64,000 bases of DNA, taken from contig JANNSJ010000058.1 in the NCBI GenBank assembly GCA_031402435.1, positions 65,588 through 129,587 on the forward strand, in the 5' to 3' direction. The translations under genes were made by a program, and so were the position numbers. This DNA comes from Bacteroidota bacterium. GTDB taxonomy: Bacteria > Bacteroidota > Ignavibacteria > UBA10030 > UBA6906. The notes below the pieces were generated by a model. That model saw nothing but the letters and a program-made list of their open reading frames with translations, did not search any database and was not told the origin of the DNA. This document shows, one piece after another, positions 1 to 64,000 of the stretch (the stretch's first letter is position 1; each line of letters opens with the position of its first letter).

Positions 1-219
1 GAGGAAATCGAACGCCGGAAGAAAAAGGCGGGCATGTCGTTCGACAGGATGGAGAGCTCGGGGAAGGAATTCTATGAGCATGTGCGACATGGCTATCGTG
101 AGATTGTCCGGAGCGAGTCGCAGCGTTGTGTCACGATCAACGGGATGCTCACCGTAGAGGAGATTGCACGGGACATCTGGCAGCATGTAGAAAAGAAGTT
201 GACAGTCGTACATCAATAA
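1..219 (+). CDS. tmk: Thymidylate kinase, C-terminal fragment (gene starts upstream of the window)
   Basis: Open frame from base 1. The C-terminal sequence GKEFYEHVRHGYREI...VEEIARDIW matches the Tmk C-terminal region (FHERVR.GY motif). Confidence 0.6.
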   Translation, partial: EEIERRKKKAGMSFDRMESSGKEFYEHVRHGYREIVRSESQRCVTINGMLTVEEIARDIWQHVEKKLTVVHQ

Positions 220-236
220 TCCGAGGGAGAAGATAG

Positions 237-1907
237 ATGAAGCGCATACTGGGGAATAGGGTTGTGCGAAACGTTTTCTTGATGAGCATCGGCGCCATCC
301 TGTTCGTTGTGGTTGTCGGCTTTGTCGGTCCGACGGACAGTGAGTACTTCCTGAAGATCAACAAGGGCATTGATGTCTTCGGGCGGGTGTACAAGGAAAT
401 CACGATGAACTATGTTGACGAAGTCGATCCCGAAAAATTCATGGAGGCCGGCATCGATGGAATGCTGGGCTCGCTTGATCCGTACACAGTCTACATCGAC
501 AAGGAGAATGGCGATGAAGTAGAGTTGCTGACGACGGGAAAGTATGGCGGCATCGGCGTTACAATCGGTCAGCGGGATGGCGCAATCCAGGTCATCACTG
601 TGATGGATGGATACTCCGCGCAACGACAGGGCATTCTCCCGGGCGATAAGATCCTCGATGTGGATGGCCTCAAAATTTCCAGCAAGAAACCGGATGAAGT
701 CAGGGCGTTGACACGGGGCGAGCCCGGAACGGAGACACGCGTGACAATAGAACGGGAGGGGGAGAAGGCGCCTCTCACGTTCACGCTTATCCGCGAAGAG
801 ATCCAGCTGAAGAATGTAACATATTCGGACCTCTCGCCGCAGGGCATTGGCTACGTACGTCTCGAACGCTTCTCACGTGCAGCATCGGATGAAGTGCGCC
901 AGGCAATTCAAGCAATGAAACTGAAGGGTGAAGTAAAAGGAATGATTCTTGACTTGCGCGGCAATCCCGGTGGCTTGCTGGAATCTGCCGTTGGCATCGT
1001 CAGCAAATTTGTTCCGCGCGGCAGTCTGATTGTTACAACCAAAGGGCGACGGAACGAAGCAGAGCGACAGTATAATTCTCTTGAAGAGCCCCTGCTTCCC
1101 GCGACGCCACTTGTTGTTCTCACCGACCGGAACAGTGCAAGCGCAAGTGAAATTGTTGCGGGTGCATTGCAGGATCTGGATCGAGCGTTGATTGTTGGCA
1201 CACGCAGCTTCGGCAAGGGCCTCGTCCAGACGGTCGTCCCGCTTCCGTATGACTCGCAATTGAAAATCACCACGGCGCGCTACTACACGGCCAGCGGACG
1301 CAGCATTCAGGAAATCGACTACATGCACAAAGACCGAAACGGTGTATTCGCGACTGTTCCCGACAGCCTGAAGCGCATGTACAAGACTGCCAACGGAAGA
1401 AAGGTGTATGAATACGGCGGCATCACCCCGGACTCGACCGTGAAGGAAGATGAGTTCGGTCCAATGATCAAGGAACTGTATCGCCGGTCGATGTTCTTCA
1501 AGTTTGCGAACAGCCACATGGCCGATCACAAGAGCCAGGCATACAACGGCATGACGGATGCAATCCTTTCATCCTTCAAGAAGTATCTGGATGATCAGAA
1601 GTTTGATTACCAGGAGGAAGCAGACGGCAAGGTGAAAGAGATAAAAACGATTGCAGAACGCGCGCATTACAGCAAGGAAGTGCTCGACGATCTCGACCTT
1701 CTCAAGACAGCGATGGAGAAAGAGAAGTCCCGCGGTTTTGACCGGTACAGAGACCACATTGTGCACGAACTGGATATCGAATTCATGGCGAGGGTAAAGG
1801 GCGAGCAGGGAAGAATTGCAGCGTCATTGAAAGGTGATACACAGTTTGACACGGCTGTTGCTCTCTTGAAGGATCAACGTCAACTTGCCCGCAAGCTGAA
1901 AGGATAG
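237..1907 (+). CDS. C-terminal processing (tail-specific) peptidase, S41 family, with PDZ domain
   Basis: 556 aa with an N-terminal TM/signal segment and a PDZ-like region. S41 catalytic motif LDLRGNPGGLL and downstream SASASEIVAGALQD, followed by the conserved K. Confidence 0.85.
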   Translation: MKRILGNRVVRNVFLMSIGAILFVVVVGFVGPTDSEYFLKINKGIDVFGRVYKEITMNYVDEVDPEKFMEAGIDGMLGSLDPYTVYIDKENGDEVELLTTGKYGGIGVTIGQRDGAIQVITVMDGYSAQRQGILPGDKILDVDGLKISSKKPDEVRALTRGEPGTETRVTIEREGEKAPLTFTLIREEIQLKNVTYSDLSPQGIGYVRLERFSRAASDEVRQAIQAMKLKGEVKGMILDLRGNPGGLLESAVGIVSKFVPRGSLIVTTKGRRNEAERQYNSLEEPLLPATPLVVLTDRNSASASEIVAGALQDLDRALIVGTRSFGKGLVQTVVPLPYDSQLKITTARYYTASGRSIQEIDYMHKDRNGVFATVPDSLKRMYKTANGRKVYEYGGITPDSTVKEDEFGPMIKELYRRSMFFKFANSHMADHKSQAYNGMTDAILSSFKKYLDDQKFDYQEEADGKVKEIKTIAERAHYSKEVLDDLDLLKTAMEKEKSRGFDRYRDHIVHELDIEFMARVKGEQGRIAASLKGDTQFDTAVALLKDQRQLARKLKG

Positions 1908-1936
1908 CACGATCTCCATTACTTTCAAGAAAGCGC

Positions 1937-2743
1937 ATGCTTGACCCACTGAGCATCCTCCTCTTATTGCTTGCCGGTGGGCTGGCAGGTTTTCTCGCCG
2001 GATTTTTCGGCGTCGGGGGAGGAATTATCCTCGTGCCGATGTTGCTCATTTTCTTCAAGAGCATCGACGTTTCCTCTCTCGTTTCCACGCACCTCGCATT
2101 TGGCACAAGTCTGTTGATTGTCATCTTCGCTTCGCTCACGTCGGCGTATCAGTACACAAAGAACGGCCATGTTGTTTGGAGGGCGGTCATATTCATCGGC
2201 ATTGCGAGCGTTGTGGGCGCGACCATTGGAAGCAATATCGCCGGAGAGCTTCAGGGAAAGACACTTCAGAAGATCTTCGCTGCAGTTGTGATCATTGCCG
2301 CGATCAGGTTACTCTCCGAAGGACAAAAGCCGAAGGAAGAACCAAAACCCAACCTGGCTCCACCCGGACTTGCGGGAACCGGTCTTGTTGTCGGACTCGT
2401 GTCTTCACTCGCCGGCGTTGGCGGCGGCGTCTTTGCCATTCCGATGATGTACAACTTCCTGAAGTTCCCACTGAAGAAGGCTCTTGGCACGTCAAGCGCA
2501 ACAATTGTGATTACGGCTCTGGCATCGTCGATCGGATATGTCGTGAAGGGTTGGGACAACACACTACTGCCGGCGTACACGCTCGGATTTGTTGATTACT
2601 TCCATTCAATTCCAATCATCATCGGCACATTACCGGCAGCAAGATTCGGTGCCATCGTTGCCAACAAAACCCACGTGGACAAACTCAGGAAGTACTATGG
2701 GGTGTTCCTGATAGTGATTGCGGCAAAGATGTTTTTCTTCTGA
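1937..2743 (+). CDS. TauE/SafE (DUF81) family anion exporter, membrane protein
   Basis: 268 aa and highly hydrophobic. Duplicated GVGGGxxxVP motifs (FGVGGGIILVPML and AGVGGGVFAIPMM) are typical of the TauE/SafE family. Confidence 0.75.
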   Translation: MLDPLSILLLLLAGGLAGFLAGFFGVGGGIILVPMLLIFFKSIDVSSLVSTHLAFGTSLLIVIFASLTSAYQYTKNGHVVWRAVIFIGIASVVGATIGSNIAGELQGKTLQKIFAAVVIIAAIRLLSEGQKPKEEPKPNLAPPGLAGTGLVVGLVSSLAGVGGGVFAIPMMYNFLKFPLKKALGTSSATIVITALASSIGYVVKGWDNTLLPAYTLGFVDYFHSIPIIIGTLPAARFGAIVANKTHVDKLRKYYGVFLIVIAAKMFFF

Positions 2744-2759
2744 CTCCTCTTCACCGGAC

Positions 2760-3515
2760 ATGAAACTTCAACTTACACGTGCACTTGTTTTCTTCGATCT
2801 TGAAACCACCGGCACGGATATCGTTCGCGATCGGGTCATTCAGATCGCTGTTCTTAAACTGCATCCCGACAGTTCAGAAGAAACCCGTACGCGGCTTATC
2901 AACCCAGAATGCCCAATCCCGCCCGATGCCATCGCAATCCACGGCATCTCAGATGCTGACGTCAGTAGTCAACCGCCGTTTAGAACGATTGCCTCGTCTC
3001 TCTTCCAATTTTTCTCAGGATGCGACATTGCCGGGTTCAATTCCAACCGGTTTGACCTGCCGTTGCTTGTTGAAGAGTTTGCCCGATGCGGAATCCAGTT
3101 CCCCGAAACCGGTTGCAAGCTCATCGACGTTCAAACCATCTTCCACAAGAAGGAGGAACGAACACTCTCGGCAGCATACAAGTTCTATTGCGACAAGATG
3201 CACAACAACGCCCATGATGCAGAAGGTGATGTTCGCGTGACACTCGAAGTCTTCAAACGTCAACTTGAACGGTACGGTGACATCGGTACGACGGTGGATG
3301 AACTGCACAACTTTTGCAATCCACTTGCCGTGGTTGATTTCGCCCGCTATCTGAGCAGAAACGGGAATGATGAGGTAACATTCAACTTTGGAAAGCACAA
3401 AGGAAAGCCGATTCTCCAGGAGATCGACTATGCCCGCTGGATGCTTGAAGGTGAATTCCCCGAGGCAACGAAAATGATATTGCGCGGGCTTCTTGATGGT
3501 ATTGGCGGGTCATGA
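2760..3515 (+). CDS. DnaQ-like 3'-5' exonuclease (DEDD family, DNA polymerase III epsilon-like)
   Basis: Exo I motif FFDLETTG, Exo II HGISDADV, Exo III HNNAHDAEGD. The start was moved to the ATG at 2760 (MKLQL...), just downstream of the TauE stop. Confidence 0.7.
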   Translation: MKLQLTRALVFFDLETTGTDIVRDRVIQIAVLKLHPDSSEETRTRLINPECPIPPDAIAIHGISDADVSSQPPFRTIASSLFQFFSGCDIAGFNSNRFDLPLLVEEFARCGIQFPETGCKLIDVQTIFHKKEERTLSAAYKFYCDKMHNNAHDAEGDVRVTLEVFKRQLERYGDIGTTVDELHNFCNPLAVVDFARYLSRNGNDEVTFNFGKHKGKPILQEIDYARWMLEGEFPEATKMILRGLLDGIGGS

Positions 3516-5809
3516 GGAAACCGCTTCATCGCCGGGAGCGATGGTTCCTTATCGTGTTGCTTGTGTTCTCCGTCTGCCTGCGTGTAGTGTTTCTGCTTCA
3601 GGTACACGACAATCCCTTCTTCAACAATCCCACATCTGACGCATACTACTACGATGCACAGGCGCAATCGATTGCTGCGGGTGATGTTCTTGGCAGGGAT
3701 GTCTTCTTCCGCGCGCCGGGGTATCCCTACTGGCTCGGACTCATCTATGCTGCTTTCGGACACAGCTATCTGGCAGTTCACGTTATTCAACATTTGCTTG
3801 GTGTAGTTGCGACCCTTCTGCTCTACTTGCTTGCGCGCCGATTATTCAATCCAACAGTCGCAGGTGCCGCTGGCGTGCTTATGGCGTTCTACCCCGTGTT
3901 GATGTATTTCGAAGGCCAGTTGCTCTTCGATTGGTTCCTGACGTTCCTGTGTCTGTCGTGGTGTCTACTGCTGTATCACGCCAGAGACAGCTCGACGCTA
4001 TGGCGCTGGTTTTTTGTAGGTCTTCTCTATGGAGTCATCTGTGTTACTCGCCCGACGTTTCTGCCGCTTGCTATTCCGCTATTTGGGTATGAGATCTGGA
4101 GATGTTTCAAGGTAGATGGTAAGGGGAAAGCGTTGCGCCTTGGCGGTGTACTGATAGCTGGCATTGCTCTCGCCATTCTTCCGGTAACAATTCGCAACTA
4201 TGTTGTGGCAAACGACGCAGTGCTCATAGCATCGCAGGGGGGCATCAACTTCTATATCGGGAACAATGTTGATGCGGATGGATACACTGCGCGAATCCCC
4301 ACCGATGCCGGAGCAAGTTGGGAAATTGCCGAGATGTCATTGTACGTTGAGAAGATGGTCGGACATCGTCAGACTCCTTCCGAGGAATCAAACTTCTGGT
4401 ATGCAAAAGGGATGGAGTTCATCTACCACCATCCGGTACATTTCGGAACGCTTCTCATCAAAAAATTCTACCTCTTCTGGAATGCGATGGAGATTCCGAA
4501 CAACCTGAACTTCTACACCTTCTCGCAATACTCGTGGCTTCTTCGTCTATTGCCGGTGGGGTTCTGGTGTGTCGGTCCGCTTGGAGCACTCGGGATGATT
4601 GTTGCGTGGAAGGCCCGTCGCGGGCGCACCATGATTGCGTTCATACTGATGTATTGCGCGGTAATGATAATGTTCTTCGTGTGCGACAGGTATCGGCTTC
4701 CCGTTGTGCCGTTGCTCTGTGCCTTCGCCGGCTACGCATTGGTTGTTTTCTTTGACTGGATGGTACAAAGGGAATATCGACCGATGCTGATTTCTGCAAC
4801 GGTGTTGGTCTTGCTTGCTTTGTTCGTCAACAGCAACGCATATCAATTGGAACGGGAGGAGCCCGTCCATCAATTCTACATGCTCGGCCTCATCGAGATG
4901 AAACATGAGAACTACGCCGCAGCACTCTCACATTTTGAGCAGGCGTCTCGCTACGGCAAACCGATTCGCAATCTGTATCTGCACCTGGGGTTTAGTGAGT
5001 TAATGCTCGGAAAGAAACAGCAAGCACAGGAGAGTTTTCATAAGGAGCTCTCGTATCATCCTGATTCATATGGGGCTCTGGCGAATCTTTCATCTCTTTA
5101 CCTCGGTGAACGGTTGCTTGATTCGGCGATTGTGTATGGCAGCAAGGCGATTGTTGTGAGGCCGTTCATGCCTGCCGCGTATATTTCTGTCGGCCAGTCA
5201 TACTATTTGCGTCACAGCCTGGAACAAGCCGAGTCGGTTTTCGCCATAGGCTCAGCGAAGTGCGGCAACGCGTTCCTCTATGGCAACTATCTGCTTGGAG
5301 GCATTCACCTCGAACGCGGAAATGCAGCGCGTGCAGAAGAGTTCTACCGTTCGATTGTGCAGTCTGCTCAACAAAACAGCGGGGCTTCATATGAGGCGGA
5401 GTTCCTGATGCCTGAGGAAAAGAGAACGGGGATTGATCCGCTCATGTTGCGAGCAAAGGCACTCTACGGACTCGGGCACGTTTTTGCAGCACGGAAACAG
5501 GTTGACAGTGCGGCAGCATATTTTCACATGGCGACTCAACTTTTCCCCGCTCTTGCCGATGCATGGGCAGACCTCGGTGTCGCGTTCCTTCAGTTGCGCC
5601 GGTTTGCCGATGCAGATTCTGCAATGCAGAGGGCATTGAAGCTGCAACCCGAGAATTTCATGTATTGGTACAATTACGGCTCAATGCTCGGCGCAACGCG
5701 AAGACTGACCGAAGCGAGAGAGGCATTCAGCAAAGCACTTGCGCTACAACCAGATTTTGCACCGGCGCAGCGTGATCTCGACTTTGTCAACCTGGCTCTG
5801 GGGAAGTAG
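3512..5809 (+). CDS. GT39/PMT_2 (ArnT/protein-mannosyltransferase-like) membrane glycosyltransferase fused to C-terminal TPR repeats
   Basis: 765 aa. About 430 aa of multi-TM N-terminal domain with a DAYYYD motif in the first loop. The C-terminal approx 300 aa has TPR-like repeats (YGKPIRNLYLHLG, AWADLGVAF, YWYNYGSML). There is a 4-bp start/stop overlap with the upstream exonuclease. Confidence 0.6.
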   Translation: MRKPLHRRERWFLIVLLVFSVCLRVVFLLQVHDNPFFNNPTSDAYYYDAQAQSIAAGDVLGRDVFFRAPGYPYWLGLIYAAFGHSYLAVHVIQHLLGVVATLLLYLLARRLFNPTVAGAAGVLMAFYPVLMYFEGQLLFDWFLTFLCLSWCLLLYHARDSSTLWRWFFVGLLYGVICVTRPTFLPLAIPLFGYEIWRCFKVDGKGKALRLGGVLIAGIALAILPVTIRNYVVANDAVLIASQGGINFYIGNNVDADGYTARIPTDAGASWEIAEMSLYVEKMVGHRQTPSEESNFWYAKGMEFIYHHPVHFGTLLIKKFYLFWNAMEIPNNLNFYTFSQYSWLLRLLPVGFWCVGPLGALGMIVAWKARRGRTMIAFILMYCAVMIMFFVCDRYRLPVVPLLCAFAGYALVVFFDWMVQREYRPMLISATVLVLLALFVNSNAYQLEREEPVHQFYMLGLIEMKHENYAAALSHFEQASRYGKPIRNLYLHLGFSELMLGKKQQAQESFHKELSYHPDSYGALANLSSLYLGERLLDSAIVYGSKAIVVRPFMPAAYISVGQSYYLRHSLEQAESVFAIGSAKCGNAFLYGNYLLGGIHLERGNAARAEEFYRSIVQSAQQNSGASYEAEFLMPEEKRTGIDPLMLRAKALYGLGHVFAARKQVDSAAAYFHMATQLFPALADAWADLGVAFLQLRRFADADSAMQRALKLQPENFMYWYNYGSMLGATRRLTEAREAFSKALALQPDFAPAQRDLDFVNLALGK

Positions 5810-5903
5810 CTCCGCGTCTTGCAGATGCTACTCCTTATCCGTATGTTTGAGATACTATCTCCCTGGCACTCAGATCGTTACATCCATTCACACGTGAGGT
5901 TTT

Positions 5904-8654
5904 ATGAGAAGAGCTCTCGCTCTCGTCTGCGCTGTTACAGTTGTTGCGGCGCTCTATATTTCCTGGTTTTTCGATCAACGTTTGATTGACGTTCAGGAAC
6001 GGCACATGCAGCCGGCTTCGACCGGCACGGAAGATAATCCTGATGCCCGCGCTGAGATGGAGTTCTTGGTCCAGAGGGATCCGCTATCGAATACCATTCC
6101 GCGCGATATCTACCAGGCAGAGCAACGGTTTGCCAGGAAACTTCCAGAGCGGGAGGCATTGGCACTCGCAAAGAATCGTGCGGATGCATCACAGGTCCAG
6201 GCGCTTACGTGGGTTGAACGAGGACCCAACAACGTCGGCGGACGAACCCGCGTTCTTGCAGCCGATGCTGCAAATGTTGGAACGCTCATCGCCGGAAGTG
6301 TTGCCGGCGGGATTTGGAAAACCACCGATGACGGTGCTTCGTGGCGACTGACCATTGCGCCAGGGCAGATTCACTCCACGAGTTGTATCGCTCAAGACAA
6401 GCGCCCGGGTATGACTCACATATGGTACGTTGGTACGGGAGAGTTTCGCGGATCGACAACCAACAACACGCGCTGGGGATCATTCTTCCGTGGTGACGGA
6501 GTTTACAAATCCACCAACAATGGTGAATCCTGGGCTCTCCTTCCTTCTACGATGTCCGGGACTCCTCAAGCCACCGAAGCGTTTGATTTCGTCTGGAATA
6601 TTGCGACCAATCCCGCCGTACAGGATGAAGTGTATGCAGCGACATGGAACGGCATCTATCGTTCAACCAATGGCGGCTCTTCGTGGGCACTTGCACAACC
6701 TTCCGATTCAAGTCTTATTAATACATCCGGCTCTGCCACGGACGTTGCTGTCACGTCGACCGGTGTTGTGTACGCGAGAACAGAGAACGGTGGAGCGCAG
6801 AACATCTGGCGTTCGCCGGATGGTGTGAACTGGACGAACATCGCCCCTGCGAGTTTTCCTACGAGCGCAGGACGTATTGTCTTTGGGCTCGCTCCTTCCA
6901 ATCCGAATGTTGTGTACGTATTCATCGAAAGCGCAAATACGACTCCTGCAAGCTCAGGACATCAACTGTGGAAATACACGTATATCTCCGGTAACGGTTC
7001 CGGTACCGGCGGTACATGGGAGAACCGCGGTGGTAATTTGCCCGGTGGATTCAATTCGCAAACAGGATATGATCAGGTCGTCCATGTGAAACCCGATGAT
7101 GAAAACTTTGTGATTGTCGGAGGGACCGATCTCTATAGCTCCACCAACGGTTTTTCATCAACAGCGGGTACGTCAAACATTGGCGGGTACAATTACTGGC
7201 CAGGACAGAATCATCACCCCGATATCCATTCGGGTGCATTCAGGCCGGGAAGTCCCAACGTCTATTATTCGGGGCACGATGGCGGTATTTCGCGCGCCGA
7301 CGACATCCGGCTCACCTCAATGGTGTGGACAAGTTTGAATAACGGGTACAACGTAACGCAATTCTATTCTGTTGCCATCTCACCGGATAGTGGTGACAAT
7401 TACGTCCTGGCGGGTGCCCAGGATAACGGTTCGCAGGGAACCAACCTGGCCGGAATGTCTGCATGGGATATGGTCTCGAGTGGTGACGGGACAATCGTAG
7501 AGCTTCCACCCGTTGATCATGATCGCCTGTACACACAATCGCAAAGTGGCCCGTTGTACAGGCAAACGAGAGGCGGTTTGGATTTCTTTTCGATGAACCC
7601 CTCTGGTGCAACGAGACAATTGTTTGTCAATCCAATTACGCTTGATCCGAATAATCCACGATTGATGTACTATGGTGCAGGAAAATCCAACGCCCCTACA
7701 ATGTACAGCGGGTTGTGGAGAAACAGCGATGCGCCAAACGGAACGAGCACCGTTGGCTGGACCGCGTTAACAGCAACCGATGTCGGCGCAATCACAGGAT
7801 GGGTGCGAGCAGTAAGTGTGATTGGCATATCGACGGCGAACAGTCCGAACCTTGTTTATTTTGGAACAACAGATGGCATTGTAAAACGTGTGGATAGTGC
7901 GAACACTGCTTCTCCAATCGTTACCGACGTGACGCCACCAGGATTGAACGGTGGAACTGCAACAGGTGGTTTTGTACGCTGCGTTGCAGTTGATCCAACG
8001 AACTCAGGCAAAGCGCTTGTTGTGTTTGGCAATTACAACTTCCAGAGCCTGTGGTATACAACAAACGGTGGCGCCACCTGGACGGATGTCGAAGGCAATC
8101 TGTCGGGACCGGATGGTCCATCAACCCGCTGGGCAACCATCTTTTACATTGGCAATCAGTTGAATGTGTTTCTTGGAACAAGCATCGGAGTTCTCTCAAC
8201 AGACGCATTCAACGGCTCGTCTACTGTATGGGCACAGGCCGCCGCGAATGAAATCGGCAACGTGTTGATAGGCTACATGGACTATCGTCCTTCAGACAGA
8301 ACGCTCGCAATCGGGACTCACTCCCGCGGTGCGTTCACAACGCAGATTCCTTCAACACCGACCGATCTGAAGAACAATTCAGATTTGCCGGAACGTTACG
8401 CTCTGGCACAAAACTATCCGAACCCGTTCAACCCGACAACAGCTATCAGCTATCAGTTGACAGCCAGTGGCTTGGTGTCGCTCAAAGTCTTTGATCTTAC
8501 CGGCAAAGAGGTTGCAACGCTTGTAAACGAGCGGAAGGAGGCCGGGGTGTACACAGTGCAGTTCGATGCACGCAGGCTTCCGAGTAGCACATATTTTTAT
8601 ACGTTAAGATCCGGTGGCTTCGTTGACACCAAAAAGATGTTGTTAATCAAGTAG
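5904..8654 (+). CDS. Secreted BNR/Asp-box repeat protein (sialidase/glycosidase-like beta-propeller) with T9SS C-terminal sorting domain
   Basis: 916 aa with a signal peptide. Repeated SxDxGxTW-type boxes (TTDDGASWRL, STNNGESWAL, STNGGSSWAL, SPDGVNWTNI, TTNGGATWTD). The C-terminus NYPNPFNPTTAISYQL...LKVFDLTGKEVATLV is a typical Por/T9SS CTD. Confidence 0.6.
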   Translation: MRRALALVCAVTVVAALYISWFFDQRLIDVQERHMQPASTGTEDNPDARAEMEFLVQRDPLSNTIPRDIYQAEQRFARKLPEREALALAKNRADASQVQALTWVERGPNNVGGRTRVLAADAANVGTLIAGSVAGGIWKTTDDGASWRLTIAPGQIHSTSCIAQDKRPGMTHIWYVGTGEFRGSTTNNTRWGSFFRGDGVYKSTNNGESWALLPSTMSGTPQATEAFDFVWNIATNPAVQDEVYAATWNGIYRSTNGGSSWALAQPSDSSLINTSGSATDVAVTSTGVVYARTENGGAQNIWRSPDGVNWTNIAPASFPTSAGRIVFGLAPSNPNVVYVFIESANTTPASSGHQLWKYTYISGNGSGTGGTWENRGGNLPGGFNSQTGYDQVVHVKPDDENFVIVGGTDLYSSTNGFSSTAGTSNIGGYNYWPGQNHHPDIHSGAFRPGSPNVYYSGHDGGISRADDIRLTSMVWTSLNNGYNVTQFYSVAISPDSGDNYVLAGAQDNGSQGTNLAGMSAWDMVSSGDGTIVELPPVDHDRLYTQSQSGPLYRQTRGGLDFFSMNPSGATRQLFVNPITLDPNNPRLMYYGAGKSNAPTMYSGLWRNSDAPNGTSTVGWTALTATDVGAITGWVRAVSVIGISTANSPNLVYFGTTDGIVKRVDSANTASPIVTDVTPPGLNGGTATGGFVRCVAVDPTNSGKALVVFGNYNFQSLWYTTNGGATWTDVEGNLSGPDGPSTRWATIFYIGNQLNVFLGTSIGVLSTDAFNGSSTVWAQAAANEIGNVLIGYMDYRPSDRTLAIGTHSRGAFTTQIPSTPTDLKNNSDLPERYALAQNYPNPFNPTTAISYQLTASGLVSLKVFDLTGKEVATLVNERKEAGVYTVQFDARRLPSSTYFYTLRSGGFVDTKKMLLIK

Positions 8655-8673
8655 TACCACATCCCGGGTTCTT

Positions 8674-9156
8674 ATGAAGATTGTCGTGTTGTTCATTGTT
8701 CTTACTGCAGCCGTTCTTGCACAGGGTACATTCGCTGCCGAGCATCCAACCAGATTCGATCCAAAACGGGGTGCGGCGAAAGACGTCCTAAACGCGCTCG
8801 CCGAAGCAAAGGCAGACGGGAAACGTGTCCTGCTGGATGTAGGCGGTGAATGGTGCATCTGGTGCCGCAGGCTGGATACGCTGTTTGCCACGCATACCGA
8901 CCTTGACTCTTTCCTGCGGAAAAATTTTGTTCTCGTCAAAATCAATTACAGTAGAGAGAATGAGAACGAAGCATTTCTTTCTCGCTACCCCCAAATACCA
9001 GGCTACCCTCATTTCTTTGTCCTCGACAATGACGGGAGATTCCTCTGTTCGCAAGATACCGGAGAACTCGAATCGGGGAAGGGTCACGACCCTATGAAGG
9101 TACTGGCATTCCTTGAAAAATGGGCGCCTGACAGATCGAAAGCAGGAAGCAAGTGA
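8674..9156 (+). CDS. Secreted thioredoxin-fold protein (CxxC)
   Basis: 160 aa with a signal peptide. The GGEWCIWCRRLD motif contains a WCxxC redox motif. A conserved hydrophobic core is typical of the thioredoxin/TlpA-like fold. Confidence 0.5.
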   Translation: MKIVVLFIVLTAAVLAQGTFAAEHPTRFDPKRGAAKDVLNALAEAKADGKRVLLDVGGEWCIWCRRLDTLFATHTDLDSFLRKNFVLVKINYSRENENEAFLSRYPQIPGYPHFFVLDNDGRFLCSQDTGELESGKGHDPMKVLAFLEKWAPDRSKAGSK

Positions 9157-9181
9157 TCACAAGACCGTGTTTTATCCACGC

Positions 9182-10057
9182 ATGAATCCACTTCGCACCC
9201 TTCTAGCCGGCGCTATTGACTATGCCGGACTCTTCCCCCCCGCAACACTCGACATGGAAGCCGCAGTTCAGAACTATGATTTGTATCGAGCGGGAGAGTA
9301 CGCATGGGCGCTGGGTCGGTTCATCGTGCCGGTTGCACGGTTGAGTGAATTAGAGCAAGCACTGCTGGCAATACCTGCGAAAGAGGAACACCGATGGCTC
9401 ATCAGTGCATTGGCAGGCGCTGATCCCGATCGTGATGTCGCCACCATTTTTGGATTCAACAAACGTCAGCAAGCCATGATCGATACTGTTGAGATCAAGG
9501 CTTCAACAACTGATGACGTGAGGGCGGTTGCCCGATCCATACCTTCATTGTTGACGACATACGTCGAAGTCCCGGTTGATCGTGATCCTGCACCCTTGAT
9601 TGCCGCCATCCGAGCCTCGGGATTGCGGGCAAAGATCCGGACTGGCGGAGTTACACACGATGTGTTTCCATCGAGCAACGACCTTGCAAAATTTATTCAC
9701 ACGTGTGCAACTACAAGAACTCAGTTCAAGGCAACAGCGGGACTCCATCACCCGTTACGCGCCACGTATCGCCTCACATATCAACCAGACAGTCCAACCG
9801 GTATGATGTATGGCTTCCTGAATGTCTTCATTGCATCCAGCGTTGCACATGACGGCGGCACAATCCGCGATGTTGTCGCAGCCCTCGAAGAACAATCGGT
9901 GTCGGCGTTCCATCTCAAGGATGGCGAGATAGAATGGGGTAAGTATCGCATTGATATCACGAAGATTGCAGCGTTCAGGACCGAGCTTGCCATTTCATTC
10001 GGCTCCTGCTCGTTCACCGAACCAATAAATGATTTGAATTCTCTCAAATTCTTATGA
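9182..10057 (+). CDS. Hypothetical protein, no family recognised
   Basis: ORF of about 290 aa starting at the ATG at 9182 (MNPLRTLLAG...). Its stop overlaps the start of the fumarylacetoacetase gene (ATGA). No motif I could assign. Confidence 0.4.
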   Translation: MNPLRTLLAGAIDYAGLFPPATLDMEAAVQNYDLYRAGEYAWALGRFIVPVARLSELEQALLAIPAKEEHRWLISALAGADPDRDVATIFGFNKRQQAMIDTVEIKASTTDDVRAVARSIPSLLTTYVEVPVDRDPAPLIAAIRASGLRAKIRTGGVTHDVFPSSNDLAKFIHTCATTRTQFKATAGLHHPLRATYRLTYQPDSPTGMMYGFLNVFIASSVAHDGGTIRDVVAALEEQSVSAFHLKDGEIEWGKYRIDITKIAAFRTELAISFGSCSFTEPINDLNSLKFL

Positions 10058-11376
10058 AACTCCAACTGAACGACACACACAATCCAACACTTACTTCTTT
10101 TGTAGACTCAGCAAACCTGGGCGGTACTGACTTCCCGATTCAGAATCTTCCGTTTGGCGTGTTCAAGCGCAAGGGAACACAAGACCTGCCGCGGGTCGGT
10201 GTGGCTATCGGGGATAAGGTGCTTGATGTAAGCATGTGCCGGAAAGCCGGGTTGTTCGAGGGCCTTGCAAATGATGCTGCCGCAGCCTGTGAGCGATCAT
10301 CCCTTAATACACTGATGTCCTTGGGCACAAAGCATTGGGCCGCATTGAGGAAGCGATTGAGCGAACTTCTTGGTGCTACCTCGAAAGCCAAAGAGAGCGT
10401 GAAGGCGTCGCTTGTATCCACGAACGATGTGGAGATGTTTCTCCCTGCGGAAATTGGTGACTACACGGATTTCTATGCGTCCATTTATCACGCAACAAAC
10501 GTGGGCAGCATGTTTCGCCCGACCAATCCATTGTTACCGAACTACAAGTACATACCCATAGGTTACCATGGGCGCTCATCATCGATTGTCATCAGTGGAA
10601 CACCAATCCATCGGCCCAGTGGTCAGTTGAAAAGCGAAAGTGATGAGCATCCGGTATTCGCTCCATCGAAATTGCTTGACTACGAGCTTGAAATTGGCGC
10701 TTTTGTGGGATCGGGTAATGCGTTGGGAAAACCAGTAAGCATCAGTCATGCAACAGAACACCTGTTTGGTGTCTGCCTTCTTAACGATTGGTCGGCTCGT
10801 GACATTCAAGCGTGGGAATACCAGCCTCTCGGTCCGTTCCTTGCCAAGAATTTTGCGTCAACGATTTCTCCCTGGGTTGTTACTACGGAAGCGCTTGCGC
10901 CGTTCCGCGTTCCTGCATTTGAGCGCCCCGCAGGCGATCCATCGCCATTGCCCTATCTCTCCAATGCAGAGGATAAGAGTCATGGTGGTATCGATCTCAT
11001 CCTTGAAGTCCACTTCATCTCGCGAACAATGCGAGAGCACAACATGAATCCCATACAACTCAACCGCGGCAACTTCAAGGAGATGTACTGGACACTCGCA
11101 CAGATCCTTGCTCATCATACAAGTAATGGCTGTAACCTTCGACCGGGTGATCTTCTCGGCAGTGGCACTGTTTCAGGACCGACGAAAGATTCTCTCGGCA
11201 GTCTTCTAGAGTTGACATGGCGTGGCAGTGAACCGATCAAACTTCCATCAGGAGAAGAACGGAGGTTTCTGGAAGATGGTGATGAAGTGATTATGCGCGG
11301 GTACTGTGAGAGGGATGGCGCCGCGAGAATCGGACTCGGCGAATGCCGTGGCATCATAGTAGCTTCTACATCTTGA
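10054..11376 (+). CDS. fahA: Fumarylacetoacetase (fumarylacetoacetate hydrolase)
   Basis: 440 aa. The N-terminal FAH-specific domain (FPIQNLPFGVF) and the FAH catalytic-fold C-domain (EIGAFVGSGNALG, DLLGSGT) give full-length similarity to the eukaryotic/bacterial FAH family. Confidence 0.8.
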   Translation: MKLQLNDTHNPTLTSFVDSANLGGTDFPIQNLPFGVFKRKGTQDLPRVGVAIGDKVLDVSMCRKAGLFEGLANDAAAACERSSLNTLMSLGTKHWAALRKRLSELLGATSKAKESVKASLVSTNDVEMFLPAEIGDYTDFYASIYHATNVGSMFRPTNPLLPNYKYIPIGYHGRSSSIVISGTPIHRPSGQLKSESDEHPVFAPSKLLDYELEIGAFVGSGNALGKPVSISHATEHLFGVCLLNDWSARDIQAWEYQPLGPFLAKNFASTISPWVVTTEALAPFRVPAFERPAGDPSPLPYLSNAEDKSHGGIDLILEVHFISRTMREHNMNPIQLNRGNFKEMYWTLAQILAHHTSNGCNLRPGDLLGSGTVSGPTKDSLGSLLELTWRGSEPIKLPSGEERRFLEDGDEVIMRGYCERDGAARIGLGECRGIIVASTS

Positions 11377-12037
11377 GTCTCTTTCCAATCTGCTTGACAA
11401 TCTTTTCGAGATCTCCTTTCCGATTCACAAAATCCAGTCCGTCAGATTCAATTGTAAGCAGGGGGCCGAGTTTGTAATTCTGCGTCCAGCTTTCGTAATG
11501 CCCATTGAGTTGTTCGAGGTACTGGCGTGGAATGCCCTGCTCGAAGTCCCGCCCGCGAAGCGAAATCTGTTTGACGAGAGTGTTGGTATTGGCGCGCAAG
11601 TAAACGAGCAGGTCGGGCGGACGAAGATACTCGGTCATTACTTTGTACAACTCAACATAGTTTGTGTAATCACGCGCATCCATTTTTCCGATCTCGTGAA
11701 GGTTGCGCGCAAATATCTCTGCATCCTCATAAATCACACGGTCGAGAATAACAGAGCCCGGGCCTTCTGTTATTGCTTTATGACTTTGAAATCTGTTGGA
11801 AAGGAAATACACCTGCAGGTTGAACGACCAGCGCGTCATATCGGCGTAGAAGTCGGTGAGGTACGGGTTATCCACAACGGACTCAAAAAACGGATTCCAC
11901 CCGAATTGTTGGCTGAGGAGTTTTGTCAAAGATGATTTCCCTGCGCCAATATTCCCGGCGACGGCGATGAAGTATTTCTTCTTTTTCTTCCTTCCAGCGT
12001 TTGCAGTGGATGCTATTGCTTTCCTCTTTGTTTTCAT
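11366..12037 (-). CDS. Deoxynucleoside kinase (dAK/dGK/dCK family)
   Basis: P-loop AVAGNIGAGKSSL, ERS-like motif, and the LID region of the dNK family. Its 3' end overlaps the fahA 3' end convergently. Confidence 0.75.
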   Translation of the reverse strand: MKTKRKAIASTANAGRKKKKKYFIAVAGNIGAGKSSLTKLLSQQFGWNPFFESVVDNPYLTDFYADMTRWSFNLQVYFLSNRFQSHKAITEGPGSVILDRVIYEDAEIFARNLHEIGKMDARDYTNYVELYKVMTEYLRPPDLLVYLRANTNTLVKQISLRGRDFEQGIPRQYLEQLNGHYESWTQNYKLGPLLTIESDGLDFVNRKGDLEKIVKQIGKRLKM

Positions 12038-12912
12038 TCGTGCCCCTCGTTGATAATTCCATAAAGAGTAACAAGTCCGTCAATGGCTCGCGGCCCCGGA
12101 CGGGAGATGATGTCTGAATTGATTCGAAATACCTGGCGTGTTCGGAATGCGTTGAGAGTGACCCACTCCGGGAAGAACTTCGGCAATTCATCCGCGTTGG
12201 CAAGCGCATCTGACATAACGATAATGACATCAGGGTTTGATGCAACGACTGCCTCGCGACTGAGTGTCGGATAAGTCGATGGCGAAGCGCCGGCAACATT
12301 TCTTCCCCCTGCAAGTACCAAAAGCTCTGAGAGAAACGTCTTTCCACCGACCACAATAAGTGGCTGCAACGAGACAATCAACAGTACTCCCTTCGTCGTT
12401 TTCACCAGCGACTTCACCGAATCTTCACACTGTTGTATTGTCTGAACAAGGCGGGTGGCATTGTCCGCTTTGCCGATAAGTTGCCCGAGATCAAGGATTG
12501 ATTTCTGGATGCCGGCGAGCGATCTAGGGTTCGTAACGAACACGGGACACCCGATGCCCACCATCTTGTTAAAGTCCTCTCGAACATTTCCCTCCATACT
12601 TACAATGATCAGGTTTGGCTTGAGGCTGATGATGGTTTCGAGGCTTGGATTGGTAACACCGCCGACACGGCTCTTGGTTGCTGCTTCAGGCGGATAATTG
12701 CAGAAATCGGTTACCCCAACAACCTGATCGCCCGCTCCAAGAGCGAAGAGTGTTTCGGTAATACTGGGTGCTATGGAGACGATGCGTTGAGGAGTGGACA
12801 GCAGAGTAATCTTGCGGCCGAGGTCGTCAACAACCGAGACTTCTGCCTTCAGTATACCGACAAAGGCAGTCAATCCAACTATGACAGGGAGAAGCCGGGG
12901 TAGGAGGTGCAT
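12034..12912 (-). CDS. ABC transporter periplasmic substrate-binding protein, BtuF/TroA-like (cobalamin or Fe3+-siderophore)
   Basis: Signal peptide, then RIVSIAPSITETLFALGAGDQVVGVTDFCNYP, which is typical of class III SBPs (BtuF). A 4-bp overlap with the downstream dNK gene suggests an operon. Confidence 0.65.
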   Translation of the reverse strand: MHLLPRLLPVIVGLTAFVGILKAEVSVVDDLGRKITLLSTPQRIVSIAPSITETLFALGAGDQVVGVTDFCNYPPEAATKSRVGGVTNPSLETIISLKPNLIIVSMEGNVREDFNKMVGIGCPVFVTNPRSLAGIQKSILDLGQLIGKADNATRLVQTIQQCEDSVKSLVKTTKGVLLIVSLQPLIVVGGKTFLSELLVLAGGRNVAGASPSTYPTLSREAVVASNPDVIIVMSDALANADELPKFFPEWVTLNAFRTRQVFRINSDIISRPGPRAIDGLVTLYGIINEGHE

Positions 12913-13069
12913 GATTGTGAAACGAGCGGGTCGCGTTTAGAGAATTCTCTGTCAATATAGGCTGAAGGAACGCGAGATGCAAGGAGAGACGTTCATTGAC
13001 TTTCCCTTCTTTTTTGTGGAAATTGGCGTCGGACAGAACAATCAAAGAAGCCACGGAGAGAAAAAGTAA

Positions 13070-14332
13070 TTGGATAAATTTGTCATCAACGGTGGACGGA
13101 AACTCAACGGAACAGTAAGCATCAGCGGGGCAAAGAATGCCACACTCGCGCTCATGCCGGCAGCGCTTCTCGCAAGTGGAACGTTCCGCCTGCGGAACAC
13201 GCCCGTGCTGCGCGATGTCACTACGATGTCCAGTCTCCTCAAAACAATGGGGATGAAGACGGAGCTCAAGGATCACGTCCTTACCCTGGATACGACGGGA
13301 GTAAACAAACAAGAAGCACCATACGAGCATGTGAAAAAGATGCGCGCTTCGATCTACGTGCTCGGCCCGCTGCTGGCACGGTATGGCAGGGCGAAGGTGT
13401 CGCTACCGGGAGGATGTGCTTGGGGCCCGCGTCCCGTGAACCTGCACATCGAAGGCATGAAGAAACTCGGCGCAACCGTTGAACTGAAACGCGGCTACAT
13501 TCAAGCGAGTGCGAAACGACTGACGGGTGCCCATATCAACTTTGATGTCTCCAGTGTCGGCGCAACGGGCAATGTGATGATGGCTGCTGTGCTTGCCAAA
13601 GGGACCACTCTCATTGAGAATGCGGCAATCGAGCCCGAGATTACACAGCTCGCTGAATTTCTGCACGCGATGGGTGCAAAAATCAACGGCATTGGTACAA
13701 ACCGCATTGAAATTGAAGGAGTTGATGAATTGCACTCCGCCGATATCGAAACCATTCCGGATAGAATAGAGGCGGGGACGTTTCTCGTTGCGGGAGCTAT
13801 TACGGGTGGGTCAGTCACTCTGCAGCATGTCATCCCTTCACACTTCTCGGCGCTTACCGCAAAGCTCCAGGATGCTGGGTGTGAGGTTCAAGTTGGATCA
13901 GACACGGTGACGCTTTCCTGTCCAGACGGTATCAAGCCGGTTGATGTTACAGCGAACATCTATCCTGGATTTCCCACCGATATGCAAGCACAGTGGATCG
14001 CGTTGATGGCCATAGCCAACGGTACATCCATTGTGACCGATTCGATCTACCTTGATCGGTTTAAACATGTTCCCGAATTGATTCGTCTTGGCGCAACAAT
14101 TGAGTTGAAGGAAAATGCCGCTGTTGTCAAGGGTGTGAAGCAACTTACCGGGGCAACAGTGATGTCAACAGATTTGCGCGCCTCAGCGTCATTGATCATC
14201 GCCGGTCTTGTTGCCGACAGCATGACGGAAGTGCTGCGCGTCTATCATATCGATCGCGGATACGAGGCAATCGAAAAGAAACTCCAGTCTCTCGGCGCAG
14301 ACATCCAACGGATGTCGGGCGAAGAGTTCTAA
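13070..14332 (+). CDS. murA: UDP-N-acetylglucosamine 1-carboxyvinyltransferase
   Basis: 420 aa with full-length MurA architecture. N-terminus FVINGGRKLNGTVSISGAKNA, an active-site Cys region, and a C-terminal DRGYE motif. Confidence 0.9.
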   Translation: MDKFVINGGRKLNGTVSISGAKNATLALMPAALLASGTFRLRNTPVLRDVTTMSSLLKTMGMKTELKDHVLTLDTTGVNKQEAPYEHVKKMRASIYVLGPLLARYGRAKVSLPGGCAWGPRPVNLHIEGMKKLGATVELKRGYIQASAKRLTGAHINFDVSSVGATGNVMMAAVLAKGTTLIENAAIEPEITQLAEFLHAMGAKINGIGTNRIEIEGVDELHSADIETIPDRIEAGTFLVAGAITGGSVTLQHVIPSHFSALTAKLQDAGCEVQVGSDTVTLSCPDGIKPVDVTANIYPGFPTDMQAQWIALMAIANGTSIVTDSIYLDRFKHVPELIRLGATIELKENAAVVKGVKQLTGATVMSTDLRASASLIIAGLVADSMTEVLRVYHIDRGYEAIEKKLQSLGADIQRMSGEEF

Positions 14333-14344
14333 CTCCACTCATCA

Positions 14345-16615
14345 ATGTCTCTTTTCCGATCACGAGGATTTGTCGCTATCGTTTTGGTGTATGCAGCGAT
14401 TTCCCTCATCTCCACACAAATCCCTCTTCTCAATTACCTGGGCTACGAGTTCTCTGCGCTTATCGGGTCTCTCGGCTCGGTGATGTCCGGGCTGCTGACG
14501 ATATATCTTGTCAAGCCGGTGTATCTTTCTGGTGATACTGCGGGCAGGTTTTCTCGTATCTCAACATCCTTCAGCCAGGCGGTGTTGCTCAACCTCGTCG
14601 CTCTCGTTATTCCTCTCGTTGTCATGCTCACGAATGCGTTCTTCGTGAAGAACTGTTCCTTGCTTCAGGGGCTCGCGTTCTTCATGCTCATTCCGGTCGT
14701 GAGTATCTGGTTTGGATCGGCACTTGGCTTTCTTTGCGCCGTACATTATCGGTTCGCAAAGCTCACGTTCGGCTTCTATTGTTTCCTCCTTCTGGCGTAC
14801 AGTGCCGCCATCGGATATTTCACCCCGGCAATCTTCTCCTATAATTTTCTCTACGGCTACTTTCCCGGTCTCACATATGACGAAGCGTTGGGCCTGACAT
14901 GGACGTTGGTACTCTTCCGCCTGCTGACGATCATGATCGGCGCAATACTGGTCTGGTTGGCCGCGCTGGTCGCACGTCACTGTTCGCCAACAGATTCAGT
15001 TGTGGTAAAGGGGAGATCTCTTTTGAGATTATTGGCTGGTCGCAGTTACCGGACGGTGGCTGGGACAAGCACTGTTGTGTTGGGGATCGTTTGGATCTTC
15101 AGGGGAGAGTTTGGATTTGAGTCGACGTCCGGGTATATCCAGTCGACGTTGGGGGCGGCCTACAGGTCTGAGCACTTTATCATTTATTACTCCAAAGAAT
15201 CCTATGACGACGATGAGGTCAGGTGGATTTCAGCCGAACATGAATTCCGCCTGAAACAGATTACAGACGCGTTCTTTATTTCCTTTAACGGCACGATCGA
15301 ATCATACATTTATCCGTCGAGCAATTCCAAGCAAAGACTCATCGGCACGGGAACGACCAACATTGCCAAGCCCTGGAGCGGGCAGATTCAGATCACCAAA
15401 CAATCGCTTGATGGAACGCTGAAGCACGAGCTTGTGCACGTGCTCGCCGCACCGTTTGGATTGCCGGTAATCAGAGCAAGCGTGAGCACCGGTCTTGTTG
15501 AAGGGCTTGCGATGGCGATTGAATGGGAGTGGGGAAACCGTACGCCGCATCAGTACGCGGCCGCGATGCGTAAGTTCGACGTCATGCCTGACATTGAACC
15601 GCTTATGCTTCTTACGGGCTTTGCATCGCAGGCATCATCGGTGAGTTACGTGTTGTGCGGGTCATTTTGCAAGTTCCTCATTGACCGTTACGGCATCAGG
15701 AAGATGATGCAGGTATACCGCAACGGAGATTACAACATTGCGTATGCGAGATCATTGCAACAACTCATCGCAGAGTGGCATAGCTTTCTTGACCGCATTC
15801 CGGTTGCCGATCAGGATCGAGATGCGATTGACGTAATCTTCCGTCGTCCGGCGATCTTCAAAAAGGTGTGTGCGCGTGTAGTTGCCGAGCGTAACATCGA
15901 AGCACGGAAGCGATACGATGCGAGGGACTATGTGTTGGCGGAAGCCCTCTTCAAGGAATCATATCTCGAAGTAAAAGGTTATGATGCTCTCGGTGGATAT
16001 ATTGCGAGCGCTCTTCGTTCGGGGAACGCGCGGGATGTTACATCAATCCTAGACAGCATCATCATGAAGGATTCGCACCCCGCCCAGTACCTTCCGCTGT
16101 TCATTACAATTGGAGATGCATATTGGTCGCTGGGCGATAAGCGACGAGCCTCGGAACTCTACAGACGCGCCCGACAGGCTAACCTCTCCCAGAGTCTGAA
16201 CGAATCTGCAGCATTGCGGATTGACGCCATGAAGGATACTGACAGCCTGATGCATTCCTACTTCATGTCCGATGCGAATGATACGCTGCGTCTGAAGATG
16301 CTGAATCAGATTGTCGCCCAAGGAAATAATGAGTGGATGGTGCGATACCTCAAGGGGCGACTTCTCCTGCGCATGAACCGGTTCCAGGAATCCTGCGATA
16401 CTCTTTCATCGCTTGTACCTGCCCCCGAGGATTCGCTTCTTGAATCACTCCGGTTAAGAATGGTCGGTTACGATCTGTTTCGTCTTCGGAGATTTCAGGA
16501 TGCCAGAACATCATTCTGGACATCGCTTAACTATCTTGATGATGAGGTTGCCCGCAACGAGGTTGATGATTGGGTGGAGCGTTGTGAATGGATGGAGACA
16601 TACGATCCCGGATGA
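14345..16615 (+). CDS. Polytopic membrane protein with a Peptidase_MA-like HExxH...E zinc-metalloprotease domain and TPR-like C-terminus (putative)
   Basis: About 8 predicted TM helices in the first 260 aa. LKHELVHVL followed by GLVEGLAMAIE gives a gluzincin-like HExxH + E pattern. The C-terminal 250 aa are TPR-like and helical. Confidence 0.4.
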   Translation: MSLFRSRGFVAIVLVYAAISLISTQIPLLNYLGYEFSALIGSLGSVMSGLLTIYLVKPVYLSGDTAGRFSRISTSFSQAVLLNLVALVIPLVVMLTNAFFVKNCSLLQGLAFFMLIPVVSIWFGSALGFLCAVHYRFAKLTFGFYCFLLLAYSAAIGYFTPAIFSYNFLYGYFPGLTYDEALGLTWTLVLFRLLTIMIGAILVWLAALVARHCSPTDSVVVKGRSLLRLLAGRSYRTVAGTSTVVLGIVWIFRGEFGFESTSGYIQSTLGAAYRSEHFIIYYSKESYDDDEVRWISAEHEFRLKQITDAFFISFNGTIESYIYPSSNSKQRLIGTGTTNIAKPWSGQIQITKQSLDGTLKHELVHVLAAPFGLPVIRASVSTGLVEGLAMAIEWEWGNRTPHQYAAAMRKFDVMPDIEPLMLLTGFASQASSVSYVLCGSFCKFLIDRYGIRKMMQVYRNGDYNIAYARSLQQLIAEWHSFLDRIPVADQDRDAIDVIFRRPAIFKKVCARVVAERNIEARKRYDARDYVLAEALFKESYLEVKGYDALGGYIASALRSGNARDVTSILDSIIMKDSHPAQYLPLFITIGDAYWSLGDKRRASELYRRARQANLSQSLNESAALRIDAMKDTDSLMHSYFMSDANDTLRLKMLNQIVAQGNNEWMVRYLKGRLLLRMNRFQESCDTLSSLVPAPEDSLLESLRLRMVGYDLFRLRRFQDARTSFWTSLNYLDDEVARNEVDDWVERCEWMETYDPG

Positions 16616-17679
16616 CAAAAACGAAGCCAACATATTCGCGCATTCTTCTAACCCGGATGAAATTCATCGGAGACGTCGTGTTGACCACGCCGATCATCCG
16701 TTCGGTGCGGAATGCCTATCCAGATGCCTTTATTGCATATCTTGGCGAGAAGAATGCCGTTTCATTGCTTGAGCACAATCCCAATCTGAACGAAGTCATC
16801 CCGTTTGATTTCTCCCGAACTACATTTATCGAACAGCCACGGGTGGTGTTTCACCTTCGCCGCAGAAAGTTTGACCTTGCAATCGATCTCTTCAATAATC
16901 CCCGCAGCGCGTTACTGACATACTTGAGCGGTGCAAACGTGAGAGTTGGGGCCGAGCGAAAAGGTCGTGGCAAACTCTACACGATTCAGGTAAATGATGA
17001 TGGGGCGCCGAAGACAACTATTGCATTCCATAATCAATTCATCCATGTGGTTGGTATTGAGCCGACGGCTCACGAGACAGAAATTTTCCTGACTGATGAT
17101 GAGCGACGCGAAGCACGCATCTATCTTCAATGGCTTGATCATGAAAACACCCCGCTTGATATGGCCAAGCCGATTGTCGGCATCCATCCCGGTGCAACAT
17201 GGCCGGCAAAGAAGTGGCTGCAGGAACGGTTCGCAGAACTTGCCGACATGCTCGTAGCGAAGCTCGGAGTTCAGGTCGTCATGCTCGCGGGGCCGAATGA
17301 CGGTGAGACAATCAATACCATTCTGAAGCATTCGTTCTCCAACATCAAGGTGTTGAAGAACCTCCCACTCCGCCAACTGGGCGCCATCATGACGCATTGT
17401 TCATTGTTCATCGCCAACGATGCCGGACCAATGCATATTGCTGCCGCTGTTGGTACGCCAACCATAGGGTTGTTTGGACCAGGTGAAGAGAACATCTGGT
17501 TCCCGTACTCTTCTGAAGATGGACATAAAGCTCTGCGCAAAGACGTTCCGTGTCATCCCTGTCATCTCGACTTCTGCAATCGAGAGGGAGAGGGATATAT
17601 GGAATGCATGAAGCTCTTGAGTGTGCGGGAGGTGTTTGATGCAGCGGCGCATTCGTTACGCGTGAAAAGCGTTAGATGA
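16612..17679 (+). CDS. Glycosyltransferase family 9 (LPS heptosyltransferase-like)
   Basis: N-terminus SRILLTRMKFIGDVVLTTP is the GT9 signature. The C-terminal GPMHIAAAVGTP motif is typical. ATGA overlap with the upstream gene. Confidence 0.7.
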   Translation: MTKTKPTYSRILLTRMKFIGDVVLTTPIIRSVRNAYPDAFIAYLGEKNAVSLLEHNPNLNEVIPFDFSRTTFIEQPRVVFHLRRRKFDLAIDLFNNPRSALLTYLSGANVRVGAERKGRGKLYTIQVNDDGAPKTTIAFHNQFIHVVGIEPTAHETEIFLTDDERREARIYLQWLDHENTPLDMAKPIVGIHPGATWPAKKWLQERFAELADMLVAKLGVQVVMLAGPNDGETINTILKHSFSNIKVLKNLPLRQLGAIMTHCSLFIANDAGPMHIAAAVGTPTIGLFGPGEENIWFPYSSEDGHKALRKDVPCHPCHLDFCNREGEGYMECMKLLSVREVFDAAAHSLRVKSVR

Positions 17680-18772
17680 ACGTATCGCCCTGGAGACGTG
17701 TCCACCATTCCCCTTCGAGTCGCGTGAAGAACGCGTTTCCGGAATAGAGTGCTTCCATAATAAGAGGGTGTTTGGAAATGGCCTGGACATAACTCCCACG
17801 TTGCACCATGATGCACAACTTCTCAGACAACTCCATGGCCATTTTTGGTTCAAACCTCCCTATGAGCGCAACGCTGCCACGTTGAAGAGCGTCATCAAAG
17901 AGATGGGTAAGCACTTCACTGATCGTGGACGGCCTTCCAACACATTGCAGTACCTGACCAGCTTTTCCAGGGTTTGGGTAATACATGTACCAACCCGCTA
18001 ACGTGCCAGCTTTGTCAAAAAGGGCAACCTTTCGAAAAGCCCCGTACTCTTGCTTTTGTGAAGCCTCTGCCAATAACCACCGGAGGGATTGGATATTGTA
18101 GTCCGGAACCAACCTTTGCTTTCTTGAGAATTCGCGAATTCCTTCCAGGAGAGTTTCTGGAGTGAGTTCTCGGCCTTCGAGTTCTGATTTCTCTATGCGC
18201 AATGGGTTTTTCGATACGTGACCAGAAACCCAGTCCAGACCTGTCGATATTGGTCGAGCGAGGAACTCCAGTGGATTCGGACCGGTCTTCGTTCCTAACC
18301 ATGTGGACATCACGAACCCGGAAGGGCGGAGAATCCGTAACCATTGCAGACTGTATGTGTGCATGGTGGCACTACCAAGTCCTTCCCAGATTTTTCTTGC
18401 CTTGTCTGTTGCAGTATCGGTTAGAGTTGCATCCTGTGGTCCGGCAAAAAGTTGTTTCAACATGCGTACCGCGGCAAGAGGATTCCGAAGCTCGGCATCC
18501 ATCATCAGATTTCCAGCGAGAACCGCCATGACTCGTGCCCCGCTAACAAGAAACGGGAACGGTAAGGCACCCACAAAACCTCCGATGTATCCATTCTCTT
18601 CATACACCAGCGATGACAGTGTTCCGTCATACCAGGGGTTATCAAAATAGAGATGTGCGAGATACTCCTTGAGAGATTCGGGTGCTTGATCAGAGTCGCG
18701 ACGGAAGATCTTTTGGAACAACGCCGCAACAGCGGGAACATCATCACGAGTGAATGATCTTATCTTATCCAT
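17672..18772 (-). CDS. GNAT-family N-acetyltransferase-like protein (Eis-like two-domain architecture, putative)
   Basis: Start placed at MDKIRSFTRDDVPAVAALF (the ATG at 18772). The N-terminal region resembles the acetyl-CoA binding fold. About 366 aa. Low-confidence family assignment. Confidence 0.4.
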   Translation of the reverse strand: MDKIRSFTRDDVPAVAALFQKIFRRDSDQAPESLKEYLAHLYFDNPWYDGTLSSLVYEENGYIGGFVGALPFPFLVSGARVMAVLAGNLMMDAELRNPLAAVRMLKQLFAGPQDATLTDTATDKARKIWEGLGSATMHTYSLQWLRILRPSGFVMSTWLGTKTGPNPLEFLARPISTGLDWVSGHVSKNPLRIEKSELEGRELTPETLLEGIREFSRKQRLVPDYNIQSLRWLLAEASQKQEYGAFRKVALFDKAGTLAGWYMYYPNPGKAGQVLQCVGRPSTISEVLTHLFDDALQRGSVALIGRFEPKMAMELSEKLCIMVQRGSYVQAISKHPLIMEALYSGNAFFTRLEGEWWTRLQGDTFI

Positions 18773-19247
18773 GGACTCTCTCGACAATACCGTGGACCTC
18801 TGCTTGACAAGATACCTCCTTCCCGTTTTCGGAGGCGACGATCTGCATTGCCTTCCTGTCTGTTGCAATGATCTCGGTTGGTAGTCCGTGCATGTAGACA
18901 AATGCTATTGGTTCATTTTCAAATGCTTCTCCCGGTTCCGGGGGAACAATAACTCTTCCGCCCTCCCGTTCAATATGTTGCAGCGTTTTTTCCATGTTGT
19001 CTGTCTTGAAACACAGATGATGGAATCCTCCTCCCCGAGCGGCAAGGGCAAAAACCGGAGATTCAGAATCCGCGGGTTCCACCAACTTCACAGGAAGGGA
19101 TCCTTCCTTTTGAAGAAAGACGACCCTCACTTTTTGCCGGGTATTGACAACCGGTTGTGTCATTCTCGTATACCCGAATGTTTTTTCCCAGATTGCAATT
19201 CCCTGGTCCAGGGACCGTACAACGATACCAATGTGATCGATGATCAT
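18765..19247 (-). CDS. VOC/glyoxalase-fold protein, methylmalonyl-CoA epimerase-like
   Basis: 160 aa. MIIDHIGIVVRSLDQGIAIW...GGFHHLCF is typical of MCE/glyoxalase I metal-binding His/Glu positions. It overlaps the downstream GNAT-like gene by 8 bp. Confidence 0.6.
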   Translation of the reverse strand: MIIDHIGIVVRSLDQGIAIWEKTFGYTRMTQPVVNTRQKVRVVFLQKEGSLPVKLVEPADSESPVFALAARGGGFHHLCFKTDNMEKTLQHIEREGGRVIVPPEPGEAFENEPIAFVYMHGLPTEIIATDRKAMQIVASENGKEVSCQAEVHGIVERVHG

Positions 19248-19497
19248 GGCACAAGCTCCTTTTCTACGGAGAGTTGGTTTCCGATGTCCTGCACACGTAT
19301 TAGAGTAGTGAACGATTTGTTTGGAGGGCCTCAGGAAATATAGTGAATTGGAACTAAAGGTGACAGAGGTTGCAGTTGGGTGTATCTGAATTTTTCCGGC
19401 ACGAGCACTCCCCGCGTCTCAATGTCTTGGAGTTCAACCTGTTTGCGTTTGATTTTGTCGTGTTTTTTGGCATATTTGAAGTCGTTTCATCTAGTAA

Positions 19498-20823
<1,326 letters not shown>

Positions 20824-20860
20824 GTTACTAACAGACAATGCTGGACAATTCAAAAAGGAA

Positions 20861-22264
20861 ATGATGCAACAGATCAAATTCGGCACAGATGGTTGGCGCG
20901 CAGTTATCGCGGATGATTACACGTTTGCCAATCTGGAAAAAGTTGCGCTGGCGACTGCGCGTTACTTCAAGAATCACAAGAAGATCAAGAACGGTATCGT
21001 CATCGGTTACGATGCGCGGTTTATGTCTCGTGAGTTTGCAGAGAAGTCCGCTGAAGTAATGGCGAATGCCGGCGTCAAGGTGAAACTCGCGAACAGCATC
21101 GTCTCTACACCGATGATTTCACTACTGACGAAGATGGAAAATGCGGCTGGCGGCATCGTGATTACAGCGAGCCACAATCCGCCGAAGTACAATGGCTTCA
21201 AGATTAAAGGGGATTTCGGTGGGCCTGCCCATCCGGAAATGATTGCAAAAGTGGAAAAGGAACTCGCCAAAGTAATGAAGATGAAGAAGCTTCCATCGGC
21301 AAAGCATACGTTTACACAACTCGTCGAGAAGGGGAAGATCACATACATCGGCATGAAGCAGCGGTATCTTGACGACCTTGCAACGAAGATCGACCTTGAC
21401 CTTATCCGCCGCTCTGACATGCGAATCCTCTATGATACAATGTACGGAGCCGGACAAGGTGTGCTCGATGTTGTGATGCCCGATGTAAAACAACTCCACG
21501 AGGTGTATAACCCATCGTTTGGCGGCACGAACCCCGAGCCTCTCGCACAGAATCTTCTCGAACTTTCCCGGAAGGTCAAATCCGGTGGTTACCACATCGG
21601 CATAGCAACTGATGGCGACGCTGATCGCATCGGTGCCGTTGATGAGAACGGCGACTTCGTAGACTCGCACCGCATTTTCTGTCTTCTCCTCAAGTATCTG
21701 GTTGAGCAGAAAGGGATGACCGGCGAAGTTGTGAAATCCTTCTCCGTGACACAGATGGTGGATAAAATATGTGCGAAGTATGGCCTCACAATGCATGAGA
21801 CGGCTATCGGCTTCAAGCATATCTGCAGAATGATGACCGAGCGCGATGTGCTTATCGGCGGCGAAGAAAGCGGAGGACTTGGCGTGAAAGGGCACATCCC
21901 TGAACGCGATGGCATCTTTCTCGGGTTGATATTGTGTGAGATGATGGCGGTACGAAAAATGTCGCTGAGCCTGCTCGTTGCTGAGCTCATGGCTGAATTT
22001 GGCCAGCACGAGTTCAAACGCATCGACCTGCATGTGACCGAAAAGGAAAAATCGGCCATCATAAAGAAATACAAGAAAGGCGTCAAAGAGATAGCTGGGT
22101 ATGTTGTCACCGGCAGAAAAGATACGGATGGAAATAAGTTCTTTGTCGATGGTGGCTGGGTTCTCGTTCGTGCCTCCGGCACCGAGCCGCTCATCAGGTT
22201 CTACGCGGAAGCGGAAAGCGTGGCAAAGGTTGATGCGTTGCTGGAATCTGCAACGAAACGCTGA
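20861..22264 (+). CDS. Alpha-D-phosphohexomutase family enzyme (phosphoglucomutase/phosphomannomutase)
   Basis: Active-site phosphoserine loop TASHNPPKYNGFK and metal-binding DGDADR motif. Start moved to ATG 20861, which is preceded by AAAGGAA. Confidence 0.8.
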   Translation: MMQQIKFGTDGWRAVIADDYTFANLEKVALATARYFKNHKKIKNGIVIGYDARFMSREFAEKSAEVMANAGVKVKLANSIVSTPMISLLTKMENAAGGIVITASHNPPKYNGFKIKGDFGGPAHPEMIAKVEKELAKVMKMKKLPSAKHTFTQLVEKGKITYIGMKQRYLDDLATKIDLDLIRRSDMRILYDTMYGAGQGVLDVVMPDVKQLHEVYNPSFGGTNPEPLAQNLLELSRKVKSGGYHIGIATDGDADRIGAVDENGDFVDSHRIFCLLLKYLVEQKGMTGEVVKSFSVTQMVDKICAKYGLTMHETAIGFKHICRMMTERDVLIGGEESGGLGVKGHIPERDGIFLGLILCEMMAVRKMSLSLLVAELMAEFGQHEFKRIDLHVTEKEKSAIIKKYKKGVKEIAGYVVTGRKDTDGNKFFVDGGWVLVRASGTEPLIRFYAEAESVAKVDALLESATKR

Positions 22265-23613
22265 TGAATCATCACTCCATAGAAGAAAGTAGTGCCATGC
22301 AGGCCGCATCGTTTTACAATGTAATGCCCGACGGCACGGTGAAACAGGTGAACCCGTTTACCGGCACCGAAGTGTGGGCGGTTCCCGGACGCAGAACCAG
22401 GCCGGTCACCAATGAGGCGTCGACCACAGCGAAGCCCATAGAGATCCATACGCCGGAAGACCATTGCAGTTTCTGCCCGCCGCGATATTTTGAAGTTCCC
22501 CCCGAAAAATCACGCCTCGTTCTCAGTAATGACCAATGGCAGAAGATTGATTTCCTCACGCCCGACAAGTATCACGACAGCACCGCAGAATTCCGTCGCG
22601 CCGGGAACATGTTTGAAATTGTCACGCTTGACTATTGGCGAAAGAACTATGCATACAAGATGATCGCCGGTCGCCAGAAGTGGAAGGAAGAATACCTGGC
22701 GAACCCTGCCGGTCTAAAGCACATCACCGACATCATCCACTACAAGATGCATCAGGAGGGTAAGTCGGACGAGCAGATCGGCAAAATCCCGATGACGGAG
22801 AAGCTCTCAATTGCTGATGCGTTCTTTGGTGGCGGACATGAATTGATTATTGCAAAGCGCCACTTCAAGGAAGACGCTCTGGTTGATTCAGATCTGTATT
22901 CATCCGGTGAGATGACCACGGAAGAGCACTTCCGGTATTTCAAATTCTCCATCGATGCTCTGTATGATGTCATCCAGACGAACAGGTACGTGCGGTATGT
23001 CAGTGTCTTCCAGAACTGGCTACGACCGGCAGGTGCATCGTTCGACCATCTCCACAAACAAATAGTAGCACTGGATGAATGGGGTGCATCGATCGAAAAC
23101 CAGGTTCGCATGTTGCGCCAGGATCCCAACGTGTTCAACCAGTATGGCGCAAACTTCGCTGCCCACCACAACCTCGTATTTGCCGAAAACGACTATGCTA
23201 TTGCGCTGGCCGGTATAGGACACCGCTCTCCGACCATCGAGATTTATTCGCGCTCGGTTGCGGGGAGACCGTATGAGCACTCAGATGACGAGATACGGGG
23301 GATAGGAAACCTTGTGCACGCAATGCATGCGGCGATGGGGAGCGGGATTTCCTGTAATGAGGAATGGTATTATACGCCGGTCGATGCGGTCTACAAGATG
23401 CCGTGGCATGTGTTAATCAAGTGGCGTATTAATGTTCCGGCAGGCTTTGAGGGCGGAACCAGCATCTACATCAACCCGATGACGCCAATTGAACTGCGCG
23501 ACAAACTCGTGCCGCGATTATACGCGCTCCGCGACGAAAACAAGATCGACCGCATCCGCATCGCTGAAGAATGTCGCGTTGATCCGAATCCTCTGAAGTA
23601 CTACCTCAAGTAA
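22264..23613 (+). CDS. GalT-like HIT-superfamily nucleotidyltransferase/phosphorylase (DUF4921/DUF4931-like)
   Basis: 449 aa. An N-terminal Cys-containing segment (HCSFCPP) and a histidine triad-like SFDHLHKQI (HxHxQ) resemble galactose-1-phosphate uridylyltransferase / ADP-glucose phosphorylase families. A 1-nt overlap with the upstream phosphohexomutase gives a TGATG junction. Confidence 0.5.
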   Translation: MNHHSIEESSAMQAASFYNVMPDGTVKQVNPFTGTEVWAVPGRRTRPVTNEASTTAKPIEIHTPEDHCSFCPPRYFEVPPEKSRLVLSNDQWQKIDFLTPDKYHDSTAEFRRAGNMFEIVTLDYWRKNYAYKMIAGRQKWKEEYLANPAGLKHITDIIHYKMHQEGKSDEQIGKIPMTEKLSIADAFFGGGHELIIAKRHFKEDALVDSDLYSSGEMTTEEHFRYFKFSIDALYDVIQTNRYVRYVSVFQNWLRPAGASFDHLHKQIVALDEWGASIENQVRMLRQDPNVFNQYGANFAAHHNLVFAENDYAIALAGIGHRSPTIEIYSRSVAGRPYEHSDDEIRGIGNLVHAMHAAMGSGISCNEEWYYTPVDAVYKMPWHVLIKWRINVPAGFEGGTSIYINPMTPIELRDKLVPRLYALRDENKIDRIRIAEECRVDPNPLKYYLK

Positions 23614-24829
23614 GAGAGGTCTCTGATACCCTCGTGGTTGCCGCGAGTTTTCCCAACGCCAGCGTAAGACCCAGCGTTATCCAGAACAGCAGTACAACTT
23701 CTTGATCGCCAAAGCTCCACTCCGTTACACCATTGACCTGAAATCCGACGAATACAGCAATGGCTCCCAGCGTGAACGATCCCGCCATCCAATCATCCTT
23801 TACTCTTTTGTAGACTCTCCATTCGGTTATCGCGATGCGGACAAACATCGCCAACACAGCTACAAAGCCGAGCGAACCAAGGGTCACGAGAATTTGCAGC
23901 AGCACGTTATGGAGGTGTCCCCACGGGATCTCCGATCCCGGTGGATTGTATTGCAAGAACAATTCGTGGAGATCAATATCCCCAACGCCGACGATGGGGT
24001 GATCGGCAAAGATGCGCAGTGCGGTTGTCCAGAGCAACAGGCGTGATGCGTTTTCCGGGTGTTGCATATCAACAATGCTCTTGAGTCTTTCCTGTACATA
24101 CGGCGGTGCAAATATGGCAAGAAGGATGACCAGGATGAGGAACGGAATGAGAAGTTTCTTGTTCCGCACAAACGCGATGAAGAGCAATCCCACGGCAACT
24201 GCAAGATACGCCCCGCGTGTTACTGTGGCGTATAGCGAAATCATAATGGGGAGAAGACCGAGAAGAGCAGCCCAGCGCACGTTGCCCGGTGTTTTTGGGT
24301 GGATGATGAACGGAACTATGAGCAGAGCGGCCATCATCATCAATTCAGATGTTGTCATGTAAAACTGGAAGATACCGAGGCGCTTCGTTGTTTCGGGATC
24401 GGCGAAGATGAGTTTGCATACCCCGATCATTGCCACAATAATCGCTGACACGAGCAGCACAGCAATGTACCACTTCGCCCGTTTCCCGGAAGTTGCCGTT
24501 GAAGCAAAGAAATACACAACTGCAATAAGCAACACACGCTTGGAGAAGAGCATGGATTGTTCCGGTCGGACGGAGAAGAGAGTTGAGAGCAACTCTGCTC
24601 CAACATACGCCAGGAAGAACCAATCAAGAGGCGTGGAGGCAATAAGATTTTTCCGCTGCACTAGCATCGCGCCGATCCATGCGAGTCCCATCAATCCGAG
24701 GGCGATGGAATTCACGGCAATGGAAAAGAAGATGGAGGAGAGAAACAGTGTAGCCGCACCAACAAGCGAGTATGCCAGCCATTCCGTGTAATCGGCGTAT
24801 GTTTTGCCGCCTGTTTTCACTCTTGTCAT
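23606..24829 (-). CDS. O-antigen ligase (Wzy_C) family membrane protein
   Basis: About 11 TM segments and a large periplasmic loop with HNVLLQILVTLG, the conserved H-N-x-x-LQ pattern of WaaL/O-antigen ligases. Confidence 0.7.
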   Translation of the reverse strand: MTRVKTGGKTYADYTEWLAYSLVGAATLFLSSIFFSIAVNSIALGLMGLAWIGAMLVQRKNLIASTPLDWFFLAYVGAELLSTLFSVRPEQSMLFSKRVLLIAVVYFFASTATSGKRAKWYIAVLLVSAIIVAMIGVCKLIFADPETTKRLGIFQFYMTTSELMMMAALLIVPFIIHPKTPGNVRWAALLGLLPIMISLYATVTRGAYLAVAVGLLFIAFVRNKKLLIPFLILVILLAIFAPPYVQERLKSIVDMQHPENASRLLLWTTALRIFADHPIVGVGDIDLHELFLQYNPPGSEIPWGHLHNVLLQILVTLGSLGFVAVLAMFVRIAITEWRVYKRVKDDWMAGSFTLGAIAVFVGFQVNGVTEWSFGDQEVVLLFWITLGLTLALGKLAATTRVSETSLT

Positions 24830-24913
24830 AGTGAGCGGTCAGGAAGACAAACCATGCGGAGAGAGCGCTTGTTCGATGTCGTTGTGTTCATATCCTGTGA
24901 ACATACCGAAGCA

Positions 24914-27181
24914 TTAGCTTTCAGGTAGTCTCTCTCTATAAGTTTTTAGGATGTCGGGGGTGACTTCTTCGGCTGACACAAGGCTGTAATGCTTTTCTGA
25001 AACCACCCGTACCCCGTCCACTGTGTTCTCAAACTCGAAAATGGCAATCTGGTTGTTCGACATGAATTGGGTGCCAATTGCTCGACAAATGAGAGAGGGA
25101 AACTTCGCCGCACACATAGCGAAGTCCTGCTCAATCTGCACAACACTGATCTTGTCTTTTCCACCCTTTGCCTGGACAGGCAAAACATAATGGACACCTT
25201 TCTTGTCAATCCCAACATACACTTCGTCAGTTTCAACTTGCCCAATCTTGGGTGCGGTGGTCCTGAGGTGGTTCTGAAGAGAATAACATGTTATACCGGT
25301 GAAAACATCCACGAGTCTGTTATAGCGGAGCTTTGCCAGGAGAGCCTGTTCATCGTCGAGAGTGTAGAGAGAGATAAGTCCGGGTGTCGAGTCTGGAATC
25401 TTGGTGTCCGCAAGCATCTGGCTAGGAACTATGTCCTTTTCGCCAATGAGAGCAAAGCAGTATTTTGAACGCCCGGCAGGTCGAATAATCCACTGCTTTC
25501 CTGCTGGTGCTTTACATGTTATGGTTTCGGGGAGAGATGAACGGTAACGGAAGCTGTAGATGATATCACCCAGGTTCTTTGGTAGAACGATAGACAGCTT
25601 CTTCGCGACCCGCTCTATTTCGTTACGAGCAAATGGGATCTCGGTCATTCCCTTCTTAAAGTGGCCAAGAAAGATTTGCTCAATAATTTGAGTGTATCTG
25701 TTTTGAGTTGTCTTCATCTGTCCTTCCTTTTCTCCTGTCTGATATTGCGATAAGGGTTCGGTGACCCTGCCGCTTTTGCCTGGCCATCGCAAAACTAGAA
25801 CTTCCTCTCTCAGTTGCTCTTTGGTTGCGGTCGCGATGCGAGTTCGAAACAGATCGAGACTCACAACCTCGTACCCAAGGGATGCGGCGATGTCTGCAAG
25901 AAGTTGACCCGTACGGATCATAACGCGCAAATAAGAAGCTTGATCTCCGACTACGTATGCTAGGTATGCACCCGGCCGAAGAGCATTCCTCAATTCAGCG
26001 AAGTGCCTTGTCATACCTCCAAAGTAAAGTCTGGTGACACGGTGGTACAATCGCTCGAACCCACTTGTCTTACCAAGCTGAATACGTCGTCTTTCGATTT
26101 CTCTCGCAAGCCCCTCGACTTTACTATTTGAGGCAACCCACTGATCGTCGTTATCAACCGAGTACACATTTCTTGTGTTGGATCGAAGAAGATGCTGTTT
26201 GAGGTCTTTTAGGTCCTGCTTATTCTTGATCAGTCCCAGAATGACAGATTCAAGACGAGTAGTACGAGTATAATCTTTTTCATTTGGATATGGCGGTGAG
26301 GTGATAACGGCACTCACGGATTGTGGTTTGAGAATCTGATGCAGTTCGCGGGAGTCAGCTTTGTGAATAGAGGTTGGTGTGGCAGCGAATTCTCGGAGTG
26401 AGGTCAGATCCTTTGAGATTGACCTTACTCCTGACAACCATGTTCTGATCACAGGAGCGTCATACTTTATCTTTCCGATTCCCACCTCTGGTCCAAAGTG
26501 AAGGTTTCCAATCGATGACACAAGAGCCTTGCCCAAAGCGAGTACCTCGTGTTCATAGAAACGATTGTCACGGAAATCTTGAATGGTATCAAGGAGAACC
26601 AGAACCTTGTGCAGAGGAAGCGGGCTAATAGAATCTTTTAGAAGGATAGCTTGGCCCTGCTCCGGGAGTGCCCGATACGAAATGCTGGGAAATGCCGGCT
26701 TGCCGGTAAAGTCATTAACGAGTTGCAGATCATCGTCCGTGATGCCTTCTTCGCGAAGCCGACGCCTCGCGTCTACAGCAACCTCTTCGGCGTGATCTCT
26801 TAATCCCTCAGGATCTATATCCCAGATTGTTTTTGTCTTGCTTGCAAAGTAACATATTGGATTTGCCTCAATACCGATGCTGGGGATGCCAAGCTTTTTG
26901 CATTCAACGTTTGTTGTTCCCGTTCCGCAGAATGGATCAAGCGTCCAATCAGATCCTTCAAGTCCAAAACGGGTGACATATTCACGAACAAGATGAGGTG
27001 GAAATGAAAGAACAAAACGATACCAGTCATGAGCTGCACCGTCCATCGGTGTAACTTTGTTTAACTGCGAGTTGTTGATTGTCGGGAAAGAGAGCACGGG
27101 AGTTGAGGGATGAGGATCACACTTCAATTGTACGAATCTAACGAGAGGACTCGTCACAAGCAAGCGCCTTTCACCAAACAT
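24914..27181 (-). CDS. Fused DNA methyltransferase (N6-adenine/N4-cytosine, alpha-like motif order) plus C-terminal PD-(D/E)xK-like nuclease domain; putative single-chain restriction-modification enzyme
   Basis: Motif X-like HDWYRFVLSFPPHLVREYV, motif I DPFCGTGTT, motif IV SPPY about 215 aa later, then a post-IV LRPGAYLAYVVGD. The C-terminal approx 285 aa contains TDEVYVGIDKKG...VQAKGG, which resembles the DEVYLIDIKTAKPNAGG core of the standalone ORF at 50344..51126. An alternative start is at 27046 (MDGAAHDWYRF). Confidence 0.6.
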   Translation of the reverse strand: MFGERRLLVTSPLVRFVQLKCDPHPSTPVLSFPTINNSQLNKVTPMDGAAHDWYRFVLSFPPHLVREYVTRFGLEGSDWTLDPFCGTGTTNVECKKLGIPSIGIEANPICYFASKTKTIWDIDPEGLRDHAEEVAVDARRRLREEGITDDDLQLVNDFTGKPAFPSISYRALPEQGQAILLKDSISPLPLHKVLVLLDTIQDFRDNRFYEHEVLALGKALVSSIGNLHFGPEVGIGKIKYDAPVIRTWLSGVRSISKDLTSLREFAATPTSIHKADSRELHQILKPQSVSAVITSPPYPNEKDYTRTTRLESVILGLIKNKQDLKDLKQHLLRSNTRNVYSVDNDDQWVASNSKVEGLAREIERRRIQLGKTSGFERLYHRVTRLYFGGMTRHFAELRNALRPGAYLAYVVGDQASYLRVMIRTGQLLADIAASLGYEVVSLDLFRTRIATATKEQLREEVLVLRWPGKSGRVTEPLSQYQTGEKEGQMKTTQNRYTQIIEQIFLGHFKKGMTEIPFARNEIERVAKKLSIVLPKNLGDIIYSFRYRSSLPETITCKAPAGKQWIIRPAGRSKYCFALIGEKDIVPSQMLADTKIPDSTPGLISLYTLDDEQALLAKLRYNRLVDVFTGITCYSLQNHLRTTAPKIGQVETDEVYVGIDKKGVHYVLPVQAKGGKDKISVVQIEQDFAMCAAKFPSLICRAIGTQFMSNNQIAIFEFENTVDGVRVVSEKHYSLVSAEEVTPDILKTYRERLPES

Positions 27182-27204
27182 ATGCTTTTCGTATATTGTA
27201 GTCT

Positions 27205-29190
27205 ATGATTTCAGCCGTGAACGTATCGCTCTCATTTGGCGGACGAGGTCTCTTCGAAGAGATCTCCTTCCGTATTGGTCCACACGACCGTATCGGACTT
27301 GTTGGCTCGAACGGTACGGGCAAAACCACACTTCTTCGCATCCTTATCGGAGAAACTGTTCCCGATAAGGGCGAGATCGCAAAAGCCAAGTACGTCACCG
27401 TTGGCTACCTGCCACAGGAAGGAATGCACGTTGAAGGCCGGACGCTCTACAAAGAAGTAGAAACGGCGTTTGGCGATGTGCTGGAAGCGCAAGCACGGCT
27501 CGAAGAAGTTCACGAACGCATGGGGATTGTATCTCATGAGGACGAGGAATTTGCGGAGTTACTGGAACTCTACGGCGAGCTGCAACACAAAGTTGAAGAC
27601 AGCGACGCGTTCCGCATGAAGGCGAAGATTGAAAAAGTGCTGCTCGGCCTCGGTTTTTCTTCTGACGATACAGACCGCCAAACATCCGAGTTCAGTGGTG
27701 GCTGGCAGATGCGTATTGCCCTTGCAAAACTGTTGCTCATCCAACCATCGCTCTTGCTTCTCGATGAACCGACGAATCACCTTGATCTCGATTCATTGCA
27801 GTGGCTCGAAGAGTATTTGCAGTCCTACGAAGGCGCCGTCATCGTTGTCTCCCACGACCGCCGCTTCCTTGACAACATGACGACGAAAACGTATGAGTTG
27901 AGCCTCGGCAAACTCACCGAGTACAGTGGCAACTATAGTTATTTTGTGGTGCAGAAGGAGGAGCGAAAGCAACTCACGCTTTCGGCATTCCGCAATCAGC
28001 AACAGCAGATCAAGCAGACGGAGCAATTCATCGAACGGTTCCGTTACAAGGCAACGAAGGCGAGGCAGGTGCAGAGTCGTATCAAGCAGCTTGAGAAGTT
28101 GGATCTTGTAGAGATCGAAGACGAAGAGAGCGGAATACGGTTCAATTTCCCTCCTGCCCCCGCCGGTGGACGTGTTGCGATGGAGCTGAAGGGAATCCGC
28201 AAAAGCTACGGTGACAAGAGAATCTTCAACGGCATTGATTTCGACATCGACCGTGGCGACCGTATCGCCTTTGTTGGCGTGAACGGCGCCGGGAAGTCAA
28301 CACTCTCGAAGATCATTGCCGGCGTGGAGCCGTTTGAAGGCGGTGAACGCAAAGTCGGGTATAATGTGATCGTGTCGTATTTCGCCCAGCACCAGGCTGA
28401 TGAACTTAACCCGAAGAACGATGTGTTGGGAACGGTGGATGAGGTCGCTACGGGAGAGATCAGGAAGTCGCTCAGGAATTTACTCGGCTGCTTTCTTTTC
28501 AGTGGCGATGATGTGTTCAAGAAGGTCGGCGTGCTTTCCGGCGGCGAGAAGAGTCGACTTGCACTTGCCAAAATGCTTCTACAGCCATGCAACCTCATCA
28601 TCATGGATGAGCCGACGAACCATCTGGACATGCGCTCGAAGGCGGTGATGCAGCAAGCGTTGATGAGATTTGAAGGGAGCTACGTTATCGTGTCTCACGA
28701 CCGTGACTTCCTCGACCCGATTGTTAACAAGGTTGTGGAGTTCAGCAAGGGCCGCATCAGGGCGTATCCCGGCAATGTGAGTGATTACATTTACGCGAAA
28801 CAAAAGGAACAGAACACCGCGCAGGCAGCAACAGTTTCTGTTCAGCAGCAGAGAAGGAAGGACGAGCCAAAACTTTCCGACAAGGAAAGAAAGCGCGTTG
28901 AAGCCGAAGAACGACAGAAGCGTTCCCATTTGACAAAACCCCTTCAACAGAAGATGTACAAGTTCGAAAAGGAAATCGAAGCAAAGGAAAAGCAAAAGGC
29001 CGAATTCGGGGAACTGATGGGTCATGTTGACTTCTACAAAGATGGCGAGAAGGTGAAGCGGGTGACCACGCAATACAAAGCGTTGGAAGCCGAACTGGCT
29101 GATATCTATTTCAAATGGGGAGAAGTGACGAAGGAGTTGGAGAAGCTCAACGGAGAGTTTGATAAGAAATCCGGGATGGCCAGAGACTGA
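27205..29190 (+). CDS. ABC-F family ATPase (tandem ABC domains, no TMD; translation-factor type, Uup/YheS/EttA-like)
   Basis: Two Walker A motifs (GSNGTGKTT and GVNGAGKST), two signature motifs (LSGGWQMR and LSGGEKSRL), and a long coiled-coil C-terminal extension. Confidence 0.85.
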   Translation: MISAVNVSLSFGGRGLFEEISFRIGPHDRIGLVGSNGTGKTTLLRILIGETVPDKGEIAKAKYVTVGYLPQEGMHVEGRTLYKEVETAFGDVLEAQARLEEVHERMGIVSHEDEEFAELLELYGELQHKVEDSDAFRMKAKIEKVLLGLGFSSDDTDRQTSEFSGGWQMRIALAKLLLIQPSLLLLDEPTNHLDLDSLQWLEEYLQSYEGAVIVVSHDRRFLDNMTTKTYELSLGKLTEYSGNYSYFVVQKEERKQLTLSAFRNQQQQIKQTEQFIERFRYKATKARQVQSRIKQLEKLDLVEIEDEESGIRFNFPPAPAGGRVAMELKGIRKSYGDKRIFNGIDFDIDRGDRIAFVGVNGAGKSTLSKIIAGVEPFEGGERKVGYNVIVSYFAQHQADELNPKNDVLGTVDEVATGEIRKSLRNLLGCFLFSGDDVFKKVGVLSGGEKSRLALAKMLLQPCNLIIMDEPTNHLDMRSKAVMQQALMRFEGSYVIVSHDRDFLDPIVNKVVEFSKGRIRAYPGNVSDYIYAKQKEQNTAQAATVSVQQQRRKDEPKLSDKERKRVEAEERQKRSHLTKPLQQKMYKFEKEIEAKEKQKAEFGELMGHVDFYKDGEKVKRVTTQYKALEAELADIYFKWGEVTKELEKLNGEFDKKSGMARD

Positions 29191-30624
29191 ATGAAATACG
29201 GCGACGAGATAGAACTTACCATAGAAAGCGTCGCCTTTGAAGGAAAAAGCGTTGCCCGTGTTGACGGGTTGGTGGTATTCGTTGCGGGTGGCGTGCCGGG
29301 CGATCGCGTCCTTGCAAGAGTCACCAAGTCCAAGAAAAAATTTGTTGAAGCGGAGGCAGTGGAAATTCTTTCCCCCTCGTCTCTTCGAGTCACGCCGCGT
29401 TGCGCATACTTCGGCACGTGCGGTGGTTGCAAATGGCAGCATGTAAACTACCAGGCCCAACTGGACTTCAAGCGCCAACACGTGGTTGATGCCCTTGAGC
29501 GTATCGGCGGATTCAAGGGCATCAACGTCAATCCCACTCTTGGTTCACCGGATGAATACTTCTATCGGAACAAGATGGAGTTCTCGTTTGGTGATAAATG
29601 GCTTACGAGAGAGGAGATGGAAAGGGAGAAACTGGAGACCGGAGACCGGAAGCCGGAGGATCGGTTTGCTCTTGGACTTCACATTCCTGCACGGTTTGAT
29701 AAGGTGCTCGACATTGATGAGTGCTTTCTGCAATCTGAGACAAGCTACAGGATCGTCAACACAGTACGCTCATTCTGTCTCGACCATGGTCTGACAATCT
29801 ACTCCACGTTCACTCACACCGGCTATCTGCGGAATCTTGTTATTCGTGAAAGCAAACGTACCGGCGGACTGATGGTCAACCTGGTAACGTCCCAGGATAG
29901 TCCGGAGATCATGGAATCACTTTGCGCTCTTCTCCTTTCACAATTTCCAGTCATCACAACGATCATCAACAATGTCACTGAACGAAAATCGCAGGTTGCC
30001 ATCGGCGATTACGAGAAGGTGTACCACGGCCCGGGATTTATCACCGAGCAGATCGGCAAGCGAATGTATCGTATCTCGGCAAACTCATTCTTCCAAACGA
30101 ATACCCTTCAAGCCGAGAGGTTGTATGATGCTGCGGCCGCTCTTGCCAGACTCGAACCGGAGGACATTGTCTTTGATCTGTACTCCGGCACAGGGACAAT
30201 TGCTCTCCATATCGCCGACGACGTGAAAGCGGTTGTAGGGATTGAAGTTGTCGAATCCGCAATTGCCGATGCGAACAAGAATGCGGCCATGAACGGGGTT
30301 GGCAACTGCACGTTCATTCAGGGAGACCTCAAAGACAAACTCACCAAGGATACTTCGTGGCTTGCCAGCCAGGAACAGCCGACCGCAATGATTATCGACC
30401 CTCCACGCAGCGGAATGCATGAAAAGGTTGTCCACGAAGTCACTTCGCTTCAACCGGAACGTATCGTTTATGTAAGTTGTAACCCGGCCACCCAGGCAAG
30501 AGACCTGAAGCTCTTGTGTTCTTCTGCTCCTTACCGGATAGACTCGATCCAACCTGTGGATATGTTTCCACATACGTACCATATCGAGAATATCGTTGCG
30601 TTGTCCATAGTCGCGCAGCAATAA
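29191..30624 (+). CDS. rlmD: 23S rRNA (uracil-5-)-methyltransferase RlmD/RumA family (TRAM + 4Fe-4S + SAM MTase)
   Basis: N-terminal TRAM domain, Cys cluster CAYFGTCGGCKWQH, SAM-binding DLYSGTGTI, and the catalytic Cys region near the C-terminus (VYVSCNP). Confidence 0.8.
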   Translation: MKYGDEIELTIESVAFEGKSVARVDGLVVFVAGGVPGDRVLARVTKSKKKFVEAEAVEILSPSSLRVTPRCAYFGTCGGCKWQHVNYQAQLDFKRQHVVDALERIGGFKGINVNPTLGSPDEYFYRNKMEFSFGDKWLTREEMEREKLETGDRKPEDRFALGLHIPARFDKVLDIDECFLQSETSYRIVNTVRSFCLDHGLTIYSTFTHTGYLRNLVIRESKRTGGLMVNLVTSQDSPEIMESLCALLLSQFPVITTIINNVTERKSQVAIGDYEKVYHGPGFITEQIGKRMYRISANSFFQTNTLQAERLYDAAAALARLEPEDIVFDLYSGTGTIALHIADDVKAVVGIEVVESAIADANKNAAMNGVGNCTFIQGDLKDKLTKDTSWLASQEQPTAMIIDPPRSGMHEKVVHEVTSLQPERIVYVSCNPATQARDLKLLCSSAPYRIDSIQPVDMFPHTYHIENIVALSIVAQQ

Positions 30625-30730
30625 TCTCATCTATCTTCTCTGTCGTGTCACATTGTTATTGATTGTTTGACAGACACGAACTATCTTTTAATCGGTCAAG
30701 GATATTCAAATTCACACACACTGGTCAGAC

Positions 30731-33196
30731 TTGAGAACCGGCATCATTCTGTTTCTCTTCCTGGTTATTGCCATGGAGGCCCCCGCCGGATCATCGGGCA
30801 AAGTTATCACAGCGGTACGTACTGACCAAGCCCCCACCCTCGATGGTTTGGTGAACGAGCCTCAATGGCAGGTCGCTCCCGCCGCTCTCGATTTCACCCA
30901 ATTTGATCCGGAGGAGGGTGCCCTTCCCACGGAACAAACCTCGGTACGTATTCTTTATGATGACCATGCACTTTATGTTGGGGTGATTTGTTACGATTCG
31001 AAACCAGATCTGATCGTCCATCAACTCACACGACGGGACAGAAGCTCCGAGGCGGAGAGGTTCTCCGTGCAGATCGATTCGTATCATGACCACCAAACAG
31101 CCTTTGTCTTTTCAACGAATGTTTCCGGTGTTCAGAGTGACGGCGTGCTGTCGCAGGATGGTGCTGTGTACGACATAACGTACGATGCCGTGTGGAGCGT
31201 GAAGACGGCGACCTATCTTGATGGCTGGTCTGCGGAGTTCGAAATTCCATACAACGCTTTGAGATTTTCCGAGCAGGAAGGAATCGATCTGGAATGGGGG
31301 ATCAACTTCCGGCGCTATATCAGCCGTAAGCACGAAACCGACGAATGGGTCATGGTCCCACGTAGCGAGCGATTGCAAATCTCGCGTTGGGGCCACATGC
31401 GTGGGCTCAGGAACATCTCACCACCGTTGCATCTCAACATCTCACCGTATATTTCCAGCACTTCAACACTCCATCCGGCAAACTCATACTGGTCACGGGC
31501 ATCCGACCATGCGTTGCTCGGTGGACTTGATCTGAAGTATGGTATCACACGAGACTTTACGCTCGACGCCACGGTGAATCCCGACTTCGGCCAGGTGGAA
31601 GTCGATCAGGCAGTCCTCAATCTCACCGTTTTCGAGACGCGGTTCCCTGAGAAGCGCCCCTTCTTTGTGGAAGGCTCACAGCTTTTTACATTCGGGGCAG
31701 GAGTTGATAACACATCCATGCCTCTGTTTTTTTCGCGCCGGATAGGAAAACGGCCTTCGAACGCATCTGACATTGATAACATCTTTATCGGTCCGAACCC
31801 TCCGACAGGCGTTTCGCTTGAAGAGAACCCATCGGTTACTACCATTCTAGGCGCAGCAAAAATCTCAGGTCATTCCAACGCAGGCCTCTCGGTTGGTGCC
31901 CTCTCTGCAGTGACTGACGTGGAAGATGCCCTACTCAGGCTTTCTTTTGGAAGAGATTCTTCTGTACAGACAGAACCTCGAGGTTCATACAACGTTTTCC
32001 GCTTGAAGCAGGATTTGGGAAACGATTCCTGGGTTGGCGGCATTGCCACGGTTGTGTCACGCGACGGGATGTCTCCTGCGTTTTCGGGAGGAGTTGATTG
32101 GAACGCCCGGTTCGGTAATGGTTCCTACGCCTGGGATGGCTTTGCTGCGGCAGCACATTCGGCGAGTACGACAACGCGGCGGGACGGGTTTGCAGGGCGC
32201 CTCCTTATCTCGAAGATTGCCGCCGAGCATTGGTTCTACACGACCTCGTATGATTTTGCCTCACGCTACTTCAACCCCAATGCCATTGGTTTCTTTGCCC
32301 AGCCACATGACCATGGTGGATATGTGCAGCTGCTCTACCGCGAGAACTTTGCTAAAGGGGTATTTCGAAGATATTCCGCGGCTCTCAATCCCGAATATCG
32401 CTGGAATTGGGATGGGGTGTTGACACGTGCTACTCTCAACACAGAGTTCAGCGGCGAGTTCGCAAGCTTCTGGCAGGGGACATTCGGATATACGTATTCC
32501 CACTCCGCATTTGATGATGCTGAGCGGGGAATCATCGGGATATACAAACGTCCCGCTGGTCATACCCTTCAATTATCCGTCACCACCGATGGACGCAAAG
32601 ATGTTTCTGCAAGCGTCACGGGAATCTATGATGTCGACGTGAGAAGGAAGCGACGCATTATCGGTCAAGTCGGTCTGACGTTACGACCTGCCTCCTGGAT
32701 GGAGTTGACGCCGCTGGTGTATTATGCACACACGCGAAATGAAGAAGCGTGGGTGTTTCCGGGAGGGAACATTGTTGATAATTCTATATCACCACTACAG
32801 TTCAGTGTGTTTGGCGAACGGGATGTTGATCAACTTGATCTTGAACTGAGGGGAATAGTGACATTTACTCGCGACATCTCACTTCAGTTTTTCTCACAGG
32901 TGTTTCTCGCTCGCGGACGGTACGACAGCTATCGACGCCTGGGGAGAGGTGAAGAGCTGATACCATATGTTCCTCTCGCCAACTTCACGGACTTCAATGA
33001 GATTTCGTTCAATGCCAATGTACTTTTACGATGGGAGTATTTGCCAGGCAGCACGATCTATCTTGTCTGGACACAGGAACGTTCCAGTGACAGTCGGAAT
33101 TATTCTTCGGGGTTTGGGCGCCGGTTCAACGATACGTTTTCCATTCCGCATGAGGATGTCTTACTTCTGAAGGTCAGCTACTTGTTGCCGCTATAA
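30731..33196 (+). CDS. CBM9-like/DUF5916 family secreted protein (putative outer-membrane associated)
   Basis: 821 aa with a signal peptide (TTG start). The N-terminal domain with DGxLxEPxW resembles CBM family 9. The long beta-rich C-terminal region is as in DUF5916 proteins of the FCB group. Confidence 0.45.
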   Translation: MRTGIILFLFLVIAMEAPAGSSGKVITAVRTDQAPTLDGLVNEPQWQVAPAALDFTQFDPEEGALPTEQTSVRILYDDHALYVGVICYDSKPDLIVHQLTRRDRSSEAERFSVQIDSYHDHQTAFVFSTNVSGVQSDGVLSQDGAVYDITYDAVWSVKTATYLDGWSAEFEIPYNALRFSEQEGIDLEWGINFRRYISRKHETDEWVMVPRSERLQISRWGHMRGLRNISPPLHLNISPYISSTSTLHPANSYWSRASDHALLGGLDLKYGITRDFTLDATVNPDFGQVEVDQAVLNLTVFETRFPEKRPFFVEGSQLFTFGAGVDNTSMPLFFSRRIGKRPSNASDIDNIFIGPNPPTGVSLEENPSVTTILGAAKISGHSNAGLSVGALSAVTDVEDALLRLSFGRDSSVQTEPRGSYNVFRLKQDLGNDSWVGGIATVVSRDGMSPAFSGGVDWNARFGNGSYAWDGFAAAAHSASTTTRRDGFAGRLLISKIAAEHWFYTTSYDFASRYFNPNAIGFFAQPHDHGGYVQLLYRENFAKGVFRRYSAALNPEYRWNWDGVLTRATLNTEFSGEFASFWQGTFGYTYSHSAFDDAERGIIGIYKRPAGHTLQLSVTTDGRKDVSASVTGIYDVDVRRKRRIIGQVGLTLRPASWMELTPLVYYAHTRNEEAWVFPGGNIVDNSISPLQFSVFGERDVDQLDLELRGIVTFTRDISLQFFSQVFLARGRYDSYRRLGRGEELIPYVPLANFTDFNEISFNANVLLRWEYLPGSTIYLVWTQERSSDSRNYSSGFGRRFNDTFSIPHEDVLLLKVSYLLPL

Positions 33197-34096
33197 ATTC
33201 TTCTTGAAGAACCCCACGATCCTCCCATTGTATTCTGCCCCTCCTATTTCCGCCATGTCGTGGTGCTTTGCACCGTTTATGAGCCACAGCTCTTTGGGCG
33301 GGCTGCTGTTCTTGTAGAGCAGTTCGGAATACTGATAGTTGATGAGCGAGTCTGCGGTGCCATGAAGAATGAACATCGGAACGTGGAGATCGCGAACAGC
33401 ATCAAGGGGAGAAACTGCGTTTGCTTTGAAGTGCGCAAGATGCTCCGATCGCTTGATGACAAGATTGCGGAGATAGTGCCACGGCATCTTGATGATCCGC
33501 TTCTGGTAGTCGTCGAAGACCATGCGAAGTGTTGCGAACCCACTTTCTGCGATCACGGCTTTCACGCGCTTATCGATTGCCGCGGCCTGGATAGCCACCG
33601 CCGCTCCCATGGAACTACCGAACAAGCCGATGCTTCCCAGATGGACGTCGGATCGTTGCTCCAGGTAATTGATGACCGTGCTGACGTCATGCTTCTCGTA
33701 AAAGCCGTAGGTGCAATATTTTCCTTCGCTGTCACCGTGTCTGCGCGAATCGTACAGGAACATATTGAACCCATTATCGTGCAGCACTTTTGCTATCGTC
33801 AGTCCGACGATCTTGCATTCACTCACCCCATGAAGATAAATGACCGTCCCTCTTGACGGTTGACGTGCTTTGATAAGCCAGCAACTTAATCCAATTCCTT
33901 CCGCCGTTTTCAGGGTCAGCTCTTCATATGGCAACCCAGCGTCGTCGGGGTGTATGATGGTTGTGTACTTGCGATAGAATTCAATTGTGCGCCGGTGGGG
34001 CTGAAGCAGCATTATGGGTCCAATAACAAAGAGGACAAGAGAGAGGAACACCATAAAGAGGATAACAGTGAGGATCAGTGCGAGAAGAACACTCAT
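33191..34096 (-). CDS. Alpha/beta-fold hydrolase (S9/dienelactone hydrolase-like) with N-terminal membrane anchor
   Basis: N-terminal TM helix. Nucleophile elbow GSSMG and a downstream HGTAD-type acid/His region. Confidence 0.65.
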   Translation of the reverse strand: MSVLLALILTVILFMVFLSLVLFVIGPIMLLQPHRRTIEFYRKYTTIIHPDDAGLPYEELTLKTAEGIGLSCWLIKARQPSRGTVIYLHGVSECKIVGLTIAKVLHDNGFNMFLYDSRRHGDSEGKYCTYGFYEKHDVSTVINYLEQRSDVHLGSIGLFGSSMGAAVAIQAAAIDKRVKAVIAESGFATLRMVFDDYQKRIIKMPWHYLRNLVIKRSEHLAHFKANAVSPLDAVRDLHVPMFILHGTADSLINYQYSELLYKNSSPPKELWLINGAKHHDMAEIGGAEYNGRIVGFFKKNL

Positions 34097-34278
34097 GAAG
34101 AAAAGCGGCTATGGTCGATTGATGCGCTGCAGATCGTACTTCAATATAGGGAGATGTGTTTACGGAAGCAACCGGAGTCGTTGCTTCTCCTTTAACCTCT
34201 TGGTATATTCACCCGTGTTGTTGTCAAGCACATCTTCTCCCTTGCGCATCATGTCGTAACGGTAAACATCATCACAGG

Positions 34279-35412
34279 ATGGAACTCCCCAAACGTATAG
34301 CGATTGTTCACGAGTGGTTCACCTCTATGCGGGGAGGCGAGAAGTGCGTTGAAGTGTTGTGCGAACTCTTTCCGCACGCAGAGTTGTTTACACTTCTGCA
34401 TGTGGAAGGCTCCGTCTCACCGACGATTGAGCGAATGCCGATTCACACATCCTTCATTCAAAATCTTCTCGGCGCTCAACACCGATATCGCCATTACCTC
34501 CCGCTGTTCCCGACAGCAATTGAGCGTTTCGATTTGAGTGGCTATGATCTTGTTATTACATCAAACCACTGCGTCGCAAAGGGTGTCCGCGTGCCGCCAA
34601 CCGCGCTGCACGTTTGTTACTGCTACACCCCCATGCGATATATCTGGGGATTGTATGACGAGTACTTTGGCAAGGATCGCGCCGGGCTGCTCACACGTAT
34701 GGGGATGCGCGTCTTCCTCAACTACTTGCGTCGGTGGGATGTGCGCACTGCCGACAATCCCGACCGTTTCATTGCCATCTCCGAACATATCCGTCAACGA
34801 ATCAGGGATATTTATCATCGATCATCTGATATTATTTATCCACCCGTCAACACCTCTCTCTTCCAGCCCTCTCATTCTGATGACGATTACTTCTTAATCG
34901 TGAGTGCGTTCGTTCCGTACAAGCGGGTTGATCTTGCTGTTGAAGCGTTCAATCAATTGCGCGAACGTCTCGTGGTGGTTGGTGATGGCCCTGATGCTCA
35001 ACGGCTTCGTTCAATGGCAAAGAACAACATCGAATTTGTCGGCTGGCAGTCGGATGAAAAATTGAAGGAATACTATGCCCGTTGCAAGGCGTTGGTTTTT
35101 CCGGGAGAAGAGGATTTCGGAATTGTCCCTCTTGAAGCGATGGCATCGGGGAAGCCTGTCATTGCTTTCGCGAAAGGTGGTGCACTTGAAACCGTTATCC
35201 GAAGCCGTAGCTTGAAGACCGGCGTTCTTTTTGAGCAGCAGACGGTGGAGTCGTTGGCATCAGCAGTAGAGTCCTTCAAGAACATGCAGTTCTCTCCCGA
35301 AATGCTTCGCGCATTTGCATTGACTTTCGATCGGGAAGTATATAAGCGCCGGATGAAAGAGTATCTGGAACGCGCCTGGGCCGAATTTGTTACGCATCCT
35401 CCCAAGCGTTGA
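34279..35412 (+). CDS. Glycosyltransferase family 4 (GT-B, retaining)
   Basis: Start moved to ATG 34279 (MELPKRIAIVHEW). The C-terminal EDFGIVPLEAMASGKPVIA motif is the classic GT4 EX7E region. Confidence 0.7.
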   Translation: MELPKRIAIVHEWFTSMRGGEKCVEVLCELFPHAELFTLLHVEGSVSPTIERMPIHTSFIQNLLGAQHRYRHYLPLFPTAIERFDLSGYDLVITSNHCVAKGVRVPPTALHVCYCYTPMRYIWGLYDEYFGKDRAGLLTRMGMRVFLNYLRRWDVRTADNPDRFIAISEHIRQRIRDIYHRSSDIIYPPVNTSLFQPSHSDDDYFLIVSAFVPYKRVDLAVEAFNQLRERLVVVGDGPDAQRLRSMAKNNIEFVGWQSDEKLKEYYARCKALVFPGEEDFGIVPLEAMASGKPVIAFAKGGALETVIRSRSLKTGVLFEQQTVESLASAVESFKNMQFSPEMLRAFALTFDREVYKRRMKEYLERAWAEFVTHPPKR

Positions 35413-35496
35413 AAAGAGAATAAGTTATCGCATTCCCTCGTTGACATTCCGGCACCTTTTCCGTATATTTCCAATCCAAATTTGCCACTAGTGGAT

Positions 35497-36411
35497 ATGC
35501 CCCCCGAGGAAGGCCGACGCAAGAAAGACCCCGTTAGGTATGAGATTCTCTTGGTTCCACAGGGGGAGGGGGGTAAGAAGCGGTCTTTCCATGTAAGTAG
35601 AGGCCGGCTTTTGGGATTCATAGCAGTAGCGCTCTTTGTGATTTCGTCCAGTATTGTAATGCTGTTGGTGTACACGCCCATCGTGATGTACATCCCGATC
35701 AAGAATCCCGCTATCGAAGAGCGGTATGGAAAGCAAATTCTTGAGACACAGCAAAGGTTGAATGATCTGGCACAAGATGTTCTTTCTCTAAGAGACTATA
35801 ACCAGCAACTTCGCAAAGCTCTCGGTGAATTCAGGGGTAAGGACTCGAGTACTGAAAAAACACTCGCATCGCGAATACCTGAACACCGACAGGCCGAAGT
35901 AGAAGTAGAAGATTCCGGATCTATAGGAACGCCCGATGACACCCTGGGAAGTCGTCCGGAAACGTATGGAGATTATGATCTGGCGCTGGCAGGAGTAGTA
36001 CCCGTGAGCCATGAAGCGTTCCGGGCGTCATTCCCGCTGCTCGCGCCAACGGAAGGTTTTGTAACACAAGGTTTTGATCCATCGCGTCGCCACTTTGGAA
36101 TTGACTATGCGGTGAAACGCGGAACCCCCGTGTATGCTGCGACCGATGGCTACGTGGTGTTCTCAAGTTGGACGTACGATGACGGCAACATGATCATCCT
36201 TTCTCACGGTAGCGGGTATTTGACGCTGTACAAGCACAACCAGTTATTGCTGAAGAGTTCACACGCATTCGTCAGACGGGGTGAATTGATTGCACAGAGC
36301 GGTTCCACAGGAAAAACGAGTTCCGGATCCCATCTGCACTTTGAAGTATGGAAGGACGGTTTGCCGCAGGATCCGCAAGAGTACCTGCTGACGGTATCGA
36401 AGATTCAGTAA
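35497..36411 (+). CDS. M23 family peptidoglycan DD-metalloendopeptidase
   Basis: N-terminal TM anchor and coiled-coil. The C-terminal LytM domain has HFGIDYA...GSHLHFEV (HxxxD and HxH zinc ligands). Confidence 0.8.
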   Translation: MPPEEGRRKKDPVRYEILLVPQGEGGKKRSFHVSRGRLLGFIAVALFVISSSIVMLLVYTPIVMYIPIKNPAIEERYGKQILETQQRLNDLAQDVLSLRDYNQQLRKALGEFRGKDSSTEKTLASRIPEHRQAEVEVEDSGSIGTPDDTLGSRPETYGDYDLALAGVVPVSHEAFRASFPLLAPTEGFVTQGFDPSRRHFGIDYAVKRGTPVYAATDGYVVFSSWTYDDGNMIILSHGSGYLTLYKHNQLLLKSSHAFVRRGELIAQSGSTGKTSSGSHLHFEVWKDGLPQDPQEYLLTVSKIQ

Positions 36412-36426
36412 ACAGCGGAGGATGCA

Positions 36427-36798
36427 TTGGCAGAGAAACACGAGGCAAACGGTGAGTTAAGTTTAATAGGTGCGGGGACCAAAGTAGAGGGGCAGATTAC
36501 GACCGAAGGCAGTATTCGCATTGACGGCACAATGATTGGGAACGTGGACGCGAAAGCAAATGCAGCCATTGGACCGTCGGGAAATGTTGATGGTAACCTC
36601 AGTGCGAAAAATGTGTCTCTTTCGGGCAAACTGAAGGGGGCAATCAACGCAAGCGAGAAATTGATTCTCGAAAGCAAGTCGGTGCTTCACGGTGACATCA
36701 AGGCATCGAAGCTTGTTGTGGATGAGGGTGCGATCTTTGATGGCAAGTGCAGTATGACATCCGAAACGGAAGAAGCGGCGTCTTCCGATACCAAGTGA
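36427..36798 (+). CDS. Bactofilin (polymer-forming cytoskeletal protein, CcmA-like)
   Basis: 123 aa. Repetitive beta-helical pattern GxIxIDGxxxGNV...LSGKLKG is characteristic of the bactofilin (DUF583) domain. Confidence 0.8.
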   Translation: MAEKHEANGELSLIGAGTKVEGQITTEGSIRIDGTMIGNVDAKANAAIGPSGNVDGNLSAKNVSLSGKLKGAINASEKLILESKSVLHGDIKASKLVVDEGAIFDGKCSMTSETEEAASSDTK

Positions 36799-37076
36799 CT
36801 CGTGAACCCGGCGGCAACCCGGGTGACTCCGGAAGAAAGTGGGTCACCGCATTTGCGCCATACCTCACCATCGGAATGCAGCTTGCCTTTGCAGTTGTTG
36901 GATTTTTCTTTCTCGGAAGATGGCTGGATGGTGTGTTCTATACCACGCCGTGGCTGATGATCACCGGACTGGTGATCGGCACAACCGGCGGATTTATCGG
37001 CTTCTTTCGGGCGGCGATTTCGATGGCAAAGAAAGAAGACGAACTGGAACACAAGAGCAATGAGAGCGGGAAGTGA
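36795..37076 (+). CDS. atpZ: AtpZ/AtpI-like small membrane protein of the F0F1 ATP synthase operon
   Basis: Two TM helices and WLD motif (FFFLGRWLDGVF), positioned two genes upstream of atpB. Start uncertain; GTG 36795 gives a GTGA overlap with the bactofilin stop, with later alternatives. Confidence 0.45.
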   Translation: MTREPGGNPGDSGRKWVTAFAPYLTIGMQLAFAVVGFFFLGRWLDGVFYTTPWLMITGLVIGTTGGFIGFFRAAISMAKKEDELEHKSNESGK

Positions 37077-37465
37077 AGATCGATAAGCGATTCCCGTTGC
37101 AAGTGTTGAGTGCTCTGATGATTGCGGGGATAGTGAGTGCGTACCCGCTGATGAAATTCGGTTCGGCAGAGATTCTGCTCGCTGTCGGCGTCGGAGCGCT
37201 CTTGAGCACGATCAATGTGATGCTTGGTTTTTTTGCAATAGAATACTCGTTTGAAAGATCGTACACAACATTTCTGAAGGCAGTTCTCGGAGGGATGGGT
37301 GTGCGAATGGCATTGATGCTGACAGCGTTGCTGGTGTTAATCAAATTCGTTGGGTTGCACGCTGTTGCGCTAACAGTTTCATTGTTGTCGCTCTATTTGG
37401 TGTTCCTGGTACTCGAAGTGGTTTTCATCCAGAGAAAAGTTCTCGTTAAGAATCAACACACATAG
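37073..37465 (+). CDS. Small polytopic membrane protein, AtpI-like (ATP synthase protein I, putative)
   Basis: 130 aa and very hydrophobic (about 4 TM). GTGA overlap with atpZ. It lies immediately upstream of atpB, as in many FCB-group atp operons. Confidence 0.4.
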   Translation: MKIDKRFPLQVLSALMIAGIVSAYPLMKFGSAEILLAVGVGALLSTINVMLGFFAIEYSFERSYTTFLKAVLGGMGVRMALMLTALLVLIKFVGLHAVALTVSLLSLYLVFLVLEVVFIQRKVLVKNQHT

Positions 37466-37474
37466 CTGACCCGA

Positions 37475-38410
37475 ATGTTTGCATTTTTGAATTCCGCAGA
37501 AGATACAACGCACGCCGTACACACAGCAACCGATTCACTTCATGCTATTGCCGGACATGGTGGTGAACACGGAGGAGAGCATGGTGGCAACCTGTTCACA
37601 CAACTTCTCCACCACGTTCAAGACTCACACGAGCTTGAACTTCCATTCATCGGTCATGTCGAGCTTCCCCATTTTCCACCTGTTCATATCGCTGGCCTTA
37701 CAATTGATCTGTCGATAACGAAGCATGTTGTTTTTCTCTGGCTTGCAGCGATCATTCTCTGTGTGCTTGCGATCAGCGCAGCGCGTAAGAACAAAAAGCG
37801 TCGCGTACCCACCGGCTTTGGTAATCTAATGGAAGTCTTCGTCCAGTTCGTTCGCGATGATATCATTATCCCGAACATGGGGCCCAAGGGCGTGAAGTAC
37901 ATGCCCTATTTGCTTACGACCTTCTTCTTCATTCTGATCATGAACCTGCTTGGACTGATACCCTACGGAGCATCAGCGACGGGAAACGTAAGCGTAACGG
38001 CGGGACTTGCCATCATCGCGTTTATCGTCATTCAGGCGTCTGCGATCAAGGCGCAAGGATTCGGACATTACCTTGCTCATCTTACCGGCGGCGTACATTG
38101 GGCGCTCTGGCCAATCATGGTGCCGATTGAAATTCTCGGCCTCTTTACAAAACCGTTTGCATTGTGTATCCGTCTTTTTGCCAATATGACTGGAGGGCAC
38201 ATCGTGATCGTGTCGTTGATCGGGTTGATCTTCATCTTTAAATCATACGTTATCGCGATAGGTCCGGTTGGCTTTGTTCTCGGCATAAGTTTTCTGGAAC
38301 TCTTCGTTGCGTTTCTGCAAGCCTATATCTTTACGATGCTCACATCGCTCTTTATGGGTCTCGGTATGCAGGCAGGGGGACACGACGAACATGAGGAGCA
38401 TGCACACTAA
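37475..38410 (+). CDS. atpB: F0F1 ATP synthase subunit a
   Basis: 311 aa polytopic. The conserved Arg-containing helix region (LCIRLFANMTGGH) is canonical for subunit a. Confidence 0.85.
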   Translation: MFAFLNSAEDTTHAVHTATDSLHAIAGHGGEHGGEHGGNLFTQLLHHVQDSHELELPFIGHVELPHFPPVHIAGLTIDLSITKHVVFLWLAAIILCVLAISAARKNKKRRVPTGFGNLMEVFVQFVRDDIIIPNMGPKGVKYMPYLLTTFFFILIMNLLGLIPYGASATGNVSVTAGLAIIAFIVIQASAIKAQGFGHYLAHLTGGVHWALWPIMVPIEILGLFTKPFALCIRLFANMTGGHIVIVSLIGLIFIFKSYVIAIGPVGFVLGISFLELFVAFLQAYIFTMLTSLFMGLGMQAGGHDEHEEHAH

Positions 38411-38505
38411 GAAGAAATCTAATTTACTCAACTGAACACCGTCCTTCTGCAGGACTCGCGTCGGACGAACATGTCACACTATCTTTACAAACCAGGAGGA
38501 ACACA

Positions 38506-38733
38506 ATGGAAGCAACAGGTCTCGGATATTTAGCAGCAGGTATCGGCGCAGCATTGACGGTGATTGGAGCCGGCCTCGGTATCGGCAAGCTCGCAGCCGC
38601 AGCCATGGAAGCAAGCGGCCGCCAGCCGGAAGTCGCAGGTCAGGTTCGCACCTCCATGTTGATTGCAGCAGCACTCATTGAAGGCGCAACGTTCTTTGCT
38701 CTCGCAATCTGCATCATTCTCGCAACCAAGTAA
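38506..38733 (+). CDS. atpE: F0F1 ATP synthase subunit c
   Basis: 75 aa hairpin with a Gly-rich helix 1 (GAGLGIGKLAAAAMEA) and a conserved carboxylate in helix 2 (LIEGATFFAL). Confidence 0.85.
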   Translation: MEATGLGYLAAGIGAALTVIGAGLGIGKLAAAAMEASGRQPEVAGQVRTSMLIAAALIEGATFFALAICIILATK

Positions 38734-38751
38734 TTCACCCGAGGATTATTC

Positions 38752-39237
38752 ATGTTAGAAATCAATCCAGGTCTGATTGTCTGGACCATCATCACGTTCG
38801 TGATCCTGCTTGTGATTCTCCGTGCGAAAGCATGGAAGCCGCTGGTGCAGGCGTTAACGGAGCGTGAAGAAAAAGTCCGTGCAGCATTGCAGCACGCCGA
38901 AGATGCGCAGGCCGAGGCGCAACGCCTGCTTGATGAGAACAAGCGCCAGCTTGCGAAGGCGGAAGAGCAATCGCAACGCGTCATCAAGGAAGGTCGAGAG
39001 ATGGGGGAGAAGTTGAAGGCTGAGATTGTCGAGAAAGCGAATACAAGCGCCCGTGCGATGATCGAGCAGGCAAAGGACGAAATTCGTCGCGAGAAGGAAG
39101 CCGCGCTGACACAGCTTCGCACAGAAGTTGCCGATCTGGCAATCGGCGTGGCAGGAAAAATCATCGACCAGAACCTCGATACGCCCAAGCAGCGGCAGCT
39201 TGTGGATTCGGCAATAAAGGATCTCCAGAAAAACTAG
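38752..39237 (+). CDS. atpF: F0F1 ATP synthase subunit b
   Basis: Single N-terminal TM then a long charged coiled-coil (EAQRLLDENKRQLAKAEEQ). Operon position between atpE and atpH. Confidence 0.75.
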   Translation: MLEINPGLIVWTIITFVILLVILRAKAWKPLVQALTEREEKVRAALQHAEDAQAEAQRLLDENKRQLAKAEEQSQRVIKEGREMGEKLKAEIVEKANTSARAMIEQAKDEIRREKEAALTQLRTEVADLAIGVAGKIIDQNLDTPKQRQLVDSAIKDLQKN

Positions 39238-39240
39238 ACC

Positions 39241-39789
39241 ATGAAAAACACAAGAGTTGCGCGGCGGTATGCGATGGCGCTTATGACCGCTGCCCGAGAA
39301 CAAAACAACATCGAAGGTACGGCAAAGGACATGGAGTTTGTCGGGAAGACACTCGACGAATCCCGCGAATTTCGACTTCTTGTTGCGAGCCCGGTGGTAT
39401 CATCTCCCAGAAAGCGGGAGGTATTCAAGGAAGTGTTCGGTCCGCGTGTTGGCAGGGAAACGATGACGTTCATCAATCTGCTCACATCGAAATCACGCGA
39501 GGCGATTCTGCATGATGTTGCTCAGCAATTCAAAGAGCTGCATGATGAGAAATTGGGAATTGTTAACGTTGAAGTACGGACTACGGTGGAATTCAACGAA
39601 GCTCAGGAAAAAGAACTCCGGACGCAGCTTGAGCGAATGGAAGGCAAAAAGGTGCGGTTCCAGTTTGTGATTGATAAAACGATCAAAGGTGGGATCGTTA
39701 TCAGGATTGGCGACACGGTGTACGATGGAAGTGTCAGCCGTCAGCTTGAGCGCATGCGTGAGCGGTTCATTGCGGGACGCGCAGCATGA
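39241..39789 (+). CDS. atpH: F0F1 ATP synthase subunit delta (OSCP)
   Basis: 182 aa. N-terminus ARRYAMAL resembles the delta N-terminal helix. Operon position upstream of atpA. Confidence 0.75.
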   Translation: MKNTRVARRYAMALMTAAREQNNIEGTAKDMEFVGKTLDESREFRLLVASPVVSSPRKREVFKEVFGPRVGRETMTFINLLTSKSREAILHDVAQQFKELHDEKLGIVNVEVRTTVEFNEAQEKELRTQLERMEGKKVRFQFVIDKTIKGGIVIRIGDTVYDGSVSRQLERMRERFIAGRAA

Positions 39790-39822
39790 TGTTTACACTA
39801 CGATTAGCATAAGGATACGACA

Positions 39823-41379
39823 ATGGCTGAAGTTAGACCAGACGAAGTCTCGGCAATACTCAGGAAACAGCTCGCAGGCTTTGAGAAGGAAACAGATGTA
39901 TACGATGTGGGAACCGTGTTGCAGGTGGGAGACGGTGTTGCCCGCGTGTACGGATTGACCAAGGCACTCATGAGTGAGCTTGTGGAATTTCCCCACGGCG
40001 TGTTCGGGATGGTGTTGAATCTCGAAGAAGATAACGTCGGATGTATTCTCTTCGGCGAAAGCAGCAAGATCAAAGAAGGGGACACCGTCAAGCGCACGGG
40101 GCGCGTTGCCTCCATGCCGGTTGGCGAGAATATGCTTGGCCGTGTTATCAACCCACTCGGTCAGCCGCTTGATGGGCGCGGACCGATTCAAACCGATAAG
40201 TTCCTGCCCATCGAACGGAAGGCGCTCGGCGTTATTGAGCGTCAGCCCGTCAAGGAACCGCTGCAGACAGGCATCAAGGCAATCGACGGAATGATTCCGA
40301 TTGGTCGAGGCCAGCGCGAGTTGATCATCGGCGATCGCCAGACCGGAAAGACCGCGGTTGCTCTTGACGCAATCATCAACCAGAAATTTACTCACACGGA
40401 ACAGTCAAAGAAGATCGGCATCAAGCCGGTCTATTGCATCTACGTGGCTATTGGCCAGAAGAGCTCAACCGTTGCACAGGTTGTCGATAAGCTCCAGTTG
40501 GAAGGCGCAATGGAGTACACAACAGTCATTGCAGCAACAGCAAGCGATCCGGCCCCGATGCAGTTTATTGCTCCGTATTCTGGCGCAACGCTTGGCGAGT
40601 TCTTCCGCGATAGCGGTCGTCACGCGCTTGTGGTATACGATGATCTTTCAAAGCAGGCACAATCATACCGGCAGGTCTCGCTGCTCCTGCGAAGACCCCC
40701 GGGCCGCGAAGCATATCCCGGCGACGTCTTCTATCTCCACTCTCGTTTACTAGAACGTGCGTCGAAACTCAGTGAAGCGCTGGGAGGTGGAAGCCTTACC
40801 GCGCTTCCCGTGATTGAGACGCAGGCAGGCGACGTATCGGCATACATTCCGACAAATGTTATTTCGATTACTGACGGTCAGATTTATCTCGAACCCGGAT
40901 TGTTCAATTCGGGCGTTCGCCCTGCGATCAACGTTGGTATCTCAGTTTCTCGTGTTGGTGGCAATGCGCAAATCAAGGCGATGAAGAAAGTTGCCGGACG
41001 TCTCCGCTTGGAGCTTGCTCAATATCGTGAGCTTGAGGCGTTCGCACGGTTTGGTTCTGATCTTGACAAGGCAACACTGCAGCAGCTCCGTCGCGGTTCA
41101 CGGCTTGTTGAGCTTCTCAAGCAGGGACAGTATCAACCGATGACGGTCGAAAAGCAAGTCGTTAGCTTGTTCGCCGGCACCAACGGGTACTTCGATGAAA
41201 TTCCCATTGAGCATGTGCAGCGTTATGAACGGGAGATGTTGGAGATGCTCGAACTGAAGCATCCCACTCTGCTTGTCTCGATCGCCGAAAAGAAAGAGCT
41301 GACGGAAGACATCCTCACAAAGTTGAATGGTGTCTTGAAAGAGTTTACGAACGTATTCAAGGTATCAGTAAAGGCCTGA
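39823..41379 (+). CDS. atpA: F0F1 ATP synthase subunit alpha
   Basis: 518 aa. Walker A GDRQTGKT, the conserved alpha-subunit region, and a C-terminal helical domain. Confidence 0.95.
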
Positions 41380-41385
41380 CCGGAT

Positions 41386-42285
41386 ATGGCAACACTACGT
41401 GAAGTACGCGCCAGAATTTCCGGCGTCAAGAAAACCCAGAAGATCACCAAAGCCATGAAGATGGTGGCGGCGGCGAAGCTGCGGCGTTCACAAAGCAATG
41501 TTGTTGCCGCGCGGCCGTATGCACAAACCATGAAGCACCTGCTGAAACACTTGAGCGCAACAACCGACCTTGCCTCGAACCCGTTTGTCGCGCAACGCGA
41601 GATACGATCAGTTGCTCTTATTGTCGTTACAGCAGACCGCGGATTATGCGGTGCGTTCAATTCAAACCTGATCAAAGCAGCGGCCGGCCACATCAACGCA
41701 AACTACTCCTCGATGCAGGCGGCAGGAAATGTGAAACTCTTCTGCGTCGGCAGGAAAGGATTCGATTTCTTTTCCAAGCGACATTACAAGATCGCGGCCA
41801 AATACATTGGCGTGTATAACAACCTCGTTTTTGGCCAGGCCCAGACGATAGTGCGGGAAGTTGTGCAAGGATATCTCGCCGGTGAATTCGACAAGGTGGA
41901 GATCATCTACAATGAGTTCAAATCCATTGCCAGACAAAAGATTACTATCGAGCAATTCCTCCCCTTGTCATCTACCGGCGATGTATCCACTGAGGAGAAG
42001 AACACCCAGGGCCCCGTCGCTAACTACATCTATGAACCTTCTGCAAGAGAGATCGTGGAAGCATTGGTTCCAAAGCATCTGAACTTTCAACTCTGGCGTG
42101 TCTTGCTTGAGTCTAATGCATCCGAGCAGGGCGCGCGTATGGCGGCAATGGATAACGCTACTGAAAATGCAAACGAGTTGATCTCTTCTCTCCAGCTTGT
42201 CTACAACAAAGCCCGTCAGGCATCTATTACCAAGGAACTGTTGGAAATTGTTGCCGGTGCAGAAGCACTGAAGAAAGCCGGTTGA
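41386..42285 (+). CDS. atpG: F0F1 ATP synthase subunit gamma
   Basis: 299 aa. N-terminus MATLREVRARISGVKKTQKITKAMKMVAAAKLRR is the canonical gamma start. C-terminal conserved LQLVYNKARQASIT. Confidence 0.9.
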   Translation: MATLREVRARISGVKKTQKITKAMKMVAAAKLRRSQSNVVAARPYAQTMKHLLKHLSATTDLASNPFVAQREIRSVALIVVTADRGLCGAFNSNLIKAAAGHINANYSSMQAAGNVKLFCVGRKGFDFFSKRHYKIAAKYIGVYNNLVFGQAQTIVREVVQGYLAGEFDKVEIIYNEFKSIARQKITIEQFLPLSSTGDVSTEEKNTQGPVANYIYEPSAREIVEALVPKHLNFQLWRVLLESNASEQGARMAAMDNATENANELISSLQLVYNKARQASITKELLEIVAGAEALKKAG

Positions 42286-42307
42286 TCGGTTCGAAGTTGG
42301 TGAATAA

Positions 42308-42341
42308 ACACCGTCGGACGCTTGAATCCGGCGGTGTTTTC
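42308..42341 (+). terminator. Rho-independent terminator candidate downstream of atpG
   Basis: 10-bp stem acaccgtcgg/ccggcggtgt (one G-U pair) with a 10-nt loop, followed by TTTT(c)ACATTT. Located 23 nt after the atpG stop. Confidence 0.5.
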
Positions 42342-42452
42342 ACATTTGAGAGGGGCAAAGTTTGTTGCTTTCGTAAGGGGTTTTCCGTACCTTCATACCC
42401 CCTGCTGGCGGGAGAAATGTGCGGAATTTCAATTTTTTGCCCGAACTGAGTA

Positions 42453-43787
42453 ATGTTTGAAGATCTAAGCCAAAAGCTTGAAGGCGTATTCAAGCGATTG
42501 CGGGGTCAGGGAAAGATCTCGGAAACAAACGTTGCCGAGACGCTTCGTGAAGTTCGGCGCGTCCTTCTTGATGCTGACGTCAACTATAAAGTAGCAAAAC
42601 AATTCGTTGAGGATGTACAGAAGCGGGCGGTCGGACAGGATGTTATTCAGAGCATCACCCCCGGACAACTCATCGTCAAGATTATTTATGATGAGTTGAT
42701 CAAACTGCTCGGCAGCGCGAAAGTTGAAATTTCGTTTTCGTCCATGCCGCCGTCAGTCATCATGGTGGCTGGGCTTCAGGGTTCGGGCAAGACGACGTTT
42801 TGTGCGAAGCTTGCCAATCACTTGAAGTCGCAGGGCAGGCATCCGTTGCTTGCTGCCGCGGATGTGTATCGTCCCGCTGCCATCGACCAGTTGATTACGC
42901 TCGGCGCGCAGATTGATATTCCTGTGTATTCCAATCGTGAGGCCGGTGCCGTTGCAATCGCAGAGCAGGCGGTTGATCACGCAAAGAAGAATGCTCGCGA
43001 CGTCGTTATCATCGACACTGCAGGCCGTCTTCATGTTGATGAAGAGATGATGAAGGAAGTCGAGGCAATCAAAGCCTCGGTCCACCCGCAGGAAATTCTG
43101 TTCGTGGTGGATGCAATGACCGGCCAGGATGCCGTGAACACAGCGAAGGCTTTTAACGACCGTCTGAACTTCGACGGCGCTGTGTTGACGAAGATGGATG
43201 GTGATGCCCGTGGCGGTGCCGCGATCTCGTTGCGCGCAACGGTTGGCAAGCCGATTAAGTTTATCAGCGTTGGCGAGAAGCTTGACGCTCTCGAGAAGTT
43301 TCATCCCGAACGTCTTGCTTCGCGTATTCTGGGCTACGGTGATATCGTCACGCTCGTGGAAAAGGCCCAGGAGCACTTCGATGAAGAGAAGGCGGTCAAG
43401 CTCGAGCAGAAGATCCGCAAGTCGCAGTTCACGCTTGAAGACTTCCTTGACCAACTCCAGGAAGTGAAGAAGATGGGACCGCTCAGCCAAGTGATGGGAA
43501 TGTTGCCGGGAATGAACAAAGTTCCACAGGATGCAATCCCGGATGACAAGGCGTTGGTGAAGATTGAAGCGATGATTCAATCGATGACAATCGAGGAACG
43601 GCAAAAGCCACAGGTGATCAACGGCAGCAGGCGCAAGCGCATTGCCATGGGAAGCGGAAGCACAGTGCAGGATCTTAACAAGCTGATGAAGCAATTTGAA
43701 CAGATGCAAAAAATGATGAAATCGATGGGCAAAGGGGTCGGCATGAACAAACTCATGCGCGGACGAAGAATGCCTGCAGGTTTTTAG
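42453..43787 (+). CDS. ffh: Signal recognition particle protein Ffh
   Basis: 444 aa. N domain, then the G domain (GLQGSGKTT, DTAGR, TKMDGDARGG), then a Met-rich M domain (MGMLPGMNK...MQKMMKSMGKG). Confidence 0.95.
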   Translation: MFEDLSQKLEGVFKRLRGQGKISETNVAETLREVRRVLLDADVNYKVAKQFVEDVQKRAVGQDVIQSITPGQLIVKIIYDELIKLLGSAKVEISFSSMPPSVIMVAGLQGSGKTTFCAKLANHLKSQGRHPLLAAADVYRPAAIDQLITLGAQIDIPVYSNREAGAVAIAEQAVDHAKKNARDVVIIDTAGRLHVDEEMMKEVEAIKASVHPQEILFVVDAMTGQDAVNTAKAFNDRLNFDGAVLTKMDGDARGGAAISLRATVGKPIKFISVGEKLDALEKFHPERLASRILGYGDIVTLVEKAQEHFDEEKAVKLEQKIRKSQFTLEDFLDQLQEVKKMGPLSQVMGMLPGMNKVPQDAIPDDKALVKIEAMIQSMTIEERQKPQVINGSRRKRIAMGSGSTVQDLNKLMKQFEQMQKMMKSMGKGVGMNKLMRGRRMPAGF

Positions 43788-43834
43788 CGAATGTGTAAAC
43801 AACACTCAACAGTACATATCTAAGGAGAAACAGC

Positions 43835-44299
43835 GTGGCAGTACGAATAAGACTACGCCGGGTCGGCAAAAAGAAAATGCCGGTCTATCATATCGTCGTT
43901 GCAGATTCGCGCGCAGCGCGCACGGGTAAGTTCCTCGAAATCGTTGGCCGGTACGATCCATTGCAGCATCCTCTGCAGGTTTCAACAAAAGAGGAGCGGG
44001 TGTTCTACTGGTTGAAAGTAGGAGCGTTGCCAACGGACACCGTGCGCAGCCTTCTGCAGAGAACCGGACTTTGGCTGAAGTGGGGTATGATGAAGAAGGG
44101 TGCCGATGAAACGGCGATCGCTGCTGCCGTGGAGAAATGGCAGATGGGTCAGGTCGAGAAGCGCCAGCGGGACGACGCTCGCAAGGCACGACGCGTGGCT
44201 GCCCGCAAGGCAAAGAAGTCTGCCAGCGCTGAAGCAGCAGCTCCTGCACCCGCAGCTGCTCCGGCTCCCGCACCTGCCGAAGCAAAAGCCGAGGCATAA
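43835..44299 (+). CDS. rpsP: 30S ribosomal protein S16 with extended Ala/Pro/Lys-rich C-terminal tail
   Basis: GTG start with AAGGAGA 7 nt upstream. N-terminus AVRIRLRRVGKKKMPVYHIVVADSRAARTGKFLEIVGRYDP is canonical S16. The C-terminal approx 60 aa are low-complexity (AAPAPAAAPAPAPAEAKAEA). Confidence 0.9.
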   Translation: MAVRIRLRRVGKKKMPVYHIVVADSRAARTGKFLEIVGRYDPLQHPLQVSTKEERVFYWLKVGALPTDTVRSLLQRTGLWLKWGMMKKGADETAIAAAVEKWQMGQVEKRQRDDARKARRVAARKAKKSASAEAAAPAPAAAPAPAPAEAKAEA

Positions 44300-44302
44300 C
44301 AA

Positions 44303-44818
44303 CTGGGCAAGCAGCCTCTCTATGCCATCGGAAAAGTTGCCAAGGCATTTGGGATAAAAGGAGAAGTCGTCGTCCTGTTGATGACCGAGGCGCCGGAACG
44401 GTTCAAGAAACTCAAACACGTTCATCTCGGTAAACGGTCGGACAACACAAGGACGATGACGGTCGAATACGTACACGTGGAATCGAGGGGTGTACGTTTG
44501 AAGTTTGTCGAAACACCCGATAGGACAAGCGCCGAAACCGTGGTTGGCTCCCTGCTTTTCGTGGAAGAAGATCAGCGGATCAAGCCGAAAAAGGGAACGC
44601 ACTTTATCCACGATGTGGTCGGACTTCGGGTGGTCGATGAGAACAATAACGAAGTTGGCATGGTCAAGGATGTGCTTCAATATCCGGGTCACGACCTCTA
44701 CGTGATTGAACATGATGGACGTGAATGGATGATCCCCGCCGTCAAGGAATTTGTTACTTCGATTGATGTTTCAGCGAGAACGATGAAGGTACGGTTGATA
44801 GAAGGGTTGATGGAGTGA
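44303..44818 (+). CDS. rimM: Ribosome maturation factor RimM (start codon uncertain)
   Basis: RimM N-domain motif AIGKVAKAFGIKGEVVVLL and the PRC-barrel C-domain (IHDVVGLRVVDENNNEVGMVKDVL). The conserved N-terminal motif is encoded upstream of the first in-frame ATG/TTG (44378/44381). The frame is open from the rpsP stop, and the only candidate is CTG at 44303. Confidence 0.6.
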   Translation: MGKQPLYAIGKVAKAFGIKGEVVVLLMTEAPERFKKLKHVHLGKRSDNTRTMTVEYVHVESRGVRLKFVETPDRTSAETVVGSLLFVEEDQRIKPKKGTHFIHDVVGLRVVDENNNEVGMVKDVLQYPGHDLYVIEHDGREWMIPAVKEFVTSIDVSARTMKVRLIEGLME

Positions 44819-44820
44819 TG

Positions 44821-45501
44821 ATGAGGATTGATGTCGTCACAGGATTACCGAAGATACTCACAAGCCCGTTGAATGAGAGTATCATCAAGCGTGCGCAGGA
44901 AAACAAGCTTGTGGAGATTGTTGTTCATGATCTCCGTGACTACACCACGGACAAGCATCGCACGATTGATGACACTCCCTTCGGGGGCGGTGCCGGAATG
45001 ATCCTGAAGCCCGAGCCGGTGTTCTCATGCGTCGATACACTCCGTGAGCAGAGACAGTATGACGAAGTCATCTACCTTACTGCAGACGGAGAGCGCCTGA
45101 CACAACGGATTGCAAACGAGCTTTCTCTTAAAACGAATTTGCTTCTGCTGTGCGGGCACTACAAAGGAGTTGACGAACGGATTCGAGAGTCACTCGTGAC
45201 GCGTGAGATTTCCATCGGCGACTATGTATTGACGGGTGGTGAGTTGCCGGCACTTGTGCTCATGGATGCCGTGATCAGGTTGATTCCCGGCGCGGTGGGC
45301 GATGGTGAATCGCTGCTTACAGACTCGTTTCAAGGGAATATGCTCGACGCTCCGCACTATACACGACCCGCGGAATTCAGGGGAATGAAAGTACCGGATG
45401 TACTGTTATCAGGGAACCACGGCGATATTGCAACATGGCGGGAAGAGCAATCGCTCAAACGCACGCAGGAACGACGCAACGATCTAATTGAACATTCATA
45501 A
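44821..45501 (+). CDS. trmD: tRNA (guanine37-N1)-methyltransferase
   Basis: [14 protein letters not shown]-terminus and SPOUT-knot motifs ([38 protein letters not shown]). Alternative in-frame starts at 44815 (GTG) and 44818 (ATG). Confidence 0.9.
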
Positions 45502-45524
45502 ACATTGTAGCACTGGAGAATCAT

Positions 45525-45866
45525 ATGGAACAGATCAAGCTTGTCGATGCAGCACAAATGAGAAGCGACATCCCGGCGTTTTCCCCCGGTGACACAATCA
45601 ATGTTCACGTCCGCGTTGTGGAAGGGGACAAGGAACGTATCCAGCAATTCCAGGGTGTGGTCATTGGCCGCCACGGATCAGGCATGAACGCGACCTTCAC
45701 TGTCCGCAAAGTATCCGACGGCGTTGGCGTGGAGCGCATCTTTCCGTTGCACTCACCCCGTCTCGCAAAAATCGAGAGAGTGAAAGAAGGATCAGTGCGG
45801 CGCGCAAAACTGTACTATCTCCGCAATCTGGCCTCGAAACAGATTCGCCAGAAGACGACCGCCTGA
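45525..45866 (+). CDS. rplS: 50S ribosomal protein L19
   Basis: 113 aa. [29 protein letters not shown] and RRAKLYYLR are canonical L19. Confidence 0.9.
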
Positions 45867-45993
45867 CGAGCTGTTGCTGCTCATCTACTTAACAACGTAG
45901 ACTGGAACTGCTCCAGCGTAAGCAGAAGAAATCACACCATGAAGGCTGTCGGTATCGAAGAGATGCCGCCAGCCTTCGTACTTTCGAGAGACA

Positions 45994-46833
45994 ATGAACA
46001 CACGCAAACGTTTAGGATTGAACGCGGAGATATGCTGTGCGCCCGTATTTCGCGGACTGCGTGACAGAGTGGAGTTCGAATGCATAACGGATGTTGTAGC
46101 GCAGAACGCAATCAAGATGCGCGAGCATGACCTTGAGGCCGCATTTCTTTCGCCAGTTGATTATGCGCGTGAAAGCTCAGACTACCATATCATCCCGAAC
46201 GTTGCAGTCTCTTCCCGAATGCCGAGCAATACGATTGTCCTTCATTTCAAAGAAGGACTGAAGAGCATCAACACGCTCGCTGTTCATCCCACATCAACAT
46301 CGGAGATTGTTCTCGCTTCGATTCTCCTCGGAGAGCAGTTTGACGTGCGGCCGACAATCGTTCCTGCAATGGGCTCGCTCGATCAGATGCTTCGATCGGC
46401 AGATGCCGCACTTCTCGTGGGCAATGCAGCGTTGAAGCACGCGCATGTCAGCGAGAACAGGATTGATCTTGTGGAAGAATGGCACGACATGACCGACCTG
46501 CCCTATGTCCATGGATTTTGGTGCGTGCGTGAAGCAGGAATGACGAAGCCCGACATTCTGGCGATACAGGAAGCATGCGACACGGGCGTAAGTGTCATAA
46601 AAGACATTGCGCAGGCTGAAGCGGCAAACATTGCCCCGCTCTTCTCTTCCGATTCGCTGAAGCAGTATCTTGAACATTTCTCCTATCTCTTCTCTGACGA
46701 AGAACAGGATGCGGTGATGGAATTTCTCCGCTATGCGTTCTACCACGGCATCCTGCCGGATGTTGCCGATCTCCATTTCTATCCGGTTGATGATGAAGAT
46801 GGAACCCCACTTCCCGACCCCTCTCTCAATTAG
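45994..46833 (+). CDS. MqnA/MqnD-family protein (futalosine-pathway menaquinone biosynthesis, SBP-like fold), putative
   Basis: N-terminus RLGLNAEICCAPVFRGL follows the RLG...N..P....L pattern of PF02621. SPVDYARE...YHIIPNVAVSS matches the mid-protein conserved block. Confidence 0.5.
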   Translation: MNTRKRLGLNAEICCAPVFRGLRDRVEFECITDVVAQNAIKMREHDLEAAFLSPVDYARESSDYHIIPNVAVSSRMPSNTIVLHFKEGLKSINTLAVHPTSTSEIVLASILLGEQFDVRPTIVPAMGSLDQMLRSADAALLVGNAALKHAHVSENRIDLVEEWHDMTDLPYVHGFWCVREAGMTKPDILAIQEACDTGVSVIKDIAQAEAANIAPLFSSDSLKQYLEHFSYLFSDEEQDAVMEFLRYAFYHGILPDVADLHFYPVDDEDGTPLPDPSLN

Positions 46834-46853
46834 CTCTTGTACGTTCAGAAGTA

Positions 46854-46875
46854 GGTCAGGCATTCCTGCCTGACC
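46854..46875 (+). promoter_or_regulatory. Perfect 9-bp inverted repeat (ggtcaggca-ttcc-tgcctgacc) in the recN upstream region
   Basis: Seen directly in the sequence, 78 nt upstream of the recN ATG. It is followed about 20 nt later by TATAAT (46896..46901) and has no T-run, so it is a possible operator or structured 5' element rather than an intrinsic terminator. Confidence 0.25.
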
Positions 46876-46952
46876 GCTGAGCATCGTCGTATAATTGAAT
46901 CTTATACAAAAGATGGGTAGATTAGTCCAAATCCAACCGTATTACTTCCATC

Positions 46953-48659
46953 ATGATCAAATCCCTCTTCATAAAAAATTATGCGCTGATTGAAGAGCTC
47001 TCCGTTGAGTTCTCCAACGGGCTTGTCATTATTACGGGGGAAACCGGAGCAGGCAAGTCGATTATCATCGATGCGTTGGGATTGATTATCGGTATGCGTG
47101 CAAGTGCGGATGTTGTTCGGGCAGGCAGCGACAAGGCAATCGTTGAAGGCGTGTTCGCTATTGCCGGGAACAGGAAAGTCAAAGCCCTTCTCAATGAAAA
47201 TGAACTTGACACTGTTGATGACCTGATTATCCGCAGAGAAATCTCGGCAAAGGGACAGAGCCGGTGCTTTGTCAATGATACTCCCATTACGATTGGTTTG
47301 CAGAAACAGATAGGCGAACTCCTCGTTGACCTCCACGGTCAGCACGAACACCAATCACTATTGCGTCGCGAGACACATGTTGAGATGCTCGATGACTTTG
47401 GTGGACTTGCAGGCTTGGTTGAGGAATTCCATTCGACATTCAAAAGGCTCGGTGATGCATCAAGCCAAATGGAGGAGATGCGCGCCCGTGAAGAACGTTT
47501 GAGAGAGAAGCGGGAGTTCTACCAGTTCCAGATACAGGAGATTGATGCCGTTGCTCCACTTGCCGGAGAAGAAGAGCAGCTCGAAGCGGAACTGAAGATT
47601 CTTGAGAACGCGGAAACACTCTACACCGCCACGGGCAAGATCTATGAGATGTTGTATGAAGGCGAGCAGTCCATTCACGATCTGCTCGTGCTGGTGCGGA
47701 ATCAGATTCACGATCTTGCTGCAATTGACAAGCAGTTCGAATCGGGAGCGAAGGAAAGCGAATCGGCGGTGGCGATTATCAGTGAGCTGGCGAAGTTCAC
47801 ACAAGGTTACAACGCAAAGATCGAGTTCAATCCCGAGAGGCTTGAAGCAATCAGGCAGCGACTTGCCCGCCTCACACAACTGAAACGCAAGTATGGTGGC
47901 TCTCTCGACAGCGTAATCGCTCATCGTGAGAAGATCGGTCAGGAGGTTGCACTTGCCGAGAACTTCGATGAAGTGATTGCGAAGCTCGTTGCCGAAGTTG
48001 AGTCTGCCCGTACAGAATGCGCAACGCTCGCCCAGCGATTGACGACGAAGCGCCGAGAGACGGCAAAGAAGATCGACAAAGGAATCGTTGCCGAGTTGGT
48101 AAAGCTTGGCATTCACAACGCAACCTTTGCAACGCAGATCAATCAGGTGGAGATGGAGAACGGCTCGGAACCGTTCATCCTGCAGGGCAAGAAACACATT
48201 GCGCTCAACTCCCGAGGTTGCGATGACGTGGAGTTCCTGATTTCAACGAATATGGGTGAGGATGTAAAGCCGTTGGTGAAAGTCGCTTCCGGCGGCGAAG
48301 TCTCGCGCATTATGCTTGCACTCAAGAGCATCCTTGCAAAGTCGGACAGGCTGCCGGTGTTGATTTTTGATGAAATTGACGTGGGCGTAAGCGGACGTGT
48401 GGCGCAGGCTGTTGGACTGAGCCTGAAGAGCCTCTCATCGTTCCACCAGGTTGTTGCCATTACGCATCTTCCGCAGATCGCCGGACTGGCAGACACACAC
48501 TTTGCAGTATCCAAGGCCGAAGATGGCAAACGCACCAAGACCACCATGCGCAAGCTCTCACTCGATGAGCGCGTACGAGAAGTTGCCAAGTTGATGAGCG
48601 GAGCGGAAGTAACGGAGGCGGGAATGGTTGGAGCAAAAGAATTGATGGGGATGAAGTGA
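46953..48659 (+). CDS. recN: DNA repair protein RecN
   Basis: 568 aa. N-terminal Walker A ITGETGAGKSIIIDAL, a long coiled-coil, and a C-terminal signature/Walker B region (SGGEVSRIMLAL...LIFDEIDVGVSG). Confidence 0.9.
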   Translation: MIKSLFIKNYALIEELSVEFSNGLVIITGETGAGKSIIIDALGLIIGMRASADVVRAGSDKAIVEGVFAIAGNRKVKALLNENELDTVDDLIIRREISAKGQSRCFVNDTPITIGLQKQIGELLVDLHGQHEHQSLLRRETHVEMLDDFGGLAGLVEEFHSTFKRLGDASSQMEEMRAREERLREKREFYQFQIQEIDAVAPLAGEEEQLEAELKILENAETLYTATGKIYEMLYEGEQSIHDLLVLVRNQIHDLAAIDKQFESGAKESESAVAIISELAKFTQGYNAKIEFNPERLEAIRQRLARLTQLKRKYGGSLDSVIAHREKIGQEVALAENFDEVIAKLVAEVESARTECATLAQRLTTKRRETAKKIDKGIVAELVKLGIHNATFATQINQVEMENGSEPFILQGKKHIALNSRGCDDVEFLISTNMGEDVKPLVKVASGGEVSRIMLALKSILAKSDRLPVLIFDEIDVGVSGRVAQAVGLSLKSLSSFHQVVAITHLPQIAGLADTHFAVSKAEDGKRTKTTMRKLSLDERVREVAKLMSGAEVTEAGMVGAKELMGMK

Positions 48660-50344
48660 AAAAGACAATTAAGAAATCTCCTAAGAGGAAGTCAGCCAAG
48701 CCCAAGGGTAAGAAAGTAACGTACTCTAAAGCACGCGCCGTAAAGCGTCTGGTCAAAGAAAATCAAGACTTCATGACCTTCAAAGAGGCAAGCGAATGGG
48801 CGACCAATCACCTAAAGAAGAGCGTTACGACTTCCAACATCTCCTACTTAGTTCAATACGGACGAGTCAAGAAGTATGGAGAAAACGGTACAACAAGAAT
48901 ACGAAAGGCTGATCTTGTAAAATACTATGAATCCTACAACGGTCGGCGAGAGGTTTCCTGGAAGAAACAGCTAGGCGGCGACTTGAACTGGCAGCTCTCG
49001 TTTGATCAGGTAAGGGAAATAGAAACAACAAAACATGTCCATCGATTGCACCCGTATAAGGGAAAATTTATACCTCAACTCGTTGAGTACTTCCTTGATG
49101 ACCACATAGACTCTTTCAAGAAGGAAACCTATTTTTCAAAGGGCGATATAGTCCTTGATCCGTTTTGTGGTAGCGGAACTACTCTTGTTCAAAGTTCTGA
49201 ACTCGGACTTCATGCAATCGGAATAGATGTTTCAGAGTTTAATGCTCTGATAACAAATGTCAAAATTGGAAAGCATGACCTCTCCTTACTTCGGGACAGC
49301 ATTAATACGATAACTGAATCCTTGAAGAAATTGTTGTCTAGCAGTCATTCTGTTCAGTTCGAAAGTAGATTACTTGAAGAGTTATACAAGTTCAACAATC
49401 TGCACTTTCCAGTTCCTGGGTACAAATACAAGGTGAAGCGCAGAGAGATTGACGAGGACAAGTATGGCAACGAGAAGGCGAACAAATTCTTACCAATCTT
49501 TACGAAGCTTGTAAAAGAGTATAAGATTGCGCTCAGACAGGATCACCCATCGCAGACCTTCTTGGAGAAGTGGTATTCGGAACACGTTTTGAGCGAAATT
49601 GGCCACGTGTTCGAAGAAATTAAGAGAGTAAAGGAAAAGGGGACGCAAGATGTTCTACGAATCATACTTAGTAGAACAATTCGTTCCTGTCGTGCCACTA
49701 CACACTCTGATCTCGCTACCCTCTTAGAACCGGTAACTTCAACATATTATTGTACAAAGCACGGAAAGATATGCAAGCCACTATTCTCTATCCTGAAATG
49801 GTGGGAGTTTTATTCTCAGGATACTATCAAGAGGCTGGATGCTTTTGATAAGCTGAGGACTCTCACCCATCAACTCTGTCTTACTGGCGACAGTCGAACA
49901 ATGGATATAGCAAGCGAGCTCGAATCAATTTCTCCCCAGATGGCTGAGATGGTACAGGAAAAGAAGATAGATGGGATTTTTTCGAGTCCCCCGTATGTTG
50001 GCTTGATTGACTATCATGAACAGCACGCTTACGCGTACGATTTGTTCCAGTTTGAACGGAGAGATGAACTAGAAATCGGCAGGATGTATCGCGGCCAAGG
50101 AAAGGAAGCAAGAGACTCCTATGCCAAGGGGGTTTCTGATGTTCTAAACAACTGCAAGCGCTTCCTTGCTAAGGATTACGATGTTTTTCTCGTTGCCAAC
50201 GATAGGTTTAATCTGTACCCAGGTATTGCTGCGATGAGTGGAATGCAAATCGTAAATCAATTCAAACGACCAGTTTTGAATAGAACAGAGAAGGACAAAG
50301 GAGCATATTCCGAGATCATCTTTCATTTGAAGTCTGAGTCATAA
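48656..50344 (+). CDS. DNA methyltransferase (N6-adenine/N4-cytosine; alpha-like motif order) with Lys-rich N-terminal extension; low-GC island
   Basis: GTG start overlapping the recN stop (GTGA). Motif X-like HPYKGKFIPQLVEYFL, motif I LDPFCGSGTT, motif IV SSPPY about 280 aa later, and a post-IV block FLAKDYDVFLVAND. This is a paralogue of the methylase half of 24914..27181. Local GC is about 40% against about 53% in the flanks. Confidence 0.7.
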   Translation: MKKTIKKSPKRKSAKPKGKKVTYSKARAVKRLVKENQDFMTFKEASEWATNHLKKSVTTSNISYLVQYGRVKKYGENGTTRIRKADLVKYYESYNGRREVSWKKQLGGDLNWQLSFDQVREIETTKHVHRLHPYKGKFIPQLVEYFLDDHIDSFKKETYFSKGDIVLDPFCGSGTTLVQSSELGLHAIGIDVSEFNALITNVKIGKHDLSLLRDSINTITESLKKLLSSSHSVQFESRLLEELYKFNNLHFPVPGYKYKVKRREIDEDKYGNEKANKFLPIFTKLVKEYKIALRQDHPSQTFLEKWYSEHVLSEIGHVFEEIKRVKEKGTQDVLRIILSRTIRSCRATTHSDLATLLEPVTSTYYCTKHGKICKPLFSILKWWEFYSQDTIKRLDAFDKLRTLTHQLCLTGDSRTMDIASELESISPQMAEMVQEKKIDGIFSSPPYVGLIDYHEQHAYAYDLFQFERRDELEIGRMYRGQGKEARDSYAKGVSDVLNNCKRFLAKDYDVFLVANDRFNLYPGIAAMSGMQIVNQFKRPVLNRTEKDKGAYSEIIFHLKSES

Positions 50345-51126
50345 TGGCACTATCAAAGATTCAAATTCAGCACGTTGAAGCTGTTCTTCGAGACAGCCTT
50401 AGGAACAAGTTTCAGAACTACAACCCAGAGCCAGCCTCAATGCCATTTCATACAAGGCTGCTTGGTAAGGATAGACTGGCTCTATATTCATTCATACATT
50501 CGCTCAGCACGAATTTTGGGACTTCCATATTTGAACCCGTGGCAAAAACGCTCGCATCCACAAGCTTTAAGCTGGCTGAATCTCATGTGACGGCAGGAGT
50601 TGAAATAAGCACTGAGGCTCAGCGCGAAATTCAGAGAATAATGGATGGTCTTACAACTGCTACGTCAATGCCTAACAAGAAAGAAGAAACTGAGAGGCTT
50701 CGTCGAGTTTGCAGAAAGGGCAAAATGGTCGATATTAATCTCACCAAGGTTGATGTGAAGCTGGTTTCTCACGATGATGAGGTTTATTTGATTGACATCA
50801 AAACGGCAAAACCAAATGCAGGGGGATTCAAAGAATTCAAAAGAACTTTACTAGAATGGGTTGCCACTACTCTTGCGGCCGATCCCAAAGTTCAGGTCAA
50901 AAGTATAATTGCGATTCCTTATAACCCATATGAGCCACAGCAGTATAATCGCTGGACAATGCGTGGTATGTTGGATTTGGCGGAAGAACTAAAAGTTGCA
51001 GAAGAGTTTTGGGATTTTGTGGGGAATCGCGGAACTTATGTTAGTTTACTCAAATGTTTTGAGAGAGTTGGGATTGAGCTTCGTGTCGAGATTGACGAAT
51101 ACTTTTCTAGATTTAAAGGATTGTAA
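50344..51126 (+). CDS. Putative type II restriction endonuclease (PD-(D/E)xK-like), cognate to the upstream methyltransferase
   Basis: 260 aa. Its ATG overlaps the methylase stop (TAATG). Candidate catalytic core HDDEVYLIDIKTAKPNAGG (D...(D/E)xK). It is similar over its length to the C-terminal domain of the fused protein at 24914..27181. Same low GC as the methylase. Confidence 0.45.
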   Translation: MALSKIQIQHVEAVLRDSLRNKFQNYNPEPASMPFHTRLLGKDRLALYSFIHSLSTNFGTSIFEPVAKTLASTSFKLAESHVTAGVEISTEAQREIQRIMDGLTTATSMPNKKEETERLRRVCRKGKMVDINLTKVDVKLVSHDDEVYLIDIKTAKPNAGGFKEFKRTLLEWVATTLAADPKVQVKSIIAIPYNPYEPQQYNRWTMRGMLDLAEELKVAEEFWDFVGNRGTYVSLLKCFERVGIELRVEIDEYFSRFKGL

Positions 51127-52578
51127 GTGACAGCCACCGTCCTCACTCTCTACAACACCCTCACCCGACAAAAAGAAGAATTCAAACCTCTCCACGAAGG
51201 CCACGTTGGTATGTACGTGTGTGGCCCGACGGTGTACGGCCACTCGCACATCGGTCATGCGAAGAGCTATGTTTCGTTTGATGTCATCGTCAGATACCTT
51301 CGCTATCGCGGGTACAAGGTCACATACGTCCAGAACATCACAGATGTTGGCCATCTGCTTGGAGAAACCAACGAAGGAGAAGACCGGCTTCTGCGCCAGG
51401 GGCGTCTCGAACAAAAGCATCCGATGGAGATTGCCGAGTCGTACACGCGCAGCTACTTTGAGGACATGGATGCGCTGGGCGTTCTTCGTCCCGACATCTC
51501 GCCACGGGCAACAGGCCACATCATCGAGCAAATCGAAATCATCAAAACCCTGATCGGGAAAGGCTACGCCTACGAAGCCAACGGCTCCGTGTATTTCGAT
51601 GTTGCAAAGGATCGCGAATACGGCAAGCTCTCCGGACGTAATACTGATGAGGCTGAGTCCGGCACGCGTGTGAACGTGAAGAGCGAGAAACATCACCCGA
51701 ACGATTTTGCGTTGTGGAAGAAAGCCGAGCCTGAGCACATCATGCGTTGGCCGAGTCCGTGGGGTGTGGGCTTTCCCGGCTGGCACGTTGAATGTTCCGC
51801 GATGTCAATGAAATATCTCGGCGAAACGTTCGACATCCATGGCGGCGGAATGGATAACCAGTTCCCTCATCACGAGTGTGAAATTGCCCAGAGCGAATGT
51901 GCCACAGGCAAACCGTTCGCCCGCTACTGGATACACAACAACCTGGTGACTGTAAATAGCCAGAAGATGAGCAAGTCAATCGGCAACTTCATCTCGTTGA
52001 AAGACGCCTTCAAGAAATGGCGGCCGGAGGTGGTGCGTTTCTTCATTCTGCAGAGTCACTATCGCAGTACGCTGGATTTCAGCAATGAAGCAATTGATGG
52101 ATCGGCCAAAGGTCTTGAGCGGCTGGTCAACACCATTCGCAATGTACGGGAACGACTGCGCGGTGCGACTGCGGATGGCGGCACGATTGATCTTTCCAAA
52201 TTCAAATCCGATTTTCTCGCTTCGATGGATGACGACTTTAACGCACCACAGGCTGTCGCCACCCTCTTTGATATGAGCCGTGAAGTGAACCAGGCGTTGA
52301 GTTCAGGTTCTCTCAGTGCCACTTCGCTTCAGCAGATTCTCGATTTGTATCTTGAATTGGGAAATATTCTCGGCCTCAACTTACTGGAGACAAATTCATC
52401 GCAGGGAAGCAGTTCGAATCTCGACGCCCAGTTTATGGAACTGATTATCGCTCTGAGGCAGGAAATACGTGCGCAGAAACTTTGGCCGCTCTCTGACAAG
52501 ATACGCGATGGTTTGGTGAAGTTGGGGATTGTATTGGAAGACAAGAAAGACGGTACTTCGTGGAAGCGAAACTCGTAG
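51127..52578 (+). CDS. cysS: Cysteine--tRNA ligase
   Basis: Class I HIGH (GHSHIGH) and KMSKS (KMSKSIGN) motifs, zinc-binding Cys positions, and an anticodon-binding C-terminal domain. GTG start directly after the preceding stop codon. Confidence 0.9.
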
Positions 52579-52602
52579 CAGTTCTTTACTAACGAACGGC
52601 CT

Positions 52603-54186
52603 GTGGATTCCTTCAAGATCATCGCGAATGCCCACGTTATTACGTGCGATCCGAGCAACCGCGCGGGACGATATGACTTGCTCATCCGCGACAACCGCAT
52701 CGCTGAAATCTCCGACACGCCCGGTCTCTTTACCTCCCTCCATCCGAACGCAACAGTTGTAGACGCTTCACACAAGCTCATCATTCCCGGCTTTGTGAAC
52801 GCGCATTTCCATTCCGAAAGCGTGTTGCTGCGTGCAAGGACTGAAGGTGTTCATTTCTCCCTCTGGGGAGATAACATCGGAACACAAGAGTGCGTCAACG
52901 CGCTTCTCGATCCACTCAACCACAACGATGTCCGGAATGTCCACCTCATGTCCTATTTTAGTCATCTCAAATCGGGAACGACCTGCGTGGGAGAATATGG
53001 TCTTCCCTTTAAGGAGGAGAGTTTTGGTCATGTGTTGCAGGCAATGGAAAGAACGGAAGTCAAAAATGTTGTGGCACTTCAAAACTGGGACCAGCTTGTA
53101 AAGGCAAGCGATGCAACGGGTGGTCGACATCGCTTTGTTGTGAACCTCGGAAAGGCAGAGGATTTCACAGTCTACAGCTTTGAGAATCTGATGCGTGCCG
53201 CAAGGGAACTCAAGATCCCGGTTCTTGCGCATGTTGCAGAACATCGAAGAGAGGTGGATTTTGTTAAGAGATCATTCCAAAAGAGTATCGTTGGAGTGTT
53301 GCAAGACTATAACGTCGTAAATGCTGAAAACGTGTTCGTACATCTCAATCATTTAAGCAGTCAGGAAACAGAAATTATTGGTGAGGCTGGTGCATCTGCC
53401 GTTCTTTGTGCGCGGTCGGCAGCGTTCAAACGCATTGGTTATCCGGCGTTGCGTCACCTAGCAGCGCAAAGGATACGCCTTGCCGTCGGCACCGATTGGG
53501 GAAATGTTGATATGTTGGAGGAGTTAACATTTCTGCACCAGTTGCATTTGCTGATCACGGGTATTCCGCCATTCTCTTTTCTTCAACTTCTTAGGATGGG
53601 AACAATTAATGGCGCTCACGCTCTTGGTCTTTCCGCCGAAACCGGATCGATTGAAGTTGGGAAAAAGGCAGACTTCGCGTTTTATTCTCTGAATGACATG
53701 CGGGTTCCCGCCATCCCCGAATACGCGGATGCTGAATTTCTTTCATCACTCCTTATCAACCATCTTACAAGCCGCGACGTTTCAGACGTCATGATTGATG
53801 GTGAGTTTTACGTCGCCCAGGGCGAAGTAATGACGATGGCGGAAGAGGAGATTGTGCAGGGCTTCCGCGCAACCTATGCGAAGTTCTATCAGGACGAAGC
53901 AAGCAAGGCGTTGCTACCAGCGCCCGTCCAGCCCGATAGTTCGACACCCCGCCCTACACCGAAGATTTTACCGTTCACTTCCGTAGGAAGAACATCGCAA
54001 TTGCCGGAAGAAGGGTTTGAGTCGGGCTTCCGTGTAGCCGGGAAACCACCGGCCGTACTTGATCTCAAACCGGCCAACATTAACACGGAACCCCCACCCG
54101 AAGCACCACAACCCAAGAGCGAAGCGCCACCATCCAAACCACACAAGGGTAGCTGGCTCACCTTTGGCGAGAACGAAGACTTCTAG
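52603..54186 (+). CDS. Amidohydrolase-superfamily deaminase/chlorohydrolase-like enzyme with Pro-rich C-terminal tail
   Basis: Metal-binding HxH (VNAHFHSES) near the N-terminus, downstream His and Asp ligands (GTDW), and MtaD/guanine deaminase-like length. The last approx 100 aa are low-complexity Pro/Ala-rich. Confidence 0.6.
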   Translation: MDSFKIIANAHVITCDPSNRAGRYDLLIRDNRIAEISDTPGLFTSLHPNATVVDASHKLIIPGFVNAHFHSESVLLRARTEGVHFSLWGDNIGTQECVNALLDPLNHNDVRNVHLMSYFSHLKSGTTCVGEYGLPFKEESFGHVLQAMERTEVKNVVALQNWDQLVKASDATGGRHRFVVNLGKAEDFTVYSFENLMRAARELKIPVLAHVAEHRREVDFVKRSFQKSIVGVLQDYNVVNAENVFVHLNHLSSQETEIIGEAGASAVLCARSAAFKRIGYPALRHLAAQRIRLAVGTDWGNVDMLEELTFLHQLHLLITGIPPFSFLQLLRMGTINGAHALGLSAETGSIEVGKKADFAFYSLNDMRVPAIPEYADAEFLSSLLINHLTSRDVSDVMIDGEFYVAQGEVMTMAEEEIVQGFRATYAKFYQDEASKALLPAPVQPDSSTPRPTPKILPFTSVGRTSQLPEEGFESGFRVAGKPPAVLDLKPANINTEPPPEAPQPKSEAPPSKPHKGSWLTFGENEDF

Positions 54187-54270
54187 CGTCAGTAACGATT
54201 TGCATTTGCCTTCAAGCCATCTCCCTCATACATTAGACTGTACCGATATGTAACGAAGAAGGAGTATGCA

Positions 54271-55047
54271 GTGGGGACAATCCATTTTATGCTAAGTCTT
54301 TTGTTTGCGATGGGCGCTTGCCAGAGAGTATACGCGCAGGGTTCTGCAGGTTCAGAAGGGGTTCTGGAGCCGCGTTATCTTGTCGATGTTCCCACGGCCG
54401 GCATGCTTGCCAAGGGAAGTTTTGCAATCGACATGGATTTCTACCAGGAAGGTGGAGTATTGTTGGGACTTTCGGCTGGCATTCTTGACAGACTGAGCTT
54501 CGGAGTTTCATACGGCGGAACACACCTCATCGGCTCCGATGAACCGGTGATGAACTCCCTGCCCGGTATAAACATCAAGATCCGAATCATAGAAGAGAAC
54601 GTTGCTCTTCCGGCGATCGTGCTGGGCTTTGATTCACAGGGTCGTGATGGATACATCACAACCTTGAGAAGGTACTCGATCAAGTCGCCGGGTGTTTTTG
54701 CAGCAGCGAGTAAGAATTATTCGTTGCTCGGATTCTTCAGTCTCCATGGCGGTGTCAACTATAGTTTCGAACGAGCTGATGATGACAGGGACTTCAATGT
54801 CTTTGCAGGGATAGAAAAGTCCGTTGGGGGTGTTGTCTCTCTTGTGTTGGAATACAATCTTGGCGCCAATGACAGCGATGGAAAAGCAATCGGGAAAGGT
54901 CGTGGCTATCTGAACGCCGGCGTCAAATGTTCAGTCGGTGGAGGATTGACGCTTGCCGTGTGCCTGAAGGACCTTGCGAGGAACAGCCGCAATGAAGTTG
55001 CCGTTGCCAACAGAACAGTAAAGCTTGAGTATGCAAAATCTTTTTAG
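54271..55047 (+). CDS. Hypothetical outer-membrane beta-barrel protein
   Basis: Signal peptide (ending AQG) and alternating hydrophobic/polar strands throughout. The C-terminal ...VKLEYAKSF ends in an aromatic residue, typical of OMP beta-signals. Confidence 0.35.
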   Translation: MGTIHFMLSLLFAMGACQRVYAQGSAGSEGVLEPRYLVDVPTAGMLAKGSFAIDMDFYQEGGVLLGLSAGILDRLSFGVSYGGTHLIGSDEPVMNSLPGINIKIRIIEENVALPAIVLGFDSQGRDGYITTLRRYSIKSPGVFAAASKNYSLLGFFSLHGGVNYSFERADDDRDFNVFAGIEKSVGGVVSLVLEYNLGANDSDGKAIGKGRGYLNAGVKCSVGGGLTLAVCLKDLARNSRNEVAVANRTVKLEYAKSF

Positions 55048-55252
55048 TCGCAAGGAGATCCTTCCGAACTGTTGTGAATTGTGAACGCCAATCGCTATCT
55101 TGTACAGTAATAAGCACAAGCGACGAACGGCAACAGGTCAAAAGCAACCGAATTTCATGGGTTTTTGCAGATACCATACTACCTAATGAGTGGCACCAAT
55201 ATTGTACTAACATATAGTGGTTAACCAACGTAACGGAAGTGAGGGTAATACA

Positions 55253-56146
55253 ATGATACGAAGTTTACACCGACTGCTTCTCCCGGCTATTTCGCTTGGA
55301 TCATTCCTTTGGCTTACCGGCTGCTATACGCAGGTGGGAACAACGCAAGATGAACGCCGCTACGACGAGGAATATTCCGCCACTGAGAGTGACACCACCG
55401 GCGACAACTATGAGCAATCGTATACGGATAACTATGGCGAATACGATAACGAGGCGTCGGGATATCGGGCGGGTTTTGATTACTACTACCCTGCCTTTGG
55501 ATTTGGTTTCTCAACGTATGACCCGTGGTATTGGAGACAGAGCGGATGGTATTACTATGATCCATTCGTCTGCGGTACATACTATCCCGCTGTGTATTCC
55601 GGCTATCCTTATTGGCAACCACATGGAACTTATTTTAATCCCGGTTACCGTTATCGCACGTCGTACGCTTCCGGAGGCGGAGGGAGACGCGGGTACGGTA
55701 CGACGAGAACCGTTGGAACAACGCGAGGCGGTGGTGTGGTACGAGGAAGCGGAAGAGATGAGGGTGGCTCTCGAGGCGGCTCCTCGGGCACAGTTGATTT
55801 GCCGACAGGGTACAAAGCATCTTCAGGTACTCGTAACAATCCACCGGCAGCAACACCTTCACCAAGAGTGTCAACGGGGAGGAAGAGCAGTGATGCTCCT
55901 CGTAGCGGAACGAGAACCAATACCGGCGGTCGAAGTGGCAATACGCGTACAGGAAGCAAGGAAGGCAGCCGAAGTTCGCAGCCGCGAACATACACACCGC
56001 CGCCCAAGGAGAATGGCGCCGATCGGGGTGGGTCCGGTCGTACATATTCACCGCCGGCGACAACTCCGCCACAGCAAAGCGCACCGCCAAGTGATGCCGG
56101 AAGATCCGTGTCGAGTGGTGGATCACGCGGAGGGAGAAGTCGATAG
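55253..56146 (+). CDS. Lipoprotein with Tyr/Trp-rich module and Gly/Arg/Ser/Thr-rich disordered C-terminal tail
   Basis: Start at ATG 55253, preceded by GGAAGTGAGGG. Lipobox LWLTGC. Aromatic-rich segment YDPWYWRQSGWYYYDPFVCGTYYPAVYSGYPYWQPHG. The last approx 170 aa are RGG/SR-like low complexity. Confidence 0.45.
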   Translation: MIRSLHRLLLPAISLGSFLWLTGCYTQVGTTQDERRYDEEYSATESDTTGDNYEQSYTDNYGEYDNEASGYRAGFDYYYPAFGFGFSTYDPWYWRQSGWYYYDPFVCGTYYPAVYSGYPYWQPHGTYFNPGYRYRTSYASGGGGRRGYGTTRTVGTTRGGGVVRGSGRDEGGSRGGSSGTVDLPTGYKASSGTRNNPPAATPSPRVSTGRKSSDAPRSGTRTNTGGRSGNTRTGSKEGSRSSQPRTYTPPPKENGADRGGSGRTYSPPATTPPQQSAPPSDAGRSVSSGGSRGGRSR

Positions 56147-56196
56147 GTGTTGGAAGAAACATTCAGCGAGATGAATAGAGAGGGTGCAGAAGATCT

Positions 56197-57609
56197 ATGA
56201 AACGTTTTATTGTGTTGATGACGATAGTGTGCAGTATTGGAACACCGGCATTCGGTCAGTTTATCGAGGATGCGTTGCGATTCTCAACGCCGGGTTTGGG
56301 TGTTGGTGCTCGCGCACTGGGAATGGGTGGCGCATACGTAGGCGTTGCCAATGATTACAGTGCCTTGTATTGGAACCCCGCCGGCCTTTCGCAATTGCAA
56401 TACGGTGAGTTTTCATTTGGTCTCTCACATCTCAATTACCGTGATGGTAGTACCTTTCTTTCGGGTGCCCAGTCGCTTACAAGTAATGCGACCAAGCTGA
56501 ATTCGCTTGGCATTGCCTATCCGGTGCCCGTGCGAAGAGGATCACTTGTGCTTGCATTTGGGTATCAACGCCAGAGTGATTTTACGACTGGCGTCTCTTT
56601 TAAAGGATATAATCCCGGGGGCAGCATTATCCAATCGTGGGCTCCCAATGGGACACCCTATCCCGATGACGTGACACTTGCAGAAGATCTCAAACTTGCC
56701 ATTGCCGATACAGTATCAGGGAACTTCAATAGCCCAATCACCGGACGTTTGACACAACTTGGCAAAGTGCTGGAAGAGGGCGGACTCAATAATTGGTCTG
56801 CCGGTGGTGCGATGGATGTTGCAAAAAATATGTCGCTGGGTGTTACTTTCACGTATGTTTCGGGTACGTACAAGTACACACGTAATTACAAGGAACAGGA
56901 TAACAACAACGTGTACACAACATTCCCGTTCGACTTTGATGAGTTGGTAGTGGATGATGAAGTTGAGAGCGATATCTCCGGAGCAAATGCGAAGTTCGGA
57001 TTTATGTATCGCGAACCCGATCGGTTCAGAGTAGGCGTCACGATCAAGACACCGACGTCTTTCCGGATCAAAGAAACGTTCAATACCACAGCGCAAAGCT
57101 ACTTTGACAACGGTGAGACCTTCGGGCCGTTCGACGGACCAGCCTCAAATGAATACGATGTTCTCACTCCCTGGGTGTTCAGTGCTGGTGCATCGGTAAC
57201 AGTCCGGCAACTGGTGTTGTCGGGAGACATTGAATACACAGATTGGACACAGATGGAATTCCAGGATGCCAACAGAGATCTCTTGGCCAAGAACAAGGAC
57301 ATCAAGGACTTCTTGCGAGCGACGGCGAACCTGCGCGCCGGCGCCGAGTATGATTTCCAATCCGCGGGTGTTCGTGTGCGGGGCGGATTCATCTATAGCC
57401 CCTCGCCGTATCAGGGAGACCCATCGTCCTTCGATCAGAAGTATATTACAGCAGGCATCGGTGTACTTCTTGGGGAATCAGCCATGTTGGATATAGGCTA
57501 TGCCCGTGGCTGGTGGAACACGTATCGAATCAGCTATGACGGCGGCCCCCGTGTCAACGAAAAAATCACAGCAAACAATTTCCTGGCCACGCTTTCCTTC
57601 CGATTCTAG
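56197..57609 (+). CDS. FadL/TodX (OMPP1)-like or PorV-like outer-membrane beta-barrel channel
   Basis: Signal peptide, then the conserved N-terminal plug region ARALGMGGAYVGVANDYSALYWNPAGL. The C-terminal ...LSFRF ends in an aromatic residue. Confidence 0.5.
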   Translation: MKRFIVLMTIVCSIGTPAFGQFIEDALRFSTPGLGVGARALGMGGAYVGVANDYSALYWNPAGLSQLQYGEFSFGLSHLNYRDGSTFLSGAQSLTSNATKLNSLGIAYPVPVRRGSLVLAFGYQRQSDFTTGVSFKGYNPGGSIIQSWAPNGTPYPDDVTLAEDLKLAIADTVSGNFNSPITGRLTQLGKVLEEGGLNNWSAGGAMDVAKNMSLGVTFTYVSGTYKYTRNYKEQDNNNVYTTFPFDFDELVVDDEVESDISGANAKFGFMYREPDRFRVGVTIKTPTSFRIKETFNTTAQSYFDNGETFGPFDGPASNEYDVLTPWVFSAGASVTVRQLVLSGDIEYTDWTQMEFQDANRDLLAKNKDIKDFLRATANLRAGAEYDFQSAGVRVRGGFIYSPSPYQGDPSSFDQKYITAGIGVLLGESAMLDIGYARGWWNTYRISYDGGPRVNEKITANNFLATLSFRF

Positions 57610-57647
57610 CGATTCCGTTGCAAGAGTAGACTGCTTTCGATATATTG

Positions 57648-57680
57648 AAGTCCGCCCATAGTGGCGGACTTCTTTTTTCT
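57648..57680 (+). terminator. Rho-independent terminator downstream of the FadL-like gene
   Basis: Perfect 9-bp stem aagtccgcc/ggcggactt with a 6-nt loop, followed by cTTTTTTcT. Confidence 0.65.
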
Positions 57681-57694
57681 ACCACGGAGTTGCC

Positions 57695-60103
57695 TTGAGC
57701 AAAAGATATCGGGTTATTATCGGACTTCTCGGCGTTGCGGTTGTTCTTGGCGTTGCTGCGTTTTTCTTCCTGCGGTATCAGGCCCGAAAGTCCTTCCCGC
57801 AAACCACCGGCTCCGTTTCTTTGAAAGACCTTGAACAAGTGGTACAGGTCGTTCGGGATGACTATGGCGTCCCAAGGATTGAGGCAACAAACGAGCACGA
57901 TCTGATGTTTGCGCTGGGGTACGTACATGCGCAGGACCGTCTCTGGCAGATGGATATGGTGAGACGTGTAGGGGAAGGGAGGCTTTCCGAATTGTTTGGT
58001 TTTGAGACTGTTCCTTTTGACAAGATGTTCCGCATTGTGGGTATTCGCAATATCGCCGAGAAGATCGAACAGAGTATCTCGGTGGAATCGAAAGACAGGC
58101 TCCAGTGGTATGCTGACGGTGTGAATGCGTTCATTACGTCGCACAAGGGAAAGTACCCCGTTGAGTTTGACATGTTGCGGTATGATCCCGAACCGTGGTT
58201 GCCTGTTCACAGTCTCATCGTTGGTCGGATGATGTCGTGGGAACTCAATCTCTCCTGGTGGACAGACTTGACCTACGGCGCCATCGCCGAGCGTGTTGAT
58301 CTTGAGAAGGCGCTTGATATTCTTCCGCCGTTCCCTCAGAATGTTGGACCCATCGTTCCAGCCGAAGCTTGGCGTACTTACGCGGGCTTAACAGGAGAAT
58401 TCCTGAAAACCGCGCAGTCCTTTGCAGCCAAGTGGGGACCGGCTGGGATTCTTGGCGGGAGCAATGCTTGGGTTGTTGGGCCATCAAAATCGGCAAGTGG
58501 CAAAGTGATTCTTGCAAACGATACGCACCTTCAACTCCAGGCTCCTTCCAAATGGTATGAGATACAATTGTATGCGCCGGGCTATGATGTCTGTGGCATG
58601 TCCATTCCCGGAGTGCCCGGCATCGTCGCGGGGCGTAACAAACATATTGCCTGGGGGCTTACCAATGTGATGGCGGATGATGCGGACTTCTACATCGAGA
58701 GGATTGACACAACGAACGGACAGAGATATTTATATGACGATGCGTGGCGACCAGTAACCATTCGAGAAGAAGAAATACGCGTCAAGGGGGATACGGTTGT
58801 TACGGTGATAATCCGGTCGACCCATCATGGCCCTATTGTTACGGATATTCACACGCTTCTCAAGCAGGGAACCTATCCGTACGTTGCCAGCATGCGATGG
58901 ACCGGCACGGAAGTCTCAGACCAGATTGAAGCGTTCAACAAGATCAACCGGGCAACGAACTTGAAGGAATTCACCAATGGTGTCAGCGAGTTTTCGGGCC
59001 CAGGACAGAATTTTGTCTATGGAGATGCTGAAGGGAATATCGGGTATTGGTGTGGTGTACAGCTACCGATACGCGGAAAACACAACTCCCTACTCCCGCT
59101 TCCGGGCTGGGACCCATCGACCGAATGGAAGGGCTTCGTCCCATTCAACGAACTTCCACATCTCTTGAATCCACCGGAAGGGTACATCGCAACAGCAAAC
59201 AATAAGATTGTTGACGATTCATATCCTTATTACATCTCTGACCTGTGGGAACCCGCATCGCGCATTGTGAGACTGCGGGAAGTTCTTGGTTCACAAACGG
59301 CATTTTCCGTACAGGACTTTGAGCGCCTTCAGAACGATAAGTTTTCACATCAAGCAAAGCGCATGATGCCGCATGTTCTCGATGCATGCAAGGATAGTGC
59401 GCTTGAAGTGCCGGATGAACATACGATTGTAGAATATCTAAAGAACTGGAACTTCACCTTTTCCAAAGAAGACATTGCAACAACGATCTATCAGGAATTT
59501 TTTGTGAAGCTTCTTGGGAACATGTACAAGGACGAGATGGGGGATAGCCTCTTCCATGACTGGGTGCTGTTAATGAATGTCCCCATCCGGGTGACTACGA
59601 AACTCGTTGAAGAAGGAACATCGAAATGGTTTGATGATGTAAGAACCGATTCTATTGAAACACGGGATCAGATCATCCGGAAGAGTTTAAGGGAAGCGAT
59701 CTACACGTTACGTGACAGCGTAAGTACGCAGACGAAAAACTGGCGCTGGGGAGATGTACATACCGTGACGCTGAAACACCCGTTCGGGCTCGTCAAGCCG
59801 CTTGACCGTCTTTTCAATATAGGGCCGTACCCGTATGGTGGTGGCCCGACAACGCTTATGAGTGGCGAGTACAGCTTGAATGCACCCTTCCAGGTTGGCG
59901 TCGGTTCATCGTTCCGCCAGATTTTTGATTTTGCGACACCGGATGAATGGCGCGCAGTGTTACCATCAGGCCAATCGGGTCAGGTGCTGCATCAACATTA
60001 TGATGACCAAACGCCTTTGTGGCTCAACGGCGCCTATCGCACAGTGTCAGCGCGAAGAGAATCAGGAAAGACAGAAACGCTCATTCTACAACCAACCAAA
60101 TGA
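57695..60103 (+). CDS. Penicillin acylase/AHL acylase family Ntn-hydrolase
   Basis: 802 aa with a signal/TM N-terminus. Alpha-subunit region DRLWQMD. The autoproteolytic site GGSNAWVV (N-terminal Ser nucleophile of the beta subunit) is conserved. Confidence 0.8.
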   Translation: MSKRYRVIIGLLGVAVVLGVAAFFFLRYQARKSFPQTTGSVSLKDLEQVVQVVRDDYGVPRIEATNEHDLMFALGYVHAQDRLWQMDMVRRVGEGRLSELFGFETVPFDKMFRIVGIRNIAEKIEQSISVESKDRLQWYADGVNAFITSHKGKYPVEFDMLRYDPEPWLPVHSLIVGRMMSWELNLSWWTDLTYGAIAERVDLEKALDILPPFPQNVGPIVPAEAWRTYAGLTGEFLKTAQSFAAKWGPAGILGGSNAWVVGPSKSASGKVILANDTHLQLQAPSKWYEIQLYAPGYDVCGMSIPGVPGIVAGRNKHIAWGLTNVMADDADFYIERIDTTNGQRYLYDDAWRPVTIREEEIRVKGDTVVTVIIRSTHHGPIVTDIHTLLKQGTYPYVASMRWTGTEVSDQIEAFNKINRATNLKEFTNGVSEFSGPGQNFVYGDAEGNIGYWCGVQLPIRGKHNSLLPLPGWDPSTEWKGFVPFNELPHLLNPPEGYIATANNKIVDDSYPYYISDLWEPASRIVRLREVLGSQTAFSVQDFERLQNDKFSHQAKRMMPHVLDACKDSALEVPDEHTIVEYLKNWNFTFSKEDIATTIYQEFFVKLLGNMYKDEMGDSLFHDWVLLMNVPIRVTTKLVEEGTSKWFDDVRTDSIETRDQIIRKSLREAIYTLRDSVSTQTKNWRWGDVHTVTLKHPFGLVKPLDRLFNIGPYPYGGGPTTLMSGEYSLNAPFQVGVGSSFRQIFDFATPDEWRAVLPSGQSGQVLHQHYDDQTPLWLNGAYRTVSARRESGKTETLILQPTK

Positions 60104-60864
60104 ATCTTGCGTTCTCGGATAGATTGATTTCCAGACTTGCCAGCGCTCGAAGCGTTGTAGCGTTCACAGGTGCAGGGATATCTGCGGAAAGTGGAGTTCC
60201 CACATTTCGTGGCAATGAAGGCCTCTGGAAGAAATTCAAGCCGGAGGAGCTTGCGAACCTTGATGCATTTATGAGAAACCCGGAGCTTGTCTGGGAATGG
60301 TATGCTGCACGGAAGAGGATCATTGCGGACATTGAACCGAACCCGGGTCATCATGCACTTGCCAAAATGGAGCAAATGTTTCCTCGTTTTACCGTTATCA
60401 CACAGAACATTGACAACCTTCACCGCCGCGCCGGCAGTAGAAATGTGTTTGAACTGCACGGCAACATCGAACGGAACTATTGTATGAAGTGTGGAATACC
60501 ATACACCAACCGGGAAATTCTCAGTCAAGCGGACGTGCCGCGATGTTTGAAGTGTAATGGCCTTATCCGGCCTGATGTTGTCTGGTTTGGCGAGATGCTG
60601 CCAGAGGATGAATGGGAGCAGTCAGTCCGTGCCGCTGAATCGGCGGACGTGTTCTTTTCCATCGGCACATCTGGTGTTGTCTATCCAGCCGCATCAATGC
60701 CGATCATGGCCAAACGTCAGGGAGCGTACGTTATCGAGATCAACCCCGAACCAACCCACTTGACCGATCAGGCAGATGAGTTTCTGACGGGTGCATCCGG
60801 AGCAATTCTACCGGAACTCTACTCGCGGCTTGTTGCCGAACGCCAACTACTACAATTGCCATAA
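60100..60864 (+). CDS. cobB: NAD-dependent protein deacylase, Sir2 family (CobB-like)
   Basis: Start at ATG 60100, giving an ATGA overlap with the acylase stop. GAGISAESGVPTFRG, catalytic QNIDNLH, and a Zn-binding CxxC...CxxC pair (CMKCG...CLKCNG). Confidence 0.85.
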   Translation: MNLAFSDRLISRLASARSVVAFTGAGISAESGVPTFRGNEGLWKKFKPEELANLDAFMRNPELVWEWYAARKRIIADIEPNPGHHALAKMEQMFPRFTVITQNIDNLHRRAGSRNVFELHGNIERNYCMKCGIPYTNREILSQADVPRCLKCNGLIRPDVVWFGEMLPEDEWEQSVRAAESADVFFSIGTSGVVYPAASMPIMAKRQGAYVIEINPEPTHLTDQADEFLTGASGAILPELYSRLVAERQLLQLP

Positions 60865-60876
60865 TACCGCACAAGG

Positions 60877-62316
60877 ATGGAAATCACTCGAAGCAAAGCA
60901 AAAATCGTCTGTACCCTCGGCCCGTCAACACACAGCGTTGAAATGCTTGTCAACCTTATCCACGCGGGAATGGACGTTGCACGGTTAAATTTTTCACACG
61001 GCAGCCACGAGGATCATTTGTCAACCCTGCAGAACGTGCGTGAAGCTGCAAGGCGTACCGGGTCAGAGTTGACAGTATTACAAGACCTTCAGGGCCCCAA
61101 GATCCGCATCGGTGACCTCAATGTTCCCTTTATTGAATTGAGATCGGGGGAACGGTTCATAATCACCACCGATGCGATCATCGGGGATGTGCAACGGGTG
61201 TCCACCACGCACATGAGTCTCACACAAGATGTGCAGCCGGGGGACAAAATTCTTCTTGATGACGGTAAACTGCGCCTGCGTGTTCTCGAAGTAAAGGGAA
61301 ACGATGTTGTGAGTGAGGTGGTGATTGGCGGGACCCTCTCGGCGCACAAAGGCATCAACCTGCCCGGCGTGTCCGTCAGTGCACCATCGTTTACAATAAA
61401 AGACCTACAGGATCTTGAGTTTGGATTGAAACACGACATCGACTACGTTGCGCTTTCATTTGTACGAACGGCCGACGACCTCAAAGAGCTCCGCAAAGTG
61501 ATCATTGAGCGCATTGAGAAAGGCCGCTTCCTCCCGATCATCGCAAAGATTGAGAAGCCCCAGGCCGTTACCAACATCGATGCAATCATTGCCGAGGCCG
61601 ATGGCATCATGATCGCCCGTGGCGACCTCGGTGTCGAGCTTCCTCCGGAGGACGTACCGGTTCTTCAGAAGATGATCATCAAGAAGTGCAACCAGGCAGG
61701 CAAGCCGGTGATCGTTGCAACGCAGATGCTGGAGTCGATGATCAGTAACCCGACACCGACTCGTGCCGAAGCAAGCGATGTTGCCAATGCCGTCCTGGAT
61801 GGTGGTGACGCGGTGATGCTCAGTGGTGAAACTTCGGTGGGCAAGTATCCCCTGGAATCCGTGCAGATCATGGATAGAATTATCAAGAAGGTGGAGTCGG
61901 AATATATCGGGCAGACCCGGGTAGTGGATCGCTCGCAAGGAACGGTGGAGAGCCGTCTTGATGCACTCGGGCGGGGGGCGTGTGTTCTTGCGGAGCAAAT
62001 GAATGCGGGTGCTATCGTTGTTGTTACGCGTTCAGGACAAACGGCAAAGGTCATTTCGCGCTACCGTCCCCGCCCGAGGATTATCGCAATCACCGACCGT
62101 CCTAAAATACTGCGTCGCATGAATCTTTTCTGGGGCATCCAGGGTGTTGTGATCGACGAGTTGGTGGGTGATTCGGACAAAGCGCTGCAGGATATTCAGG
62201 AGAAACTGATGAGCACAGGAATGGTCATGCCGGGGGAGTACGTTGTTGTTCTTGCCGGCCAACCTTTCTTTGGGCGCGGGTCAACAAATTTCATCAAGGT
62301 AGAGAAGGTGGTCTAA
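60877..62316 (+). CDS. pyk: Pyruvate kinase
   Basis: 479 aa. KIVCTLGPS, the ARGDLG motif region and MVARGDLGVE are canonical, plus a C-terminal regulatory domain. Confidence 0.9.
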   Translation: MEITRSKAKIVCTLGPSTHSVEMLVNLIHAGMDVARLNFSHGSHEDHLSTLQNVREAARRTGSELTVLQDLQGPKIRIGDLNVPFIELRSGERFIITTDAIIGDVQRVSTTHMSLTQDVQPGDKILLDDGKLRLRVLEVKGNDVVSEVVIGGTLSAHKGINLPGVSVSAPSFTIKDLQDLEFGLKHDIDYVALSFVRTADDLKELRKVIIERIEKGRFLPIIAKIEKPQAVTNIDAIIAEADGIMIARGDLGVELPPEDVPVLQKMIIKKCNQAGKPVIVATQMLESMISNPTPTRAEASDVANAVLDGGDAVMLSGETSVGKYPLESVQIMDRIIKKVESEYIGQTRVVDRSQGTVESRLDALGRGACVLAEQMNAGAIVVVTRSGQTAKVISRYRPRPRIIAITDRPKILRRMNLFWGIQGVVIDELVGDSDKALQDIQEKLMSTGMVMPGEYVVVLAGQPFFGRGSTNFIKVEKVV

Positions 62317-62366
62317 AGGGATTGTCCGTCTTTGTTTGACATCGAAACCCGTCACGCCCGGCGGGC

Positions 62367-62696
62367 TTACTTCTTTGCCGTCTGCCCCGCTTCGTGAATA
62401 TCGAACACACGATCAAGCATGGAAATCTTCAGCAGGGTTGAAACCTTCTTGTGAACGTTGATGAGTTTCACCTTCCCGCCATGTTCCTTCATTTTTCTGT
62501 CGGCAATGAGCAGGGCGCTCAGTCCACTGCTATCGCAGAAGTCGACATCAGAAAGATCGACGACAAGGTTTTCGACTTTGGGTTTGCATAGGAGAAGGAA
62601 CTCACCTTTTAACTCTGGTGAGATCGAGGAGTCAAGTTTCTTCTCCATCAGTTTCAGCGTGACAGACGCGCCTTTCTTGTGGGTTTCAAACTTCAT
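62367..62696 (-). CDS. STAS-domain anti-sigma factor antagonist (SpoIIAA-like)
   Basis: 109 aa. The conserved phosphorylatable Ser context DFCDSSGLSALL is typical of anti-anti-sigma factors. Confidence 0.75.
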   Translation of the reverse strand: MKFETHKKGASVTLKLMEKKLDSSISPELKGEFLLLCKPKVENLVVDLSDVDFCDSSGLSALLIADRKMKEHGGKVKLINVHKKVSTLLKISMLDRVFDIHEAGQTAKK

Positions 62697-62711
62697 ACGT
62701 TCTTCTCCATA

Positions 62712-63251
62712 TCAAAACTTCTGTAGACATTGCACGAGGCGGTCGTAAACGAGTTTCCGCCCGAGTGAGGGGTCCGGCCTTATCTGGAAATTATAAAACA
62801 CATCCGCCTGTTGATGCTCGAAGCCTACACGCACGGCGGCACCGCTTGCCTTACAAATATAGCCCGATGGGAGGACGAAGTCAAGGTTGAGATCAATGGC
62901 GAGATCATAACGCCTCTCGTTAATACTCTTGAGAAAGTCTGCACGCGGCTGAAAGAGGTATGACACCTGCGGTTTGAGCAGGTGAATGAACCTGCTGCGC
63001 GGCAGCATACGGATGACCTCCATGCCACGGTCGCCGGTAACGACCGTAATGTGTTCCTCCTTGAACTGTGTCTTCAACAGCTCCACAACCCTCACTGTAG
63101 ACAACACATCCTGTGCAGCCAGCGGCATGATGACGAGGGCCTGCCGTGCAGAGGAGATTGCCGAGGTGAATGAAATGATCTCATCCCGCGACTTCCGGAA
63201 TCGCCACTGCGCAAGGCGAATGCCGAGTGAATGTCGTGTTCTATCAAACAT
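62712..63251 (-). CDS. GT9-like N-terminal domain protein (truncated heptosyltransferase-like, putative)
   Basis: 179 aa. ALVIMPLAAQDVLSTVRVVELLKTQFKEEHITVV...RYDLAIDLN resembles the N-terminal Rossmann half of GT9 enzymes. The catalytic C-terminal half is absent. Confidence 0.3.
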   Translation of the reverse strand: MFDRTRHSLGIRLAQWRFRKSRDEIISFTSAISSARQALVIMPLAAQDVLSTVRVVELLKTQFKEEHITVVTGDRGMEVIRMLPRSRFIHLLKPQVSYLFQPRADFLKSINERRYDLAIDLNLDFVLPSGYICKASGAAVRVGFEHQQADVFYNFQIRPDPSLGRKLVYDRLVQCLQKF

Positions 63252-63255
63252 GCAG

Positions 63256-64000
<745 letters not shown>

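Follow-up and report, generated by a model that had tools for sequence, protein, structure and literature searches.

A probable single-chain restriction-modification enzyme formed by joining the methylase and nuclease genes of an orthodox Type II operon head to tail

Introduction

In orthodox Type II restriction-modification (R-M) systems, the methyltransferase (M) and the restriction endonuclease (R, or REase) are normally expressed separately, with a timing that lets methylation precede cutting in a new host. The canonical Type IIG/IIC/IIL enzymes (MmeI, BpuSI, Eco57I, BcgI and others) are single polypeptides of REBASE subtype IIC. Their nuclease is N-terminal, their methylase is of the gamma class with an NPPY motif, a single specificity module, C-terminal in the MmeI/BpuSI type, serves both activities, and cleavage takes place at a distance (PMC4081073). 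BtgZI, an active Type IIS/IIC enzyme (GCGATG 10/14), is described as an N-terminal alpha methyltransferase followed by a C-terminal PD-QxK nuclease (PMC4081073). It is one characterized precedent for the methylase-first order.

A 2014 survey considered the gene-fusion route to Type IIC rare, at 0.9% of Type IIC systems. In the engineered RM.Eco29kI, an orthodox Type IIP REase and its methylase were joined head to tail by replacing the stop/start junction; the product is active in both functions, and its authors predicted natural counterparts, which in their words “could exist in nature” (Mokrishcheva et al. 2011, PMC3039593). A putative fused m4C R-M gene of Roseiflexus sp. RS-1 has been called a “rare pattern” (PMC10855626).

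In this report, we describe a gene that probably encodes a single-chain R-M enzyme, formally of Type IIC, derived by head-to-tail fusion of the genes of an orthodox M->R operon. It represents an ordinary restriction-modification system in a rare natural form.

The fused gene and its relation to described systems

The gene lies at 24914..27181 on the minus strand of the window (the whole stretch of 64,000 nucleotides that was analyzed), and all of its features detailed below are on that strand. In the ORF list it is a single, uninterrupted frame of 755 codons from the first ATG, with its stop at 24914-24916. Translation probably begins at the GTG of codon 29 (27095..27097), since the N-termini of the closest homologs (P0002, P0003 and P0004; MLTFP) fall on the column of GTG 27097 in our alignment A1; the predicted protein would then have 727 aa and begin MLSFPTINN. 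At the level of the gene, both catalytic domains reside in one uninterrupted, conserved ORF, as in Type IIC systems.

Both halves are orthologous to the two-gene PDLC03404 system, which consists of an alpha-order SPPY methylase and a REase of ~265 aa. They share with it the M->R order and the catalytic motifs; the difference is that no stop codon separates M from R here, and one polypeptide therefore carries both. The preliminary description of this DNA had proposed a candidate single-chain R-M enzyme with the methylase first and the nuclease last. The match to PDLC03404, the conserved D...(Q/E)xK motif and the occurrence of stand-alone C-half homologs in M->R operons bear this out, and more strongly than the grounds first offered. 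It had also considered the domain order atypical. This is correct, but the order has a precedent: BtgZI has been described with the same order and the same Q-for-E variant (PMC4081073).

Like the canonical Type IIG enzymes, the protein is one polypeptide that would fall in REBASE subtype IIC. It differs from them in its reversed order, its alpha-order SPPY methylase and the separate, presumed DNA-recognition part of each module, and no Eco57I, MmeI or N6_Mtase Pfam domain was found in the 755-aa protein. The protein is not a new integrated design of the IIG kind; in it, the two genes of a very common, orthodox M->R system are joined end to end. The Roseiflexus gene is likewise a natural one-ORF fusion of a SPPY m4C-type methylase with an orthodox REase, but its nuclease is of the GIY-YIG type (Eco29kI/DraR1-like, CCGCGG) and therefore comes from a REase family unrelated to the C-terminal half described here. 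The Deinococcus DraI m4C system was rejected as a relative on the same ground, its REase being GIY-YIG. RM.Eco29kI is artificial, has the R-M order and combines a GIY-YIG nuclease with a C5 methylase, whereas the present gene is natural, has the M-R order, combines a PD-(D/E)xK nuclease with an amino-methylase, and has been kept by selection across several phyla.

The methyltransferase half

The N-terminal module (aa 29-467; 25781..27097) is a DNA amino-methyltransferase with alpha motif order. Residues 37-460 match PADLOC MTase_II models, the best being PDLC03224 (E=2e-37). Pfam N6_N4_Mtase (PF01555) matches aa 54-108 only, and the aligned part is the C-terminal, motif X/I portion of this beta-class model, as would be expected if the motif order is permuted. 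The motif X-like segment, HDWYRFVLSFPPHLVREYV (aa 51-69; 26975..27031), has ten invariant residues in A1 (H51, W53, Y54, R55, F56, V57, L58, P61, H63 and V65). Motif I, the AdoMet-binding loop DPFCGTGTT (aa 82-90; 26912..26938), lies inside the Pfam match, and D82-T89 are invariant. The motif IV catalytic tetrapeptide SPPY (aa 295-298; 26288..26299) is embedded in the invariant stretch T294-Y304 (TSPPYPNEKDY).

Between motifs I-III and IV lies a variable insert (aa ~115-285; 26327..26839) that is less conserved than its flanks in A1 and mostly helical in the structure model. The definition of the alpha class places the target-recognition domain (TRD) at this location (PMC2890505), and the insert is presumed to serve that role. 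The order X (aa 51-69), I (aa 82-90), (II-III), TRD, IV (aa 295-298) is that of the alpha class. The earlier reading of an alpha-order motif X, motif I, long insert and SPPY is thus upheld, with SPPY measured ~205 aa past motif I.

The product of this module is most likely N4-methylcytosine. This prediction is founded on the invariant SPPY at motif IV, a sequence held to be diagnostic of m4C methyltransferases (PMC10855626), and on the fact that C5-cytosine methylases partner homologous REases. In the full-length model, the methylase half adopts the class-I SAM-methyltransferase Rossmann fold. Its best Foldseek matches are Trm11 and other class-I methyltransferases (E=2e-4, prob 1.0), and no solved DNA methyltransferase close to it appeared in that comparison.

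The restriction endonuclease half

Residues 492-749 align to positions 2-259 of the PADLOC REase_II model PDLC03404 (E=2e-117), a REBASE-derived Type II REase model of 260 positions; a stand-alone family member from a plasmid matches the same model with E=1.6e-136. The preliminary description had held that the C-terminal part is not methylase-like and contains TDEVYVGIDKKG...LPVQAKGG, and both statements are accurate: the part in question is the last ~265 aa, with the motif at aa 651-674. No REBASE-style prototype name for PDLC03404 was found in cluster names, plasmid annotations or papers on enterobacterial small plasmids, and a protein search seeded with the plasmid REase returned only the annotations “endonuclease” or “hypothetical protein”. 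The label “Type II REase” thus rests on PADLOC curation and gene context, and we refer to this half as a putative Type II REase.

The module is modeled as a winged helix followed by a PD-(D/E)xK core carrying D652...Q670-A-K672 (pLDDT 95). The winged-helix-like sub-domain (aa ~492-600; 25382..25708) is presumed to be the DNA-binding and recognition part of the REase. The nuclease core (aa ~610-745; 24947..25354) holds the putative catalytic motif (25166..25228), with E611 (25349-25351) on the preceding helix. In a comparison of 38 members of the family, both fused and stand-alone, E611, E650, D652, Y655 and K672 are nearly invariant; the half combines a PD-(D/E)xK fold with conserved acidic and lysine residues that are putatively catalytic. 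Position 670 is Q or E (VQAK or VEAK) among fused and stand-alone members. The Q of the present protein replaces the usual acidic residue of the (D/E)xK triad, although some relatives have E. No structure has been solved for this REase family.

The main clue in the preliminary description was a similarity between the C-terminal half and the product of a 260-aa ORF at 50344..51126, and failure of the two to align was named there as grounds for rejecting its proposal. The ORF does adjoin a methylase as had been stated, being situated directly after a second SPPY methylase. Its product, however, is a member of the TdeIII family (Pfam PF09520, E=2e-87), and the claimed match fails: BLASTP gives E=51, hhalign gives a probability of 0.2%, and PF09520 (RE_TdeIII) has no match to the 755-aa protein at E<=1. 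Kinship with this ORF is ruled out by all three methods; as judged from these comparisons, the two REases belong to different families.

Fused, split and plasmid-borne relatives

Of 77 related genomes (species loci), 69 encode the two modules as separate genes that abut in the order M->R. In these 69 split loci, the methyltransferase is 53-63% identical to the N-terminal half and lies directly upstream of a ~265-aa REase that is 59-66% identical to the C-terminal half; the M stop and the R start overlap or are at most ~30 nt apart. At least 120 full-length fused homologs were found (712-783 aa, 94-98% coverage, 58-72% identity). Their domains are conserved while the linker varies, and they share no conserved neighboring gene. 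In a neighbor-joining tree (without bootstrap), fused forms are spread over several lineages, a pattern implying that fusion or fission has occurred repeatedly.

Given that the split genes abut or overlap, and that M and R share a frame in 17 of the 69 loci, a single base error could mimic a fusion. The chance that a sequencing or assembly error removed the stop between two ordinary adjacent genes is nevertheless negligible, as the identical 755-aa protein is recorded from two contigs, the syntenic relative L009 is fused likewise, and the fused homologs (at least 120, all distinct) come from independent samples and have the same architecture. The homologs and the syntenic relative together rule out this artefact. 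On the evidence of the homologs, the low dN/dS, the predicted flexible linker and the retained internal start, the fusion appears to be functional.

Both halves are under purifying selection. Relative to L009, dN/dS is 0.096 for the M half, 0.026 for the R half and 0.22 for the linker, values that are approximate because dS is high (0.9-2.3). The R half is 89% identical to that of L009 and is the most constrained part of the protein. This constraint bears on the very improbable scenario in which the gene encodes an orphan methyltransferase with a dead REase remnant, the nuclease having lost activity after the fusion and the C-terminal half being only an extra DNA-binding or regulatory domain. 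Q670 in place of the canonical acidic residue would fit such a remnant, as would the public annotation of fused homologs as only “DNA methyltransferase”; moreover, an inactive R would make 1:1 tethering to M easier to tolerate. Against it stand the strong constraint on the C-terminal half and the near-invariance of E611, D652 and K672. Further, QxK is the majority form in the stand-alone REases of intact M->R operons, and BtgZI is reported to be active with the Q variant (PMC4081073).

REase homologs also occur without this type of methylase. Stand-alone forms (53-56% identical) come after unrelated C5 methylases in two settings, enterobacterial ColE1-type plasmids and a Vsr-M-R operon of Sinorhizobium pSymA. 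Genetically, the REase is linked to a methyltransferase: fused to it here, and in relatives beside alpha-order SPPY enzymes (69 loci) or C5 enzymes. The latter association argues that the REase is autonomous and that its site contains cytosine.

These facts also weigh against a BtgZI-like Type IIS/IIC mechanism. According to that mechanism, to which we assign a low probability, the methylase TRD would provide all recognition of an asymmetric site, and the C-terminal PD-QxK domain would be only a cleavage head, acting at a fixed distance and dimerizing transiently in the manner of FokI. By its description, BtgZI does have the same N-terminal alpha methyltransferase and C-terminal PD-QxK arrangement (PMC4081073). 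However, BtgZI cuts outside an asymmetric site, whereas the C-terminal half of the present protein is a complete stand-alone gene in ~90% of related loci, carries its own winged-helix module and, being found beside unrelated C5 methylases as well, must be able to locate its site independently. Two methylases are usually required for asymmetric IIS sites, and there is one methylase per system here. The autonomy of the C-terminal half, its winged helix and the presence of only one partner methylase suggest that the site is orthodox and probably palindromic.

A proposed mechanism and its implications

We propose that the enzyme arose when the M and R genes of an orthodox Type II operon were joined in frame, head to tail. 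The N-terminal ~440 aa would constitute an entire amino-methyltransferase of alpha order, including a target-recognition insert of its own, and the C-terminal ~265 aa a complete, autonomous REase composed of a winged helix and a PD-(D/E)xK core with a D...QxK site. The two would be joined by a flexible tether of ~20-25 residues, in which the original C-terminal tail of M runs into the original N-terminus of R. Each module would find the same, probably palindromic and cytosine-containing, site alone. The methylase module, acting as a monomer, would protect host DNA, and the nuclease modules of two molecules would pair so that both strands of unmethylated incoming DNA could be cut.

Making R and M at an obligatory 1:1 ratio is expected to endanger the host. 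The natural fusion imposes just such 1:1 synthesis, yet selection keeps it in several phyla; it therefore offers a ready-made test of how much M/R regulation matters. It is also a test of the behavior of a dimeric nuclease when tied to a monomeric methylase. Further, these genes show that the gene-fusion route to Type IIC has been taken repeatedly in nature, whereas earlier demonstrations of it were limited to an engineered enzyme (Eco29kI). Neither Pfam nor NCBIfam has a model for the family, whose members carry only the annotations “DNA methyltransferase” or “hypothetical protein”; its restriction half is therefore invisible in the routine annotation of many environmental genomes.

The linker and a possible internal start

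The inter-domain linker (aa 468-491; 25709..25780) corresponds to the former methylase C-terminal tail and the former REase N-terminus, and it varies in length and sequence in A1. The full-length model has two folded modules joined by a low-confidence tether, with pLDDT <50 at model residues 445-464; the linker is predicted to be flexible.

Close to the junction is an in-frame ATG (Met489, 25715-25717) preceded by a Shine-Dalgarno (SD)-like element, AGGAG/AAGGAAGGA (25721-25736), the whole spanning 25715..25736. Of 111 fused homologs, 106 have a Met at the equivalent position. In the window gene and in L009, L010, L011 and L025, it is preceded at 6-8 nt by SD-like elements, and the site is kept in three lineages. 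Met489 and its SD-like site may be a relic of the start of the ancestral R gene, or a start that is still used.

One consequence of the latter could be that the fused ORF is a two-output gene, yielding the tethered M-R protein plus free R by internal initiation, and an evolutionary toggle. We consider this rather unlikely. If it were true, the tether could keep most nuclease modules as low-activity monomers beside the methylase, and a single-gene R-M system would gain a built-in safety delay without a C-protein. The switch between fused and split forms would then require the gain or loss of only one stop codon, and its repetition would represent adaptive tuning of restriction strength across phyla.

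Genomic surroundings

Scans for promoters, terminators and repeats around the fused gene yielded nothing above chance, and the repeat scan found no flanking repeats of the kind that mark a mobile element. Two statements of the preliminary description about the surroundings hold: the gene is transcribed divergently from an ABC-F gene, which starts at 27205, and its GC content is slightly below that of the flanks (0.47-0.49 inside the gene and 0.50-0.53 outside).

Architecture of the fused protein

The fused gene is a single ORF that runs from 27181 to 24914 on the minus strand, with 755 codons from its first ATG. All of the motifs quoted in the preliminary description are present in the product, namely HDWYRFVLSFPPHLVREYV (aa 51-69), DPFCGTGTT (aa 82-90), SPPY (aa 295-298), and TDEVYVGIDKKG…LPVQAKGG (aa 651-674). 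The motifs run X–I…insert…IV, which by the definition in PMC2890505 is the alpha order. Pfam returns nothing beyond a partial N6_N4_Mtase match (aa 54-108) to the C-terminal portion of this beta-class model, as is expected under a permuted motif order. The reported lower local GC content (0.47-0.49 within the gene vs 0.50-0.53 in the flanks) and the divergent ABC-F neighbor (start at 27205) were also borne out. The first 28 codons (27098..27181, minus strand; MFGERRLLVTSPLVRFVQLKCDPHPSTP) are absent from the closest homologs, which begin at the alignment position of a GTG at 27097; the annotated length of 755 aa is thus probably 28 residues in excess. This suggests that the true translation start is that GTG (codon 29), which would give a 727-aa protein with the N-terminus MLSFPTINN.

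A full-length predicted model (mean pLDDT 81) comprises two folded modules connected by a joint of ~20 residues with pLDDT <50. The methylase module finds structural matches only among generic class-I SAM methyltransferases having the same linear order, e.g. Trm11.

The C-terminal half as a restriction endonuclease

In a PADLOC search, aa 492-749 align over the whole length of PDLC03404, a Type II REase model of 260 positions (E=2e-117), and the N-terminal half matches many MTase_II models. At the level of sequence, the C-terminal region qualifies as a genuine restriction endonuclease, though of a different family than had been supposed. The preliminary description had matched it to the 260-aa ORF at 50344..51126, which falls in the TdeIII family of REases (Pfam PF09520, E=2e-87). 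Both similarity tests were negative (BLASTP E=51; profile-profile probability 0.2%), and the motif resemblance therefore goes no further than what (D/E)xK strands generally look like. Similarity between the window's two methylases is confined to the motif X/I region (E=8e-8), and they match different PADLOC models. The reading of the protein as a candidate single-chain R-M enzyme, methylase first and nuclease last, was right; only the similarity proposed for the TdeIII-family ORF fell.

That ORF is part of another Type II R-M system, independent of the first (48656..51126, plus strand). Its 562-aa methylase, an SPPY enzyme of alpha motif order, matches PADLOC model PDLC03249 at full length (E=8e-235), and the stop codon of the methylase gene overlaps the ATG of the REase gene. 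The pair is squeezed between a recN-like gene (end 48659) and a cysS-like gene (start 51127) with hardly any intergenic space.

Among fused and stand-alone members, E611, E650, D652, Y655 and K672 are nearly invariant, and position 670 is Q in the majority and E in some (VQAK/VEAK). The conserved residues map to the canonical helix and to the second and third core strands; the active site is a putative D…(Q/E)xK. The C-terminal half also has a winged-helix module, with structural matches to MCM8-WH (6.4), cullin-WH, E2F-4 and DpnI-wH (5.8). Foldseek agreement was weak (AdnA nuclease, ACE1, NucS), structure comparison yielded no whole-chain match to any solved REase, and a sequence search of the PDB gave no match.

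Origin of the fusion

A search with the C-terminal half only returned 1174 cluster representatives, many of them stand-alone proteins of 250-290 aa, and at least 585 loci, spread over many phyla, emerged from a scan of species genomes. Of the best 80 of these loci, 77 could be evaluated: two separate genes are present in 69, seven are clean fusions, and the state of one is ambiguous. The window's gene is thus the fused version of a very common orthodox system in which a methylase gene is followed by a separate REase gene (M→R). In the split loci, the upstream methylase is 53-63% identical to the N-terminal half and the adjoining REase 59-66% identical to the C-terminal half; their junction is a stop/start overlap (−4 or −1) or a gap of up to ~30 nt, and the two genes share a frame in 17 of the 69.

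At least 120 fused proteins (712-783 aa; query coverage 94-98%, identity 58-72%) were found in assemblies of Bacteroidota, Acidobacteriota and Verrucomicrobiota, labeled only “DNA methyltransferase” or “hypothetical protein”. Both halves are strongly conserved in the alignment, and aa ~468-491 vary in length and sequence. The nearest relative, L009 (a Chitinophagales MAG), carries the same fused gene in the matching position, between O-antigen-ligase-like and ABC-F genes. In the comparison with L009, the linker has a dN/dS of 0.22, the methylase half 0.096 and the nuclease half 0.026; since dS is high, these values are approximate. The fusion is real and selected. It needs no partner gene, as the neighborhoods of three fused homologs have nothing in common.

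On an unbootstrapped NJ tree, the fused forms fall into ~3-5 groups that differ in linker style. Fused lineages are no closer to each other's fused proteins (63-71% similarity) than to split systems (66-75%), which points to repeated fusion, or fission, presumably through stop-codon loss or gain. Five members of 340-420 aa (P0121, P0123, P0125, P0133, P0135) have the REase domain at the C-terminus and 70-155 additional N-terminal residues; these may be fused proteins cut short where a contig ends, or they may have some other architecture.

A methionine occurs at a fixed spacing before the N-terminal “NRY” anchor of the REase in 106 of 111 fused homologs (10-13 residues in most, 4-5 in the window's sub-clade). 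Its frequency there is 7.1%, vs 1.6% overall, despite the poorly conserved linker around it, and the position is that at which stand-alone R genes start. In the window, the internal ATG (25715-25717, minus strand) has AGGAG/AAGGAAGGA upstream. SD-like elements at 6-8 nt upstream are present also in four other loci (L009, L010, L011, L025); both Verrucomicrobial loci examined lack one. This arrangement would be either a relic of ancestral R-gene initiation or a start still in use, giving some free R protein.

Probable autonomy and target site

Stand-alone homologs of the C-terminal half (identity 53-56%, coverage 97%) occur in two other settings. In the first, the REase lies just 3' of a C5-cytosine methylase on 4-5 kb ColE1-type plasmids of Klebsiella, Salmonella, E. 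coli and Citrobacter. The second is a Vsr–C5-methylase–REase operon on Sinorhizobium pSymA. These C5 methylases are unrelated to the N-terminal half (E=1.8). A REase family that pairs with two unrelated methylase classes would have to recognize its site unaided; we thus regard the enzyme as probably autonomous. The predicted target would have to contain a protectable cytosine, which would fit the N4-methylcytosine expected from the invariant SPPY. Since every system has a single methylase, the site is probably a palindrome.

L006 (NZ_CP083635.1) is a 4,267-bp ColE1-type plasmid, found in many Salmonella and Klebsiella records, on which the REase homolog is labeled “hypothetical protein” and the methylase is seemingly absent. 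It is missing from the gene table but present across the record origin (3988..4267 + 1..968), and is 99% identical to the Citrobacter C5 methylase. The operon for a Vsr-domain protein, C5 methylase and REase in L008 (2663..5777; S. meliloti KH46 pSymA, NZ_CP021824.1) is unannotated, the PLSDB table showing no features there; the REase encoded there shares 55.6% identity with the window's C-terminal half.

Relation to known systems

BtgZI has been named as the one known exception to the nuclease-first order (PMC4081073): an alpha-class methylase comes first, followed at the C-terminus by a PD-(D/E)xK variant having Q for E. Compared by description only, the two proteins are alike in domain order and Q variant, but BtgZI is a Type IIS, distal cutter, whereas the window's protein is, by context, a complete orthodox REase tethered to a methylase. 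An engineered Eco29kI R–M fusion is still active in both functions, and its restriction of phage is 100-fold weaker than that of the two-gene system; natural counterparts were predicted in the same paper (PMC3039593). A survey of 2261 genomes called fusions rare, 0.9% of Type IIC systems resembling two-gene Type II (PMC4176335), and a brief mention of a Roseiflexus fusion of an m4C methylase and a GIY-YIG REase calls it a “rare pattern” (PMC10855626). We encountered no earlier account of this fused M-R family in our literature search. The protein is best seen as the product of an ordinary M→R operon whose two genes have fused, recurrently and under selection, rather than as an enzyme of novel integrated design.

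In the Verrucomicrobiota loci L004/L005 (homolog P0109), an MmeI/Eco57I-type Type IIG/IIL gene (1..1740; >1100 aa; Pfam N6_Mtase, MmeI_Mtase, Eco57I) precedes the fused M-R gene by ~4 kb, so that one neighborhood holds two single-chain R-M enzymes whose domain orders are opposite.

Follow-up and report, generated by a model that had tools for sequence, protein, structure and literature searches.

A predicted TdeIII-family restriction-modification cassette seated between recN and cysS in an Ignavibacteria-like bacterium

The window analysed here is a stretch of 64,000 nucleotides of DNA, and its host is an uncultured Ignavibacteria-like bacterium. A two-gene cassette of 2471 bp is seated between recN and cysS in this window (Table 1). 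The first gene (M) encodes a DNA methyltransferase and the second (R) a Type II restriction endonuclease, and the two are predicted to make up a restriction-modification (R-M) pair in which one enzyme marks the host's own DNA and the other cuts DNA that is unmarked. M and R are separate adjoining genes on the same strand, overlapping by 1 nt, and both open reading frames (ORFs) are intact, running full length with zero frameshifts or internal stops. The coordinates bear out the initial annotation on the ORFs and on the spacer-free junctions of the cassette to recN, within the pair and to cysS. Its report of no integrase, transposase or flanking repeats held up as well: a search for direct or inverted repeats bracketing the cassette found none, no integrase or transposase lies nearby, and the flanking genes are host genes that are syntenic in relatives. 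Neither tRNA genes nor Rfam elements were found in the 64-kb window. A recombinase-borne element (IS, transposon or integrative island) was ruled out as a description of the cassette, there being no mobility gene, bracketing repeat or tRNA target.

Table 1. Features in and around the recN-cysS interval (positions in the window)
Feature	Position	Strand	Description
recN promoter-like element TTGAAT-17 nt-TAGATT	46895..46923	+	spacer holds perfect palindrome ATCTT-N6-AAGAT (46899-46914)
recN	46953..48659	+	568 aa; Pfam SMC_N + AAA_23
cassette (M + R)	48656..51126	+	2471 bp
left junction GTGA	48656..48659	+	M start GTG overlaps recN stop TGA
DNA methyltransferase M	48656..50344	+	562 aa, amino-methyltransferase family
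N-terminal extension of M	48656..48772	+	residues 1-39, Lys/Arg-rich
weak promoter-like site inside M	49083		10/12 matches
M motif I DPFCGSGTT	49157..49183	+	residues 168-176
M motif IV SPPY	49985..49996	+	residues 444-447
internal junction TAATG	50340..50346	+	M stop TAA (50342-50344) overlaps R start ATG (50344-50346)
restriction endonuclease R	50344..51126	+	260 aa, Type II, TdeIII family, PD-(D/E)xK type
R candidate catalytic D151-x-K153	50794..50802	+
right junction TAA then GTG	51124..51141	+	R TAA (51124-51126) abuts cysS GTG (51127)
cysS	51127..52578	+	483 aa; Pfam tRNA-synt_1e, E=5e-117

M matches the PADLOC MTase_II model PDLC03249, a PADLOC/REBASE-type model of Type II methyltransferases, over nearly its full length (E=8e-235, residues 35-561); its match to Pfam N6_N4_Mtase (PF01555) is partial and covers the motif I half only. 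Motifs I and IV, both of which had been picked out from the sequence at the start, are present, with motif IV C-terminal to motif I, and the motif I (DPFxGSGTT) and SPPY residues are invariant in 21 homologues. An insert of roughly 265 aa between the motifs bears a Cys/His cluster. M shows every feature by which an amino-methyltransferase of this kind is recognized, namely an SPPY-type motif IV, motif I ahead of motif IV, and a large insert between the two. A motif IV of the SPPY type indicates N4-methylcytosine, and this is the predicted product of M. Support for a GTG start comes from the closest M homologues, which keep both the N-terminal extension and a Y[SP]..K.LVRE motif; the start of most other family members corresponds to the position of M40 of the window protein.

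R covers profile positions 4-242 of the 242 in Pfam RE_TdeIII (PF09520), with E=2e-87 and 293 bits against a cut-off of 27.2 bits, and together with the match of M this supports the R-M identity first proposed for the cassette. Annotations of R homologues place them in the TdeIII family, and for one of them the source gives the name MjaII. The candidate catalytic residues E64, D137 and D151-x-K153 do not vary among 26 homologues and sit on the helix and strands predicted in an AF2 model of R (pLDDT 77), and from alignment and model the catalytic core appears to be intact. A sequence-level search of the PDB with R gave no match. The top fold matches of the model are PD-(D/E)xK nucleases, and the best PDB match is EcoO109I (PDB 1WTD/1WTE; Foldseek E=3.5e-4, prob 1.0, TM 0.45, 14% sequence identity). 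EcoO109I belongs to a different Pfam family (PF14511), but it shares the PD-(D/E)xK type with R and cuts RGGNCCY, a site that contains GGNCC. MjaII is an active GGNCC enzyme, and GGNCC is the predicted specificity of the window system. This sequence was observed 96 times against 198+-16 expected from dinucleotide shuffles, its Markov observed/expected ratio of 0.78 is the lowest among 16 comparable NNnNN palindromes, and its count within the cassette is 0; the depletion is not carrier-specific (0.46 in carriers versus 0.60 in empty-site relatives, p=0.09).

In biochemical terms the cassette is predicted to be an ordinary, routine Type II (Type IIP) R-M system, and Pfam and REBASE-derived libraries already include its family. 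The window R, with its full RE_TdeIII profile, resembles the TdeIII/MjaII-type systems that recognize GGNCC, and the tightly packed M-then-R order is that of most loci in the family. The window cassette differs from these loci in lacking the 65-aa accessory ORF that is common in the family, and in the N-terminal extension of M, which is found only in the closest homologues. It also differs in its methylase from MjaII, since M.MjaII is listed as an m5C enzyme in a review, whereas the window M is an SPPY amino-methyltransferase.

The comparison of recN-cysS synteny that the initial annotation had proposed showed no gene between recN and cysS in some 20 related species of Ignavibacteriota, among them the two nearest relatives, L003 and L005. 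At about half of these empty sites the cysS ATG overlaps the recN stop or is only a few bases away, in junctions of the forms TAATG, TGATG and ATGA. The ancestral recN-cysS arrangement thus lacked the cassette, which is an insertion into the operon. The window RecN is 57-71% identical to RecN of Ignavibacteriota metagenome-assembled genomes and retains the native C-terminus (...ELMGMK, then stop). On the other side, the window cysS starts with GTG and four extra codons (VTATV) in place of the ATG-CCN of relatives, and CysS begins M[PSATH]L in 25/25 related loci.

In composition the cassette stands well apart from its surroundings. Its GC content is 0.425 versus 0.512 in the remainder of the window, the lowest value for any 2471-bp stretch (z=-8.2 relative to stretches that lie outside the cassette). 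GC3 is 0.47 in M and 0.39 in R versus 0.53-0.63 in neighbour genes, and the codon adaptation of M (0.737) and R (0.715) is the lowest among 49 window ORFs (0.802+-0.023), with R below M on both measures. The GC dip and AT-rich codon usage first described here are thus highly significant, but the figures then given (about 40% within the cassette and about 53% around it) were slightly off. Their reading as the signature of horizontal acquisition needs to be divided. Atypical composition combined with patchy presence fits acquisition, and the z value, the lowest codon adaptation and the empty sites of some 20 relatives together describe a horizontally acquired island, although the offset, being shared across the family, leaves the event undated. 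In 31/32 independent loci M has a lower GC than its flanks (mean offset -0.077), and across 32 loci its GC3 follows host GC with a slope of 0.96, the window M lying above the regression expectation of 0.41. Because the offset is a family-wide trait of this kind, low GC cannot date the acquisition and is no sign of recent transfer. The locus provides a worked example in which the signal of a low-GC "island" can be intrinsic to a defence gene family, rather than proof of recent transfer.

Sister cassettes consisting of M and a TdeIII-family R occupy the recN-cysS position in lineages L009, L083-86/L090, L088, L159 and L160/161, and 7 of the 8 closest M homologues sit in the recN-cysS interval of other lineages. 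The initial annotation had held that the same two genes at the same position in relatives, with host-like GC, would point to an ancient resident rather than an island; the same M and TdeIII-family R do appear at the position, but without host-like GC. Compared with the full-length sister cassettes (L083, L087, L088, L159 and L160), M is 71-74% identical, whereas R is 54% identical to the sister R of L088 and L159, 33% to that of L160 and 27% to that of L083, and 72-74% identical to R genes from other phyla. The 4-nt overlap of recN and M at the left junction is also found in L009 (GTGA) and L088 (ATGA, read by eye, with a tblastn match from residue 1). In neighbour-joining trees without support values, built on metagenome contigs, the M genes of the recN-cysS locus form a single clade in a tree of 53 sequences, and the carriers fall in three separate places in the RecN tree with empty-site lineages between them, so that vertical descent would need at least six losses. 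The identity of M correlates with that of RecN and CysS at rho about 0.5, with a nominal P of about 0.06 from pairs that are non-independent.

The same junction holds other cargo in related genomes. L087 has kept M but only a 56-codon fragment of R, with an EcoO109I-family R-M system in the same slot, and L023 has a lone methylase at the junction. The remaining cargo includes DUF3800 and DUF559 genes, 23S_rRNA_IVP ORFs flanked by inverted repeats, and S9 peptidases. Several of these cargos begin at the recN stop or within a few bases of it, and they differ from one another in their boundaries and spacers.

The reading that we prefer, with a probability of about 0.75, is that the cassette is an intact R-M system of the TdeIII/MjaII kind, Type IIP, which is co-expressed from the recN promoter and occupies a long-held junction with a stable M and a swapped R. 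Insertion of the cassette would have taken place at an ancestral overlap of the recN stop with the start of cysS. The M clade would then have been resident at the junction for a long time in several Ignavibacteriota lineages, by vertical inheritance and/or exchange through flanking homology, while the nuclease gene was swapped repeatedly. The right-hand side of the window cassette, with its R, its missing accessory ORF and the altered start of cysS, looks like the more recent piece in this lineage. In operation, M, encoded ahead of R, would methylate GGNCC and protect the chromosome, and R would cut unmethylated GGNCC of incoming DNA.

The pair would have neither a promoter nor a terminator of its own and is most likely transcribed from the recN promoter in a recN-M-R-cysS message, with translation probably proceeding by termination-reinitiation at the overlapping or abutting codons. 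Between 43.5 and 55.5 kb no + strand site other than the recN promoter-like one matches at 12/12, and it is the only strong + strand site upstream of the cassette; L003, L005, L006, L008 and L013 carry an identical 29-nt motif ahead of recN. The weak site inside M could feed R and cysS. No convincing + strand terminator was found at the cassette junctions. The initial annotation had suggested that placement behind recN might make M and R inducible by DNA damage as part of the SOS response. The deep conservation of this promoter and the perfect, operator-like palindrome between its -35 and -10 elements would suit such a coupling, but a search of the recN upstream regions of 21 genomes with five known LexA-box patterns found none, and the other carriers L009, L083 and L088 lack the palindrome in their recN promoters. 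Moreover, cysS, as an aminoacyl-tRNA synthetase gene, is presumed to be essential and is ancestrally coupled to the recN stop, so the operon message is presumably constitutive. SOS control is therefore unsupported and improbable.

A recent, one-off horizontal transfer, in which an AT-rich donor supplied the whole two-gene island and the low GC is a trace of that event, is unlikely, although nothing else in the window is as far off in composition as the cassette, the nearest relatives by RecN have empty sites, and R is closer to the nucleases of other phyla than to those of the sister cassettes. The AT-richness of M across the family, with a window M that exceeds the expectation from host GC, argues against such an event, as do a single locus clade of M genes that roughly follows host divergence and a left junction common to two other lineages. 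It is likewise hard to view the cassette as a decaying or domesticated remnant with an inactive R and an M retained by the essential operon as an orphan regulatory methylase. Decay is seen at the locus in L087, and L023 has a lone methylase there, but both window ORFs are full length and undamaged, and R covers its Pfam profile with invariant candidate catalytic residues; we consider this reading improbable.

The variety of cargo at the junction, and the several cargos that start at or near the recN stop, could also be taken to mark a dedicated capture site, where a site-specific or microhomology-driven mechanism inserts promoterless cassettes at the recN/cysS stop/start overlap. Such a mechanism is quite doubtful, since neither recombinase genes nor attC-like sites nor shared boundary repeats were seen, boundaries and spacers vary among the cargos, and a permissive site combined with exchange through flanking homology explains the data. 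A more speculative extension of the preferred reading, to which we give little credence, regards the recN/cysS overlap of Ignavibacteriota as a long-lived "operon slot" in which promoterless selfish or defence cassettes are captured, translationally coupled and swapped between relatives, with M stable and nuclease alleles exchanged. In the window lineage cysS, presumed to be essential, has lost its own start and would initiate at the nuclease stop. If this were true, losing the 3' end of the nuclease gene would endanger cysS, and positional addiction would be added on top of ordinary post-segregational killing.

Precedents exist for several aspects of the locus. Furuta, Abe and Kobayashi (2010, PMC2853133) described R-M indels between conserved flanks with boundaries at translation start and stop sites, Type II R-M systems inserted in operon-like structures, and allelic R-M substitution at one locus. 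Unlike the mobile units of that study, the window cassette has no long target duplication, and here the M genes of deeply diverged species form one clade tied to the locus, with R alleles that change. As a second worked example, the locus illustrates that an R-M methylase can persist at one operon junction across such species with its nuclease partner being replaced. Defence hotspots flanked by core genes, with a fixed position and varied defence cargo, have also been described (Johnson et al. 2023, PMC10250203; Hochhauser et al. 2023, PMC10121019), and the recN-cysS slot resembles them as a fixed site between conserved genes with cargo that varies by genome. The described hotspots span kilobases to hundreds of kilobases and are mostly filled with mobile elements, whereas the recN-cysS slot holds 0-4 kb, lies in an operon and contains no mobile-element genes. 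Small, variable and free of recombinases, this site within a housekeeping operon could be a place to look for cargo in Ignavibacteriota genomes. It also differs from the defence hotspots in that some of its cargo, such as the S9 peptidase, is not defence-related.

The two ORFs between recN and cysS, a DNA methyltransferase (M) and a restriction endonuclease (R), lie where the initial annotation had placed them, with matching coordinates and junctions. Overlapping or abutting codons at all three junctions bear out its description of a cassette packed into the host operon with no intergenic DNA, and an identical gene arrangement is found on two metagenome contigs from other runs; the sequencing runs behind the contigs are SRR20217205 and SRR20217196. 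The GC content of the cassette is 0.425 against 0.512 for the remaining window, the lowest among all 2471-bp windows (z=-8.2), so the reported dip stands, although its values had been put at about 40% and 53%. The claim of AT-rich codon usage also holds: with a codon-adaptation index derived from the remaining 47 ORFs in the window, R (0.715) and M (0.737) are the bottom two of 49 ORFs (0.802+-0.023 for comparison), and GC3 is 0.47 for M and 0.39 for R against 0.53-0.63 for neighbouring genes. As the annotation had noted for obvious flanking repeats, a search found no direct or inverted repeats bracketing the cassette and no target duplication; the window contains no tRNA and no Rfam match.

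Positions and gene orders of the cassette and related features (Lnnn, loci on contigs of related or homologue-bearing genomes; other positions refer to the window; junctions read directly from the sequence)
Feature	Location	Strand	Detail
recN	46953-48659	+	upstream flank of cassette
M	48656-50344	+	562 aa
R	50344-51126	+	260 aa
cysS	51127-52578	+	downstream flank of cassette
recN/M junction		+	...AAG TGA; M GTG overlaps recN stop (GTGA)
M/R junction		+	TCA TAA TG; R ATG overlaps M stop
R/cysS junction		+	TTG TAA GTG; cysS GTG adjoins R stop
recN promoter-like element	window 46895-46923; L003 960-988; L005 7945-7973; L006/L008/L013 7966-7994		TTGAATCTT-N6-AAGATGGNTAGATT
Cys/His cluster of M insert	49676-49783		M residues 341-376
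Stretch without GGNCC	43481-51222		7.7 kb
Host part of that stretch	43481-48655		rpsP to recN
~65-aa ORF	L083 6143-6340; L088 4271-4468; L159 8384-8581		also L091, L093, L095, L099, L111, L116, L121, L140
Carrier	L083-86 / L090		recN-DUF3800-M-R(343 aa)-65 aa ORF-cysS
Carrier	L088		recN-M-R-65 aa ORF-cysS
Carrier	L159		recN-S9-S9-M-R-65 aa ORF-cysS
Carrier	L160 / L161		recN-M-R-cysS
Carrier	L009		recN-M, then contig end
M homologue	L087 457-4153		M-R fragment-recN 3' fragment-second R-M (EcoO109I family)-cysS
M homologue	L089		M in different context
Two-nuclease locus	L153 299-5465		two PF09520 paralogues
Two-nuclease locus	L154 5001-8163		two tblastn matches to short R type
recN-cysS cargo	L012		DUF3800
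recN-cysS cargo	L020		DUF559
recN-cysS cargo	L023		lone beta-class methylase
recN-cysS cargo	L015 9717-11876; L016 9739-11874; L159 1696-5766		S9 prolyl-oligopeptidase genes
recN-cysS cargo	L025 9708-10145; L028 9708-10159; L021 9775-10184; also L027, L031		23S_rRNA_IVP ORFs, ~120 aa (four-helix-bundle, PF05635)

A RecN scan with one genome per species gave about 35 Ignavibacteriota-like loci, which share the gene order rpsP-rimM-trmD-rplS-mqnA-recN-cysS. About 20 of the species have recN directly next to cysS, which answers the question, raised by the initial annotation, of whether the pair is normally adjacent. At roughly half of these empty sites the recN stop overlaps or sits a few bases from the cysS ATG (TAATG, TGATG, ATGA), and at the others the gap is 20-180 bp. 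Because empty-site relatives show such overlap or near-abutment, the cassette sits at a formerly coupled stop/start junction, and by this comparison of gene order it is an insertion into the recN-cysS operon. The cysS start is ATG in 25 of 25 related loci (M[PSATH]L..YN); the window cysS has GTG ACA GCC ACC GTC (VTATV) ahead of LTLYN and no alternative start. The native start codon has been lost, and the window cysS is predicted to initiate directly after the R stop.

Just upstream of recN lies TTGAAT-17-TAGATT, the only strong plus-strand promoter-like site in 43.5-55.5 kb, and a generic terminator scan found no convincing plus-strand terminator at the cassette junctions. From these two results and the anatomy of the junctions, we infer that recN, M, R and cysS are co-transcribed and translationally coupled. 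The 29-nt promoter-like element is kept exactly in five species, with RecN identities of just 63-71%. Between its -35 and -10 lies a perfect palindrome, ATCTT-N6-AAGAT, which resembles an operator and has no second perfect copy in the window; five relatives share this palindrome in the same promoter spacer, and the other carriers (loci with the M cassette between recN and cysS) lack it. The suggestion that placement behind recN could couple the cassette to the SOS response fared less well, since none of 21 genomes has a known LexA-box pattern ahead of recN. Expression strictly confined to DNA damage is unlikely, because cysS relies on the same message, and SOS coupling of the cassette is speculative.

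M matches the PADLOC Type II methyltransferase model nearly end to end (E=8e-235), and its Pfam N6_N4_Mtase match is confined to the motif I half. Both methylase motifs first read in M are confirmed, DPFxGSGTT (residues 168-176) and SPPY (444-447) being invariant in 21 homologues. Motif I lies N-terminal to motif IV, and the roughly 265-aa insert separating the two holds a conserved Cys/His cluster (C345, H350, C366, H369, C373), a possible zinc site of the target-recognition region. Most homologues have 525-530 aa and start where M40 lies in the window protein; the closest ones share with the window M, ahead of this residue, a Lys/Arg-rich extension and the motif Y[SP]..K.LVRE. Because this extension is conserved and the GTG at 48656 is the sole in-frame start upstream of M40, the proposed start overlapping the recN stop is credible.

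R matches the whole Pfam RE_TdeIII profile (PF09520, E=2e-87; the contig annotation calls this family HinfI, and the scan name is used here). Its homologues number in the thousands, about 70% identical and from many phyla, and are annotated as TdeIII family type II restriction endonucleases, one of them as MjaII. Residues E64, D137, D151 and K153 do not vary among 26 aligned homologues. By sequence, R had no match in the PDB and none in NCBIfam. For an AlphaFold2 model of R (pLDDT 77), EcoO109I is the one significant neighbour in the PDB (Foldseek E=3.5e-4, prob 1.0), with other PD-(D/E)xK nucleases ranking below.

Low GC had been taken as a signature of horizontal acquisition. The dip is significant, but M is AT-richer than its flanks at 31 of 32 independent loci (mean offset -0.077+-0.044), and its GC3 follows flank GC with a slope of 0.96 and an intercept of -0.08 (r=0.66); indeed, the window M, at 0.47, is above the 0.41 expected for a 0.512-GC host. 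The alternative, an ancient resident, had been framed as the same genes in the same place with host-like GC. Same-place M-R pairs were found, but all carriers at the recN locus have the same kind of offset, of 8-17 points. Real as it is, the low-GC signal is a property of the family and does not date the event.

The closest M homologues (70-75% identical) were inspected on their own contigs. In an NJ tree of 53 M sequences, the locus-bound M genes group with that of L089 in a single clade, separate from all metagenome M from elsewhere, and pairwise M identity rises with RecN and CysS identity (rho ~0.5, nominal P ~0.06, pairs non-independent). The 4-nt overlap of M start and recN stop is common to the window, L009 and L088. 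The RecN tree splits the carriers between three positions; lineages with an empty site are interspersed, among them both sisters of the window organism, L003 and L005. The presence of the cassette at recN-cysS is, on these comparisons, not a one-off event, and because carriers are scattered in this way, several losses, or exchange between relatives via flanking homology, would be needed. Travel of the recN 3' end with the cassette was also considered and rejected, as the ELMGxK-stop terminus occurs at empty sites too (L029, L030, L032) and sliding-window RecN identity did not set carriers apart towards the 3' end. Plasmid or phage vectors for M were likewise rejected: neither PLSDB nor INPHARED has a homologue at E<=1e-20, and in IMG/VR only five contigs carry one. 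On the L087 contig recN looks disrupted, since M has some other gene upstream. Downstream of M come a 56-codon remnant of R, in fusion with the final 37 codons of recN, and then a beta-class N6_N4 MTase and RE_EcoO109I pair packed against cysS.

The nuclease partner has changed within this clade. The window M is 71-74% identical to M of full-length sister cassettes, and for R the identity to these cassettes falls to 54% (L088, L159), 33% (L160) or 27% (L083, with an R of the long, 343-aa type); R on unrelated contigs is 72-74% identical where M is only 58-65% identical. An acidic, conserved ORF of about 65 aa (MKDPERIVYALTVEDLQNV...), with no match in Pfam or PADLOC, accompanies TdeIII-type M-R cassettes on unrelated contigs, positioned downstream of R or between M and R, and is missing from the window cassette and L160. 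At L150 a 63-aa ORF follows R. The R identity pattern, the lower GC3 and codon adaptation of R than of M, the missing ORF and the rewritten cysS start together suggest that M is older in the window than the right-hand half of the cassette, which would be a later replacement. Both R subtypes stand side by side at L153 and L154, which suggests that differential loss from two-nuclease cassettes could yield differing M-R pairings. The L153 paralogues are of the long (351-aa) and short (259-aa) types, and an AIPR abortive-infection gene lies between M and the nucleases.

The EcoO109I site is RGGNCCY. Since MjaII, described in the literature as an active enzyme, recognises GGNCC, the two together lead us to infer GGNCC as the predicted specificity of the cassette. 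The SPPY motif, in combination with fixed positions of GGNCC that include no adenine, points to N4-methylcytosine as the predicted modification; a review lists M.MjaII, which may be unrelated to M, as m5C. GGNCC occurs 96 times in the window against 198+-16 in dinucleotide shuffles, its third-order Markov O/E of 0.78 is the lowest among 16 comparable palindromes, and the cassette has none (3-4 expected). This depletion lends weak support to the prediction; it fails as proof, for although real it is not significantly stronger in carriers (pooled O/E 0.46) than in empty-site relatives (0.60; Mann-Whitney p=0.09). The GGNCC-free stretch around the cassette includes host genes, which by themselves have 0 sites against 7.4 (Markov) to 13.7 (dinucleotide) expected.

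The cassette is a known kind of system, because R-M indels that lack mobility genes and lie between conserved flanks, boundaries at start and stop codons, Type II insertion in an operon-like structure and allelic R-M substitution are all documented (Furuta et al. 2010, PMC2853133), and defence hotspots flanked by core genes are established (PMC10250203; PMC10121019). Two features alone stand out as mildly unusual: an M clade that stays at this locus while its R partners change, and the fusion of the cysS start to the R stop. Other cargo occupies the same interval in related genomes, with neither a recombinase nor a common boundary motif found there, and from these gene orders the recN-cysS junction is a variable slot. 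The 23S_rRNA_IVP ORFs at L021, L025 and L028 are flanked by 17-31 nt inverted repeats of TAGGTGTTAGG / CCTAACACCTA units, an arrangement suggestive of a small stem-flanked element within an mRNA. One sub-lineage has one or two S9 prolyl-oligopeptidase genes of host-like GC in the interval, so the slot is not limited to defence or selfish cargo.
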